The position numbers and the translations under genes were made by a program. DNA of 64,000 nt from Candidatus Hadarchaeum sp. (lineage in GTDB: Archaea; Hadarchaeota; Hadarchaeia; Hadarchaeales; Hadarchaeaceae). The notes under the pieces were generated by a model. It saw only the letters and a program-made list of their open reading frames with translations. It was not told where the DNA came from and did no database searches. Positions 1-64,000 of this stretch are shown in pieces (the stretch's first letter is position 1; each line of letters begins with the position of its first letter). Location of the stretch: assembly GCF_038871235.1 (NCBI RefSeq), contig NZ_JAVZIN010000002.1:32001-96000 (forward strand). Reading direction: 5' to 3'.

Positions 1-96
1 TAGCACATACTTAAAAAGGATAACGTCCCCATCTGCATTAGAACGACCAAACCTATGAAAAATATAACAAATAAAAATTCTTAGGAGGTTTCCTAG

Positions 97-672
97 ATGA
101 TTAAGATATTGGGAATAGTTGGCAGCCCTAGAGCCGGTGGCAACACGGAAATTTTGGTTAACGAAACATTGAAGGCTGCCGCAGAGGAGGGCGCCAACAC
201 TGAGCTATTACGGCTCTGCGACAAGGAGATAAAGCCCTGCGATGGCTGCCGCGCCTGTAGGAAAACCAGAGAATGCTGGATCAACGACGACTTTAGACCC
301 GTATTCGATAAAATGGTTGAGTCTGACGGCATCATCATCGCCTCCCCAGTCTATTTCAGCTCAGCGACACCGCAGGTAAAGGCCCTCATCGACCGTGCTG
401 GCTACCTCTCCATCGCTAGAGGCAGGGTCTTCGAAAACAAGGTCGGCGGAGCGCTGGTCGTGGCGAGAAGGGCTGGTCAGAACTTCACCTTCGCTGAGTT
501 GCTCTTTTTCTTCCTGCACCAAGGTATGATCGTCCCCGGTTCTAGCTACTGGAACGTAGCCTTCGGGAGGGAGCCGGGAGAGGTGCTGAAGGACGGGGAA
601 GGGATAGAAACTGCCAGAAACTTCGGCAAGAAGATGGTCTGGGTCATTAAGAGACTAAAGGGGCTTGGCTGA
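97..672 (+). CDS. Iron-sulfur flavoprotein (Isf) / NADPH-dependent FMN reductase family
   Basis: GSPR..GNTE N-terminus, compact CDGCRAC-x5-C Fe-S motif, ASPVYF; SD aggagg upstream. Confidence 0.9.
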   Translation: MIKILGIVGSPRAGGNTEILVNETLKAAAEEGANTELLRLCDKEIKPCDGCRACRKTRECWINDDFRPVFDKMVESDGIIIASPVYFSSATPQVKALIDRAGYLSIARGRVFENKVGGALVVARRAGQNFTFAELLFFFLHQGMIVPGSSYWNVAFGREPGEVLKDGEGIETARNFGKKMVWVIKRLKGLG

Positions 673-686
673 AGCAAAGATTTTAT

Positions 687-2453
687 TCAATCTAGTTTAA
701 CTGGAACTATCCTTCTGCTCCTGACGTCAACGAGGCCCTTGTCAGTCAAACCGAGTTCGGGGACCGTAGGTAGCGAGATGAATGAAAGCGTCATGAATGG
801 CGCATTAAGTTTGCAACCCAGCTGTCTAGCAGCTTGATTTAACTTTTCCAGCTTACGAGTCACTATCTCTGGTGAATGCATGCTCATCAGCCCGGCCACG
901 GGGAGTTCAAGCTTTTCCAAAATTTTACCTTGGTTAACTGCCACTAAACCGCCCCCCATCCGCTTGATCTCGTTGACTGCCCTAGCCATGTCGGCCTCGC
1001 TAGCACCAACCACAACGATATTATGGTGATCATGTGCAACCGAAGAAGCAATAGCTCCTTCTTTAAGTTCAAATCCCTTCACAAAAGCCGTAGCAATGTT
1101 TCCTGTTCTCTTATGTCTTTCCACACAGGCTATTTTCAAAATATCATTAGCAGTATTAACAATTACCTTGCCTTCTCTGACGGCTAACTCGGTCTTAATT
1201 TCCTTGTTTATTATCTGGCCCTCTATAATCTGAATTACTCTAACCGCTTGAACCTCCTTGCTGCTGTTTATTTCGAAATCAGCCGGCATCACATCTCGCT
1301 TTATCTTAATGGTGTTGGTGCTCCAAGCAGGCCATCTATATTCACGCAGTCCAACAAGCAATTTTCCCTTTTTCGCTACAATTTTTCCGTTTGCAATGAC
1401 GATTTCTGGTTTGAACTTTTCCAAATCTCTAACCAAGATAACATCGGCAAATCTTCCGGGCGCTATGCTTCCAACATCGTCATCGAGTCTGAAATGCTCA
1501 GCACAGTTAATTGTGGCGAGTTGTATCGCCTTAATCGGATCCAGACCAAGGCTAATCGCTTTTCTTACATTGTAATCTATGTGTCCCTCTTTGACAATAT
1601 CGTTCGGATGCTTATCATCCGTACAGAAGAAAAAGTTACGCGGATCTTGGCCACTTTTTATAATTAATTTTATTAGCTCCTCCAAATTTCTCTCGCTGGA
1701 GCCCTCTCGAATCATCACTTTCATGCCAACCCTGATTCTCTCTAGAGCTTCTTCAGCCGTTACGCACTCGTGGTCGTCTCCAATGCCTGCTGAAGCATAA
1801 GCATTAAGCTCTGCACCGCTAAGACCGGCCGCATGTCCTACTCTCACCTTCCATGACTTCTTGGTAGCTATAACCTTCAGAAGATATTCGTCCTGCGGCG
1901 GGATAACCTTTGATGGATCTAACTCTCCTAGTCCGACGACGGTCCCCCACCTTATCATTCGAACGACTTCTCTGACTCCTAAAACCGCTCCAGTGGTTTC
2001 CAAGCCCGGAGCCGTTGGAACTCTCGAGGAAATCTGCACATAGGTTTTCAGCGGCGACCCCCATGCATCCTCCAGCAGGGAATTGATGCCGCGAAGACCA
2101 AGAACGTTAGCTATCTCCATTGGGTCAATGAAAACTGTAGTTGTCCCGCAAGGAAGAATGATCTTTGACAACTGGGTAGGAGTCAACAGTGTTGAATCAA
2201 GATGCACGTGCCCATCAAGCAACCCAGGAACTGCATAATATTGGCTACAGTCCAAAACTTTCTTGGCTTTTCCTGAGGACTTGTCAATAGAAGCAATTCT
2301 GCCTGCCGCTATGCTTATATCGGTTCTAGAGATCTCGCCTGTAAAAACATTGAGCAAATTGCAGTTACTAAGTATCAAGTCGGCTGGCAGTTCTTTTAAT
2401 GCTGTTTTGATAATCCTTTTATACACTGAAAGCTCTTTTGTGTTGCGTCCCAC
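687..2453 (-). CDS. ade: Adenine deaminase (AdeC type)
   Basis: PGLLDGHVH, DDHE, REGS, FCTDD, SSVAHDHHN, LPVAGLMS motifs; 588 aa. Confidence 0.9.
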   Translation of the reverse strand: MGRNTKELSVYKRIIKTALKELPADLILSNCNLLNVFTGEISRTDISIAAGRIASIDKSSGKAKKVLDCSQYYAVPGLLDGHVHLDSTLLTPTQLSKIILPCGTTTVFIDPMEIANVLGLRGINSLLEDAWGSPLKTYVQISSRVPTAPGLETTGAVLGVREVVRMIRWGTVVGLGELDPSKVIPPQDEYLLKVIATKKSWKVRVGHAAGLSGAELNAYASAGIGDDHECVTAEEALERIRVGMKVMIREGSSERNLEELIKLIIKSGQDPRNFFFCTDDKHPNDIVKEGHIDYNVRKAISLGLDPIKAIQLATINCAEHFRLDDDVGSIAPGRFADVILVRDLEKFKPEIVIANGKIVAKKGKLLVGLREYRWPAWSTNTIKIKRDVMPADFEINSSKEVQAVRVIQIIEGQIINKEIKTELAVREGKVIVNTANDILKIACVERHKRTGNIATAFVKGFELKEGAIASSVAHDHHNIVVVGASEADMARAVNEIKRMGGGLVAVNQGKILEKLELPVAGLMSMHSPEIVTRKLEKLNQAARQLGCKLNAPFMTLSFISLPTVPELGLTDKGLVDVRSRRIVPVKLD

Positions 2454-2489
2454 ATTACTCCCTTTTACTACTTGAAACTCCTCTTGTTT

Positions 2490-3809
2490 TTACAGAATCC
2501 ACTTGTGATACCTTGGCGCTGGTGATCCAAACAGATATTCTTCAACATTGGGTCCGTATGTTGATAGGTTCTTTTCGTCTCCATTTATCTTCACGGCACG
2601 CTGAGTAAACTGGTAATCCCTTCCTTTGATGGCAACCACCCTACCATCAACCATCACCAGTGCCGGGGCACAGACATCTCCGTGTTTCAAAGCATCCAAG
2701 AAGTCTTTAGCCGCTGAACCATGTGGTTTATCGGTAATCACTATATCCGCCTCTCTTCCTACCTCAATTATCCCTCGGTTCATGTCGACAAACTTACCGA
2801 AGTGTCTGGCCGCATTACCAGTCGCCATGGCAACTACTTGCTCCGGCGCAACATTAGTCATGGACGCCACTTGAGCCATTAACACCCAGAGAGAGCCCCA
2901 CTGAAGTCCCAAACCCACGGCCTGGTCGGAACCCATCACCACCCTGTCCAGCTGTCCTTTTTCCCTTGCATATTCCACTATCTTCAGAGCCAACCTAGTG
3001 TTCGATTGGGCACTTAACTCAAGTGCTGTGTCTCGCCGAGTCTTGTCAATTATCTCCTTTATCTCATCCCAAGATAACGGAGTTGAACCACCGCTTAGGT
3101 GCGCCACCTTGTCTGGGTCTATCTTTATGATCTTCTCTGGTGACATGTGAGAAGAGCCAGGTATTGAACACGGTGAAGCATGGGCAGAAACATGCCAGCC
3201 AAACTCCCGTGCCCATTTTATATACTGTAACACATCTTCCGGCTCTGAAAGACCCCCGCCTCCGATCTCAGCTATCAACCTTACTCCGGCATCGGTCATC
3301 TCCTTGAAATCTTGCTTGGTCAATCCTCTTACCAGAATCAGTGCCCCGCCGACAACCTTCAGCGCACTGCCAGGCATCCAACGCTTATATATCGTCGCCT
3401 CTGTTATCGTATTGGCTTTTGTAGCAACCGGATCATCATAATATCTCCCAAGTCCCCAAGCATGTAAGCCCTCTGATATTAAGGTGGTTATCCCGCAGTA
3501 GGCCAAGTTCTCCATCCAGTTCATTGCCTGACATATCGCGGAGTAATCGTGGAAGGTGATGTGGGCGTGCGTTTCGATTAACCCAGGGATTACCATCATT
3601 CCGTTGGCATCAATCACCGTCTCAGCTTCGCTATCCTTGATAGTCCTTTCGTCACCAATTTTTTTAATCAGACCCTCTTTAACCAAAATTTTTGATTTGT
3701 TTAAGGTTGGTTTGTTGATGTCACCTGTAACAATCAATCCGATGTTCTTTATTACGGCATCCCCTTTTTCGTGTTTGAGGGGAAATGGTTCCCTCTTAAT
3801 TTTAGTCAA
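2490..3809 (-). CDS. Enamidase-like amidohydrolase
   Basis: PGLIETHAH, KANTIT, VGGALIL.RGLT..DF.EM, SIPGSS, AHLSGG.T, GQLDRV..GSD, ATGN resemble Eubacterium barkeri enamidase; TTG start. Confidence 0.75.
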   Translation of the reverse strand: MTKIKREPFPLKHEKGDAVIKNIGLIVTGDINKPTLNKSKILVKEGLIKKIGDERTIKDSEAETVIDANGMMVIPGLIETHAHITFHDYSAICQAMNWMENLAYCGITTLISEGLHAWGLGRYYDDPVATKANTITEATIYKRWMPGSALKVVGGALILVRGLTKQDFKEMTDAGVRLIAEIGGGGLSEPEDVLQYIKWAREFGWHVSAHASPCSIPGSSHMSPEKIIKIDPDKVAHLSGGSTPLSWDEIKEIIDKTRRDTALELSAQSNTRLALKIVEYAREKGQLDRVVMGSDQAVGLGLQWGSLWVLMAQVASMTNVAPEQVVAMATGNAARHFGKFVDMNRGIIEVGREADIVITDKPHGSAAKDFLDALKHGDVCAPALVMVDGRVVAIKGRDYQFTQRAVKINGDEKNLSTYGPNVEEYLFGSPAPRYHKWIL

Positions 3810-3922
3810 AAATACACCTCCAGAGCAAATTTTCGGCTTCTATTATATAAATTTTTATTAACTGAACGACCGACTCCAAAATCACCGTTTTGAGGATTGA
3901 ATCGGAAAAATAAAATTAAAAC

Positions 3923-4753
3923 TTAAGCACTTGCGCTTGAAATTACCTTTTCCTTTATTTCTCTTAAAACACTGCAAAGCGCATCAGACAAGATTTCGAA
4001 AATCAACTCCCCCTTATCTCTACTGGCCTTGGTGGGGTCTCCAACGGCTCCAGTCTGAGACATTTCCTCGAAATTCCACGAAAATGAAAAAAGATGGTGC
4101 GGTTTTTCGATCAGAAGATGTTTATAGCCTGAACTCTCGGTAAATTTACATGGATAGGACTCGGCTATTCTTTCTTTGTTCACCAGATCTGGACGCAGGA
4201 CCATCATCTGAGAAGTTTCGGCCTCGCAGGCATGGAAGATCCCCGCTTCACCGCTTTCTCTGACTCCAGTCTTTAAATCATCTTGAATATCCGTCTGCCA
4301 CCAATCGAAAACCGCCACAAAGGTATTGGTTTCCCTAGCGATATCAGAGGTTAAAGCACCCAACAGCTGAACGTGGCCCCCATGGGCGTTCACAAAGACC
4401 AATTTTTTAAACCCCATTTTGGCAAGAGATGCGCAAATGTCCTTAACTAGGTAAATAAATGTAATGGGCTCCAAAGAAATAGTCCCGACCCAATTTTTGC
4501 TCTCAGTTGACTTGCCAAAAGGAACTAGCGGAGCGACCACAACCGGAAACTCCTTTGAAATTTTCTCTGCGGCCATTTTAGAAACTTCAACAGCAATGTA
4601 GTTATCGGTAAAGATGGGTAAGTGATCACCGTGTTGCTCCACCGTGCCGATTGGGATCAAAACTATATCGCATTTTTTTATAATCTCCTTTATTTCTGAA
4701 ACGTTCATTTCTTCAAGAAGATATTTCACTTCTACCACATTAGAACTTTCCAA
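3923..4753 (-). CDS. Creatininase-family amidohydrolase
   Basis: PIGTVEQHGDHLP..TD, VNAHGGH, HACEAETS, GAVGDP motifs. Confidence 0.88.
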   Translation of the reverse strand: MESSNVVEVKYLLEEMNVSEIKEIIKKCDIVLIPIGTVEQHGDHLPIFTDNYIAVEVSKMAAEKISKEFPVVVAPLVPFGKSTESKNWVGTISLEPITFIYLVKDICASLAKMGFKKLVFVNAHGGHVQLLGALTSDIARETNTFVAVFDWWQTDIQDDLKTGVRESGEAGIFHACEAETSQMMVLRPDLVNKERIAESYPCKFTESSGYKHLLIEKPHHLFSFSWNFEEMSQTGAVGDPTKASRDKGELIFEILSDALCSVLREIKEKVISSASA

Positions 4754-4828
4754 AATTTCCTTAAAAGACTTCTCAAACCAAACCTATTTCAAAGTAAATC
4801 GACAAACAAAAAAGAAAATAAACAACCT

Positions 4829-5875
4829 TTAGAGAGTTGTCGGCACAGTTAATTTTCCTGACAGTATGTCCTCTCTCGCCTTTGCCACCATGTCTTTAGC
4901 TCTTTGTGGAATCTCGGTGTCAAAGTTATAAAATGGAGCCATCTCCATACCTTTGCCTAACTCAATAGAATATTTGCCCTTTCCATAGTTTCCAGTATAG
5001 ATGTCATTAATCATAGAAAATAGGATATCGCTGTAGTCATAGACGTTGCTGGTCAACACGTATCCCGGCGCCAATACTGATTGATCTACTGGATAACCTA
5101 TGTAGAAAACTTCCTTACCAGCATCCCTAGCTGCTTTCACCGCTTGAATGACGCCGAGACTCGTCCCGTCGCCTTGGCAGTAGATAACATCAACGCCTTT
5201 TGCCATCAATGACTCTGCCGCCACTCTCCCTCCCTCAGGGTCAGCCCAGCCGCCTACATAAATGTGATCAAAAGTTATCGAAGAATCGTACGCCTGTGCT
5301 CCTGCCTTGAACCCCGCTTCACCCAAGACGATGTGCAGTGTTTCCATTCCAGAGATGACACCAACTTTTTTAGTGCGCGACATTGAGCCACCGATTATCC
5401 CCAGAAGATAAGCAGTTTTATGGGGAAACTCGTCGATCACATCTACTTTCCCAGAAATTGCATCAGCCGCCTTTCCTTCGTTTATCAAGAAATACACTCC
5501 TTGCGAAGTCCCTGAAGCCACCGCTAGAATAGCCTCACGATACTGGAATCCCCACGCCCAGATCCAGTTATACCCAACCGAAACTAAATCTCTGGCTGCA
5601 CCCTCAGCATCTCCCGGCTCTACCAGTTCAACAAATTTGTGGCTAGTTATTCGGATCGGTAAATCCATTGTCTCAAGTTTGTTCAGGGCCACAAGCGGAG
5701 CGTAGTCCCATCCATAGTCCGTCACTGTTCCAGGCAAAATCACTCCTACTTTCAACTCAGTAGGAACTCCTGCTGCAGGACCGGTAGGACCACCACCCAT
5801 CATCAAAGCTACCGCTGCAACCACTACTACGATGACGATGACGGCAACGACGATCGCTACATTCTTACTCTTCAT
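4829..5875 (-). CDS. BMP-family ABC transporter substrate-binding protein (nucleoside/purine type)
   Basis: N-terminal membrane anchor, D.GW, GFQY, AYLLG.IG, YVGGWADP..G, DQS; ATG at 5875 has SD aggagg. Confidence 0.88.
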   Translation of the reverse strand: MKSKNVAIVVAVIVIVVVVAAVALMMGGGPTGPAAGVPTELKVGVILPGTVTDYGWDYAPLVALNKLETMDLPIRITSHKFVELVEPGDAEGAARDLVSVGYNWIWAWGFQYREAILAVASGTSQGVYFLINEGKAADAISGKVDVIDEFPHKTAYLLGIIGGSMSRTKKVGVISGMETLHIVLGEAGFKAGAQAYDSSITFDHIYVGGWADPEGGRVAAESLMAKGVDVIYCQGDGTSLGVIQAVKAARDAGKEVFYIGYPVDQSVLAPGYVLTSNVYDYSDILFSMINDIYTGNYGKGKYSIELGKGMEMAPFYNFDTEIPQRAKDMVAKAREDILSGKLTVPTTL

Positions 5876-5891
5876 TTTTCCTACCTCCTTT

Positions 5892-5965
5892 TTAACAAAC
5901 ACCTACATTTGGTTGTGTTGTTAAATTAAATTGTATTTAAACCAATATTAACATTTTTGTGTTAA
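5892..5965. promoter_or_regulatory. Two TTAACA...TGTTAA inverted repeats, candidate operator of the BMP operon
   Basis: TTAACA(5892)..TGTTAA(5919) and TTAACA(5948)-N6-TGTTAA(5960) in AT-rich promoter region. Confidence 0.4.
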
Positions 5966-5980
5966 ATTTACGCATTTGTG

Positions 5981-6706
5981 TCAAGAAAGGTTTAAAAGCG
6001 ATTCAACCCTGCATTTCAGCTTCAAATTCCTCTTTATTTTTTGCACGGAGTCATCAATCGAAAAAATGGTAAAAATGCCTGCTAATCTCGCCTTCGACCT
6101 TTCCACCAGCCTTACCAAGGCCTCGATCGTCGCCCCTGTTCGGGCTATATCATCCACGATAAAAACTTGATCTCTGGGTTTTATCGAACCCTTAGGGATG
6201 TAAAAGGTTTTAAACAAGACTGGTGAAAAAACCGCCCTTTCTTCCAGAAATTCGATGCTTCCTATATCCCTCTCCTTTTTAGCCACTACTATTTTTGCTC
6301 CAAGTCCATTTCCTATTTGTACTGCCAAGGGAATCCCATCGGTGGCAGCAGTAAGCACCTTATCGATCTTGGCTAGTTCAAACTCGTGTATTATAAACCT
6401 CGCGATTAGATTCTGTAAGTTAACATCATAATTTACTTGAGTGAGAATGTAGGCGCCTCCCACCTCAGTGACTTTTGCCTTAATTATCTCTAATAAGTAT
6501 TTTTCCTTGAAAAGGTCAATTATTTTCTCCGATTTTTCGGAATTTGGTAACATGTGGCCGTTGATGTATCTACTTAAGACGGTTGGCGGCAAATCGATCA
6601 ACTTAGACAGCTGCGCGTAGGAATAATTGCTCTTTAACGCCCTCAGTATATCCACAGCCAAGATTCTTTTTCTAACTTCCGCTAAACTGCTCATGTCTTC
6701 CGCCAA
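5981..6706 (-). CDS. HTH + phosphoribosyltransferase domain protein (PurR-like purine regulator)
   Basis: N-terminal HTH (YSYAQLSKLIDLPPTVLSRYING) and PRPP-binding loop VFIVDDIARTGAT. Confidence 0.85.
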   Translation of the reverse strand: MAEDMSSLAEVRKRILAVDILRALKSNYSYAQLSKLIDLPPTVLSRYINGHMLPNSEKSEKIIDLFKEKYLLEIIKAKVTEVGGAYILTQVNYDVNLQNLIARFIIHEFELAKIDKVLTAATDGIPLAVQIGNGLGAKIVVAKKERDIGSIEFLEERAVFSPVLFKTFYIPKGSIKPRDQVFIVDDIARTGATIEALVRLVERSKARLAGIFTIFSIDDSVQKIKRNLKLKCRVESLLNLS

Positions 6707-6707
6707 C

Positions 6708-6733
6708 TAAACAATTAGAGATGGTATTGTTTA
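6708..6733. promoter_or_regulatory. Perfect 8-bp inverted repeat TAAACAAT-N10-ATTGTTTA at the regulator start
   Basis: Seen directly; half-site resembles the 5892-5965 repeats. Confidence 0.4.
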
Positions 6734-6953
6734 AGTTTGATTGCTTCTTTCCAACCGACGATATCGTAAGCGCTTGGAGGTTCTGTCAGACCTTCGCCTA
6801 ATTCCAAAGCAGGTTCAGATGGCGACACCTGATCAACTGACAACCAAGCAAAAGAGATAGGTCAAGAGCTGGGTGAAGGGGTTTTATTTCAATAACACCG
6901 GCACGACTTTTGTAAGCTTTATAATTATTATACTTAAGTGTAATGGGAAACTT

Positions 6954-7981
6954 ATGAAAAGTATCCCTTACCTCTCATGGATCGCGCCAATAATTGCAAT
7001 AATCGTTGGCTTTTTCATCGGCGCTGTTGTGATCGCCCTGAGCGGCCTAAATCCCATTGACGCTTATGCAAGGACTTTCTCGCAGTTTTTTAGCAGCTTG
7101 TTTAAAATTGGAGAGATCGTGGTCTTCGCCATACCGCTAATGATAATAGGTGCCGGATTAGTGCTTTCATTTGAAGCTAATTTCTGGAACATAGGAGCTG
7201 AAGGACAACTTTGGGTTGGTGGTCTTCTGGCAACTCTGATTGGACTTTATATAAACACTTCGGCGCCTATATACTTCATAACTATGGTGATTGCCGCTTT
7301 CTTAGGCGGCGTGGCTTGGGGACTGTTGCCAGTGATACTGAAAATAAAATATGGAACTAACGAAATTCTAACCAGCATGTTGTTGTGCCCAATTGCCATT
7401 TTATTAATTGATGCCCTCTTAACCGGTCCGCTAAAGGATCCAGTTTACCTATTCAACCAAACTCAGCTAATCGCGACCGAAGCTTGGCTGCCCGTTTTGA
7501 TACCCGAAACCAGAATAACACTCGCTCTATTTTGGCCCTCGCCTGTGTAATTGTGGTACACCTCATTCTCCAACGTTGCTCCTTGGGCTATCAAATAAGG
7601 GCAGTTGGCCATGGACTTAAAGCCGCAAAAGCATCAGGAATAAACGTATCTAAGATACTTTTGCTCACCATGATTATAAGCTCCGGACTCAGCGGAGTCG
7701 CGGGATATACTTTGCTAACTTCAATTCACCATCGACTTCTGCGCGGTTTCTCGCCAGGAGGCGGCTTTCTTGGATTTTGGGGCTATGGCTACATGGCTAT
7801 TGCGGTGGCACTACTAGCTAAGGGCAGACCACTGGCAACCATAGCCACGGCGGCAATCTTCGGATTTCTTGAGGCCTCTAGTTATTTGATGGAAGCCGCT
7901 GCAGGTGTCTCAAGATATATAATGATATTTGTTGAAGCGGTGATCCTAATAGCGATCGTCTGGCTTTATAGAATACGATAG
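6954..7981 (+). pseudogene. Nucleoside ABC permease split by a frameshift near 7521-7530 (or an assembly error)
   Basis: ORF 6954..7550 has WNIGAEGQ and NEILTS; ORF 7484..7981 has GYQIRAVG and GYMAIAVALL; one added base in ctcgctct restores a full-length permease. Confidence 0.75.
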
Positions 7982-7989
7982 GTGATAAA

Positions 7990-8877
7990 ATGGTGCTCGA
8001 TATTTTGGGATACATTTTATCCACAACATTGGACTACTCTACTCCAATCCTGATTGCTGCGATGGGAGAACTTATCGGTCAGCGTTCTGGTGTTCTAAAC
8101 CTCGGTATTGAAGGGACTATGTTAATGGGTGCCTTCATGAGCTATTTCGCCTCAATATATCTGGGCAATCTATACCTTGGTGTGTTTGTAGGAATTTTAA
8201 TCGGAATCGGACTAGGGATGATTATAGGTACCTCAAACATAGTGCTCGGCCGAAGCCAGATTGTCACGGGGATAGGAATGAATATGATGGGTATAGGCCT
8301 CTCAAGCTTCCTTTTTGTAAAAACCATCACTGATGTTTTTGGCAAGGTGCCTCCTGCAGGAACTATTCCTGCAATATTTTTCGGCGTCAGCCCCTTTACT
8401 TTTTTAGCCGTTGCTCTCGTTCCGACAATCTGGTTCTTTTTATACCGAACCACTGTTGGTCTCAAGGTCAGAGCAGTAGGTGAAAATCCTGAAGCTGCTG
8501 ATGTCGCTGGCATTAGTGTGCTCAAAACTAGATTTTCTTGTCTGCTTTTTGCAACGGCTTTAGCAGGATTAGCGGGCAGCTCGCTAGCGATCGGGACAAC
8601 AGGTTTATTCACCCATAACATGACGGCGGCGCGTGGTTTCATAGCTATTTCAGTCGTCATCCTTTCCAACTGGTCTCCACAAAAATGTTTGTTTGGTGCC
8701 CTTCTCTTCGGCCTCGTTTACTCAATTCAGGCAGTGTTCCAAGCCTACGGCGTTCCTGTGCCGTGGCAGGTGACGCTGACATTTCCATACATCGTGGCAA
8801 TAATTGCTCTCTTAGTTGCCTCGCGCAGGGCTCAAGCCCCTGCAGCTTTGATGATCCCATTCTTGAGAAAGAGATGA
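7990..8877 (+). CDS. Nucleoside ABC transporter permease (BPD_transp_2)
   Basis: GELIGQRSGVLNLGIEG, GLKVRAVGENPEAAD, RGFIAI, PAALMIPF. Confidence 0.9.
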   Translation: MVLDILGYILSTTLDYSTPILIAAMGELIGQRSGVLNLGIEGTMLMGAFMSYFASIYLGNLYLGVFVGILIGIGLGMIIGTSNIVLGRSQIVTGIGMNMMGIGLSSFLFVKTITDVFGKVPPAGTIPAIFFGVSPFTFLAVALVPTIWFFLYRTTVGLKVRAVGENPEAADVAGISVLKTRFSCLLFATALAGLAGSSLAIGTTGLFTHNMTAARGFIAISVVILSNWSPQKCLFGALLFGLVYSIQAVFQAYGVPVPWQVTLTFPYIVAIIALLVASRRAQAPAALMIPFLRKR

Positions 8878-8920
8878 AAATAAAGAAAGTTATAATTGAG
8901 TTTGCGCCGTCTTTAAAATT

Positions 8921-9889
8921 ATGCAGTACATCATCGAAACCTTCGATCTTTGCAAATACTACACTAACGTCAAAGCAGTAGACAGGTTAAACCTTAAGAT
9001 AAAGAAAGGAGAGATCTTCGGTTTACTCGGTCCCAACGGCGCCGGTAAAACCACCGCCATCTCAATGCTCTGCACAATACTTCCGCCCACCTCGGGGACG
9101 GCAACTGTAAACGGTTTTGACATCATTGAAGAGCCGGGGGAGGTCAGAAAATCGATAGGCATCGTCTTCCAGCAGCCGAGCGTTGATGATCTTCTCACTG
9201 GAAGGGAAAATCTCATGATGCACACCCTCCTGTTTAAGATGCCAAAGGAAATCAGGAAGAAAAGAATCGATGAGGTGCTCATGCTGGTCGACCTCGAAAA
9301 AAGAGCCGACGATCTGGTCAAGACCTACTCGGGAGGCATGCGCCGAAGACTGGAACTGGCGCGGGGCATGATGCATTACCCCACCGTGCTTTTTTTGGAT
9401 GAACCTACGTTAGGCCTTGACCCGCAAACGAGGGAACACATTTGGAGATACATCTCAACTTTGGCAAGGAAAGAGAAGATGACAATACTGCTCACCACCC
9501 ACTATATGGAAGAAGCGGAACTCCTCTGCGACCGTGTGGGCATCATCGACGCGGGGAAGATAATCGCCCTCGATGAGCCGGAAAAACTGAAATCCCGGCT
9601 GGGCGGCGACAAGATAATCATCAGGACAAAAAATCCGAAGCTCGCTGTGCTGAGAAAGCTCGACTGTGTAAAGGCCATTCACCGGCAGGGGGACATGCTC
9701 CAAATCGTGCTCAACAACCGTGAATGTGATCTGAAAAAGATTCTCCTCAACGCCGGTGATGTCAAAAGTGTGGAACTGAAGCCAACCACGCTCAACGATG
9801 TCTTCCTCCACTACACCGGCAAACAGATAAGGGAGAACGAGGCCGAGGGAGGATTCTGGCAGAGAATAATGAGCGAGCGGAGAACATGA
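8921..9889 (+). CDS. ABC-2 (DrrA-like) exporter ATP-binding protein
   Basis: GPNGAGKTT, YSGGMRRR, LFLDEPTLGLD, TTHYMEEA. Confidence 0.92.
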   Translation: MQYIIETFDLCKYYTNVKAVDRLNLKIKKGEIFGLLGPNGAGKTTAISMLCTILPPTSGTATVNGFDIIEEPGEVRKSIGIVFQQPSVDDLLTGRENLMMHTLLFKMPKEIRKKRIDEVLMLVDLEKRADDLVKTYSGGMRRRLELARGMMHYPTVLFLDEPTLGLDPQTREHIWRYISTLARKEKMTILLTTHYMEEAELLCDRVGIIDAGKIIALDEPEKLKSRLGGDKIIIRTKNPKLAVLRKLDCVKAIHRQGDMLQIVLNNRECDLKKILLNAGDVKSVELKPTTLNDVFLHYTGKQIRENEAEGGFWQRIMSERRT

Positions 9890-10635
9890 GCGAGATCGAA
9901 GGAATCTACGCCGTCTGGCTGAGAGAGTTCAAGGTCTACATCAGGGAAAAGGAGCGAGTAATCTCATCGTTGATATCACCGATCCTGTGGCTGATCGCCT
10001 TCGGCACAGGACTGGGATCGGTTGTGACCATTGAGGGAGTGAACTACCGAACCTACATTTATCCAGGCATCCTTATCATGAGCGTGCTCTTCTCCTCGCT
10101 TTTCTACGGGGTCTATGTGATCTGGGACAGAAAACTAGATTTTCTAAAAGAGGTACTGGTGGCTCCCCTCTCGCGTGTCAGCATATTTGTGGGAAAAGTG
10201 CTGGGCGGCTGCACCACGGTAATGGTCCAGACAACGGCGCTGCTGGTAATTGGCTACTTCATCGGTCTTTATCTCACTCCGGATGTCTTCATAAAAGTAT
10301 TCCTGCTCCTTTTTCTGCTCTCGGTCGCGCTGGTCAGCTTGGGTCTGAGCATCGGTGCCAACATGAGAAGTCCAGAAGGCTTCATGCTCGTGGCCAACTT
10401 CGTCATCTGGCCGCTGTTCTTCTTCAGTGGGGCTCTTTTCCCCCTAAGCAACCTGCCTCCATGGCTCTCAAGCATAACCTCCATAAACCCGGTGACTTAT
10501 GGTGTCGATCTGGTGAGAGGAACCATCATCGGAATCCAGCATTTCCCCTATTTAGCCGACATCGTGATAATCTTAACCTTCTCGCTCGCCACTATCCTAG
10601 TCGGAACTTGGAGCTTCAAAAGGATGCACGATTGA
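9886..10635 (+). CDS. ABC-2 exporter permease (DrrB-like)
   Basis: Six hydrophobic helices, LKEVLVAP, SGALFP, NPVTYGVD; ATGA overlap with the ATPase. Confidence 0.9.
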   Translation: MSEIEGIYAVWLREFKVYIREKERVISSLISPILWLIAFGTGLGSVVTIEGVNYRTYIYPGILIMSVLFSSLFYGVYVIWDRKLDFLKEVLVAPLSRVSIFVGKVLGGCTTVMVQTTALLVIGYFIGLYLTPDVFIKVFLLLFLLSVALVSLGLSIGANMRSPEGFMLVANFVIWPLFFFSGALFPLSNLPPWLSSITSINPVTYGVDLVRGTIIGIQHFPYLADIVIILTFSLATILVGTWSFKRMHD

Positions 10636-10656
10636 AAATTAATGTTTTCAAAAAAT

Positions 10657-11415
10657 TCAAACTCTTTTGAATATGATCGTGGACTTATCCCTATTTTTAC
10701 GAATCTCATGCAGGCCCTCGCTCGCCAGTCTCGCCGCCTTTTCCGCGTTGGGCGCTGCCCCCACCCCGGCCTTCAATTCCAATCCCAGATCAGCCTTGAC
10801 CTCGGCAAGAACATCGGATATCTCCGACACCTCAAGTCCATTCGACAGTGCCATGATGTTGTCGCCGCCCATGTAAAATACTAAGGCGTTGCGGCGGAGA
10901 AACAACTGTACTAAAGCCAAATATGCCCTTTGAAGCATAAAATGAGTATCGTAAATTGGCTCGCTATCCGTGATAAGCGTGGAATGGTTTATGTCCATGT
11001 GAGCGATCTGTACCCAGTCTTGGTCTGGATAGCTCACACAGCTTCCCACCAAGGCGCCTTTACGTTCGGCAGACTGGCTACTTCCCACACGCTGCAGACA
11101 CAGCGTGGCTAGGACTTGGGCCTGATAGGGTGTTGTCGCGGCCCCCACACTCATGCTTACGGTTACCGGAAATTTGTTATTGATCACTTTCTGAATCTCC
11201 CGATGCTCTTCCATAGAGATGCCATTAGTCACGGCGAAGAGATTATCGAACCTGGTCGGGAAAACTAATCCGCCACGCGAGCCGAACTGACGCTCCAGCT
11301 CGGCAAAGAGCTCCGCCTGCAACACTTGAAGCTCAAATTCCCTTCTGGGCTCAGGCGTGACTGTCCATGGACCATAATTGTCTATCTGGATCAGGGTGAG
11401 CTGTATTTTCCTCAT
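10657..11415 (-). CDS. gch3: GTP cyclohydrolase III (IIa)
   Basis: IQIDNYGPWTVTP, RFDN, AHMDIN, YMGGDN, LKAGVG; start at 11415 follows SD gagg. Confidence 0.9.
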   Translation of the reverse strand: MRKIQLTLIQIDNYGPWTVTPEPRREFELQVLQAELFAELERQFGSRGGLVFPTRFDNLFAVTNGISMEEHREIQKVINNKFPVTVSMSVGAATTPYQAQVLATLCLQRVGSSQSAERKGALVGSCVSYPDQDWVQIAHMDINHSTLITDSEPIYDTHFMLQRAYLALVQLFLRRNALVFYMGGDNIMALSNGLEVSEISDVLAEVKADLGLELKAGVGAAPNAEKAARLASEGLHEIRKNRDKSTIIFKRV

Positions 11416-11519
11416 AACATCCTCTAATTTTATTGCCTGAAGTGTGTAAATAATGTTTCGAAAATATGTCAAATTCTTTCCGAAAAAAGGGACGAATAAA
11501 GAGCAAGGAAGGGAATAAC

Positions 11520-12848
11520 ATGAAGATTCCCTGTGTCCTAACTATAGCTGGCTCTGATTCCGGAGGCGGCGCCGGGATTCAAGCCGATATAAAGACAATG
11601 GCGGCGCTCGGCGTTCATGGGCTGTGTGCCATTACTGCCGTAACCGCTCAAAACACGCGCGGTGTTGCTGCCGTTATCGAGTTGCCACCGGAGTTCGTCG
11701 CCAAACAAATCGATGTTGTCATGGACGATTTTGATGTGAAATTTGCCAAGACTGGAATGCTAAGCAGCGGGGAGATTATCAGGGCTGTTTCAGACCGTGT
11801 TAAAAAATATCAACTAAGGGTAGTTGTTGATCCGATAATTATTTCCGCGAGCGGTTCGCCCCTCATGAGAGAGGGGGCCTTATCGGCAATTGGTGAATTA
11901 CTCTCCTGCGCTGAACTAGTAACGCCAAACATTCACGAGGCTGAAAAGTTATCTGGATTAAGAATTAAATCGATTGGCGACATGAAACGCGCTGCCAAAA
12001 AAATTGCCGATCTCGGTCCACGAGCAGTCCTGATTAAAGGCGGGCATCTGGGGAGGGAAACTGTAACTGACGTTCTGTACCAAAATGGAGATTTCGAGGA
12101 GTTCAGCGGGCCTAGAATAACTAGAGAGACCACCCATGGCACAGGTTGCTCCTTATCCTCAGCAATTGCTGCCGAACTCGCCAAAGGCGCAACGCTGAGC
12201 GCCGCGGTCGGAAAGGCCCGGGAATTCATAACTCAGGCAATCAAAGGTCGGTTAAAGCTGGGCCATGGTGTCGTGCCGATCAACCAGATGGCGGGAATTC
12301 TGAGGGAGATTGAAACAGCGCGAGCTGTCACTGAAGTCTGGAAAGCCGCCCAGCTACTGGTGAAAAATCCGAAATTTGTAAAGTTGATCCCTGAAGTGGG
12401 GACAAACATTGTGATGGCATTACCTGGAGCAAAATCCAGATCTGATGTAGTCGGGCTTTCGGGGCGGATAGTGAGAACCAGTAGCGGGGCCGTGTTAACC
12501 GGATTTCCTGAGCTTGGAGGCTCAGAACATATGGCCAACGCTGTTCTGATTGCACACAGATTTGACTCCAGGATTCGCTCGGTGATGAACATCCGATTCT
12601 CTCCCGAGAACCTGCAAGCCTGCAGATCACTGGGACTAAGCATCTCTTCCTTCGACCGCGCCAGGGAACCAAAGGGAGTGAAAACCATGGAGTGGGGCAC
12701 GGAACAGGCCATAAAAAAGATAGGCCGAGTTCCGCAAGTCATTTTTGACAAGGGCGGTCCGGGCAAAGAAGCCATGATCAGACTTCTAGGCGATGCTCCA
12801 GGCGAGATTGCTTCTCTGGCGTTGAAAATAGCAGAAAAAATTAACTAA
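11520..12848 (+). CDS. thiD: Bifunctional HMP(-P) kinase / thiamine-phosphate synthase ThiDN
   Basis: IAGSDSGGGAGIQAD, KGGH, HGTGC plus C-terminal ThiN domain (IPEVGTN, SEHMA, DKGGPGKEAM). Confidence 0.92.
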   Translation: MKIPCVLTIAGSDSGGGAGIQADIKTMAALGVHGLCAITAVTAQNTRGVAAVIELPPEFVAKQIDVVMDDFDVKFAKTGMLSSGEIIRAVSDRVKKYQLRVVVDPIIISASGSPLMREGALSAIGELLSCAELVTPNIHEAEKLSGLRIKSIGDMKRAAKKIADLGPRAVLIKGGHLGRETVTDVLYQNGDFEEFSGPRITRETTHGTGCSLSSAIAAELAKGATLSAAVGKAREFITQAIKGRLKLGHGVVPINQMAGILREIETARAVTEVWKAAQLLVKNPKFVKLIPEVGTNIVMALPGAKSRSDVVGLSGRIVRTSSGAVLTGFPELGGSEHMANAVLIAHRFDSRIRSVMNIRFSPENLQACRSLGLSISSFDRAREPKGVKTMEWGTEQAIKKIGRVPQVIFDKGGPGKEAMIRLLGDAPGEIASLALKIAEKIN

Positions 12849-12896
12849 GAGGAAAGCTTTTTTACCTATCCGCCAAAACGAGCGGGAGGGACAAAG

Positions 12897-13106
12897 ATGG
12901 GAAGCGTGAGGTCGCTGTACATAAAACGAGCGGCGAGAGAAATCCTTGAAAAATATCCCAACAAGTTCACCAAGGATTTCAGTGAAAACGCCAGAATCCT
13001 CGATGAGTTAATAAAAACGGACAGTAAGACAACCCGCAATAGAGTGGCAGGATATATAACTAAAATTATGAAACGGGAAAACGGAACAGCGGCTGAGAAT
13101 ATCTAA
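12897..13106 (+). CDS. rps17e: 30S ribosomal protein S17e
   Basis: MGSVR..YIKR.A, FT.DF..N, RNRVAGYIT. Confidence 0.93.
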   Translation: MGSVRSLYIKRAAREILEKYPNKFTKDFSENARILDELIKTDSKTTRNRVAGYITKIMKRENGTAAENI

Positions 13107-13225
13107 AAACAAACTTGTTCTAAAAAATTAATTTTCATTACCACCTCCTAAGCCAATTTGCCCCATTTTTAATCCATTTTCCTCCGCATTTTTTAATAGA
13201 AAGAGCGTTAATCAATTAGATTCCT

Positions 13226-14467
13226 ATGTACATTCCACTAATCATCTTAGTTGTAGTTTTCTTACTGATCGCGATAAGAAGAGTTGGTAGAATAAGTCTG
13301 CAGATGTGGCAGATCATGCTGTTCGGTGCCATCGCGGTTTTAGTGACAGGACAAATTTCACCGATGGATGCTTTGAAATCAATAAACTTGGATGTGATGC
13401 TGTTTCTCTTCGGGATGTTCACCGTTGGACAAGCCATGGATGAAAGCGGTTACTTATCACACCTATCCTACAAGATTTTCAACCGTTCCCGCTCAATCGA
13501 CTCCTTGATACTATCAATTCTTTTCGTTATGGGCTTGACCTCGGCATTCTTGATGAACGACACCATTGCCATCATCGGAACTCCAGTCATGCTGTTCCTA
13601 GCCAAAAGACATGCCATCTCCCCCAAGCTGTTGCTGCTTACCTTAGCCTTCGCAGTTACGATAGGAAGTGCGATGAGCCCCATCGGCAACCCGCAGAACG
13701 TCCTAATTGCCATAAACGGGGGCTTCGCCAACCCATTTATCACCTTTTTCAGGTTTCTCTTCCTGCCCACGATTATCAATCTTTTCGTGGCCTATCTTAT
13801 ACTGAAGTTCTTCCATCGGGAACAATTTCACTCAAAACCGTTGCTGCATTCCCAAGAGCCAATAAAGGACCACTTCCTCGCCTTACTTTCCAAACTTTCC
13901 TTGCTCATAATAGTGGTCCTAGTAATGATTAAAATCGGGTTGTGCTATCTGGCCCCCCAGTTCGATTTCAGGTTGACCTATGTTGCGCTAATTGCTGCCG
14001 CACCTATTTTAATTTTCAGCCCGCGGAGATTAAGAATACTAAAAAATATTGACTGGCATTCCCTCATTTTTTTCGCGGCAATGTTTGTGCTCATGGAAAG
14101 CGTCTGGCAGACGGGGTTTTTCCAGTCCATGATAACCAGCTTGAAAGTGAATATCGTGTCAATAACTATGATCTTAGTAATCAGCACCATTCTGAGTCAG
14201 TTCATTTCAAATGTGCCTCTAGTAGCTCTATATTTGCCCATGCTGACCCAAGCCGGAGCCTCATCCAAAGAGACGATCGCCTTGGCGGCTGGAAGCACCA
14301 TCGCTGGAAATTTGTTCATCTTAGGAGCAGCGAGCAACGTGATAATCATTCAAAACGCGGAAAAGAAATCCGGGGACACCTTGACCTTCTTTGAATTCGC
14401 CAAAGTTGGAGCTCCGCTGACCGTCGCAAATATTATAATCTACTGGATCTTCTTGTCTTGGCTCTAA
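13226..14467 (+). CDS. ArsB/NhaD/CitMHS-superfamily anion permease
   Basis: AFLMND, SPIGNPQN, IDW, SNVP, STIAGN...GAASN. Confidence 0.85.
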   Translation: MYIPLIILVVVFLLIAIRRVGRISLQMWQIMLFGAIAVLVTGQISPMDALKSINLDVMLFLFGMFTVGQAMDESGYLSHLSYKIFNRSRSIDSLILSILFVMGLTSAFLMNDTIAIIGTPVMLFLAKRHAISPKLLLLTLAFAVTIGSAMSPIGNPQNVLIAINGGFANPFITFFRFLFLPTIINLFVAYLILKFFHREQFHSKPLLHSQEPIKDHFLALLSKLSLLIIVVLVMIKIGLCYLAPQFDFRLTYVALIAAAPILIFSPRRLRILKNIDWHSLIFFAAMFVLMESVWQTGFFQSMITSLKVNIVSITMILVISTILSQFISNVPLVALYLPMLTQAGASSKETIALAAGSTIAGNLFILGAASNVIIIQNAEKKSGDTLTFFEFAKVGAPLTVANIIIYWIFLSWL

Positions 14468-14580
14468 TTTGGCCAGCTGTTCTTTGACAATAATTCAGTC
14501 TACAATTAAAAAGCGATCAACGGAAAAATTTAAATAAACACAGGGTTTCCTTTTTTTATCCTTGAAGAAGGAGGAATAGC

Positions 14581-14757
14581 ATGCCACCAGTCGTTGACCT
14601 TAAAAAGTGCACTGGGGCTGGAGTCTGCGCAGAGGTCTGCCCGGCCAACGTCATTGAAATCCAAAATGGAAAGGCCGTAGTTGTTCGTCCGGATGACTGT
14701 ATTGAGTGCCGAGCCTGCGAGGCCTCGTGCCCAAACGGTGCCATTAAGCTCCCATGA
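14581..14757 (+). CDS. Small dicluster ferredoxin (58 aa; missed by the ORF track)
   Basis: Hand translation MPPVVDLKKCTGAGVCAEVCPANVIEIQNGKAVVVRPDDCIECRACEASCPNGAIKLP*; SD ggagg upstream. Confidence 0.9.
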   Translation: MPPVVDLKKCTGAGVCAEVCPANVIEIQNGKAVVVRPDDCIECRACEASCPNGAIKLP

Positions 14758-14910
14758 ATGTGACTAAATATCCCGCATCAAAATTGAACCTAATCAAGCG
14801 GGGACTATTTTTCACCCTCGTTATAATGACTTGATTATTGTTGCCTAATCTTAATCGAAGTGTTTACAAAATTTTCGAAAATGCAAAATTTAGATCTCGT
14901 GATTATGAAA

Positions 14911-14939
14911 GCCATGCATAGGTCGCAACTGCACTAACC
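14911..14939 (-). repeat. 3' arm of the pre-23S processing stem (pairs with 18002-18030)
   Basis: gccatgcataggtcgcaactgcactaacc forms about 29 continuous bp, including G-U pairs, with the segment upstream of 23S. Confidence 0.8.
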
Positions 14940-14947
14940 TGTTACTG

Positions 14948-17990
<3,043 letters not shown>

Positions 17991-18001
17991 TCTGTAAACC
18001 C

Positions 18002-18030
18002 AGCTAGCACAGCTGCGACCTATGCATGGC
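18002..18030 (-). repeat. 5' arm of the pre-23S processing stem
   Basis: Inverted repeat of 14911-14939. Confidence 0.8.
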
Positions 18031-18097
18031 AATCATCTTGCGTTTTCCGCAATATGCCCTTAGCACGAGAGTTTCCTCGCGTGCCGCATTTATAATG

Positions 18098-18169
18098 TGG
18101 ACCCGGCGGGAATCGAACCCGCGACCTTCGGCTTGCAAAGCCGACGCTCTGCCTCTGAGCTACAGGCCC
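18098..18169 (-). tRNA. tRNA-Ala(UGC), CCA not encoded
   Basis: GGGCCUG/CGGGUCC acceptor with G3-U70, anticodon loop UUUGCAA, T-loop GUUCGAUUC; lies in the 16S-23S spacer. Confidence 0.97.
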
Positions 18170-18197
18170 CACGAGGGTTCGGTACTCAAAACTTCAA

Positions 18198-19675
<1,478 letters not shown>

Positions 19676-19702
19676 TATTGTCGCAAAGCCAATGAAATTG
19701 GC

Positions 19703-19728
19703 TTGAGTACCGAACCTATCTCGGACCC
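19703..19728 (-). other. 5' arm of the pre-16S processing stem with bulge-helix-bulge (pairs with 18164-18189)
   Basis: GGGUC-CGAG-AUA-GGUUCGGUACUCAA pairs with UUGAGUACCGAACC-CUCG-UGG-GGCCU. Confidence 0.75.
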
Positions 19729-20117
19729 GAGCCCTTCCAGTAGCCTGGTTTGTTCGGATCCACATTTTGAGTCCACACCAAGAGTACGATTTCTCATCGT
19801 GGGACATTCACGGTCCCAAACTCCAAATCGACGCCGTTCACACTGCAGTGTGGACGGTATAATCTCTGAAACTTACCATACTTAAAGCTAACGCAGCGCC
19901 CCACCATTTTGCTCGATATTCGAAAATTCTGTTTTCCCAACCTTTCTAAAATCTTAAACGGTCACGAACATGAAAACAGCTTTTTCCATCTGTTCAACTA
20001 CTATAAAAACATGTTTTGAAACTCGGCGAAATTAAATCTCGCAAACGTTGCCATTCCCATAAACAACCAACGAAAGTACTAAAAAGCCGCCGTATAAGTA
20101 ATTGGCGAGGTGACCTG

Positions 20118-20345
20118 ATGAAAAGGTTGTCTGAGTTGAACGGCCTCAAGGTCTACAGCGATCGCGCGCGCTACGTGGGAACTGTAGAAGATGCTGTAAT
20201 CGATGATAAAGAGGGAGCGGTAGTTGGCCTTGTTTTTGGGCGAAAGGGAGATAAGGCCCTATCAATTCCCTACACGAGCATCATGGCAATTGGAGATATC
20301 ATTTTAATTCAGAGCAAAAAGGAAGAGGCAGTTGCGCCAACATGA
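20118..20345 (+). CDS. PRC-barrel domain protein
   Basis: LSELNGLKVYS..ARYVG.VED..ID, IPY..I.AIGDII; SD gaggtga before ATG 20118. Confidence 0.88.
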   Translation: MKRLSELNGLKVYSDRARYVGTVEDAVIDDKEGAVVGLVFGRKGDKALSIPYTSIMAIGDIILIQSKKEEAVAPT

Positions 20346-20929
20346 TTGAGGCTTTTCGGGGTAAAAAGCCCCGCATCCATAAGACGGCATTCGTTCATCC
20401 GTCCGCCACAATTATAGGTGATGTTGTTATCGGCAAGCGCGCAAGCGTTTGGCCTGGGGCGGTCATCAGGGCGGACTTCGCCAGCGTAAAGATTGGTAAC
20501 TACTCCAACGTTCAGGACAATGCGGTAATTCACTCCGGAGATGTGTACCGGAACGGGAAGCCTGAATATTTTCCCACCAAAATTGGCAACTATGTAATCA
20601 TCGGCCACCGCGCGCTAGTTCATGGCGCTACTATCGAAAACCAATGCATCATCGGTGCGGGCTCGGTTGTCTTTAACCGCGCGAGAGTCAGGAAAGGCGC
20701 AATGGTCGGGATTGGAGCAGTTGTTCTTAGAGATGTTGAAGTGCCACCGCGCACGGTTGTCGTAGGCATACCAGCTAGGCCCCTGCGGACGATAACAGAC
20801 GAAGAATTCAGGCAGATTAAAACCCAAGCCATTAACTACTCAAAACTAGCTGAAGAATATCTTAAAGCGGAATCAATGTCGTCTCAAGTCCATCGTAAGT
20901 GGGGTAGGCCTCGACTAAAGCGAAAGTGA
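20342..20929 (+). CDS. Gamma-class carbonic anhydrase family (hexapeptide repeat)
   Basis: IIGDV.IG, VIRAD, SNVQDNAVIH, IGH.A.VHG. Confidence 0.9.
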   Translation: MIEAFRGKKPRIHKTAFVHPSATIIGDVVIGKRASVWPGAVIRADFASVKIGNYSNVQDNAVIHSGDVYRNGKPEYFPTKIGNYVIIGHRALVHGATIENQCIIGAGSVVFNRARVRKGAMVGIGAVVLRDVEVPPRTVVVGIPARPLRTITDEEFRQIKTQAINYSKLAEEYLKAESMSSQVHRKWGRPRLKRK

Positions 20930-21947
20930 GGTTTTTTTCCATTTTAGCTAACTTTTCAGCCACGTACCAAGGCATTTCAATCCTTTTCTTGTGGTGGTCA
21001 ATCACTATTAATTCTGCAGGAATCCTGTAGTCTCGCATTAACCTTGACCGTACCGAAACCAATCTATCATCAGGCAAATTCAATATTACTCCCTTCACCA
21101 ATAGACCATCAGGCGTAACGACCTCATGTGGTCTAGCGATATTTTTTGCCTTGCGTTTGAGTCTGTTGCGCAACTGAACTGAATCCTTTAAAGCGCTGGG
21201 ACAATAGTGAATGTTTAATTTGGTATTCTTGGCGGCCCACTTAAGTACCCTGATTGCCACCTCTTCACTCCCTTTAGCTGCCATGGAGGTACTGGACTTT
21301 AGTGTGAACCCTTTCTTTTTAAGTTGATCTAAGTTAGTATCGGAAAACTCCAACTCATTCAAGTTCACAAATTTGCACTTTATCTTATCCAGCTCAGCTA
21401 AAAGCGATGTAATCTTTCGATATTCACCCGGGATGGCGGGTATTTCAACACCGGCACAAAGACATACGTCCAGCGCTAACTTAACCGGCTTTACCGACCA
21501 AGTATGGAACCTAATCTCATCCAAACCTTCGCGTTTAAGCTGGAGCAACTGCGACCTCGATAGCTCCCCGCAGCAGTACATATGCACATGGTGATTACGA
21601 CCGAATTTTTCTTTCATAAGTCGCAAGTAGAATAAAACGCGCTTAAATCTAAGAGAAGGGTCACCTCCGGTGATCCCGGTGCCCAAGGCCTCCATTGATC
21701 TCGCCTCATCCAAAATATCTTTAGTCGATTTAATCGGCCTTTCATTCGCATAAGCTAAATCCTTGCCCGCCCTTTTCTCAGACAACGGACAATAAAAGCA
21801 ACGGCGGCGGCAGAGCCCGGTTACAAAGAGCACCAACTTTGCTCCCTTTATGCAGAGTCTGCAGCCTTGAGGCATCTTTCCCAGAACTAAAGAATTTGCT
21901 GAAGTACGAATTATCCTGCGGTCGGCTCTATCTGTGGCCAATCTCAT
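20862..21947 (-). CDS. Archaeal radical SAM protein of unknown function
   Basis: GC..C..GAKLVLFVTGLCRRRCFYCPLS (CxxxCxxC), GITGGDP, NELE, HYC. Confidence 0.88.
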   Translation of the reverse strand: MRLATDRADRRIIRTSANSLVLGKMPQGCRLCIKGAKLVLFVTGLCRRRCFYCPLSEKRAGKDLAYANERPIKSTKDILDEARSMEALGTGITGGDPSLRFKRVLFYLRLMKEKFGRNHHVHMYCCGELSRSQLLQLKREGLDEIRFHTWSVKPVKLALDVCLCAGVEIPAIPGEYRKITSLLAELDKIKCKFVNLNELEFSDTNLDQLKKKGFTLKSSTSMAAKGSEEVAIRVLKWAAKNTKLNIHYCPSALKDSVQLRNRLKRKAKNIARPHEVVTPDGLLVKGVILNLPDDRLVSVRSRLMRDYRIPAELIVIDHHKKRIEMPWYVAEKLAKMEKNLTFALVEAYPTYDGLETTLIPL

Positions 21948-22362
21948 GACCCCAACGTCTTTTCTTGTCGGTGACTTCCTCTTTCCAAATGGGAACTTCC
22001 TTCTTTACCCTGTCCATTATCTTGGGAAGTGCGCTAAACACCTCGGCCCTTCTAACGCCAGCCACTAATACATATATTGCGTCATCACCTGGCGAGAGTT
22101 CATCGACAACATGGTGGATCATCACCCTCTTGATTCCGGGCCTTCTCTCAAAATCAGACGCTATTTCACCGAGCTTATCCACCGCGTCTTCTGCGCTTTC
22201 ATAATGCAAATATTTAACAGATCCCCCTTCTAACGACACTCTCCGAATTACGCCCACAAAACATCCAATAGCTCCAACCTCCTTGTCTAAGCTGGCCTTC
22301 ATCCGTTCAAGAAGGTCGTGGAAATTAACCTCTCCCTTTCGATGCACACCTACATCAGGCAA
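21928..22362 (-). CDS. moaE: Molybdopterin synthase catalytic subunit
   Basis: GAI.CFVGVIR, L.YE, VKKEVPIWKEE. Confidence 0.85.
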   Translation of the reverse strand: MPDVGVHRKGEVNFHDLLERMKASLDKEVGAIGCFVGVIRRVSLEGGSVKYLHYESAEDAVDKLGEIASDFERRPGIKRVMIHHVVDELSPGDDAIYVLVAGVRRAEVFSALPKIMDRVKKEVPIWKEEVTDKKRRWGHEIGHR

Positions 22363-22380
22363 AAGATATCACCGCTGAAT

Positions 22381-22665
22381 CTAACCACCCGAGACTGGAG
22401 GGAAGATTGCCACAACGTCTCCGTCTTTCAATTTAGTGTGCAAGCCTTGTAATAGGTTCACGCTCCTTCCATTCACGATGATGTTTACCGTCTCGCGCAA
22501 TTTTTCGCCATCAAAGAGTTGCCTACCCAATTTCTCACCAAACTTGGCTACGAGCGCCTTCAGCAGGGAGGAAACATCAGCGGTGCCCTCTATCACCGTT
22601 TTATCCGCACCTGCTGCCTCCCTGAAATTGGCAAAAAATTTTACCGTTACTGCCACAACGCTCAC
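22381..22665 (-). CDS. Ubiquitin-like sulfur carrier (MoaD/SAMP1)
   Basis: VKFFA.FRE, LKDGDVVAIFPPVSGG with C-terminal GG. Confidence 0.92.
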   Translation of the reverse strand: MSVVAVTVKFFANFREAAGADKTVIEGTADVSSLLKALVAKFGEKLGRQLFDGEKLRETVNIIVNGRSVNLLQGLHTKLKDGDVVAIFPPVSGG

Positions 22666-22750
22666 CGAAATCCTTCCAACTACCTAAAAAGATTAATTAC
22701 TCAACCTTTTTAAGCATGCGTAAGAGAGTAGTCAAGGAAGGGTTGATTTC

Positions 22751-23290
22751 GTGGCGGAGGTCAAAACCCAATTACAGAATATCGTGCTTTCCGTAACTTA
22801 CGAAGGCGTTGAATTTGACTTGGAGAAGTTGGCCAGATCACTTGAGGGGGCAAGATACGATCCGGAGGTATTTCCTGGAATCGCTTATAAGTCGGAGGAC
22901 CCACAGGCTTCCTTCTTAATTTTCGCCTCAGGAAAAATGAACTGTGTCGGCGCCAGAAGCATGGCAGATGCCAAGCTGGCCATAAAAAGGCTCACCAAGA
23001 AGCTTCAAAAGGCCGGAGTCAAGGTTAAAAGCGAGCCCAAAGTAAAAGTTCAGAACATCGTGGCCTCATTCGATTTCGGGCGCGAGTTCGACTTGGAGAA
23101 AATAGCCAGAACTTTTGAAAACACCGAATATGAACCTGAAGTTTTCCCTGGGCTGGTTTTCCGGTTAGACGAGCCAAAGGTAGTGGTTCTTCTCTTCGTC
23201 TCTGGAAAAGGGGTCTGCGCTGGTGCCAAAAGCATGGCGGATATCAAGGCGGCTGGGACAAAGATATTAAAACTTCTGAAACAGCACTAA
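22751..23290 (+). CDS. tbp: TATA-box-binding protein
   Basis: Two repeats NIV..Y.PEVFPG..F.SGK..C.GA.S. Confidence 0.95.
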   Translation: MAEVKTQLQNIVLSVTYEGVEFDLEKLARSLEGARYDPEVFPGIAYKSEDPQASFLIFASGKMNCVGARSMADAKLAIKRLTKKLQKAGVKVKSEPKVKVQNIVASFDFGREFDLEKIARTFENTEYEPEVFPGLVFRLDEPKVVVLLFVSGKGVCAGAKSMADIKAAGTKILKLLKQH

Positions 23291-23325
23291 TGATGTAACC
23301 AACTCGCTGTTTTGCCTACATAATG

Positions 23326-23802
23326 CTACTTGGCCAACTTTGCCACAATATTTGCCACTCTGTATCCCAAATCTCGGCAGTTTTCAATACTTTCTTGGCT
23401 TGGGCTTCCGACAGCAACTGATCCGTAATGCATAAGATTTGATCTCCCCACTACAACCATGCCGTGAATAAGCATGGCATGGATTATGGACAACAGCGTG
23501 GTTTCGGACCCACCTGACCCTCCAAAGCTGGTAAAAGCAGCACCGACCTTTCCATCGAGCTTGCCGTAGTATTTAACCGACTCGTCAACGAAGGTTTTCA
23601 TCTTGGCCGACATCTGTCCGAAATGGCAGGGCGAACCGATAATTACTCCGTCAGCTTCTAAAAGCTCATCAACCTTGGCCTGATCGACCTTCCTAAGCAC
23701 CACCGCTACACCAGCGACCTTTTTAGCTCCCTCTGCCACTGCGTGAGCCATCTTTTCCGTGTTTCCAGATGCTGAGTCGTAAACGATTAAAACTTTGGGC
23801 AT
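23326..23802 (-). CDS. WrbA-like flavodoxin / NAD(P)H-dependent oxidoreductase
   Basis: YDSASGNTEKMA, GSP..FGQMS, GKVGAAFTS. Confidence 0.88.
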   Translation of the reverse strand: MPKVLIVYDSASGNTEKMAHAVAEGAKKVAGVAVVLRKVDQAKVDELLEADGVIIGSPCHFGQMSAKMKTFVDESVKYYGKLDGKVGAAFTSFGGSGGSETTLLSIIHAMLIHGMVVVGRSNLMHYGSVAVGSPSQESIENCRDLGYRVANIVAKLAK

Positions 23803-23933
23803 TGAATATCCTCATTCATTATTTGTCTTTTCATTTCAATTTAAATTATCTGTACTGGACTAATCCATTTCCAAGATAAATCCCTCAACGAGCCTAATTT
23901 TTAACTTGGGCGAAGATAGAGCTTTTCGATACT

Positions 23934-25067
23934 ATGACTTCCACTGTCATCGTCAGGTATGGAGAATTGGCCCTCAAAAGCGAGCCTGTAAGAAAAAGAT
24001 TTGAGAGGTGCCTAATAAACTCGATAAAACGATCGCTGCGAAATGTGACTTACACCATTAGAACCGAACGCGGTAGGATTTTCATTGATACTACCGCCAC
24101 GGCAAAAACGGTGAAAATTCTGTCTCAGCTTCCTGGCATAACCTCAATCAGCCCAGCTGTGAAGACGAAGGCAGACCTTGATGCCATTAAAGTCAAAGTA
24201 ACTACCTTAGCCAAAAAAATACTAAAGCCCGGTATGTCTTTCGCAGTCAGAACTACTAGAATCGGAGAACATGCCTTTTCCAGCAGAGATATAAATATTG
24301 CTATAGGATCATATGTCCTTTCCCTCCTGAATAATCTAAAAGTCGATCTCTCCCATCCTGACGTTGAAATATCGATTGAGATCCGAGATAACGATGCCTA
24401 CGTCTTTTCCAAAACGGTGCGGGGTGTTGGTGGATTGCCTGTTGGAACTCAAGGGAAAGTCGTGGCAATTTTGTCCGGGGATAAAAAAGACGCCATCGCG
24501 GCATTTATGATGCTAAAGAGAGGATGTATGGTAACACCACTAATTTTGGACGCATACGACGGGATAGGCAATCACCGGACAGGGCTTACGATTGCACAAG
24601 CGGAAAGATTGTCACTTTTTGGCGCTGCCACCTCCCTCTGGTTATTCCCATTTAAGGATCTACTAAATCAAGTACAGAAAAAAACGGACAGCAAATTTTC
24701 CTTTATTATTCGCAGGCGTTGTGAACTGAGGGCCGCTGAGCTGGTCGCAAGAAGAATCGCCGCCGAAGCCGTTGTAACGGGTGACGACGCTCAATCTATT
24801 GCGGGGATAATGCTGCCAAACCTACATACCATTGACGCGGCCTGTCAGCTGCCCGTGTTGAGACCACTTTCCGGTCTGGAGGTAAACGAAATCAAAAAAA
24901 TTGGCGTAAAAATAGGGCTAAAACTAGCTAAGGGTTCAAAATTGTCTCACCCCTTAAAAGGCGCCGTTATTAGCGCCGAAGAAATTCTTGAACAGGAAGG
25001 GATAATAAACGTTAGGAAAATTATTGAGGATGCCTCTGAAAAAATAAGAAAAATAGAGGTCCGGTGA
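23934..25067 (+). CDS. thiI: ThiI-like protein (NFLD + THUMP + degenerate PP-loop)
   Basis: VRYGELALKS, THUMP (SFAVR..R.G, VDL..PD), GGLPVGTQGK; PP-loop reads SGDKKD instead of SGGxDS. Confidence 0.8.
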   Translation: MTSTVIVRYGELALKSEPVRKRFERCLINSIKRSLRNVTYTIRTERGRIFIDTTATAKTVKILSQLPGITSISPAVKTKADLDAIKVKVTTLAKKILKPGMSFAVRTTRIGEHAFSSRDINIAIGSYVLSLLNNLKVDLSHPDVEISIEIRDNDAYVFSKTVRGVGGLPVGTQGKVVAILSGDKKDAIAAFMMLKRGCMVTPLILDAYDGIGNHRTGLTIAQAERLSLFGAATSLWLFPFKDLLNQVQKKTDSKFSFIIRRRCELRAAELVARRIAAEAVVTGDDAQSIAGIMLPNLHTIDAACQLPVLRPLSGLEVNEIKKIGVKIGLKLAKGSKLSHPLKGAVISAEEILEQEGIINVRKIIEDASEKIRKIEVR

Positions 25068-25071
25068 AAAC

Positions 25072-26346
25072 ATGGATTTGGTGATTAACCCGGCCACTTC
25101 GATCACTGGTGAGATCGAGGCCCTACCATCAAAATTTCATACGCAATTTTCCACCGCACTCGCGATCCTAACCGGAGGAAAGTGCACCATTGAATCCCCT
25201 TTAAGGGTTCGCGATACCCAAGTTATGCTAAAAGCAGCTGAATCCTTAGGGGCTGTTGTAAAGCGGTCCCAGGAAAAATGGACCATCTGGGGGGTAGACG
25301 GCAAAATCAAATCAGATAAAAACACCCTAGACGCGAAGAACTCCGGCACCTCGATCTGCCTGCTTACAGGGATCTCCACCATCTCGCCATCGACCATGGT
25401 CCTCCATGGTGACAGCCAATTGCGCTCAAGGCCCATGCCAACATTTCTTAAGGCGCTACGTTGCCTAGGCGCCGATGTCTATTCGACGAAACCAGATGAA
25501 AGTCCTCCTTTCATAGCTTTCGGCGGCGGGCTCAAGGGTGGCAAGGTTAAGCTTGATTTTCTTGAACCCAGATATCTGCCGCCCGTTCTAATCGCGGCAC
25601 CTTATGCCAAAAAAAAGGTAGAGTTAAAGGTCAAATCACCAACACTTGATCGGATCTCTGAACTAATGAAAATCGGACATGTCAAAGTGATCGAAAAAAA
25701 GAACACCGTCATTATCCCCAACCAAACCTACCGCGCCTTTACTTATCGAGTGCCGCATGAGATCTCTGGAACTGCGCCTTTTCTGGTCGCTGCCTGCCTA
25801 ACCGGTTCAAGCATTAAAATAAACCCTCTAGGACAAATGACCTATCGCGACAAGGAATTTCTCCAATGCTTAAAATCATTCGGAATCAATCCACAAATTT
25901 CAAAAAAATGCCTCAGTCTAGATGGAAAACACCGACTTAAAGCCACAAGGCTGAACCTCCGTTCTACTCCCGAATTGCTGCCCTTAGTCGCAGTAATTGC
26001 CTGTATGGCAAGAGGGAAAACTTTGATTTACGATGCCGCGGGCGCTAGGACCATGAAGTCAGACCGGATTTCAGCGATCGCCAACGAACTGAGACGAATG
26101 AAAGCCAAGGTGCTCGAGAGAAATGATGGATTGATCCTCCAAGGACCAGTGACATTGCGCGGCTGCGAAGTTGATGGTCACAACGACTATGCCATCACCG
26201 CGGCTCTCGTGGTGGCAGCGCTTGTATCAAATGGAATTACGACAATCAAAAACGGTGCCGACTCGCTTATCTCGAGTTATTCAAGATTCATATCCACCTT
26301 CCAAGCGATGGGCGCCGAGATAAGCTACCGGCACCCAACAGTTTGA
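25072..26346 (+). CDS. aroA: EPSP-synthase-fold (AroA-like) protein with degenerate active site
   Basis: PSK, NSGT, GD..LRSRPM, SDRI, GHND framework; many catalytic residues substituted. Confidence 0.78.
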   Translation: MDLVINPATSITGEIEALPSKFHTQFSTALAILTGGKCTIESPLRVRDTQVMLKAAESLGAVVKRSQEKWTIWGVDGKIKSDKNTLDAKNSGTSICLLTGISTISPSTMVLHGDSQLRSRPMPTFLKALRCLGADVYSTKPDESPPFIAFGGGLKGGKVKLDFLEPRYLPPVLIAAPYAKKKVELKVKSPTLDRISELMKIGHVKVIEKKNTVIIPNQTYRAFTYRVPHEISGTAPFLVAACLTGSSIKINPLGQMTYRDKEFLQCLKSFGINPQISKKCLSLDGKHRLKATRLNLRSTPELLPLVAVIACMARGKTLIYDAAGARTMKSDRISAIANELRRMKAKVLERNDGLILQGPVTLRGCEVDGHNDYAITAALVVAALVSNGITTIKNGADSLISSYSRFISTFQAMGAEISYRHPTV

Positions 26347-26416
26347 TTAAGAAAGTTAATATTTCTGAAACATCATGGTTAATTGACCTATTTAGTTTAT
26401 CCCGAATTGTGGTCAC

Positions 26417-27025
26417 TTGAGGGGGCAGCTGAGTATAGAGTTCTTGGCGGTCATGGCCGGTTTCTTGATCATGGTAGCTACTGTTACTCTGCCGACGTAT
26501 CTTCAGGCAAACTTCGACGCGGAAAAATTGAGCAAAATCTCTGAAGCAAAAGTGGCTGCCAACGAGCTGGCAGCTGGACTGAACCATCTGTATGCAGTGG
26601 GGCCAGGTTCACGTCTGACCGTCGAATACTCGCTTCCGGCCGGGATCTTGACCATATACTTGGGAGGCTACGATAATCTTGATGTCGATGGGAGACTTAC
26701 AGCGGATGAAACAGTTCCGATAAATGGCCGTGCAGACATCCAAATTCTGATGGACTTTAACGGCGATGGGTTGTGGGACAACATGCGCGATTCCATAATC
26801 ACAGTGGATACGGTACTGCCCAGTCGGTGGAATGAAGACGGTACCGACCGGGGAGAAGACTGGGTTAAGGAGAATTGTCTACACGTGGAAGAAAATGGCT
26901 TGAAAGTCGGTCCTGAGTACGGGACTCTTTCTAACAGAACTTTTCACCGAACCACGCTAATTTACTGCTACGATCCGAGCAGCCGATACCCGCGAAGGAT
27001 CGTGGTCTTAGATGAAATCAGATAG
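26417..27025 (+). CDS. Class III signal peptide pilin-like protein
   Basis: RG/QLSIEF + hydrophobic helix; A..LA..LN.LYA.GPGS. Confidence 0.8.
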   Translation: MRGQLSIEFLAVMAGFLIMVATVTLPTYLQANFDAEKLSKISEAKVAANELAAGLNHLYAVGPGSRLTVEYSLPAGILTIYLGGYDNLDVDGRLTADETVPINGRADIQILMDFNGDGLWDNMRDSIITVDTVLPSRWNEDGTDRGEDWVKENCLHVEENGLKVGPEYGTLSNRTFHRTTLIYCYDPSSRYPRRIVVLDEIR

Positions 27026-27509
27026 ACATTATTCAAAAGGCCAATCGGCGGTTGAATATCTGACCATACTCTCCGCGGCGCTGGCCCTACTGACCTCAGT
27101 AACTCTCACCCAATCCATCAATCCATCCAAAAATGCTGCGGATCATTCGGCATATCTAATGCAGGCAAAAGCGACAGCCAGTTCCATCGCTGGTGCCATA
27201 GATGCTGTTTATGCGAACGGGGCCGGTGCATCCAAAAGTTTAATCGTGAAACTGGGCTGCCCCTGGACGGCCCAAATGGACAACTCGAAAAATGTCTTTA
27301 GGGTAATCTTCTGGACCATGTCGGGCGCAGAAAATTCGGAAGTCAATCTTCAGTACAAAATAAAGAAACAACACTTGCTTACAACAATCCCTCCGGGAAC
27401 CTACACGGTCATCGTGACTTGGTCTGAAAACAAAAATTTTCCAGAAACTATGCAGCTGGATGTGGTCGGCGGCGGGAAAATTTACATCTATCTTAACCCA
27501 CAGGGGTGA
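27012..27509 (+). CDS. Class III signal peptide pilin-like protein
   Basis: KG/QSAVEY + hydrophobic helix; IAGAIDAVYANG.G. Confidence 0.8.
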   Translation: MKSDRHYSKGQSAVEYLTILSAALALLTSVTLTQSINPSKNAADHSAYLMQAKATASSIAGAIDAVYANGAGASKSLIVKLGCPWTAQMDNSKNVFRVIFWTMSGAENSEVNLQYKIKKQHLLTTIPPGTYTVIVTWSENKNFPETMQLDVVGGGKIYIYLNPQG

Positions 27510-27940
27510 TTAATCTGGCCATTGCAGAAAAAAGAGGATTCTTCTCAATAGACGCGCTTTTGGCGCTAAGTCTGTTGGTGATAGTCGCTACCTCGCTCAT
27601 AACCTTATCTGAAGGAAGAAGAAAATCCGCAGAAGCGATTGAGATCCACCTAGAAGCAAAGATGATCGGCGACAGACTTGCCGCAGCGATGAACTCTGTA
27701 TATGTGAATGGGCCCAACATCAGTCTAAGTCTCAAGTTGCCGGAGAACATTGGACCCTATCCATACAGAGTATTCTCAGACAACTCAGTTGGCTTGTTAA
27801 CTGTTGAAAGCAGTGTTGAAGTAGTAGAGATAAATACGGTCTGCAAAAACTTCAAAAATTTTGTGCTTGAACGGGAAAATCTGACCAAAAAAATTCAGAT
27901 ATTCTGGGAGGGTTCCCAGCTATGTATTGCGGGGAGATAG
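27506..27940 (+). CDS. Minor pilin-like protein
   Basis: KRG/FFSID + hydrophobic helix; LAAAMNSVYVNG. Confidence 0.75.
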   Translation: MINLAIAEKRGFFSIDALLALSLLVIVATSLITLSEGRRKSAEAIEIHLEAKMIGDRLAAAMNSVYVNGPNISLSLKLPENIGPYPYRVFSDNSVGLLTVESSVEVVEINTVCKNFKNFVLERENLTKKIQIFWEGSQLCIAGR

Positions 27941-28353
27941 CAGGCCAATCCAGCACAGAATTTTTAATCCTGGTCGCAGGCATAATTTTAACCGCAACAT
28001 CATTTTTTTGTTGGAGTTTACAAAATACCGAACTCACTACAATAATTCAAGCGGCTCATGATGGAGCTGAAAATGCGCTTGCAACCATTGAAATCAACTA
28101 TGGGTGTTCTGCATATGTCGAATGCTTTGGACTCAACGATAATCGAATAGAGATATCCATCGTTATCCTAGCTGCTCCGCCGGAAAATATCAACCAATTT
28201 GATTTCACGGAAAAAGTTGTTAAAAAAATGGTCAAAGAAAGCGTCTTTAATTATATCCAAAGGGCTCTGAGCAGTCTTTCGACAAACAATCCGATTGAAA
28301 CAGCATTTTGCCCCTATGATGTCTCCATCCGCATAAGAAAGGGAATCGAATGA
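27922..28353 (+). CDS. Minor pilin-like protein
   Basis: G/QSSTEF + hydrophobic helix. Confidence 0.7.
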   Translation: MYCGEIAGQSSTEFLILVAGIILTATSFFCWSLQNTELTTIIQAAHDGAENALATIEINYGCSAYVECFGLNDNRIEISIVILAAPPENINQFDFTEKVVKKMVKESVFNYIQRALSSLSTNNPIETAFCPYDVSIRIRKGIE

Positions 28354-29318
28354 ACGAGCATGGACAGATTTTTACCTTAGATATGTTCTTCGCCCTCGTC
28401 TTAACCGCGCTAATAATTAGTAGTTCCGGCCTAGCATTGGAACAGGTGAGGAAACAAACTAATGATTATTTTTTAAGATATTCTCTCGAACAAACGGCAA
28501 ATGATGCTGCTGACGTGCTTGTTAAAACTGGCGGGACCCCGGATGATTGGCCAAAGCAGCCCAATTCCATAGAAGCTGTTGGCTTATGCCAAACTGATCA
28601 ACACGGTTTTCCAATACCGAACAGCCTTTCGATACAAAAGCTAGAGAACCTAAGGCAACTTTGTAAAAATGAAATCTGGGAAAGCTATCCCGCTGCCTCT
28701 CAGGCAATAAAGGCCCTTTTTAATCGCTCTGAAAAATTTGAACTCATTTTGATCGACGAAACTACTAACGAAAATCTATGGCCCCCAGTTTACCCTCGAT
28801 GGAATATCAAACAATCGTCGGGAGTTCAAGACTCATCAGAGGTTGTCGTGGTAAAGCGCCTAGTTGCTACAAATGTGATAACCGAAAACTTACTTGAAAA
28901 TCTTATCCACATCAGCAAACCACCACGTTACCAAATCTACTTTAACGTTGACCCTGGAGAACTAAACACTCGTGACTGGTACATCGTTTTAACAAGGTCG
29001 CTGCCACCGCCACCAATACAACCGGAAGTGAGGATTTGGGTGAACCGAAACCCGAGTGACGGTGATGGAGATCGGGACTTCAAATCCCCACCGCATGATT
29101 CGCCCTTCCGAATAAGATGCGATGGAGTGGATTACCCAGATGGTTCTGACTACGCCTTTCCAGTGCCGCTGCACGAAGGGCAGAACTTCATCTGGATTAG
29201 AATTTCAGGTAAAAATGCCCCGGTTAACGTTTCAATAGTTTCGCTACCGAGGGGTTCGCCATCAAAGTTAGTTGAACTTCCCCCAGTGGCAACCTTGGTT
29301 GTAAAACTATGGAGGTAG
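28350..29318 (+). CDS. Large pilin-like/adhesin protein
   Basis: G/QIFTLD + helix, ADVLVKT.G.P.DW, C-terminal LVVKLW. Confidence 0.75.
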   Translation: MNEHGQIFTLDMFFALVLTALIISSSGLALEQVRKQTNDYFLRYSLEQTANDAADVLVKTGGTPDDWPKQPNSIEAVGLCQTDQHGFPIPNSLSIQKLENLRQLCKNEIWESYPAASQAIKALFNRSEKFELILIDETTNENLWPPVYPRWNIKQSSGVQDSSEVVVVKRLVATNVITENLLENLIHISKPPRYQIYFNVDPGELNTRDWYIVLTRSLPPPPIQPEVRIWVNRNPSDGDGDRDFKSPPHDSPFRIRCDGVDYPDGSDYAFPVPLHEGQNFIWIRISGKNAPVNVSIVSLPRGSPSKLVELPPVATLVVKLWR

Positions 29319-29321
29319 AAG

Positions 29322-30527
29322 ATGTCCTCACTTTATGATGAAAAAGGTTTTATATTCAGCCTAGATGCAATTCTGGCCATCGCGGTTCTGATCACGGCTT
29401 TGCTTGGCGTGGCGAGTTTCATCGGACCCCAACCAATTCATGATCAACAGGGGTATCTTAGACTTGAAAGATACGCTAACGATGCTCTTGAAGTTTTACA
29501 GCTAACGGGAACAATGGACGAAATAATAAACTATGTTAGGCAAGGATACCCAGAAAATGCCGAATACTTGGCCGAAACGCAGCTTAGAAAAATTTTGCCT
29601 GCCGAAATTCAGTTCAGGCTGATAATCGGCGACGAAAACAATCCGCGTCTGGATAACGTTTTTTCAACGCACGGAAAGAATGAAGAATGGTTGGTCGCTT
29701 TTCAAAATGTAAATGAGATGGCCAAGGCTATAGGAATAACCACGCTACCTAGGAAAAGGATCAAGGTGCTCGCTTGGGTTGACAATAATGACGAAGAATT
29801 TATTTTCCAACTGCTTGTAAACGCTGGCATCGACCTCAAAAAAGTCAACACCATTACAGAATTCTGGAACGAAGTTGATACCGCCATCGCTAAATGGCAG
29901 CCGGGTCATCCCTATTATGACGCAATTTTCATTCCAGATGCTGAAATTGATCTCGCTCCAAACGGATTGACTTCAAAAATCATTGATCTAGTGATTTATC
30001 AAAAGTGCGAGGGTAGGATCGTTGTCGGTGGAAGTACCCTCTATCACAACTGTCAAGTTGAAGAAACTGATGGTTATCTCTGGGAATCGCTCGGGATTCT
30101 TTGGAACGATTCACCTCAAGAAATATCTGGACCGCCGCTGGACAACATGCGTATACTCAACTCTACCAGTTTCGTGACCCAAGCCTACAAAAATGGAGAT
30201 AATATTGAATACAATTCGAATTATGCCCAATATGTTTACGCGCCTATCGATGCTTCGTGGGTAGTCGCGCGATGGGAAGATGTTCCAAACATCATCGCTA
30301 ACCCTATAAGTGGAATAATTATCCGTCCTAGTGGCTTCACCCATACCCGTATGGGCCTATTGCCCCAGCCGGCGGTGCTGTTTAACATGCGCTTTGCCCA
30401 AAGTGCTACGGACAATGAGAACCCGATGGGTACTGCTGACTGGATAACTCTAGTAAAACTTGCACTTGGTTACGAAGAAGTTCCAGAGCTAATCAGCCTC
30501 TATGTTTGGAGGGGCCCGCCTGTGTGA
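29322..30527 (+). CDS. Large pilin-like/adhesin protein
   Basis: KG/FIFSLDA + helix, ANDALEVL...G, C-terminal LYVW. Confidence 0.75.
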   Translation: MSSLYDEKGFIFSLDAILAIAVLITALLGVASFIGPQPIHDQQGYLRLERYANDALEVLQLTGTMDEIINYVRQGYPENAEYLAETQLRKILPAEIQFRLIIGDENNPRLDNVFSTHGKNEEWLVAFQNVNEMAKAIGITTLPRKRIKVLAWVDNNDEEFIFQLLVNAGIDLKKVNTITEFWNEVDTAIAKWQPGHPYYDAIFIPDAEIDLAPNGLTSKIIDLVIYQKCEGRIVVGGSTLYHNCQVEETDGYLWESLGILWNDSPQEISGPPLDNMRILNSTSFVTQAYKNGDNIEYNSNYAQYVYAPIDASWVVARWEDVPNIIANPISGIIIRPSGFTHTRMGLLPQPAVLFNMRFAQSATDNENPMGTADWITLVKLALGYEEVPELISLYVWRGPPV

Positions 30528-31234
30528 TGACGATGAAAACGGATTATGGACAAAAGGGGGTCGCTCTGAGCAGTTTGGCGCTGCTGCTGATGCTGCCGGC
30601 TCTGCTGTTAGCCGCTTCCAGCTTGAAAATAATTGAAATTGGTGGGGAAACCAACTCCATCCAGATCTTGGCTGATAAAGTGTACTATACTGGAAAAGAA
30701 ATCTCAGAAACAATAAAACTAATGCAGAAGAATAGAGTTCCAATTAATGACATCAGCTTACAGGTGCTCGCTGAAAAATATCGTGCGGCGACTGGGTTAA
30801 TTATATGTATTACCTCCAATCAAGTTTATCCTCTCTGGATCCACGTACAACCCACCGGCGTTAATCATTATGCTGGAAGCAAATACTGTGTTGTTGAAAA
30901 AATCTCCGCCAATAGATGGAAATATTCGTTTGAAGACTCAGATGCAAATGCCGGCGAAACTGTCGATTTTGACTATAACGAGCCAGAATTGCTCATCGAA
31001 AAGATCGATGAAAATTTGAAAATAACCGTGTTGGCCTACAACAGCCCTCATTTCTCGGACGTTTATTATTCAAAAGAACTATTGTGGTCTGAAGTTGGAG
31101 GCATCGGTGAAAGACATGTGGGAGAATCTACGGAAATAGAAGAAAATTGTTTTGGGTCATTTATTTTGATCTCCATTGAAATTAGAGACCCTAATGATTT
31201 GGTGAGATGCTTCGAAAATGTCCTGCTTACGTGA
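30527..31234 (+). CDS. Pilin-like protein with acidic putative Ca-binding segment
   Basis: KG/VALSSLALLL helix; FEDSD..DFDYNE; start uncertain (30506/30527/30533). Confidence 0.65.
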   Translation: MTMKTDYGQKGVALSSLALLLMLPALLLAASSLKIIEIGGETNSIQILADKVYYTGKEISETIKLMQKNRVPINDISLQVLAEKYRAATGLIICITSNQVYPLWIHVQPTGVNHYAGSKYCVVEKISANRWKYSFEDSDANAGETVDFDYNEPELLIEKIDENLKITVLAYNSPHFSDVYYSKELLWSEVGGIGERHVGESTEIEENCFGSFILISIEIRDPNDLVRCFENVLLT

Positions 31235-32019
31235 GAAATGGATGTGAAAAGATGACGGAAAGTTCTATTGTCCGTTTATTTTGGGAAGTTGGCAATATCA
31301 TACTGGGTGCAGATAGGCGTGCTTCTGCCTGTAGAGCACAAGAAAACAGGATTAAACCAACGCGGGATAAAAACAGGCAAATAATTCCTGAAAAAATTAG
31401 GATATTTTTTGAAAAACACTACGCTGGCTGGCCAGAATATGTTATGTTGAAGGCACAAATTGCAATATTGCTGCTCTTTCTTACCACCGTGGTTTACTTA
31501 GTCCTATTGCCAAACGAGAATTTGATTTTCCTCACTCTGCTCTCAATCTGTAGCGGTTACTTGATTTACCAAACAAAAACCCAACTTAGGCTTGCCTTTA
31601 AACGAGAATATCCCGCCTATCGGTGTTTCGTGGTAATTTGTATAACAATCAACTGGTCTCTATTATTGCTGCTCAGATTGCTTCCCACAGTTTTTTCTAT
31701 GGAATCTGACCTGAACATCATCATGCCGACATTTCTCGCTTTTGTCATAATTATCAGCGCCTTTGCGGCTTTCAGGATAAAGTATGGGCGCAATTTCACC
31801 TACGGTTTGGTTGAAGAATCCCGCGGCGGTTTCGCTTTGGTTCGGGTCGGTTACGATATCAGAAGTAATGTCAAGTCTGGAGTCTATCCAGTGGAAAGTT
31901 CTATCAAAGTAAGAAAAGGAGATACAGTAAAACTTAGGGTGGCTAGGCCGTTGCTGGGCTTAGGAGGAGCCAAAGTTAAGGCGATTACAGAAGTAGTTGG
32001 CCAATCTACATCTGCCTGA
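31207..32019 (+). CDS. Membrane protein associated with euryarchaeal pilus loci (DUF2101-like)
   Basis: Four TM helices, EY.AYR.F, KYGRNFTYG.V, YDIRSNVK.G; true start may lie downstream. Confidence 0.7.
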   Translation: MLRKCPAYVRNGCEKMTESSIVRLFWEVGNIILGADRRASACRAQENRIKPTRDKNRQIIPEKIRIFFEKHYAGWPEYVMLKAQIAILLLFLTTVVYLVLLPNENLIFLTLLSICSGYLIYQTKTQLRLAFKREYPAYRCFVVICITINWSLLLLLRLLPTVFSMESDLNIIMPTFLAFVIIISAFAAFRIKYGRNFTYGLVEESRGGFALVRVGYDIRSNVKSGVYPVESSIKVRKGDTVKLRVARPLLGLGGAKVKAITEVVGQSTSA

Positions 32020-32911
32020 GTACCCTAATCCGCTCGGAAAGAGGTGGGTGTGTGGCAAAAAGATCGTCTAGAGGGCTTCTCTTCGGATCGGTAAAGAAGA
32101 GATGCGAAATCGCCTCGGTTACCTCCATCTTGCCGGCGTTCTTTTTCATAATCTTTTCAAGAGCGGAAGCAAGTCCTTCTGGATAACGGGTGAGTTCCAC
32201 TGCGCTGGCATCGGCCAAAAATTCCCTCCGCCTTGATATCATCGCCTGCACGAGCCTCGTAGCTATGGGAGCAACTACGGCCAGAATTAACCCCGCCAGT
32301 ATCAAAATTGCCGCTAAACCACCACCGCGCTCACCTTGTCTTCTCGAACCTCCGGCAAAAAAGGCCCCCCTCAATAGCAGATAGCTCAAAATGGCGGCGA
32401 ATCCAACAAAAACCGCTATCATCGTCATGAAGCGTACATCGTAATTTCTTATGTGCGAGATTTCGTGGGCGACAACCCCTTCCAGCTCGATACGATTGAG
32501 ACTCTCCAGTGCTCCGGTAGTTACCCCAACTGCGGCATGCTGCGGGTCGCGGCCAACCGCGAAAGCGTTTATCTCCTCGTTTTCAATGATGTAAACTTTT
32601 GGCGCAGGTATGCCCGCGGCCAAGCTGAGGCCCTCCACGGTGTTTATCAGGTAGATGTGTTTCACGGGATCAGCGGGTTTGGCCCTCATGACGCTGAGCA
32701 CCGCCTGATCTCCGTATCGGTAAGAAACAATTGCTTGTACAGCCATCCAGATGATTCCAAAAATAAGAATTAAAACCACAAAATCGGGAGCAAAAATATA
32801 TCCTATAGCAAAAAGCAGGCAAAGAACTATCGCAGTGATGGGGAAGATCAGCAACATCGAGTTTCTTTTATTTCTATTGATCTGGTCGTAAAAGCTAATT
32901 CGCGGCATCAA
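32006..32911 (-). CDS. htpX: Zinc metalloprotease HtpX (M48)
   Basis: INAFAVG, AHEISH (HExxH), SRRREFLAD, THPP. Confidence 0.92.
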   Translation of the reverse strand: MMPRISFYDQINRNKRNSMLLIFPITAIVLCLLFAIGYIFAPDFVVLILIFGIIWMAVQAIVSYRYGDQAVLSVMRAKPADPVKHIYLINTVEGLSLAAGIPAPKVYIIENEEINAFAVGRDPQHAAVGVTTGALESLNRIELEGVVAHEISHIRNYDVRFMTMIAVFVGFAAILSYLLLRGAFFAGGSRRQGERGGGLAAILILAGLILAVVAPIATRLVQAMISRRREFLADASAVELTRYPEGLASALEKIMKKNAGKMEVTEAISHLFFTDPKRSPLDDLFATHPPLSERIRVLRQM

Positions 32912-33471
32912 AAGGTCACTTTAGGAACCGCTCGCTCTTTCTCCGTAATCTCAAAATAGGGCTTCTGCTCGGTCCTGCCCATCCTCTGAGCAAACCATCG
33001 CCCGGGGAAAGTCGTAATTGCGTTGTTATAAGCAAGCACTGAGTCGTTATAGAATTGTCTGGCGTAGGCAATTTTGCTCTCGATACCGTCGAGCTGCTCT
33101 TGGAGTAATTTAAAGTTCTCGCTGGCCTTGAGGTTTGGGTAGTTCTCAGCCAAGGCAAAAATAGTCTTCATCGCTGCCGCTAACTCAACTCCTGCATCCA
33201 TCTTATCCTTAACCGTCTGGGCCCCCATCATCCTTTCCCGAGCCTTGGTCACCATTTCAATGGCTTTTTTCTCGTGCGCCATGTAACCCTTAACAGTTTC
33301 CACAAGGTTGGGTACCAAATCAGCTCTTTTCTTGAGTTGTACGTCTATCTGTGCCCACGCATTATCAATTCTGTTTGACAGGGAGATTATCCGATTGTAA
33401 TAGTTGAAAAACAGGGCGACTATCACCAGCAAAACTATTACAACAATAATGATTAGAATCCATTCCCACAC
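32908..33471 (-). CDS. lemA: LemA family protein
   Basis: YN, AW.QIDVQLK.R.DL.PNLVETVKGY.AHE, E.YP.LKA, RQFYN. Confidence 0.93.
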   Translation of the reverse strand: MWEWILIIIVVIVLLVIVALFFNYYNRIISLSNRIDNAWAQIDVQLKKRADLVPNLVETVKGYMAHEKKAIEMVTKARERMMGAQTVKDKMDAGVELAAAMKTIFALAENYPNLKASENFKLLQEQLDGIESKIAYARQFYNDSVLAYNNAITTFPGRWFAQRMGRTEQKPYFEITEKERAVPKVTF

Positions 33472-33505
33472 TTTCTCGCCTACTGCTTTTTATGGCTCCT
33501 GACAT

Positions 33506-34267
33506 TTAAACATATCCAAACAACCTAATCATAAACTGCCAATAAATATCGCCGAAAAATACCGTTACGAAAACACCTGCGGCTAGTGCTGGCGCAAACG
33601 GCATTCCCTTTTTGATCCTTAATTCATCCTTAATTCTGCCCTCTCTGACCAGCCTCTTGAGAACTCCAACTTGATAACGGGTTAATCCTGCCGCCCTACG
33701 GGGGTTCGTGTATGTTTTATCCCAATCGCTTTTCAGGTAAAACCAAGAAGAAGTCCGATATATTTTGCCTCCTTTTTCATAAATTAGTTCAGCCGGAATC
33801 ATGCCCTCTTTCAGCTCGGTGATCTTAACTGTCGCATAAAAAGCGCTCCCCCCTCGTGCACGTAAAAAAACGAAGTAAACCAGCATAAAAGGCAGAATGA
33901 TCAAAATGCTGTTAAAAAGGATGGTCAGGGGTACGGGGTAAATCGGGTTTTCTGTGGGCATTTTATATCCGTAGAGCAAGGCCCCAAGCGCGGTGAACAG
34001 TTTAACGTCTCCACCTGCCCACCCCCCCGTCCGCCAGAGAAGATAACCAATGGCGAAAGAGATTGCAGCACCGAGAACTCCGGATATCATGACGAAAAAA
34101 TCAAGCGAAAAAATTCCAAGAAGAATATAGTAAATTATGCCGAAGAAAATCATGGTAAAATTCAGTTCGTTAGGTATTATGCGTTTGCGCAGATCAGTAT
34201 ATACTGCAATGATTGAACCAACCACTGCAATAACAGTGGGTATAAAATCAAAACCCATCAAGCTCAT
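33506..34267 (-). CDS. A24 prepilin peptidase (EppA/PibD-like)
   Basis: YTDL...IIPN and GGDVKL aspartates; C-terminal L.EGMI..GLT..MPFAP domain. Confidence 0.88.
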   Translation of the reverse strand: MSLMGFDFIPTVIAVVGSIIAVYTDLRKRIIPNELNFTMIFFGIIYYILLGIFSLDFFVMISGVLGAAISFAIGYLLWRTGGWAGGDVKLFTALGALLYGYKMPTENPIYPVPLTILFNSILIILPFMLVYFVFLRARGGSAFYATVKITELKEGMIPAELIYEKGGKIYRTSSWFYLKSDWDKTYTNPRRAAGLTRYQVGVLKRLVREGRIKDELRIKKGMPFAPALAAGVFVTVFFGDIYWQFMIRLFGYV

Positions 34268-34430
34268 ACACTCAGTTTTATTATAATTTGGAAATGGTTT
34301 TAGCTATTGTGTTCTTAAATTTTTATTTCACAAACTTCATCTAACTCAAGCCTTCTCTAACCAAAAACCAACAAATAAAAAAGATTAAAAAATTTGCTGA
34401 TTTTAATTAGTTAGTAGCAAAACTATTTCT

Positions 34431-34805
34431 CTAGCTCACGGTAGCCGCATCATATACGTTGCCCTTATATCGTATCTTCAGCAAATCTCCGGTTTGACAA
34501 CCCGAAGCGGACAGAGCTACTGGGATTCCTCTCTCTAAATCGAACGAAACAGTTTGCCAGCTTGATATAGCTGTAGCACCCCGATACACAGCATATTCCC
34601 ATTCTCCTGCGTTTATCTTGGATGGAACCATTGTACTCGATGGTGTAAAATTAATGTTGTCACCGTTCTTTACGGCAGTTCCTGTTATAATCGCCGATGG
34701 CCCTGTGCTTGTAACGTAGTATACGGCTATGGCAACTATGACCAAAACTGCTGCCAACATGAGTAAGTATTCAGTTGCTCCTTGACCCCTCTTATCAAAC
34801 CTCAT
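34431..34805 (-). CDS. Probable major pilin (class III signal, DUF361-like)
   Basis: KRG/QGATEYLLMLAAVL; own SD ggaggg and flanking intergenic gaps. Confidence 0.85.
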   Translation of the reverse strand: MRFDKRGQGATEYLLMLAAVLVIVAIAVYYVTSTGPSAIITGTAVKNGDNINFTPSSTMVPSKINAGEWEYAVYRGATAISSWQTVSFDLERGIPVALSASGCQTGDLLKIRYKGNVYDAATVS

Positions 34806-34846
34806 TTTATCCCTCCGGTTCTAACTCCGCGAAAAATTTGATTTAA

Positions 34847-34865
34847 GAACTTCTTTACGAAGTTC
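34847..34865. promoter_or_regulatory. GAACTTC-N5-GAAGTTC palindrome upstream of the major pilin
   Basis: Perfect 7-bp inverted repeat about 40 bp upstream of the start codon. Confidence 0.35.
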
Positions 34866-34922
34866 GAAAGTTTAAGTTTCTAAATCTGAAACTTGCCGCG
34901 ACAAAATTACCGGCCCAAGCGC

Positions 34923-35849
34923 TCAAATTGATTTAGGCACCAAAAAATTTATCACATATCCTGCCAAAACAAAAACCACGGTTGCTACTATCATAAACGG
35001 AATGGTGTATGTGAGTCCTTTTGATATCTTTCCATATCTTAGGAGACCGACGACTAGGCTGCAAATAAAGGCCTGTAGTGCGTTATAAACCATCGCAATG
35101 ATGGCCATCTCTGAAGATATACCAATATTGGTTCCACCTACCCTGATGCCGCTGACACCAACCGTCAGCCCCACTATAAACGGGGCCGCAAATAAGGTCA
35201 CCGCATACAGAAACATTATCTGTTGCGTGGTCGCGGCTTTCCGTTCCCGCTGTATGGCCTGAATTTCACGAATATCGCTTGCAACTGAATCCAAAACATT
35301 GGCCAAAGCTGCACCGCGCTCAATTCCTTCTGCAATCAGTTGAAATGCTCTCTGAAACAAGGATGAACAAGATCTTCGGGACAGGGCCAAAAGCGCATTA
35401 ATGAGCGGCCTTCCTTTATTGACCTCAGTTATCACTCTCTCAAACTCTAACGAAAGTTCTCCGTAATTAGATCTAGCAATATCCTCCAGCGCTGAATCTA
35501 TACCCACTCCCGCCCTAAGTGTGCTCGCCATCTGATGAAGTGCATCCGGCAACGCCCGTTCAAGTTCAGCCGCTCTTCGCTGGGCCAGTAACGCCAACAA
35601 TCCTTGCGATATACTCACAAAGGAAACAATGGCAGCCAAAGGAGCCAGAAAAATTAACAACCATCCAAAGAAAAATGATATCGTCACTATTGCTAATGTC
35701 ACCCCGACTGAAAATACCACAGATATCCCCAAAAACTGCTCCGCGGATAGCCTCAGCTTAGTTGACTCCAACTTTCGGCCAATTTTATATCTAAATTTTT
35801 CTGAAAAAACCCGCCTCGCCAAGTCCGTTAACCACCGCGAGAACACCAT
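34923..35849 (-). CDS. Type IV pilus platform protein (TadC/T2SS-F)
   Basis: LPDAL.QMASTLRAG, YGELS.EF, G..LA..L..VA.D.R. Confidence 0.9.
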   Translation of the reverse strand: MVFSRWLTDLARRVFSEKFRYKIGRKLESTKLRLSAEQFLGISVVFSVGVTLAIVTISFFFGWLLIFLAPLAAIVSFVSISQGLLALLAQRRAAELERALPDALHQMASTLRAGVGIDSALEDIARSNYGELSLEFERVITEVNKGRPLINALLALSRRSCSSLFQRAFQLIAEGIERGAALANVLDSVASDIREIQAIQRERKAATTQQIMFLYAVTLFAAPFIVGLTVGVSGIRVGGTNIGISSEMAIIAMVYNALQAFICSLVVGLLRYGKISKGLTYTIPFMIVATVVFVLAGYVINFLVPKSI

Positions 35850-35850
35850 C

Positions 35851-36894
35851 TCATAACCTCGGTTCTAGTTTCTTTATCATAATTACGAAATAAAACAACA
35901 GAAAGGGGAGCAAAATTAGATAGATAACACCAGCGGCCTGAGTTGATATCCCCGCCCGCCCCATTCCTGAGGAAATGTTTACCGTTATCATCAGCATTGC
36001 CGGTATTACCGCGGAAACAAACATGTAGATCATTGTAATCATATTCAGAGACTGAGTGTAATCGCGCAACTTCATGCGCATCTCAAAGGCGGCCTCATCC
36101 GCCAACACGCTCAAAACCTTGGCTAGGTCCCCACCGGTTCTCAAGGCCCTTCTTATCTGGCGTGTGGTCTTTCGAAGGGGCTCCGAAGGCACCCGACCAT
36201 CTAGGCGTGCTAATGCTTCCTCAAAACTAACACCTTTATTCATGTCCGAGATAACCCTGCTGAATTCCTCGGAGAGTGCCCCGTAATCGGCTCGACTTAT
36301 TGAGGTAATCGTCTCCGGTAGGCCTATTCCTGACGAAAGTTGGGTACTCATGTGTCGCAGAGCATACGGGAGAACTCTATTCACCTCCGCAACTCTTGAG
36401 TTTAACTTGCGCTTGGGATATGTCCTAACAAAATACACTGTAAATAAAAAAGATAATGCCCCGCCAATACCTAGGAACAAAAATGGAACGACAAAATAGA
36501 ACAACAAGACTGATGTAAAGGCCGCCATAAGAAAGCCGCTGACAATTGTTTTCACCGCGCGTCTCTTAGAAGGAGTCTCTGTACTGAGTTGAAAGGAGTC
36601 GGTGCTTACTCTCTTGAAGAACTTAGCAAGTGAAAATTTTTCTGATTCTTTATCAAATGAATCTAGACTTGTCGCACCACCCCATAGCTGACTGTTTGAA
36701 TTTTCCTCAAAATCCGAAACTGGCTCCTCGACTCGAAATACGCTGGAACTCTTAATTTGTTTTTTAGCTACTGATGTTGACTGGCGCATTGAACCCCGAA
36801 TCTTTTGGACCGACTCACCCACGCTAAAGACCTTATTTCCAACCGCCAAAAAGATCTTTACCAAACCTTTCTTTCCGGCCCTTCTTTTTGACAT
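35851..36894 (-). CDS. Type IV pilus platform protein (TadB/C, T2SS-F)
   Basis: LPYALRHM...L.SG.GL, YGALSEEF, GGDLA..L. Confidence 0.9.
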   Translation of the reverse strand: MSKRRAGKKGLVKIFLAVGNKVFSVGESVQKIRGSMRQSTSVAKKQIKSSSVFRVEEPVSDFEENSNSQLWGGATSLDSFDKESEKFSLAKFFKRVSTDSFQLSTETPSKRRAVKTIVSGFLMAAFTSVLLFYFVVPFLFLGIGGALSFLFTVYFVRTYPKRKLNSRVAEVNRVLPYALRHMSTQLSSGIGLPETITSISRADYGALSEEFSRVISDMNKGVSFEEALARLDGRVPSEPLRKTTRQIRRALRTGGDLAKVLSVLADEAAFEMRMKLRDYTQSLNMITMIYMFVSAVIPAMLMITVNISSGMGRAGISTQAAGVIYLILLPFLLFYFVIMIKKLEPRL

Positions 36895-36910
36895 GGCACC
36901 ACGGTCGGCC

Positions 36911-38599
36911 TCAAGATTTTTTTAATCCAGCTTTATTCAACACCGCAGCAGGGTTTCGATAATATTCTTGGACCAATTTACCCACCTCAAAGATATTCCG
37001 AAGGCCCTCGCGCTTCATCCAACTGAGAAGCTTTTCTCTTCTCCTCAACTCAACTTCTATCTCATCCCCGCTGACACCGCTGAACTCAGCAATCATCCTT
37101 TTTATTTTTATTGGCACTCCTGTGGGCTCAACTGTGTCGGTTTTAGGATTCCATCTGAAGATCCGGCTTAGCTGTGGCTTTCCTCCCTCAAATCCAGTAA
37201 TTTCGGCCACCTCAGTAACTCGGCGAATCTGCCCCATCTGCCTATGATAAATGCGCTGTTGCATGATGACAACATCCAGAGCGGTGATCATCATATGGGG
37301 GACACTCATTGGTGGCTCCGTCAATCTGGTGATGGTCTCCATTGCACTGTTAGCATGCACGGTACCCATACACCCATCGTGTCCAGTATTCATGGCGGTG
37401 AACATAGTCCTCGCTTCAGGCCCCCTCACCTCACCGACGATCATCCTGTCCGGCCTCATCCTCAGTGCATTCTTGACCAAATCATCCATCGTTATCTCTC
37501 CGCGCCCCTCAACGTTCGGTGGTCTGGTCTCCAGTCTTATCCAGTGTTTATGCGGGAGCTGAAGCTCGGCCGTGTCCTCGATGGAGATTATCCTCTCCCT
37601 CTCCGGGATAAAAGTTGTAGCACAGTTTAACGTCGTGGTTTTTCCTGAGCCAGTCCCTCCTGCTATCAAAATATTGGCCGGCTTTACTCCCAACCCGTCC
37701 ACGATCAACCAGAGAAAGGCGGCAAAATTTAACGACATGGTACCATAATCGAGGATATCCAAAATAGTCAACGGGTCCCTTCTAAATTTCCTTACCGATA
37801 TGGTTGGGCCATCAATAGAAACTGGTGGTATCGTCGCATTGACCCTGCTACCGTCCGGCAGTCTCGCGTCTAGCAAGGGAGATTGCTGGTCTATGCGCCT
37901 ACCTACAACCCGGGCCATTTTGTCTATTAAATACTTTATAGACCTCACATCTCGGAAAACTATGTTTGTAAAACACATCCCATATTTGCGGTGATAAACG
38001 TAAACGGGCTTGTTAACGCCAATGACCATGATGTCCTCAAGTCTGTCATCCGCTATGAGCGGGTCAAGCATTCCATACCCTAGCATGTCCCTAACGGCAA
38101 GTTCTCCAAGCTGGTGAAAGCGGTCTGCAGGAATTTTAACTCCTCTGCTCTCCCGCGCTATTATCTTTAAAACTTCTTGGGTGAACGTACGCTGCCGTTT
38201 CGCTGGGTCTGATATCCCTTCTGGGTTTATTTTTATCTCTTCGGCGGCGATGTCCTTAACTATTTCAAGAAGTCGTTGTTCTTCCTCCGTGATCTCGGGC
38301 ATTTTCACCCTGTAAAAAATTAAGGGTTGCCCTTCTTCCGATATTATTTCTACCTGTCCGTAACTTTCAAGTATTTTTTCTCGAACACGAGTTTCTTTGA
38401 CCTGAAAAACAGAGGAACTAGCCGACTTTTTTTTACCTTTTATGTCTGTCCTAGGCTTAGTTAATTTGTCTGGAGGAGGGGACTCTTTTGCATCTGAGAA
38501 GAGGTAACTGGACGAAGCTACTTTTACAGAATGATTCATCATTTTTTTCGAAATAGCCCGGCTAATACCCCGAATCAAATTTTTGGGCGCTTTTGACAC
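36911..38599 (-). CDS. Pilus assembly ATPase (CpaF/VirB11)
   Basis: DARLPDGSRVN, GGTGSGKTT, IEDTAEL, LRMRPDR..VGEVRG, NTGH. Confidence 0.93.
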   Translation of the reverse strand: MSKAPKNLIRGISRAISKKMMNHSVKVASSSYLFSDAKESPPPDKLTKPRTDIKGKKKSASSSVFQVKETRVREKILESYGQVEIISEEGQPLIFYRVKMPEITEEEQRLLEIVKDIAAEEIKINPEGISDPAKRQRTFTQEVLKIIARESRGVKIPADRFHQLGELAVRDMLGYGMLDPLIADDRLEDIMVIGVNKPVYVYHRKYGMCFTNIVFRDVRSIKYLIDKMARVVGRRIDQQSPLLDARLPDGSRVNATIPPVSIDGPTISVRKFRRDPLTILDILDYGTMSLNFAAFLWLIVDGLGVKPANILIAGGTGSGKTTTLNCATTFIPERERIISIEDTAELQLPHKHWIRLETRPPNVEGRGEITMDDLVKNALRMRPDRMIVGEVRGPEARTMFTAMNTGHDGCMGTVHANSAMETITRLTEPPMSVPHMMITALDVVIMQQRIYHRQMGQIRRVTEVAEITGFEGGKPQLSRIFRWNPKTDTVEPTGVPIKIKRMIAEFSGVSGDEIEVELRRREKLLSWMKREGLRNIFEVGKLVQEYYRNPAAVLNKAGLKKS

Positions 38600-38707
38600 G
38601 GGCAGACCATCTTACGTAAGTTATAAATGCGTTAAAAGGATTATTTATCAAATACTGAAAGTAAAGTTTAAATCTGAAAACAATGGTAAAAATAGGAGGG
38701 CGATATT

Positions 38708-40351
38708 ATGAGTGCGCTAGGAGGTAGGCCGGTACTCGTGCTGCCAGAAGGTACCCGAAGACTGATCGGGCGTGATGCCCAAAGAATGAATATTCTTGCG
38801 GCCCGGGTTATCGGCGAAGCCGTTAGAACTACCCTGGGTCCGCGTGGTATGGACAAAATGTTAGTTGACAGCTTGGGCGACGTCGTAATAACTAACGACG
38901 GCGTCACCATATTAAAAGAAATGGAAGTGGAGCACCCTGCAGCGAAGATGATGGTGGAGGTCGCCAAGACGCAAGACGAACAAGTGGGCGATGGAACTAC
39001 AACCGCCGTCGTCATCGCAGGGGAGCTGCTGCACGAAGCTGAACGCCTTTTAGACCAGTCGATTCACCCGACTGTCATCGCTGGCGGATACCGGCTCGCC
39101 GCTGAAAAGGCCCAGCAGATTCTGGACAGCATCGCTGAACCGCTGAAAATCAGTGATGACGAGATACTGAAGAAGATAGCTATGACGGCGATGAGCGGCA
39201 AAAAAGCCGAAGGATCAAGAGAAAAATTGGCTGACCTTGTTGTCAAAGCGGTAAAACAGATAGTTGATAAAACCGATGGGGGCTACATTGCAGACATTGA
39301 TTACATCGGTGTGGAGAAAAAGCCAGGAGAAAGCACCGATGACTCTCAGCTGATCCAAGGTGTAATTTTGGACAAAGAGAGGGTTCACCCAGGAATGCCC
39401 AAGAGAGTTAAAAACGCAAAGATAGCCCTACTCGACTGTGCCTTAGAGATAGAGAAGACCGAAACCGACGCCGAAATCAGGATAACAAGTCCAGACCAGC
39501 TCAAGGCTTTCATGAACGAGGAGGAATCCATACTCAAGGGCATGGTTGACAAGATCGTTGCCACCGGAGCTAACGTCGTCATCTGCCAGAAAGGTATAGA
39601 CGACTTGGCCCAGCACTACCTTGCCAAGGCAGGAATTTACGCAGTGAGGCGGGCGAAAAAGTCCGATATGGAAAAGCTGGCCCGCGCGACCGGAGGAAAA
39701 GTGGTCACCAACCTTGATGACCTCACGGCAAATGATTTGGGCAAGGCCAGCTTGGTGGAAGAAAGAAAAATCGGCGACGACAAGATGACCTTCGTTGAAG
39801 GCTGCAAAGACCCCAAGGCTGTTAGCCTGCTCATTAGGGGAGGAACGGAGCACGTTGTTGATGAGGTAGAAAGAGCCGTTCACGACGCCATCTGTGTTGT
39901 TGGTGCCGCAATTGAAGATGGAAAATATGTGGTTGGTGGCGGTGCACCCGAAGTCGAGTTGGCCAAGCGACTGAGAGAATATTCTGAAACTGTCGGCGGC
40001 AGGGAGGCTCTAGCCATCAACGCCTTCGCCAATGCCGTCGAATCCATACCTAGAACCTTAGCTGAAAACGCCGGAATCGACAGCATAGATATCTTGGTTG
40101 AACTGCGGGCCAAACATGAAAAGCCAGATGGTAAATATTATGGTATTGACGCCTACAAGGGAAAAGTAGTTGACATGAACAAAGAAGGAATCCTTGAACC
40201 ACTCAGATCAAAAACGCAGGCGATCAAATCGGCCAGCGAAGCTGCAATAATGATACTGAGAATTGATGATGTCATCGCTGCCTCCAAGCGTGAGATCTCT
40301 CCGCCTAAGGGCCCAAGCAAAGAAGGCGAGGAAGAAATCGGCGAGGATTAA
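38708..40351 (+). CDS. ths: Thermosome (group II chaperonin) subunit
   Basis: [32 protein letters not shown]. Confidence 0.97.
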
Positions 40352-40353
40352 GT

Positions 40354-40815
40354 CTATCTGATGAAGACAACGGCGGCTAAGGCGGCACCGTGTTGCTCGA
40401 CAACGTGACCCGCTGAAACTGAAGTGACCTTGGTGGGTTCAAGTCCCCTCCTTTCCATCATGTATCTAACCATGTCCTCAGCCGTCCTTGCCGCCATCTT
40501 TTGAGTTATGCCGATATCGTGGTACTCAGAGACCATCCCGTGAGAGGTTTCACTGATTGCTATCCCTACTGCTGCGGCTATCTTCTGCCCTGGTGTTGAA
40601 CTACATATCTTGGAGATAACGAGGGGTACTATTGTCCCTGGTTCCATCTTCCTCCATTTGACTATCTTACAACCAATGGGCCAAATGCTGGACACTGGTA
40701 CTAGATTAAGTTCGGCAATGCCTGCCTTTCTAAGCGCATTGTCAAAGGCGACTAATTCAAATGGTCCATCGGCGTCGCCTGCTACCAACGCTGCTTCTTT
40801 GGGTACTTCCCACAT
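40354..40815 (-). CDS. pdaD: Pyruvoyl-dependent arginine decarboxylase
   Basis: AFD.AL..AGI...NLVPVSSI.P containing the Ser-Ser cleavage site. Confidence 0.85.
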   Translation of the reverse strand: MWEVPKEAALVAGDADGPFELVAFDNALRKAGIAELNLVPVSSIWPIGCKIVKWRKMEPGTIVPLVISKICSSTPGQKIAAAVGIAISETSHGMVSEYHDIGITQKMAARTAEDMVRYMMERRGLEPTKVTSVSAGHVVEQHGAALAAVVFIR

Positions 40816-40819
40816 ACTA

Positions 40820-42352
40820 TCACACTATCCTAGGTCGGTGTGTTATTTTCTCCAGTAACATTCCCTCGATCTTGAGAGGGAACTTACGTCTCGCGACTTC
40901 CAGAGCTTCATCGAGTTTTGACTCATGTTCTGCATAAATTTCAAAAAGCGGCTCTCCCTTATCAACTTTTCCCTCCTTTTTCCGCAACAACACAATGCCA
41001 GCGCCTTTGTCCCTCGGAGCACCTGCAGTCCGTGCTATCTCGTTGACATTCTGGTTGTATATTTGAGTCACGTAGCCGGAATATGGGGCCACTACTACTT
41101 CTTTTTTATCGCCGATGGGGATATCCTCTGGTTTGATGTCAGGATTTCCTCCTTGAGCAGCAATTATCTCACGCATTTTTTGATATGCCTTCCCCGACCT
41201 TAAAATTTCAATTGCCATCTCCTTACCTAATCCTGGAGGAGCCGCACCACCTAACTCAAGCATGATTGCAGCAAGGCTGGTTGATTTCTCAATTAGGCTT
41301 CCGGGACCTTTCCCAAGGAGCGCCTCTAGCGCCTCTTTTGCCTCAAGGGCAGGGCCCACATTATGTCCAATAGGCTGGCCTCCGTATGTTACTGCCACTT
41401 CCACTTGAACTTTCAAACGATGCCCAAGCTCGATAAAATCGTGAGCAAAACTGCGCGCCTCCTCAATGTTCTCAACTTTCGCTCCCGGTCCGGTTGGTAT
41501 ATCGATCAAGATGCTGTCGACTCCTTCAGCTAATTTCTTCGACATCACGCTGGCCAGTAGCTGGCATCTCGGATCAATACCCAACTGACGCTCTATGCTA
41601 ATTATTATATCGTCGGCCGGGGCTAAATTAACAGCCCCTCCCCAAGCCAAAACGCCACCTACCTTATTAGCGATCTTTTTTATTTCATCTATACTAAGGG
41701 TCACATTCGCAAGTACTTCCATAACGTCGGCAGTTCCCGCTGCGCTAGTAATGGATCTGCTGCTGGTTTTAGGAACTATTATTCCTGTTGCCGCTACTAT
41801 GGGCACCGTTATCAGAGCATACTTGTTTCCTGGAACACCTCCTATGCTATGAACATCTAGCACATGTTCCCGATCAAACTCAATTCTATCACCAGTGTCC
41901 AACATGTGTTGAGTTAGCGCAACTATCTCATCCAAATCCATATCTCTGATGAACTCGGAAACGACAAAAGCCGTCATTTCGGTGGTGCTCAAGTTACCAG
42001 CAACGATATCCCGAATAATGGCACCGATCTCATCGTGGGTCAACTTCCCGCCGGACATCTTCTTTTTAATCGAAGCAACTGACTGGGGGCGCGGCGCGAT
42101 CTCAACGCTCACCACATCACCGGATTTCAGGGCTAGGGCCTCTGTGACCTCGCGAAAAGCACCAAGTTCTCCAGGCTTAACCAGTTTATTGGTCTCATTA
42201 GCAATCGCCACGATCGTCTTATTTTCCGTGATCAATTTCACTCTATCACCGGGAAAATGGCCGATCTCTTGGGAATCTCTCTCATGTATCACAACAATGT
42301 TGCGTCCGGTTTCCATGTCAAGCGGCTTAGTTCGGAGAGTAAGTTTTTTCAT
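40820..42352 (-). CDS. AMP phosphorylase
   Basis: N-terminal double-psi barrel, HSIGGVPGNK, PKTSSRSITSAAGTAD, LAPADD, DIPTGPGAK, GAP.DKGAG. Confidence 0.92.
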   Translation of the reverse strand: MKKLTLRTKPLDMETGRNIVVIHERDSQEIGHFPGDRVKLITENKTIVAIANETNKLVKPGELGAFREVTEALALKSGDVVSVEIAPRPQSVASIKKKMSGGKLTHDEIGAIIRDIVAGNLSTTEMTAFVVSEFIRDMDLDEIVALTQHMLDTGDRIEFDREHVLDVHSIGGVPGNKYALITVPIVAATGIIVPKTSSRSITSAAGTADVMEVLANVTLSIDEIKKIANKVGGVLAWGGAVNLAPADDIIISIERQLGIDPRCQLLASVMSKKLAEGVDSILIDIPTGPGAKVENIEEARSFAHDFIELGHRLKVQVEVAVTYGGQPIGHNVGPALEAKEALEALLGKGPGSLIEKSTSLAAIMLELGGAAPPGLGKEMAIEILRSGKAYQKMREIIAAQGGNPDIKPEDIPIGDKKEVVVAPYSGYVTQIYNQNVNEIARTAGAPRDKGAGIVLLRKKEGKVDKGEPLFEIYAEHESKLDEALEVARRKFPLKIEGMLLEKITHRPRIV

Positions 42353-42417
42353 GATATCAGAATTTTTTATGTCATTAAAAGACTTAAACGTTTTCAAACA
42401 AATGATGAATGGATTGG

Positions 42418-42708
42418 ATGATAAAAATCGAAGAGTTAAACGTGGAAAACAAGAAAATTTGTGGATTAGTAGCTGATCTCCCTAAGGCTCCACTGGTAGC
42501 AATAATCGCACCCAAGGGATACATCATGTGCGGTTATTTGAACCTAGAAACTGCGGAAAATTTGGGCCAAGCAGCCGCAATCGTGAGAGGCGTTGCTAGT
42601 GTTGAGGATATGCTAAATAAAAAAATTTCAGCAGTTACCTCACAAGCCAAGATTCTTGGGATTAATGAAGGTACTCCCGTTAAGGAAGCTATTAAAAAAT
42701 TGATCTGA
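42418..42708 (+). CDS. YunC / DUF1805 family protein
   Basis: LP.APL, KGYIMCGYLN, AA.V.GV...EDML, A..LGI..G. Confidence 0.85.
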   Translation: MIKIEELNVENKKICGLVADLPKAPLVAIIAPKGYIMCGYLNLETAENLGQAAAIVRGVASVEDMLNKKISAVTSQAKILGINEGTPVKEAIKKLI

Positions 42709-43507
42709 TTTTTGTTGCCGTTTTCAGTTTCCTGCTGATGGATCCGATTCTCTGCAACATTATCTTTCTATTTCTTAAATTTTCTTCAATAACTTTAACC
42801 AAAGCGCTGCCCACAATCGCGCCATCAGCACCTGCCTCGATAATGCTCAGGATATGCCTTGGCTCAGAAACTCCGAATCCAACCACAACTGGGACTTTGC
42901 AGTAGCCCTTGGCCTTAAATACGAGGGAGCTAAGCAATGGTGAAAGATTCTTTCGGACGCCTGTGACTCCTAGCAGACTAACCAAGTAAAGGAAACCGCT
43001 TGTTGCGCTTACGATCTTCTTAAATCTTTCCTCAGTAGTAACAGGTGTGGCAAGGAAGATCATATCCAAACCGCGTTTCTTGGACTCCTCCATCACCTCC
43101 CGCGCCTCCTCAACGGGAAGATCCGGGATTATCAACCCATCAACTCCACTAAGGGCACAATCGGTAATGAAACGGGATATGCCGCTCTTGAGAATGGGAT
43201 TAAAATAGCTCAAGCAAATTAGCGGCACTTCTACTTTCTCTCTGATTTTTTTCATTAAGGCAAAATAAATATCTGTGTTCATACCAGATTGAAGGGCTCT
43301 TGCAGCTGAGGCTTGAATTGTGGAGCCATCAGCAACCGGGTCGGAAAAAGGGAGGCCCAGTTCTATCATGTCCACACCTGAGTCTTCAAGTATTTCAGCC
43401 ATCTTCAATGTCAAATGCGGTGTGGGATCTCCTGCCACTAAAAAAGTCACTAATGCACCTTCTTTCTTGAAACTGAGCTCCTCAAACTTTGCTGCGATTC
43501 TGCTCAC
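42692..43507 (-). CDS. trpA: Tryptophan synthase alpha chain
   Basis: [37 protein letters not shown]. Confidence 0.96.
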
Positions 43508-44696
43508 AATCCAACCCCCTTACCTTTGCAGCTACTTCTGCGTCTTTGTCACCTCGCCCGGAAAGATTCACTACGATTACTCCGCCTCTAAACTTCTTCG
43601 GCATTTTTTTGAGATAGGCAACGGCATGCGCTGATTCGAGCGCAGGAATTATCCCTTCCGACTGTGAAAGAAGTTTAAATGCCTCCATGGCCTCGCTATC
43701 AGTAACGTGATCGTATTTTGCCCGACCCGCTCTCTTTAGAAAAGCGTGCTCCGGTCCCACTCCGGGATAATCCAGACCTGCGGCGATGCTGTGGGTCTGA
43801 CTTATTTGTCCAAACTTGTCCTGCAAAACATACGTAAAGCAACCATGGATCACCCCCTCGGTACCGGCACATAGTGAGGCGGCATGTTGGCCTGTTTCAA
43901 TCCCTTTGCCTCCGGCTTCTACTCCATAAAGGGCTACGGGATCATCAAGAAATTCGTAGAAAATACCAATGGCGTTGCTACCTCCTCCCACGCAGGCAAG
44001 AATCGCATCTGGCAATCTTCCCTCCAGATCAACTATCTGTTTTCTTGTCTCTTTCCCAATAACACGCTGAAAATCTCGTACTATCATGGGATAAGGATGG
44101 GGGCCCACAACCGAGCCAAGTAAATAATGAGTATCTTCTACATTAGCCGACCAGTCACGAAGGGCCTCATTTATCGCATCCTTGAGCGTCCCTGACCCAC
44201 TTTTCACAGGAATCACTTTTGCGCCGAGCATTCGCATTCGAAAGACGTTAAGCCTCTGGCGCTTGACGTCCAACGAACCCATATAGATTTCACATCGAAG
44301 CCCCAGCATGGCCGCGGCCGTGGCCGTGGCAACTCCATGCTGGCCGGCTCCGGTTTCTGCGATGAGTCTGGTTTTACCCATGTATCTGGCAAGAAGCGCT
44401 TGCCCCAGCGTGTTGTTAAGTTTATGCGCTCCAGTACCGAGCAAATCCTCCCTCTTCAGATAAACGTTAAATCCATATATCTGACTCAGTTTTCTAGCAG
44501 GGAAAAGAGGAGTGGGCCGGCCCCCATACTTTTTTAGAAGATCGTGAAGTTCTTGCTGAAAATTTTTATTTTTCTTAATCTTCAGGTAGTACCTCTCGAG
44601 TTCTTCAAGAGCTGGCATCAGCGTCTCCGGTACAAACCTTCCCCCATATGGGCCGAAATATCCATGCTTATCAGGATATCTACCAACGAACTTCAT
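43482..44696 (-). CDS. trpB: Tryptophan synthase beta chain (TrpB1)
   Basis: [48 protein letters not shown]. Confidence 0.97.
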
Positions 44697-44752
44697 TCTG
44701 ATTACCCGCACGTAAGAATAAACTGAAAATTACGTGGTTACCCAGCGTGTTC

Positions 44753-45409
44753 TCAGCTCCGTTCGGCTTTCCTCACCGCTTCTAAAAACTCCTGCATGAG
44801 CTTGGGATCCTTTCGTCTTGGACTCGACTCCACTCCTGTAGCTACGTCGACCCCATACGGCCTAACTATTTTTATCGCCTGTGCTACGTTGGTGGGGGTA
44901 AGACCGCCAGCGAGAAAAACTGGCCTTTTCACAACTTTTCTTATGCTGGCGCTCAGGTTCCAGTTGTGAGGGAGGCCAGTTCCCCCTCCAGAGGGCCCTT
45001 CAGTATCTATTAATAGAAAATCGGCGCCTTCTGAGAACAACAAGGCTTTATGGATAATTTCCTCGAAGTTCCCAATCTTTTGAGGAACCGAAACAACCGT
45101 CATCACCCGAGCATCAAGTTCTTTCCTTAATTTAAGAAGTTCTTCTGTTGAGAAAGTAAGTTGGAACTGGAGAATATCCGGTCTTAATTTTTCATAAATA
45201 TTTTTTACATCATCGGCACATCGAGGCAAAAAAACCGCCACTCTCGCGACACCTTGATCGACTTTGTCAAAAATCTTGGAGGCTTGGTCAATATTCACGT
45301 GACGCGAGGATTGTGGGATGAGAATAACTCCCACCATATCAACGCCCAGCCTGCACGCGATTTTTACATCCCCAACTCGAGTGAACCCACAAATTTTAAT
45401 TTTTGTCAT
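44753..45409 (-). CDS. trpF: Phosphoribosylanthranilate isomerase
   Basis: KIKICG, GGTG...NW, LAGGL.P.NV, GVDV.TGVES. Confidence 0.95.
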   Translation of the reverse strand: MTKIKICGFTRVGDVKIACRLGVDMVGVILIPQSSRHVNIDQASKIFDKVDQGVARVAVFLPRCADDVKNIYEKLRPDILQFQLTFSTEELLKLRKELDARVMTVVSVPQKIGNFEEIIHKALLFSEGADFLLIDTEGPSGGGTGLPHNWNLSASIRKVVKRPVFLAGGLTPTNVAQAIKIVRPYGVDVATGVESSPRRKDPKLMQEFLEAVRKAERS

Positions 45410-45412
45410 GTT

Positions 45413-46183
45413 TTACCTCGCGTTCACCAATGATCTAACCTTCTGCTCAATATTTCTAGATGTCATCAACGCTGTGCCCACCAGAACCGCATCCGCTCCA
45501 GCATCAAGCATACTTCTCACGTCAGCTGCTGTGAATATTCCACTCTCGCTCACCAGGGTTACATCTTCAGGTATATCAGGTGCAAGGTCAACTGTACGCT
45601 GCAAATTTACCTTTAAAGTTTCTAAGTCTCTATTATTTATCCCAATTAACTGAGCCCCAGCTAAAACCGCCAACTTGATCTCTCTCTTGTTCGTGACTTC
45701 AACCAAACTTTCCATTCCAAGCTCTTCAGCCAAGAGCATAAAATCGCGCAGGCGGGGGCCAAGCAACTTGACTATTAGCAGTACTACGTCCGCCCCTAGC
45801 CTTGCTGCCTCTAAAATCTGATACTCATCAACGATGAAATTCTTATAGATTAAGGGGACATCAACTTTATTTCGCAACTCACCAAGAAAGATTGGGTCAC
45901 CTTTAAAATATTTGGACTCGGTAATAACGGAAAGCGACACAGCTCCACCACGAACCATTGCATACGCCACCTCGATTACATTTGCTTCCAGTCTGATGTC
46001 TCCTACAGATGGCGAGGCACGTTTTATCTCGGCAATTATTGGTACTCTCTCTGCCTCCTCTATAGCTCCTATCAAGCTTAATCTCTTGACTTTTGGAATT
46101 TTTGAACATAGAATTTGATTGACACGAGCCCTACGCTGCACCTCTTTCCGAACCTCCTGAACTATGTTTGTTAAAAAGTTCAT
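45413..46183 (-). CDS. trpC: Indole-3-glycerol phosphate synthase
   Basis: IAEIKRASPS, GINNRDL, VSESGI, VLVGT. Confidence 0.95.
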   Translation of the reverse strand: MNFLTNIVQEVRKEVQRRARVNQILCSKIPKVKRLSLIGAIEEAERVPIIAEIKRASPSVGDIRLEANVIEVAYAMVRGGAVSLSVITESKYFKGDPIFLGELRNKVDVPLIYKNFIVDEYQILEAARLGADVVLLIVKLLGPRLRDFMLLAEELGMESLVEVTNKREIKLAVLAGAQLIGINNRDLETLKVNLQRTVDLAPDIPEDVTLVSESGIFTAADVRSMLDAGADAVLVGTALMTSRNIEQKVRSLVNAR

Positions 46184-47235
46184 TAAACAGCCTCCAATCT
46201 TTCTAACTTTTGAAGATCGCCTCCAGTTGCTTTTATTAATTGCAACATCTTTTCATAGGCTCGTCCGGAATCAATGGAGTCTTCGGCGATGGCCACCGCT
46301 TCACGTAAGTTATCAGCTTTACCTGCAACCACTATTGCCGCAGCCGCGTTCAAAAGCACGATTTCTCTCTTTGGCCCTCGTTCTCCTTTTAGAACCTCCA
46401 ATAAGATACGCGCGTTTTTCTCAACGTCGCCACCAACTATTGAATCTGGATCTACGCGAGGTATTCCAAATTGTTCTGGATAAACCGTGTAAGTCGCAAT
46501 TTCGCCATCGATAAGTTCTGATATTTGCGTTCCACCCAATATCGATATTTCATCTAAACCATCAAGCCCATGAACAACCATCGCCCGTTTGCATCCAAGC
46601 TTTTCGAGTATGCATGCCATTTTTTCCGTTAAAACCGCATCAAAAGTTCCAACAACTTGTGCTTGAGCGCCAGCGGGATTTGTCAGTGGACCCAAAAGGT
46701 TAAAAACAGTCGGGATTTTTATCTCCCTTCTAGGTCTCATCACATGCTTCATCGCTCTATGGAAACTTGGAGCAAACATGAAACCTAAGCCTATTCTCTC
46801 GATACAGCGCTCAACCTCCTGAGGCGGTAAATCTATTTTCACACCGATCGACTCAATTACATCCGCACTTCCCGATTTGCTTGTCTGTGACCTGTTACCG
46901 TGTTTTGCTATAACCACGCCTGCCCCTGCAGCGACAAACATTGCGACGGTGCTAACATTGAACGTTTTTATCTTATCTCCTCCAGTTCCGCAGATATCGA
47001 CCAGCAACCCATTGACTCTCGGATTTATCCTTATAGCAAATCGACGCATCGCGCTCGCAAAAGCGGCAATCTCCTCCGCAGTTTCTCCCTTCATTCTGAG
47101 CGCTGTGAGAACGGACCCTATCTGTGCCTCAGTTGCCTCGCCAAACATTATTTCTTTCATTGCTTCCTCTGCTTCATGCCAAGTAAGATCTCTATATTGA
47201 ACCAGCTTTTTAATCGCATCTTGAACCGAGTTCAA
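46183..47235 (-). CDS. trpD: Anthranilate phosphoribosyltransferase
   Basis: CGTGGD, NVST, KHGNRS, SGSAD, NLLGPLTNP, DGLDE. Confidence 0.96.
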   Translation of the reverse strand: MNSVQDAIKKLVQYRDLTWHEAEEAMKEIMFGEATEAQIGSVLTALRMKGETAEEIAAFASAMRRFAIRINPRVNGLLVDICGTGGDKIKTFNVSTVAMFVAAGAGVVIAKHGNRSQTSKSGSADVIESIGVKIDLPPQEVERCIERIGLGFMFAPSFHRAMKHVMRPRREIKIPTVFNLLGPLTNPAGAQAQVVGTFDAVLTEKMACILEKLGCKRAMVVHGLDGLDEISILGGTQISELIDGEIATYTVYPEQFGIPRVDPDSIVGGDVEKNARILLEVLKGERGPKREIVLLNAAAAIVVAGKADNLREAVAIAEDSIDSGRAYEKMLQLIKATGGDLQKLERLEAV

Positions 47236-47807
47236 AACAGTCCCTCCGTAAAATTTTTAATCAACGTTTTGCCATGCTTTGTGAGAATAGATTCTGGATG
47301 AAATTGAACCCCAAAGATCGGCAATTTCCGGTGCTGAAGCCCCATTATTTCTTTATCTTGGTCAAGCGTCACCGCGGTCACGCGCAAACAACTTGGCAAA
47401 CTTGCTTGATTAACTGCAAGTGAGTGATAACGAGTTGCTTCGAAAGGGCTTGGAATGCCCCGAAAAAGTACGCTTCCATTATGTATGATTTGAGACACTT
47501 TACCATGCATAAGCATTTTCGCGTGCACTACTCGCCCACCGAAAGCACAGGCAATCGCTTGATGCCCTAAGCAGACGCCCAAAATAGGAACTTTTTCCCC
47601 AAATCTTTTAATAACCTCAATCGAGATGCCTGCATCCTTTGGTTTACCCGGCCCAGGGGAGATAATAATTCTCTCCGGATCAACGTCGGCAATTCTCTCA
47701 AGTGATACATCGTTCAAGAATACAACTGGCTCTGCACCTAGCTCACCTATATAATGAACTAAGTTGTAGGTGAAGCTATCATAATTATCAATAACTACAA
47801 CTTTCAT
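47232..47807 (-). CDS. trpG: Anthranilate synthase component II
   Basis: IDNYDSFTYN, SPGPG.P, GVCLGHQ, RYHSL, QFHPES. Confidence 0.96.
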   Translation of the reverse strand: MKVVVIDNYDSFTYNLVHYIGELGAEPVVFLNDVSLERIADVDPERIIISPGPGKPKDAGISIEVIKRFGEKVPILGVCLGHQAIACAFGGRVVHAKMLMHGKVSQIIHNGSVLFRGIPSPFEATRYHSLAVNQASLPSCLRVTAVTLDQDKEIMGLQHRKLPIFGVQFHPESILTKHGKTLIKNFTEGLF

Positions 47808-47824
47808 CCTAACCTCACCTCGTT

Positions 47825-49306
47825 TTAACCACTTCTCAGCCCAGCCGCCATAAGCAACGCCCGCGCCTTATTTTCTGTCTCATAATACTCCTTCCACGGT
47901 ACAGAGTCAGCGACTATCCCTGCGCCGACCTGCACGTAAGCTTTTGACTTCTCACACACCAATGTCCGTATAGTTATCGCAAAATCTGCATCTCCTATGT
48001 AGCTGAAAGTTCCGATTGCTCCTGCGTAAATACCTCTTCTCACTGGCTCAAGTTCCTCTATTATCTCCATTGCTCTCAATTTCGGTGCTCCAGTCACCGT
48101 GCCCGCAGGAAAAGCCGCCCGGAAAGCATCTAGCGCATCGGCATCTTCCCGTAGTTCCCCCTCTATATTTGACACCAGATGCTGAACCTGACTATATTTC
48201 TCCACTTTCATGAAACTCGTTACTTTAATTGAACCAAACTTAGAGACCCGACCCAAATCGTTTCTGCCAAGATCAACCAACATGGTGTGCTCCGCTCGCT
48301 CTTTTTCATCAGCGCACAGGTCCTGTTCCATAGCATCATCGTCTTCTCTATCCGTCCCCCGTCGCCTAGTACCAGCGATGGGGCGGGTTATCACCTTGCG
48401 GCCACATACTCTTAACAAGATCTCTGGGCTGGAACCAACGATACAACGCTCGGGAAAATCTAAGAAAAACATATAGGGCGATGGGTTGATTTTTCTTAAA
48501 TTGAGAAAGAAATGCTCTAAAGGCGGTGGAGAATTAAACTCAATTCTTCTTGAAAGAACTACCTGAATTATGTCTCCACTGCGGATATACTCCTTCGCGC
48601 GATTAACTTGTCTTTCATATTCTTCCCGAGTGAAATTTGATCTGATCGAAATGGGGCCAAGATTTTCAATTTTAGGGTCGTTTTCTTTTATTGTAACTAA
48701 ATCCTCCAACTTTGACTTGGCTCGCGCAAATGCTAACTGCGGATCCGATGTATCTGACAACGCCAACAAGGAACAATAGTGGGTTTTATGTGCGAAATGA
48801 TCGATTATCACCATTCGCTCCGGCAACATGAGTTCAAGTTGAGGTTGTTTCAAATCATCCGCCGCGTTCATTCCTACGTTAAACATAGTTCTAACATAAT
48901 CATAGCTAATGTACCCAACTATCCCCAACATATACCGCGAAGCGCCCTTCGGAAATCTCATTTTTTTCAGCAACATTATCCGCTCAAAAATTTTCAGAGG
49001 ATCTTCATTCTCACGTATTGGAAAGCGCCTCACCATATCAACAAAATCCTGCCGGCCCAAAATCTGACATTTGCCCGTCTTGACCTTTAGATAAAGCAAT
49101 GGATCGCACCCTAACACGGAATAACGTGATATCTCGCCTTGTCCTCTTGCCGACTCCAACAAATAGGAAAGTGATGACCTGCGTCTCAGGCCAAAGTAAA
49201 GCTTTGCCGGGTCAGGGCATTTATCGGCTGTGTACACTAATGGAAGCAGACCAGGCCGATCAATTTCTTCCGCCAGTTTCAACCCATTTCGGTAGTTAAT
49301 CTCCAA
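47825..49306 (-). CDS. trpE: Anthranilate synthase component I
   Basis: LLES, NPSPYM, SSPE, PIAGTR, EH.MLVDL.RND, PAGTVTGAPK, GAGIV. Confidence 0.95.
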   Translation of the reverse strand: MEINYRNGLKLAEEIDRPGLLPLVYTADKCPDPAKLYFGLRRRSSLSYLLESARGQGEISRYSVLGCDPLLYLKVKTGKCQILGRQDFVDMVRRFPIRENEDPLKIFERIMLLKKMRFPKGASRYMLGIVGYISYDYVRTMFNVGMNAADDLKQPQLELMLPERMVIIDHFAHKTHYCSLLALSDTSDPQLAFARAKSKLEDLVTIKENDPKIENLGPISIRSNFTREEYERQVNRAKEYIRSGDIIQVVLSRRIEFNSPPPLEHFFLNLRKINPSPYMFFLDFPERCIVGSSPEILLRVCGRKVITRPIAGTRRRGTDREDDDAMEQDLCADEKERAEHTMLVDLGRNDLGRVSKFGSIKVTSFMKVEKYSQVQHLVSNIEGELREDADALDAFRAAFPAGTVTGAPKLRAMEIIEELEPVRRGIYAGAIGTFSYIGDADFAITIRTLVCEKSKAYVQVGAGIVADSVPWKEYYETENKARALLMAAGLRSG

Positions 49307-49332
49307 TTTCTCAACCGCGTTTTTTTCTATTT

Positions 49333-49368
49333 TGTACTATTTAAGACTTTAGTGTACAATTTTGTTCA
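49333..49368. promoter_or_regulatory. TRP-box-like operator: TGTACT(49333) and TGTACA-N4-TGTTCA (49353-49368)
   Basis: Matches the TGTACA consensus and 4-bp spacing of TrpY operators; lies directly upstream of trpE. Confidence 0.6.
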
Positions 49369-49464
49369 AAATACAAAAGAATGATTTTTCTTATATAAAA
49401 AGGTTGCCCCCAACAATCAGCTGAAAACTTGGGGGGTGAAAATATAGCAAAAAATTTTGGAAAA

Positions 49465-49728
49465 ATGGAACCAACTAAGGAAATTTCAACACTGAGGATC
49501 GTGGCCAAGCGTGAAGACAGAGAACCCTATACAGTGAATATTCCGGTCAAGGGGGACGTTTTCTCCTTAGTATTACCGAGCGGCTATATAAACTGGCCTG
49601 AAGGTAAGCCCTATCCTGACTCAATTAAAATAGCTATCGACGACGACCGGAGCCTTTGGGTTAACTTCGGCGTTTCCAAGGAATATGGTTTTTACACATC
49701 GCTGAGAATTGGAAAAGCCAGCGAGTAA
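49465..49728 (+). CDS. Hypothetical small protein divergent from trpE
   Basis: Fills an otherwise empty gap; beta-rich, protein-like composition; start at 49429 or 49465. Confidence 0.55.
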   Translation: MEPTKEISTLRIVAKREDREPYTVNIPVKGDVFSLVLPSGYINWPEGKPYPDSIKIAIDDDRSLWVNFGVSKEYGFYTSLRIGKASE

Positions 49729-49762
49729 AAATACAGACACCATTTGATTTCAAGACCAACCG

Positions 49763-51313
49763 CTATTTCCTGCCGGCAAAATATCTGTTGATACCATTGA
49801 CCATGGCCTCGACACTGGCTAACACAACATCCTCACGAACACCCTTTGCTCTGTAGAGATTACCCTGTTCATCTTCAAGCTCAACCGTCACCTCGGCAAG
49901 TGCATCGCTTCCGCCGGTTATCGCGTCAAGATGGTACTTCTTTAACCTGAGCTTTGAAATTTCACCCATCGCTGCCCTAATTGCCGCTATCGCTGCATCG
50001 ACTGGGCCCACCCCGATCGCAGAACTTACCCTATCCTCACCACGAATGCTCAAACGTACCGAAGCTGTTGGGGTGATGGTGCTGCCTGTCGTGACCGTGA
50101 CCTCCTTTAACTCAACTATTTTCTCTTCCTTTGGCAACGCACCGATTACGCTTTCGGCAATTACCCGCAGATCGGCATCAGTAACCTGCTTACCCTTATC
50201 TCCCAGTGCCTTGACCTGACGCGTGATCTCAATGAGCTGCCGTTTGTTGGCCTTTACTCCTATGCTACGCAGTTGCTTTTCAACGGAATGTCTGCCTGTG
50301 AGCTTGCCGAGTTCCAAACGGCGGTGGTGACCGACCAGTTCTGGAGAGAAAGGCTCATAGGTACCCGGGAACTCTATGACTCCGTGAGCGTGAATTCCAG
50401 AAACGTGCGCAAAGGCATTATCGCCAACGATGGCCTTATTGGGCGGCACAGAGATGCCCGTGATACGTTCAACTAAATCTGAGGTCTCTGTGAGCAACTC
50501 TGTTTTAATGCGCAATTTTATGCCGTATAGCGTCTTGAGTGCCATAACGATTTCCTCCAACGAAGCGTTGCCAGCCCGCTCGCCTAAACCATTCACTGTC
50601 ACCTGAACCTGTTGGGCCCCTGCTTCCACAGCAGCAAGGGAATTAGCCACCGCCAATCCAAGATCATCATGGCAGTGTACACTTATTGGCACATTTATGT
50701 GCGGCTTGAGTTGTGATATAAGATAATACATGGCGCGAGGAGTTATCGCGCCGATAGTGTCCGGTACATTAATTCTGTCCGCGCCCGCCTCAATGACGGC
50801 TTTATAAGTCTCCCTCAGAAATTCTAGATCCGTCCGAGTAGCGTCCATCGCCGAAAATTCAACTTTGACTCCATGATCCTTAGCATATTCTACAAACTTC
50901 ACCGCCTGTCTCACCACTTGTTCGCGCGACATCTTTAGCGCGTGTTTGAGGTGAAGATCCGATGTGCTGATGAAAATGTGGACGCAGTCAACGCCGCAGT
51001 TGATTGCGGCGTCAACGTCCTCCTTGAGCGGCCGCGCCAGCGCACATATCTCCGCCTTTAGCCCCGCCTTAGCTATTGCAGCAACTGCCTTACGTTCCCC
51101 ATCTGAAGAAACCGGTGTTCCGGCCTCAATCGTGTCAACGCCGAGCCGATCCAGCTGACGGGCGATGAGCATTTTTTGATCGGGAGTAAAGGAAACACCC
51201 GGGGTCTGATCACCATCCCTAAGTGTGGTATCGAAAATCCTGACCTTCTTGGGCAACCTGATCTCGCGATTGACCAGTCTCGCGTAGTCACTTATGAAAA
51301 CGTTTTTCTGCAT
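49763..51313 (-). CDS. leuA: 2-isopropylmalate synthase-like (DRE-TIM) with atypical active-site residues
   Basis: DTTLRDG, HCHDD.G.A, GERAGN, C-terminal regulatory domain (GVGPVDA). Confidence 0.8.
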   Translation of the reverse strand: MQKNVFISDYARLVNREIRLPKKVRIFDTTLRDGDQTPGVSFTPDQKMLIARQLDRLGVDTIEAGTPVSSDGERKAVAAIAKAGLKAEICALARPLKEDVDAAINCGVDCVHIFISTSDLHLKHALKMSREQVVRQAVKFVEYAKDHGVKVEFSAMDATRTDLEFLRETYKAVIEAGADRINVPDTIGAITPRAMYYLISQLKPHINVPISVHCHDDLGLAVANSLAAVEAGAQQVQVTVNGLGERAGNASLEEIVMALKTLYGIKLRIKTELLTETSDLVERITGISVPPNKAIVGDNAFAHVSGIHAHGVIEFPGTYEPFSPELVGHHRRLELGKLTGRHSVEKQLRSIGVKANKRQLIEITRQVKALGDKGKQVTDADLRVIAESVIGALPKEEKIVELKEVTVTTGSTITPTASVRLSIRGEDRVSSAIGVGPVDAAIAAIRAAMGEISKLRLKKYHLDAITGGSDALAEVTVELEDEQGNLYRAKGVREDVVLASVEAMVNGINRYFAGRK

Positions 51314-51381
51314 TTGAACCACCATCAATTACTTTAGCCATTAATATAATGTTCACCTATATAGCAAAAGGGGACCCCGAT

Positions 51382-52884
51382 ATGGCGAGGCGCAGGATAA
51401 AGGTACTGGATACAACCCTGAGGGACGGAGAACAAACGCCAGGAGTAGCGCTGACTCCAGAACAAAAATTAGAAATAGCAAGAGCCCTCGATGATCTGGG
51501 CGTGGACATCTTGGAAGCTGGAGCTGCAATATCATCAGAAGGAGAAAGAAAAGCCATAAAGATGATTTCAAGGGCGGGATTAAATGCTGAAATATGCAGC
51601 TTCGTCAGGGCCGCCAAGGAAGATATCGACGCTGCGCTTGCCTGCGACGTCGACAGCGTCCACATGGTTGTCCCAACCTCTGACATTCATCTGAAATACA
51701 AGTTAAAGAAAACGAAAAAAGAAGTCAAGGAAATGGCCCTAAATGCAGCCCGGTACGCGCTTGACCATGGATTGATAGTTGAATTCTCTTCCGAGGACGC
51801 GAGCAGAACTGAACCATCGTTTTTGTTGGATATTCTCTCTGCGGCGGTTGAGGAGGGGGTCCAGAGGGTCTGCATATGCGACACGGTTGGAGTTTTAACT
51901 TATGAAAAATCACGAGAACTTTTTTCGAACCTAACTGCAAAACTGAAGGTGCCTGTTTCCGCCCATTGCCACAATGACTTTGGCATGGCCACGGCGAATA
52001 CCGTGGCCGCTGTAATGGGTGGGGCCAGCGAAGTTCACGTAACCATCAATGGCTTGGGCGAAAGAGGTGGAAACGCGGCGTTGGAAGAAGTAGTTCTCGC
52101 CCTTTCACAATTCTACGATATCTCTACTGGAATCAAGCTGAAACTACTCTACAGTGTTTCCAATTTGGTCGAAAAAATCACCGGTATGCCGGTCTCGCCG
52201 ACAAAACCGATTGTAGGTGAAAATGCGTTTACCCATGGGGCCGGAATCCACACCCATGGTGTACTTGCCGAACCATCAACATACGAACCGATACCGCCAG
52301 AGCTGGTGGGCCAACATCGCAGGCTGGTCTTCGGAAAGCTATCCGGATCTCACGCGATTGAAAGCGAGCTGAAGAAGATGGGTCTTAAGCCCACTAAAAA
52401 ACAGATCGAAGAGATATTCAACCAAGTGAAACAGCTAGGTGATCGTGGCAAAATAGTCACCGACACCGAACTTCGGGCCATTGTAGACTCGGTCCTAGGA
52501 CGAGGATTCAAGGAAACCCTCAAGCTCGAAGAACTTACTGTGGTGAGCGGAAACCGCGTCACTCCCACCTCCTCCGTCAGAATAAAGTTTGGCGATAAGG
52601 AGTTCGTCGAATCGGGGGTGGGTATTGGACCAGTGGACGCAGCCATGAACGCCATTAGGAAAGTGGTGGAGGGAACTGCCAATGTGAGGCTGGTGGAGTA
52701 TCACGTCGATGCCATCTCCGGAGGCACCGACGCCATGGTAAGTGTAGTGGTAAAGCTAACGGACGGTAAGAGGATGGTCACCGCGAGAGGTACTAGTGGG
52801 GACATCATCATGGCTAGCGTTCAAGCTATGCTTAATGGCGTCAACCGCCTATTATGGGACAAGCAGCTGAGGGTGAAAGAATGA
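51382..52884 (+). CDS. cimA: (R)-citramalate synthase
   Basis: [35 protein letters not shown], typical of MJ1392-type CimA. Confidence 0.8.
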
Positions 52885-53177
52885 CGACTCAACCGAACAA
52901 CGAAGAACTTGAACGAGTGAGAATGCCGAGAACCGGCGAAGTCCTTGGTGTGGTGGAGCAGATGTATGGATTTGACCGCCTTCGGGTACGTTGCCGGGAC
53001 GGCTTCACGAGGAACTGCAGAATCCCTGGGAGAATCCGCAAACGCCTGTGGGTCCGAGAAGGTGATGTCGTCATCGTCCGCCCGTGGGCCGTCCAAGGGA
53101 AAGAAAAAGGTGACATCATTCACCGCTATACTGCCGCTCAGCTTGACGCCTTGAGAAGAAAAGGTCTTTGGGAATAG
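52881..53177 (+). CDS. eif1a: Translation initiation factor aIF-1A
   Basis: [32 protein letters not shown]. Confidence 0.95.
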
Positions 53178-53186
53178 GCTGGTAAT

Positions 53187-53951
53187 TTGGAAGAGGATTT
53201 TGAGTCCATTCTATCCAAACTCGATCGAAAAAAGATTGAGCGACTGGAAAAAGACTCAGAAATATACAAGATAATGGCCCGTGTCTTTGACACGTCGACC
53301 TTGCTCACCCTTTACCGCCTCATCAATCGTGGAGTCTTCGATGTCTTTTATGGGAACATCTCCGCTGGAAAGGAGGCAAACATTTACTGCGCGCTGGATA
53401 AAAATGGAAACTACGTAGCCGCCAAGATCTACCGTATTGCAACATCGGATTTCAAAAACATGCACCGCTATTTGGTAGGAGACACCCGTTTCAAGCGCGT
53501 TCCTGAGGACCGCCGTGGGATAATCTACACTTGGACCTCCCGGGAGTTCAAAAACTTGCAGCAGGCCTACGCTGCTGGAGTTCCTGTCCCCCGACCAATT
53601 GACCATGAAAAAAACGTGCTAGCAATGGAATTTATCGGTGAAGATGGGGTCCCCTATCCGCTCTTGAAAGACGTGAAACCAAAAAACCCAAAAAAAACTT
53701 TCGAGATATTGGTTGATTCGGTGAAAAAACTTTATCAAGAGGCGGAAATCGTCCACTCTGATCTTAGCGAATACAATGTTATGTTAACGCCCGACCCTGT
53801 TCTGATAGATTTTTCCATGGGCACCGATATTAAAAACCCCATGGCCGAGCAGCTGCTGATGCGCGACATCCAAAACTTGGTCAGATATTTTAGAAAGCTC
53901 GGCATGAAAACTCCCGAGCCATCCGGCATCTTTGCTGAAATTGTTAAATGA
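53187..53951 (+). CDS. rio1: RIO1 serine/threonine kinase
   Basis: S.GKEANIY, KIYR, EF.NL, HSDLSEYN, IDFS. Confidence 0.93.
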   Translation: MEEDFESILSKLDRKKIERLEKDSEIYKIMARVFDTSTLLTLYRLINRGVFDVFYGNISAGKEANIYCALDKNGNYVAAKIYRIATSDFKNMHRYLVGDTRFKRVPEDRRGIIYTWTSREFKNLQQAYAAGVPVPRPIDHEKNVLAMEFIGEDGVPYPLLKDVKPKNPKKTFEILVDSVKKLYQEAEIVHSDLSEYNVMLTPDPVLIDFSMGTDIKNPMAEQLLMRDIQNLVRYFRKLGMKTPEPSGIFAEIVK

Positions 53952-53963
53952 ATGTGTTTTCGA

Positions 53964-54272
53964 TCAGGTTTTTAGCTCTATAGCTATAGAGACTTCCTCA
54001 GGCACCTGAACCCTCATGATCTGACGCAAGGCACGCTCATCAGCTTGCATGTCAATCAATCGTTTGTGGATCCGGAGTTCCCACCGGTCCCAAGTAATGG
54101 TCCCCTCACCGTCCGGTGCTTTTTTGGTTGGAATCACTATTCTACGTGTGGGTAATGGTACTGGACCTGAGATTTTAACGCCGACCCTCTCAGCTATACC
54201 CAATATCTGCTTGCACACTTCCTCCAGCTTCTTAGGATCCACGCTGGCCAGCCTTATGCGTGCCTTCTGCAA
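53964..54272 (-). CDS. rps10: 30S ribosomal protein S10
   Basis: [25 protein letters not shown]. Confidence 0.96.
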
Positions 54273-54320
54273 ACTGACCCCTCTACCCTAAAAGACGCAG
54301 GAGCCTATAAAAGATTTGGT

Positions 54321-55583
54321 CTACTTGGCTTTCACCAGATCCACACATACGCCCGCTGCAATTGTCATACCCATGTCACGAATAGCAAAGCGGCTGAGCT
54401 GCGGTATTTCGGAAGCCTTCTCCAGCACCATCGGTTTTGTCGGTACCACCTTAATCGTGGCCATGTCTCCTTTCTTTATGAACTCTGGCTTTTCTTGAAC
54501 GACCGCGCCTGTCTTGGGATCTATTTTTTGAGTAATCTCAGTAATGGTGCAGGCAACTTGAGCCGTGTGCGCGTGAAAGACTGGTGTGTAGCCAGCGGCT
54601 ATCGCTGTTGGGTGTTGCAACACCGCAATTCTCGCGGTGAACTCCTTGACCACTGTTGGTGGTGATTTGGTGTGTCCGGCCACATCTCCCCGTTTAATCG
54701 CTGTCTTTTCAATACCACGAACGTTAAAACCTATGTTATCTCCTGGCTCTGCCTGGGGAATTGACTCATGGTGCATCTCAATCGATTTCACTTCACCGCT
54801 TACTCCTGCGGGCTCGAAAACGATGGTATCCCCGACCTTCATCACTCCGGTCTCCACTCTTCCCACAGGGACCGTGCCCACGCCAGTTATCGAATAAACA
54901 TCCTGTACAGGGATCCTGAGCGGTTTCTCGATTGGCTTGGGGGGAACCACGAAGGTGTCAAGCGCTTCATAGAAAACCGGTCCGGTATACCACTTCATAT
55001 TTTCGCTGCGTTTAACCACATTTTCCCCATGGAAGGATGCTGTGGGAACGAAGACGAACTTTTCAGGGTTTCTGTAGCCAACCGTTCTCAGCAGCTCTAT
55101 TATCTCGGCCTTTAACTTGTTGTAAACTTCCTCCTTATAGTTCACCAAGTCCATTTTGTTTATAACCACTACGAGCTGCCCGACACCAAGAGTAAAAGCA
55201 AGTGCCGCATGCTCACGGGTCTGCGGCATAATCCCATCATCAGCGGCCACAACCAGCACTGCCGCGTCGGCTTGGCTCGCGCCCGTGATCATGTTTTTGA
55301 CGAAGTCGCGGTGGCCCGGGGCGTCGATTATGGTAAAGTAGTATTTGTCCGTCTCAAACTTCTTGTGCGCGAGGTCGATAGTCAACCCTCTCTCACGTTC
55401 TTCCTTAAGGGCATCCAACACCCAAGCGAACTTGAACGTCTTACCCTTGTCACCCATCGCTTCAAATTTTTTTATGTCCTCTTCCCTAACCAAGCCTTTA
55501 TCAAAAAACAATCTGCCAAGCGTCGTTGACTTGCCGTGGTCAACATGCCCTATTGTTATCAGATTCAAATGCGGTTTCGCCAT
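54321..55583 (-). CDS. tuf: Elongation factor aEF-1alpha
   Basis: [37 protein letters not shown]. Confidence 0.98.
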
Positions 55584-55637
55584 ATTATAACCTCCTTTAA
55601 CTATTTCCTTTTAACCTATTTATTTAATAAGCTTTAC

Positions 55638-56243
55638 TCACCTCGCGCCCTTGGCGATCCTCTCCATCTCCTCCTTTCTGGCCACGGCAAAACTCTTAGT
55701 ATCATTGTTGGCTGCGAGTATCAACTCCTCAGCCAAACAGTCGACTATGTTCTTTTTCCCAGTAAAGGCTGCGGCGAAAGCCCCTGCAGCCAAATTTTTC
55801 AGGGCAATGTCCAGCCTCCTTTGTGGGGAAGAATCTACCGCAATATAATAGGTAATGCCTCCATAGCTGATACGTGTGGTCTCCTCTCGTGGAGCTGCAT
55901 TCTGAATGGCATCAACCAAGACCTGCACGGGATTCTTATTGGTCCTCTGCGCAATTATCTTAAAGGCATCTCGAACAATGTTGTAGGCCTTATGTTTTTT
56001 GCCTGTCGCCCCAGCTCCCCGTATGGTCCTGCCACCAAGCTTCCGGGCCCCAGGACCAGATCTCATTATCTTGTTGATCAAACGTTCTACAACTGAAACG
56101 TTAGCTTTTCCAAACTGCTTGCTGGCGTGCCTCCCCCCAGTGTGAAGAACGAAAGGAGCTTCCAAACGTAGATATTGCTTTATTCCCGGATCCTTAACCT
56201 CAATATTTTCGATGTCCCATTCTCCGAAATATTTGAAGCCCAA
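55638..56243 (-). CDS. rps7: 30S ribosomal protein S7
   Basis: HTGGRHA..QF, NPVQVLV.A..NAAPREE, ERIA. Confidence 0.96.
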   Translation of the reverse strand: MGFKYFGEWDIENIEVKDPGIKQYLRLEAPFVLHTGGRHASKQFGKANVSVVERLINKIMRSGPGARKLGGRTIRGAGATGKKHKAYNIVRDAFKIIAQRTNKNPVQVLVDAIQNAAPREETTRISYGGITYYIAVDSSPQRRLDIALKNLAAGAFAAAFTGKKNIVDCLAEELILAANNDTKSFAVARKEEMERIAKGAR

Positions 56244-56247
56244 AAGA

Positions 56248-56682
56248 TCACCTAGTTGGTTTTTCCTTGCGTCCTTTAACTAGCTCTTTGAGAGAAATTC
56301 CATTTACCTTAACGACCTTATAACGAACCCCCGGAATATCACCGTAGGCTCCCCCCTTAGCCCCACCTATCCCTTCGACAATGACCTCATCATGCTCATC
56401 GATAAAACCAATAGCGCCGTCTCCGGGTGCAAAGGCGGTTATCTGTCTGCCATTTTTAATCAGCTGGACCCTAACACATTTCCTGATGGCTGAGTTGGGC
56501 TGTTTGGCCTCAATTCCAACTTTCTCCAAGACGATGCCCCTGGCTTGGGGAGCTCCCTCTAACGGGTCGGCTTTTTCATCTAACTTCAGCACGCGACGTT
56601 TATACTGAGCACTCTTCCACCTAAAATGCTGCCTAGTGTCACGCAGCTTCCTTGCCGCAAACTCCCCTCTGGGCGCTTTCAT
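56248..56682 (-). CDS. rps12: 30S ribosomal protein S12
   Basis: [31 protein letters not shown]. Confidence 0.97.
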
Positions 56683-56725
56683 ATTTCATCACTTATATCA
56701 GTAGTTAGTGTTGAGGTTTTATAAA

Positions 56726-57150
56726 TCATATAAGTATTACGTCGCTGATGCCGTGATGTCTTTCAGCAAGTTTTTTCGCTATTTGAATTTTTTTGCCACC
56801 GCGTCCTACGGCTAACCCTTTATCCTGCAACTCCACACTGACCAAAGCTACTTTCTTTTCCCCTTTCTCTACTATCTTAACGCTCTGTACTCTCGCCGGC
56901 AATAACGCGTTTTTCAAGAACTCCACCGGATCTTCCGAGTACTCGATCACTTCAATGCCCCTCCCAATCAAACGTCTTGCCCTTTTAACTTTGTCTCCGC
57001 CTCGCCCAACTGCCATTCCAAAATCTCCTTTATTAACGACAAACGTCACGTTTCCGCCGAAATCGTTTATGATGCAATCGCGCACCCGTGCCCCGGTCAA
57101 GCCTTCAAAACTTGCTATGTAGCGCATCTCCTCCGCTGTGAATTTTATGG

Positions 57151-57154
<4 letters not shown>
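56726..57154 (-). CDS. nusA: Archaeal NusA (KH domains)
   Basis: FE.LTGA...DC, G.A.GRGG twice, IEYSED. Confidence 0.93.
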
Positions 57155-61262
<4,108 letters not shown>

Positions 61263-63995
61263 CTAGGCTCTGTCCCTCAGCCTTATTCTCGGCGACATAC
61301 AGAGGGATTTCAGTTCGTCCATCATGAGCTTGAATGCATACGATATCTGAACTCCGTAAATCTCCGAATCCTCGTCACAGAGGGGGCAATAGGCCCTGTC
61401 GCTGCGACGATCGTATACGGCGAATGATCCACATTTTCCGCAGATTAATCCCGTATACCTGTCAGATGCATCGAGAAGACGTTCATTAAGTAACATCGCT
61501 GCTCCGTGGCCGATCAAACAATCCCGCTCCATCTCACCAAAGCGCAACCCACCTTCCCTCGCCCTGCCCTCAGTGGGTTGATGGGTTAACACCTGAACTG
61601 GACCTCGCGAACGCGCGTGAATCTTATCTGCGACCATGTGGTGGAGCTTCTGATAGTAACAGACCCCAACAAAAATATCGACCGGTATCATCTCACCAGT
61701 GATTCCATTGTACAGGACTTCCTTGCCTGTGTGTTTGAAGCCAAAGGACTTCATCGCTTCCCGGATTTCTTTTTCAGACATCCCGGAAAAGGCCGTTCCA
61801 TCTATTCTTCGCCCCATACATGCTCCGACCTTGCCAGCAATCATTTCAAGAAGCTGCCCCACCGACATACGAGAAGGAATAGCATGTGGATTAATTATGA
61901 TATCGGGAGTTATTCCATCCTCGGTGAAGGGCATATCGGCTCCAGCCATGGTAATCCCGATGACTCCCTTCTGACCGTGCCTTGACGCTAGCTTGTCACC
62001 AATTTCTGGTATCCTGAGATCCCTGACTCGGACTCTGACAAACTTATTGCCCTCTGAGGTCATGCTCACCAGCACCAGATCAACAATTCCCTCTTCGCTG
62101 GGTCTTACTCTGATGGAGCTTTCTCGACGGCCGTGTTCAACCGCCAGCCCGAACTCATCTATTTCCTCCAAAAATCTAGGCGGACTGGTGCGCCCGATCA
62201 AAACATCCTCGCCTCTGACTACTGACTCAACCTCAGTTATACCGTCTTCACCCAAATTTCGGTAGAGGCTCGCGTCCGCATAGCCCCTAATCTCCTCGCT
62301 TGGTATCTCAAATTTGTCCTCCTGACCACCCGGATATCGCGCCTCCTCAGCCTCATATATCCGATAAAAGGTTGTCCGCCCCATCCCGCGATCAATGGAA
62401 GCGCTATTAACTATTAGCGCGTCCTCCATGTTGTAGCCGCCGTAAGTGGCTATGGCAACAACAAGATTCTGCCCTGCCGGCCTCCGGTCAAAACCGACGG
62501 CATCCATGACTCTGGTCTTAACCAAGGGGACCTGCGGGTAGTGCAAGAAATGACCGCGTGTGTCCACCCGTTTATGTATGGAGGTCGTTGTCAGTCCCAG
62601 CGCCTGTTTGGCCATGTTAGCACCATAGGTATTCCGCGGCGATTGGTTGTGTTCTGCGTAGGGAACCAGCGCCGCACTTATGCCAAGTATCGCCAACGGA
62701 TGCAATTCAAGATGGGTGTGCTCAGGCGTCAACTGATTCTCATAGACCGCGATGTAAACGTTTTCTTCTTCCTCGGCATCAAGGTACTCTACAATGCCTG
62801 CTTGGACCAGATCCCGCCAAGTCATTTTACCTTCTTTAACCATCTCTATGACTTCCGGTGTTAGCTTGGATTTCCCTCCTTCCACTACAACAACGGGCCG
62901 ACGCACCCTCCCCGCGTCGGTATTAATCCTGACCTCATTAGTATCCTCCCTGAAAGCCACATTAACCTGTTCATCCAAGTTCCCTTGCCGGCGATGTCGC
63001 TTCAGCTCATCAACGAGAGTTTTACCGTTTTCAGTTGTGCCGACCAATCTGCCGTTTATATAAACAGCCGCCTTTCCCTTCCTCTCGCTACCTTTAGTTA
63101 TTCTATTTACACCCAACTTGAAGACCAGACGCTCCACCTTACTTTCATCGGTGCCCGTTGAAATCTCTGCCATTAGCGCGAGGTTTTTAACCAATCCGCA
63201 GTTTGGCCCTTCTGGCGTTTCACAGGGGCAGATCCTCCCCCAATGGGTTGGATGCAGATCACGGGCCTCAAAGTGAGGCTGGCTCCTGCTCAGAGGAGAA
63301 ACCACGCGCCTGAGGTGGGATATCGCCGCAATGTAGTTAGTTCTATCCAGAAGCTGACTGACCCCGGTTCTCCCCCCCGGCCAGTTGCCAGTGGCCAAAG
63401 CATGTCTTATTCTCTCAGTCAGAACATCCGCACGGGCGGCAGTTCTGAGGTTCATCTCACGGCCCCTGGCGTAGGCCCGCTCCAATTGATACTTTATATC
63501 CCTGGTCAGGTTGAGAAACGCCAGTCTGAAGACATTTTCTAACAGGTCGCCGGCAAGCTTCAACCTTTTATTTCCATAGTGGTCCTTATCATCCACGTCC
63601 CTTCGACCCAGCGCCAGTTCGATAACCTGCTCGGCCATGCTGCCCAAGTAGTAGCCCTTAGCTATTCGATCCTCGGGCCTCGAGCCTATGTGCGGCAACA
63701 GGTACTTGTCAAGAACTTCCTGAGCCCGTTGCAATCGATACTCCCGGGTTTGTCCAATAGCAACCCTTTTGCCAATGATGTCCAGAGCATCCTCTTTAGT
63801 CTTTACATCAATCGCTTCCTGTAGGTTTTCAAAAAGTTCCCTGATAATCTCGGGATCCTCGGAAACAGCGCTGACAATTTCCTTGTCGCTCTCAATCCCG
63901 AGGGCGCGCATGATTACTACTAGCGGGACTTGACCAGGTACTGCGGGAAATGCCACGCGCAGGAGGCCGTCACGCTTTCTCTCGACCACCACCAA
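61263..63995 (-). CDS. rpoB: RNA polymerase subunit B (Rpo2), unsplit, 5'-truncated by the window edge
   Basis: [45 protein letters not shown]-terminal Zn ribbon. Confidence 0.97.
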
Positions 63996-64000
63996 AGACC

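Follow-up and report, generated by a model that had tools for sequence, protein, structure and literature searches.

A remodelled EPSP-synthase paralogue and its degenerate ThiI neighbour in a conserved locus of Hadarchaeales

Introduction

The locus described here raises the question of why two neighbouring and intact genes should encode proteins which keep the folds of ThiI and EPSP synthase (AroA) and lack catalytic residues of both. We call these products ThiI* and AroA*. They are encoded within a window of 64,000 nucleotides (the whole stretch of DNA that was analysed) from a Hadarchaeota archaeon with a small genome. A sequence-only reading of this window had interpreted them as a pair of gutted enzymes, disabled together and repurposed as one unit. 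Here, we consider whether both genes were altered in a single event, what selection maintains in each of them, and which functions may be assumed for the resulting proteins.

Results

Organisation of the locus

The pair and its surroundings are arranged as follows.

22751-23290, + strand: TBP gene, the most conserved neighbour
23803-23933, + strand: intergenic region upstream of ThiI*; TATA-like AATTTTTAA located about 30 nt 5' of the ATG of ThiI*
23934-25067, + strand: ThiI* ORF, 377 aa; full-length ThiI/TtuI orthologue with a PPase domain predicted to be dead
25068-25071, + strand: spacer of 4 nt, from the ThiI* stop codon TGA to the AroA* start codon ATG
25072-26346, + strand: AroA* ORF, 424 aa; Hadarchaeales-specific EPSP-synthase-fold paralogue with a remodelled cleft and a net charge of +23
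26347-26416, + strand: gap of 70 nt between AroA* and the first pilin-like gene; contains a BRE/TATA-like GAAAGTTAATATTT

The ORF coordinates bear out the earlier description of two stop-free frames separated by 4 nt, and of a pilin-like ORF starting 70 nt downstream of AroA*. A Shine-Dalgarno-like element, GAGGT, is located about 12 nt 5' of the AroA* ATG, within the 3' end of ThiI*. The two genes are probably co-transcribed, and AATTTTTAA is a candidate promoter for the pair. The suggestion that they also share a transcript with the pilin cluster could not be upheld, as it has nothing but proximity in its favour: the element GAAAGTTAATATTT might act as a separate promoter ahead of the pilin-like genes, and the cluster follows AroA* in about half of the examined loci (at least 11 of 21), being absent downstream of it in families f2 and f5 and in several genera of f1.

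ThiI* retains the tRNA-binding half and a degenerate PPase-like domain

Pfam models ThiI_fer (PF22025), THUMP (PF02926) and ThiI (PF02568) match ThiI* in that order, which is the NFLD, THUMP and PPase architecture of ThiI/TtuI.

23946-24407, + strand: NFLD (residues 5-73) and THUMP (residues 79-158), tRNA-binding half; ThiI_fer 59.9 bits, THUMP 64.5 bits
24444-24917, + strand: PPase-like domain, degenerate
24474-24491, + strand: degenerate PP-loop SGDKKD, residues 181-186 (canonical SGGxDS)
24702-24713, + strand: lost CxxC, reading FIIR, residues 257-260
from 24777, + strand: degenerate ATP/dimer-interface loop (TGDDAQ...), from residue 282, where the canonical TGExxGQxxSQT reads TGDDAQSIAGIM

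These motif losses, noticed previously by eye, were confirmed by HMMER alignment to solved ThiI structures (2c5s, 4kr6) and by family alignments; the third [4Fe-4S] cysteine is also absent at its aligned position. The NFLD/THUMP part is as normal-looking as had been stated, and nearly all invariant columns of the ThiI-like family (R8...G174) fall within it. In the PPase-like domain, which is shortened in g10, g11 and f5, P311 is the sole family-invariant residue. For G000-G001, the sole unsaturated pair, on which all our dN/dS values rest, the ratio was 0.24 for the whole of ThiI* (0.18 for the NFLD/THUMP half and 0.28 for the PPase-like domain) and 0.09 for AroA*, the latter indicating strong purifying selection. 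Neither is near 1, the value expected under decay. Together with the orthologues that carry the same changes across an order, these values show a pattern beyond chance. Selection thus maintains the THUMP tRNA-binding half of ThiI*, and the pattern of lost motifs suggests that its sulfurtransferase activity is gone.

AroA* has an altered but conserved cleft

The EPSP_synthase model (PF00275) matches residues 7-407 of AroA* with 225.3 bits, which corresponds to the full-length EPT-fold domain. Thus, both proteins match the domains assigned to them; however, both score below the equivalog cutoffs (234.1 bits for ThiI* against 264.5 for TIGR00342, and 241.4 bits for AroA* against 287.25 for TIGR01356). 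Two motifs show the nature of the change.

25129-25149, + strand: SKFHTQF (canonical SKSYTHR); K22 retained, hydrophobic residues in place of S23 and R27
26053-26067, + strand: MKSDR, family-defining (canonical KE[ST]DR); K340M and E341K, with D343 and R344 kept

Positions are given in what we take to be the E. coli AroA numbering. Alignment by HMMER to a solved AroA (3tr1; 130 bits) and family alignments supported the replacements proposed earlier (S23F, R27F, R100C, SSQ at 169-171 to EPR, D313E, K340M, E341K, H385Y and R386A), as well as the retention of K22, G96 (mostly, across the family), R124 and R344, to which D343 can be added. K411S, listed among the same losses, is uninformative, because K411 is not among the conserved basic columns of the compared archaeal canonical AroA proteins, and is V in this genome's own canonical aroA.

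Shikimate-3-phosphate is contacted in EPSP synthase by S23, R27, S169/S170/Q171, S197/Y200 and K340, and D313 and E341 form the catalytic acid/base pair. In AroA*, the contact positions read F, F, EPR, a deleted loop (S197/Y200) and M, and the same is found family-wide. The catalytic pair is not retained either: D313E occurs in 26 of 29 AroA* sequences and E341K in 28, with K340M in 25, whereas all 61 canonical proteins have D, E and K at these positions. At the PEP/phosphate site, K22, R124 and R344 are kept and R386 is replaced by A; R124 is lost in three of the four f4 sequences. Such changes predict loss of EPSP-synthase activity. The description of AroA* as gutted does not hold, however, since its own cleft residues are conserved across the family; as judged from the alignments, the cleft is remodelled rather than emptied.

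AroA* is also unusually basic. Its net charge of +23 places it in the top 1.7% (17 of 986) of the ORFs of at least 150 aa in this genome, where the ORFs of similarly high charge resemble, by their N-termini, ribosomal proteins and tRNA enzymes. ThiI* (+21) likewise belongs to the most basic proteins of the proteome. In the AroA* family, the median is +20 in the 25 basic members out of 29, compared with -3 to +1 in canonical Hadarchaeal copies and -0.5 in 120 canonical representatives; eight new conserved basic positions were gained and four canonical ones lost. The basic surface is not universal, because the four f4 members are neutral or acidic (pI 4.8-6.2). Charge is an indirect argument, on which RNA or another anionic molecule is our best inference for the ligand.

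AroA* is ancient, and its ThiI neighbour decayed later

A search of the genome for intact paralogues, as had been advised, revealed both a canonical aroA (458 bits, above the TIGR01356 cutoff) and an intact stand-alone PP-loop protein, PP221. Of 66 Hadarchaeota genomes, 59 have an AroA*-type gene along with canonical aroA, and the profile scores fall into two clearly separate groups (414-651 bits for AroA* versus at most 367 for canonical proteins). When 1.84 billion representatives were searched exhaustively, AroA*-type motifs occurred only in the top cluster, about 18 among the 150 matches listed, and all matches listed from 357 bits downward were canonical AroA; matches in the ESM Atlas were to EPSP-synthase-family clusters only. 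AroA* is annotated as EPSP synthase by some sources and as hypothetical by others. Apparent in-frame stops, flagged in three AroA* matches, were not seen by profile search. In a quick tree, a branch with SH-aLRT 100 separates AroA* from the rest, its stem measuring about 1 substitution per site, and the topology inside the clade matches the taxonomic families. AroA* is thus an old paralogue that was passed on vertically, and its remodelling took place once, ahead of the radiation of the order. Intact orthologous ORFs of both genes, with 35-92% identity, occur across this one order.

The history of ThiI is different. Orthologues in G011 and G025 score 355 and 305 bits against TIGR00342, above the cutoff, with perfect motifs. 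PP221, encoded on contig 6 of this genome, has SGGIDS, CxxC and TGEVLGQKASQT intact; a domain search found in it no THUMP, DUF814 or other RNA-binding domain, and its neighbourhood contains no RNA-binding partner, the conserved neighbour being a DUF6775 putative peptidase. Among 37 genomes, in which the number of independent lineages is small (crown f1, g12, f4 and f5, roughly, versus f2, G018 and g5), ThiI is degenerate in 24 with PP221 and intact in seven without it; the exceptions are two genomes with intact ThiI and PP221 (G011, G029), three with degenerate ThiI* and no PP221 found (G017, G024 [g11] and G021) and one intermediate. The same contrast exists inside genus g12: in G018, without PP221, ThiI is intact, whereas G058 and G059, with PP221, read SHGIDG and TGESLEQxAGQT. 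Related genomes would therefore represent a series from intact through incipient (SHGIDG) to apparently dead yet retained ThiI. On the other hand, PP221 does not strictly depend on ThiI*, because G009 (92% complete) keeps PP221 and has neither a ThiI-like gene nor AroA*.

All four combinations of ThiI state and adjacency to AroA* were found, namely intact and adjacent (g5, and G018 of g12), intact and apart (f2), degenerate and adjacent (most of f1, and f4), and degenerate and apart (f5). Since the adjacent ThiI is intact in g5 and G018, the pairing predates the 'pseudo' state and does not need it. No flanking genes are shared by f2 ThiI and f5 ThiI*, whose orthology therefore has no support from position. 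By these motif states, ThiI decay appears to be a separate, later and repeated event, which tracks stand-alone PP221 and not adjacency to AroA*. The proposed coupled loss of both active sites is therefore not supported: AroA* was remodelled once and early, and ThiI seems to have lost its motifs later and repeatedly. Relatives with canonical active sites, named beforehand, in combination with a dN/dS near 1, as a sign of mere decay, exist in the case of ThiI (g5, G018, f2), whereas the AroA* changes are shared across the order.

The pair itself is conserved, as the synteny comparison demonstrated. Both genes occur in 59 of the 65 genomes of the order and neither in six, with no discordant genome, and they are adjacent in 48 of the 59, with junctions in relatives consisting of 4-nt spacers, 4-bp overlaps or short gaps. 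The order TBP-[ThiI]-AroA* is kept across all five families; in f2 and f5 (nine genomes), ThiI and AroA* are apart and AroA* directly follows TBP. Both genes are gone from an otherwise intact locus in G009. In G019, G030 and G040, where the pair seems to be absent, a real loss was rejected, since either TBP is lacking as well or the contig stops. Adjacency and assembly gaps account for most of the perfect co-occurrence. Of the repurposed unit postulated by the sequence-only reading, an intact, selected, catalytically non-canonical and conserved pair remains, and joint disabling as one unit does not.

Discussion

We regard it as probable, with considerable room for doubt, that two separate evolutionary events took place in one conserved operon, (TBP)-ThiI-AroA*, giving a neofunctionalised AroA* and a later-decayed ThiI*. 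AroA* would stem from an EPSP-synthase duplicate with a single origin pre-dating the Hadarchaeales radiation, the canonical aroA staying with the shikimate pathway. It would have lost every shikimate-3-phosphate contact and the catalytic Glu, and acquired a new cleft, in which K22, R124, R344 and D343 are kept and D313E, K340M, E341K and Q171R fixed, along with about 20 net positive charges. Because the rebuilt cleft is conserved and charge was gained, AroA* may be considered a neofunctionalised protein and not a dead one. The ligand that it could bind, and perhaps also act upon, would be large and anionic, with RNA/tRNA or a nucleotide as the likeliest candidates. ThiI*, in turn, would be an ordinary tRNA U8 sulfurtransferase gene which later lost its PP-loop, Fe-S cysteines and ATP/dimer loop where PP221 is present, and was retained for the sake of the tRNA-binding NFLD/THUMP half. 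It could be partnered by PP221, within a heterodimer that acts in trans, by AroA*, or by both of them. Features of pseudoenzymes or neofunctionalised paralogues are present here: catalytic residues are lost, purifying selection acts, and live counterparts exist (canonical aroA and PP221).

One alternative, tentative but deserving attention, would involve a split s4U synthetase, in which ThiI* heterodimerises with PP221 and presents U8 in trans to the PP221 active site, AroA* being unrelated and merely sharing the operon. Partners that are dead paralogues are common in tRNA-modifying enzymes, PP221 has no RNA-binding domain of its own, intact ThiI is inversely patterned with PP221, even within g12, and the PPase-like domain of ThiI*, although apparently dead, is still constrained. 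Moreover, ThiI works in trans across a dimer joined by its PPase domains (PMC4041423). However, G009 has PP221 and no ThiI-like gene, in g11 ThiI* is present and PP221 was not found, and the would-be interface is a domain with one invariant residue, truncated in several lineages.

Rather unlikely, in our opinion, is an obligate ThiI*-AroA* complex, whose components work only together, with tRNA delivered by the THUMP protein to its EPT-fold companion or else to a partner that senses PEP/phosphate. Tight adjacency, the lack of any genome of the order with one gene alone, the loss of both genes from G009 with PP221 kept, the presence of both in g11, and the highly basic character of both proteins are all consistent with such a complex. 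Nevertheless, the genes are apart in f2 and f5, a fully intact ThiI adjoins AroA* in g5 and G018, and a single deletion can remove adjacent genes together. A fusion protein was not found either, as a search for longer AroA*-containing proteins gave none at E<=1e-30, which is weak evidence.

More speculative still, AroA* could be the catalytic or RNA-end-binding part of a THUMP-guided tRNA system, in which ThiI, whether active or not, would dock on the acceptor stem/CCA end and so bring AroA* into position. The rebuilt, strongly basic EPT cleft would then work on tRNA, for example by transferring enolpyruvyl from PEP to a hydroxyl group of a ribose, which would be NikO-like chemistry on RNA, or by recognising a phosphate end. 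If true, this would be the first EPSP-synthase-derived protein acting on RNA, and possibly a new tRNA modification.

It is improbable that AroA* remains a PEP-dependent enolpyruvyl transferase, with MurA- or NikO-like chemistry, that has switched to another small acceptor, for instance a nucleotide sugar destined for pilin-cluster glycans. K22, R124, D343 and R344 are kept, D313 is conservatively replaced by E, the proton donor of MurA differs from the Glu of EPSP synthase, and the pilin-like cluster often follows AroA*. NikO transfers enolpyruvyl to a nucleotide, using the 3'-OH of UMP (PMC6801904). On the other hand, R386 is lost and E341 is nearly always Lys, the pilin cluster is not found downstream in f2, f5 and several genera of f1, in contrast to the universal TBP linkage, and a charge of +20 is unexpected for a sugar-nucleotide enzyme.

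Two explanations were rejected. Simple decay, with both genes being recent stop-free pseudogenes, would account for the missing catalytic residues, and is ruled out by the dN/dS of both genes and the order-wide intact orthologues, AroA* moreover having conserved family-specific motifs. A second, divergent EPSP synthase isozyme would agree with the full-length PF00275 match and with some annotations, and is discarded on the sub-cutoff score and the replaced shikimate-3-phosphate and catalytic residues, the genome already having a canonical aroA.

Among the top-ranked literature matches on Hadarchaeota shikimate/ThiI, archaeal EPSPS paralogs and split ThiI, we found no description of AroA* or of the ThiI*/PP221 pattern. 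AroA* appears to be a clear natural example of how the fold of an essential metabolic enzyme was rebuilt and then kept for as long as an archaeal order has existed. Both its charge and its place in the operon suggest RNA, and a new class of substrates would thereby be added to the enolpyruvyl-transferase fold. A testable account of 'ThiI-like' proteins such as PH1313 follows from the ThiI series, as does one of the way in which THUMP-less PP-loop proteins might gain access to tRNA. A caution also follows: shikimate-pathway or s4U capacity should not be deduced from domain matches in metagenome-assembled genomes.

Comparison with known systems

EPSP synthase AroA (PF00275, TIGR01356, EC 2.5.1.19) has in common with AroA* the full-length two-domain EPT fold and residues K22, G96 (mostly), R124, D343 and R344. 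AroA* differs from it by the sub-cutoff score, by replacement of S23, R27, R100, S169-Q171, the S197-Y200 loop, K340, E341, H385 and R386, by the +20 charge, and by forming a separate, long-stemmed clan. NikO and MurA show that EPT enzymes can use acceptors other than shikimate-3-phosphate; AroA*, however, is closer to AroA (241 bits versus 87-98 for MurA profiles), has no MurA-type Cys loop, and has lost both R386 and E341. The fold of RtcA/Rcl1 is related to the EPT fold and provides a precedent for action on RNA. Rcl1, a member of the RtcA family, works in an rRNA-processing complex (PMC4150785). AroA* instead descends from AroA, and Pfam at E<=0.01 gave no match of it to the RNA 3'-phosphate cyclase family.

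Dead paralogues kept as RNA-binding subunits beside a live one are represented by ADAT3, Trm6 and METTL14 (as in ADAT2/ADAT3 and Trm6/Trm61). In the case of ThiI* and PP221, the partnership is hypothetical, and the predicted dead part and the live one are not simple full-length paralogous subunits.

ThiI* shares the NFLD-THUMP-PPase architecture with ThiI/TtuI of the archaeal [4Fe-4S] class (TIGR00342), in which CXXC and a further C ligate the cluster (PMC9825150), and its relatives have intact ThiI orthologues at the same locus; the PP-loop, CxxC+C and TGE...SQT loop are all lost in ThiI*. PH1313 of Pyrococcus horikoshii (PDB 1VBK) is also a THUMP-containing ThiI homologue without a PP-loop and is not known to be active (PMC9957541), and its N-terminal half aligns with ThiI* at 123 bits. 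PH1313 is shorter (307 aa) and is described as one of multiple Pyrococcus ThiI homologues, whereas ThiI* appears to derive from the single full-length ThiI within Hadarchaeales. PP221, finally, resembles the THUMP-less ThiI+DUF814 proteins, which have an intact ThiI-type PP-loop and, according to Burroughs & Aravind 2014 (PMC4075521), a phyletic pattern nearly exclusive with that of THUMP-ThiI. It differs from them in having no DUF814, and THUMP-ThiI is here kept in an apparently dead form rather than lost.

The ThiI*-AroA* locus

Features of the region (window coordinates)
14943-19675, minus strand: complete archaeal rRNA operon (16S, spacer tRNA, 23S), 4 kb upstream
20342-23290: block syntenic across the order, encoding an LbH protein (gamma-carbonic-anhydrase-like), a radical-SAM protein, MoaE, MoaD and TBP
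23326-23802, minus strand: WrbA/flavodoxin-like gene, inserted between TBP and ThiI* in the window's genus alone
about 30 nt 5' of the ThiI* start: TATA-like element
23934-25067, plus strand: ThiI* ORF, 377 aa
25072-26346, plus strand: AroA* ORF, 424 aa
70-nt gap between AroA* and the pilin-like cluster: BRE/TATA-like element
26417-31234, plus strand: pilin-like cluster, a run of at least seven genes whose N-termini resemble class-III signal peptides

The history of this locus is very probably one of ancient neofunctionalisation of AroA*, the AroA-like paralogue, and of recent, repeated catalytic relaxation of ThiI, which follows the occurrence of a stand-alone catalytic paralogue. The sequence-only reading had proposed a jointly gutted pseudo-enzyme module. 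What stands of it is a conserved, selected and probably co-transcribed non-canonical pair; its members have two unrelated histories.

Both ORFs and their 4-nt spacing were confirmed in the genome, which is archaeal, 1.2 Mb in size and 94.75% complete, and a GAGGT element lies just 5' of the AroA* ATG. ThiI* carries the Pfam domains ThiI_fer, THUMP and ThiI, and AroA* a full-length EPSP_synthase domain, but both fall short of the NCBIfam equivalog cutoffs (ThiI* 234.1, cutoff 264.5; AroA* 241.4, cutoff 287.25). As a candidate ThiI/TtuI, ThiI* keeps the architecture and fails on score, PP-loop, Fe-S ligands and ATP loop; as a candidate EPSP synthase, AroA* keeps the fold and fails on score, substrate contacts and catalytic residues. 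The substitutions listed previously were reproduced when the proteins were aligned with HMMER to solved structures of ThiI and AroA, and in family alignments including the genome's own canonical paralogues. The exception in weight is the change at K411, which is uninformative because this position is variable in the archaeal canonical AroA proteins compared. A canonical aroA (458 bits, with every canonical motif) is present on another contig of the same genome, where no full-length ThiI above cutoff was found. The Fe-S ligands of ThiI/TtuI are reported as essential (PMC9825150).

A remodelled AroA paralogue

Conserved motifs of AroA* (E. coli AroA numbering)
PSK[FL]xTQ: K22 kept, hydrophobic residues in place of S23 and R27
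E[PA]RYLP: replaces SSQF
S197/Y200 loop: deleted
PELLP: D313E in 26 of 29
ARxMKSDR: K340M in 25 of 29, E341K in 28 of 29; D343 and R344 kept
xDYA: mostly H385Y; R386A

Since AroA* has conserved motifs of its own, and the three switch positions are uniformly D, K and E in the canonical set (61/61), its cleft has been rebuilt rather than emptied. Of the canonical basic residues four have gone, and conserved basic positions have arisen at eight new sites, Q171R and E341K among them. The median net charge (K+R-D-E) of AroA* is +20 and its median pI 9.8, as compared with -3 and +1 for two Hadarchaeal canonical proteins and a median of -0.5 for canonical representatives (n=120); the excess is concentrated in residues ~143-355. 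Against a crude proxy of the proteome of the window's genome (986 ORFs without mutual overlap, each 150 aa or longer; median charge +2), AroA*, at +23, falls within the 17 most basic proteins (1.7%), with ThiI* (+21) just behind. Others among the most basic are, as we presume from their N-termini, ribosomal proteins L2, L3 and L4, a TiaS-like and a tRNA-synthetase-like protein. Such a shift would be expected of a small-molecule enzyme turned nucleic-acid binder, and an RNA or nucleotide ligand is a tentative proposal, with somewhat less than an even chance of being correct. R124 is missing from most of the four AroA* members of family f4, all of which are neutral or acidic. One f4 pair (L037, genome G027) is acidic in both partners, unlike all other pairs (pI 5.6 for ThiI*, 4.8 for AroA*), which reflects either a parallel shift of both or a proteome-wide effect.

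A profile built from 25 AroA* sequences gave bimodal scores in 66 Hadarchaeota genomes (414-651 bits for the AroA* type, at most 367 for canonical aroA). AroA* was found in 59 of them, in 55 full-length or nearly so and in four as clear fragments, and canonical aroA accompanies it in nearly all. Among the seven remaining genomes, the absence from G009 is a genuine loss; G019, G030 and G040 either lack the adjoining essential TBP gene as well or have a contig end at this point; G042 and G048 are 75% and 78% complete; and G041 is the sole genome from another order. A ThiI-like gene of G041 scores 264 bits with the A2 profile; neither AroA type was found there at E<=1e-40 (genome 91% complete), and the shikimate pathway may be absent. 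When 1.84 billion representative proteins were searched exhaustively with HMMER, AroA*-type motifs were limited, among the 150 matches listed, to the highest-scoring cluster with its fragments (about 18), and all matches listed at 357 bits and lower were canonical AroA. In a quick IQ-TREE analysis of 29 AroA* and 44 canonical sequences, AroA* was set apart by a branch with SH-aLRT 100 and a stem of about 1 substitution per site. Branching within it mirrored the taxonomic families, a sign of vertical descent from before the radiation of the order. In the sole genome pair with unsaturated synonymous sites (G000, the window's genome, and G001), the dN/dS of AroA* was 0.09.

Repeated loss of the ThiI active site

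The ThiI adjoining AroA* is fully intact by motifs in genus g5 (G011, G020) and in G018 of g12, and f2 has an intact ThiI elsewhere in the genome. The proteins of G011 (355 bits) and G025 (305 bits) exceed the ThiI cutoff and have perfect motifs (SGGIDS, CxxC+C, TGE..GQVASQT). Degenerate forms are adjacent to AroA* in the remaining f1 genera and in f4, and not adjacent in f5. As both intact and degenerate ThiI occur beside AroA* and also apart from it, active-site loss in ThiI is uncoupled from AroA*, and the coupled loss suggested before has to be abandoned.

The state of ThiI appears instead to track PP221, a stand-alone 221-aa ThiI-type PP-loop protein. PP221 has SGGIDS, CxxC, TGEVLGQKASQT and a later Cys pair, and neither NFLD/THUMP nor DUF814 was detected in it. 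The copies examined lie at L004:1492-2157 (contig 6 of the window's genome) and L064:12619-13284 (G009). The family is large (944 matches at E<=1e-15), labelled only as hypothetical or 'ThiI'. A DUF6775 putative metallopeptidase adjoins PP221 in both genomes examined.

ThiI state and PP221 (37 genomes whose ThiI-like sequence could be evaluated; G003 has a fragment only)
Degenerate ThiI, PP221 present: 24 genomes
Degenerate ThiI, PP221 not found: 3 genomes (G017, G024, G021)
Intact ThiI, PP221 present: 2 genomes (G011, G029)
Intact ThiI, PP221 not found: 7 genomes

Three additional genomes (G060, G061, G064) combine degenerate ThiI with PP221, and G026 (f3) has an intermediate ThiI and only a weak PP221 match. 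Within g12, G018 has intact ThiI and no PP221; in G058 and G059, where PP221 is present, the ATP motifs are beginning to erode (SHGIDG; TGESLEQxAGQT) and CxxC is retained. G058 has two PP221 copies, on contigs C10 and C21 (307 and 293 bits). The lineages are few and related, and the association, which is suggestive, carries no statistical weight. In the AroA* tree, g12 and g5 are the earliest branches of f1, and the dead-ThiI* genera group in a single supported clade; this fits one loss in crown f1, separate losses in f4 and f5, and an incipient one in g12.

Across 18 aligned ThiI-like proteins taken from adjacent pairs, invariant positions are confined to the NFLD/THUMP half and linker (R8 to G174) and to K195-R196-G197, apart from a single one (P311) in the PPase-like domain. 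Together with the lower dN/dS of the N-terminal half of ThiI* (0.18, as against 0.28 for the C-terminal half), this marks out the tRNA-binding half as the part kept by selection. The ThiI-RNA structure is described as having NFLD/THUMP of one subunit grip the acceptor stem and U8 enter the active site of the other, in a dimer held together via the PPase domains (PMC4041423, PMC9957541). Because ThiI works across subunits in this manner, a ThiI*:PP221 heterodimer would hold exactly one complete active site, which gives the proposal of a split enzyme its appeal. Such an enzyme is nevertheless rather unlikely, and three observations speak against a strict form of it. G009, 92% complete and with the upstream block assembled whole as far as TBP, retains PP221, yet its whole genome contains neither a ThiI-like nor an AroA* gene; ThiI*-AroA* is present in both g11 genomes, and PP221 was not found in them; and the presumed interface domain is the least conserved, being shortened in g10, g11 and f5. 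The same three observations speak for a link between ThiI* and AroA*. An obligate module of the two is unlikely. An RNA or nucleotide ligand, a split enzyme and an obligate module are not mutually exclusive.

Gene order and transcription

The order TBP-[ThiI]-AroA* is conserved across all five families. ThiI stands between TBP and AroA* in f1 and f4, and probably in f3; in f2 and f5, TBP is directly 5' of AroA* (gap 0-40 nt). Outside the window's genus TBP abuts ThiI or AroA*. Both genes are present in 59 of the 65 genomes of the order (the ThiI-like gene of G003 being a contig-edge fragment) and both absent from six, never one alone. Since an assembly gap or one deletion can remove neighbours jointly, this pattern does little to support a functional link. 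The genes are adjacent in 48 genomes and apart in nine, eight with TBP directly upstream of AroA* and one (G039) with the two on separate short contigs; two genomes allowed no call. ThiI* and AroA* are probably co-transcribed with each other.

Co-transcription with the downstream pilins, also put forward earlier, is unsupported, as the cluster is preceded by its own BRE/TATA-like element and lies 3' of AroA* in at least 11 of the 21 related loci examined. The pilin-like genes scanned had no Pfam or NCBIfam match. In the upstream block, MoaD is of the SAMP1 type (79.8 bits, over cutoff), and the radical-SAM protein has no assignable type (best NCBIfam match 26 bits). G003, of the window's genus, has two TBP genes (contigs C135 and C76; identity to the window's TBP 77% and 66%), owing to either duplication or contamination (4%).

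Relation to known systems

In the top-ranked literature we found no description of a Hadarchaeal AroA paralogue or of the ThiI*/PP221 pattern. The nearest precedents are four. PH1313 (PDB 1VBK) is a ThiI-like protein with conserved residues missing, for which PMC9957541 shows no activity. THUMP-less ThiI+DUF814 proteins are argued to be functionally equivalent to THUMP-ThiI on account of a near-exclusive distribution, as outlined in PMC4075521. For the remodelled AroA*, parallels are offered by NikO, described as an EPT enzyme whose acceptor is the 3'-OH of UMP (PMC6801904), and by Rcl1, a cyclase-family protein placed within an rRNA-processing complex (PMC4150785).
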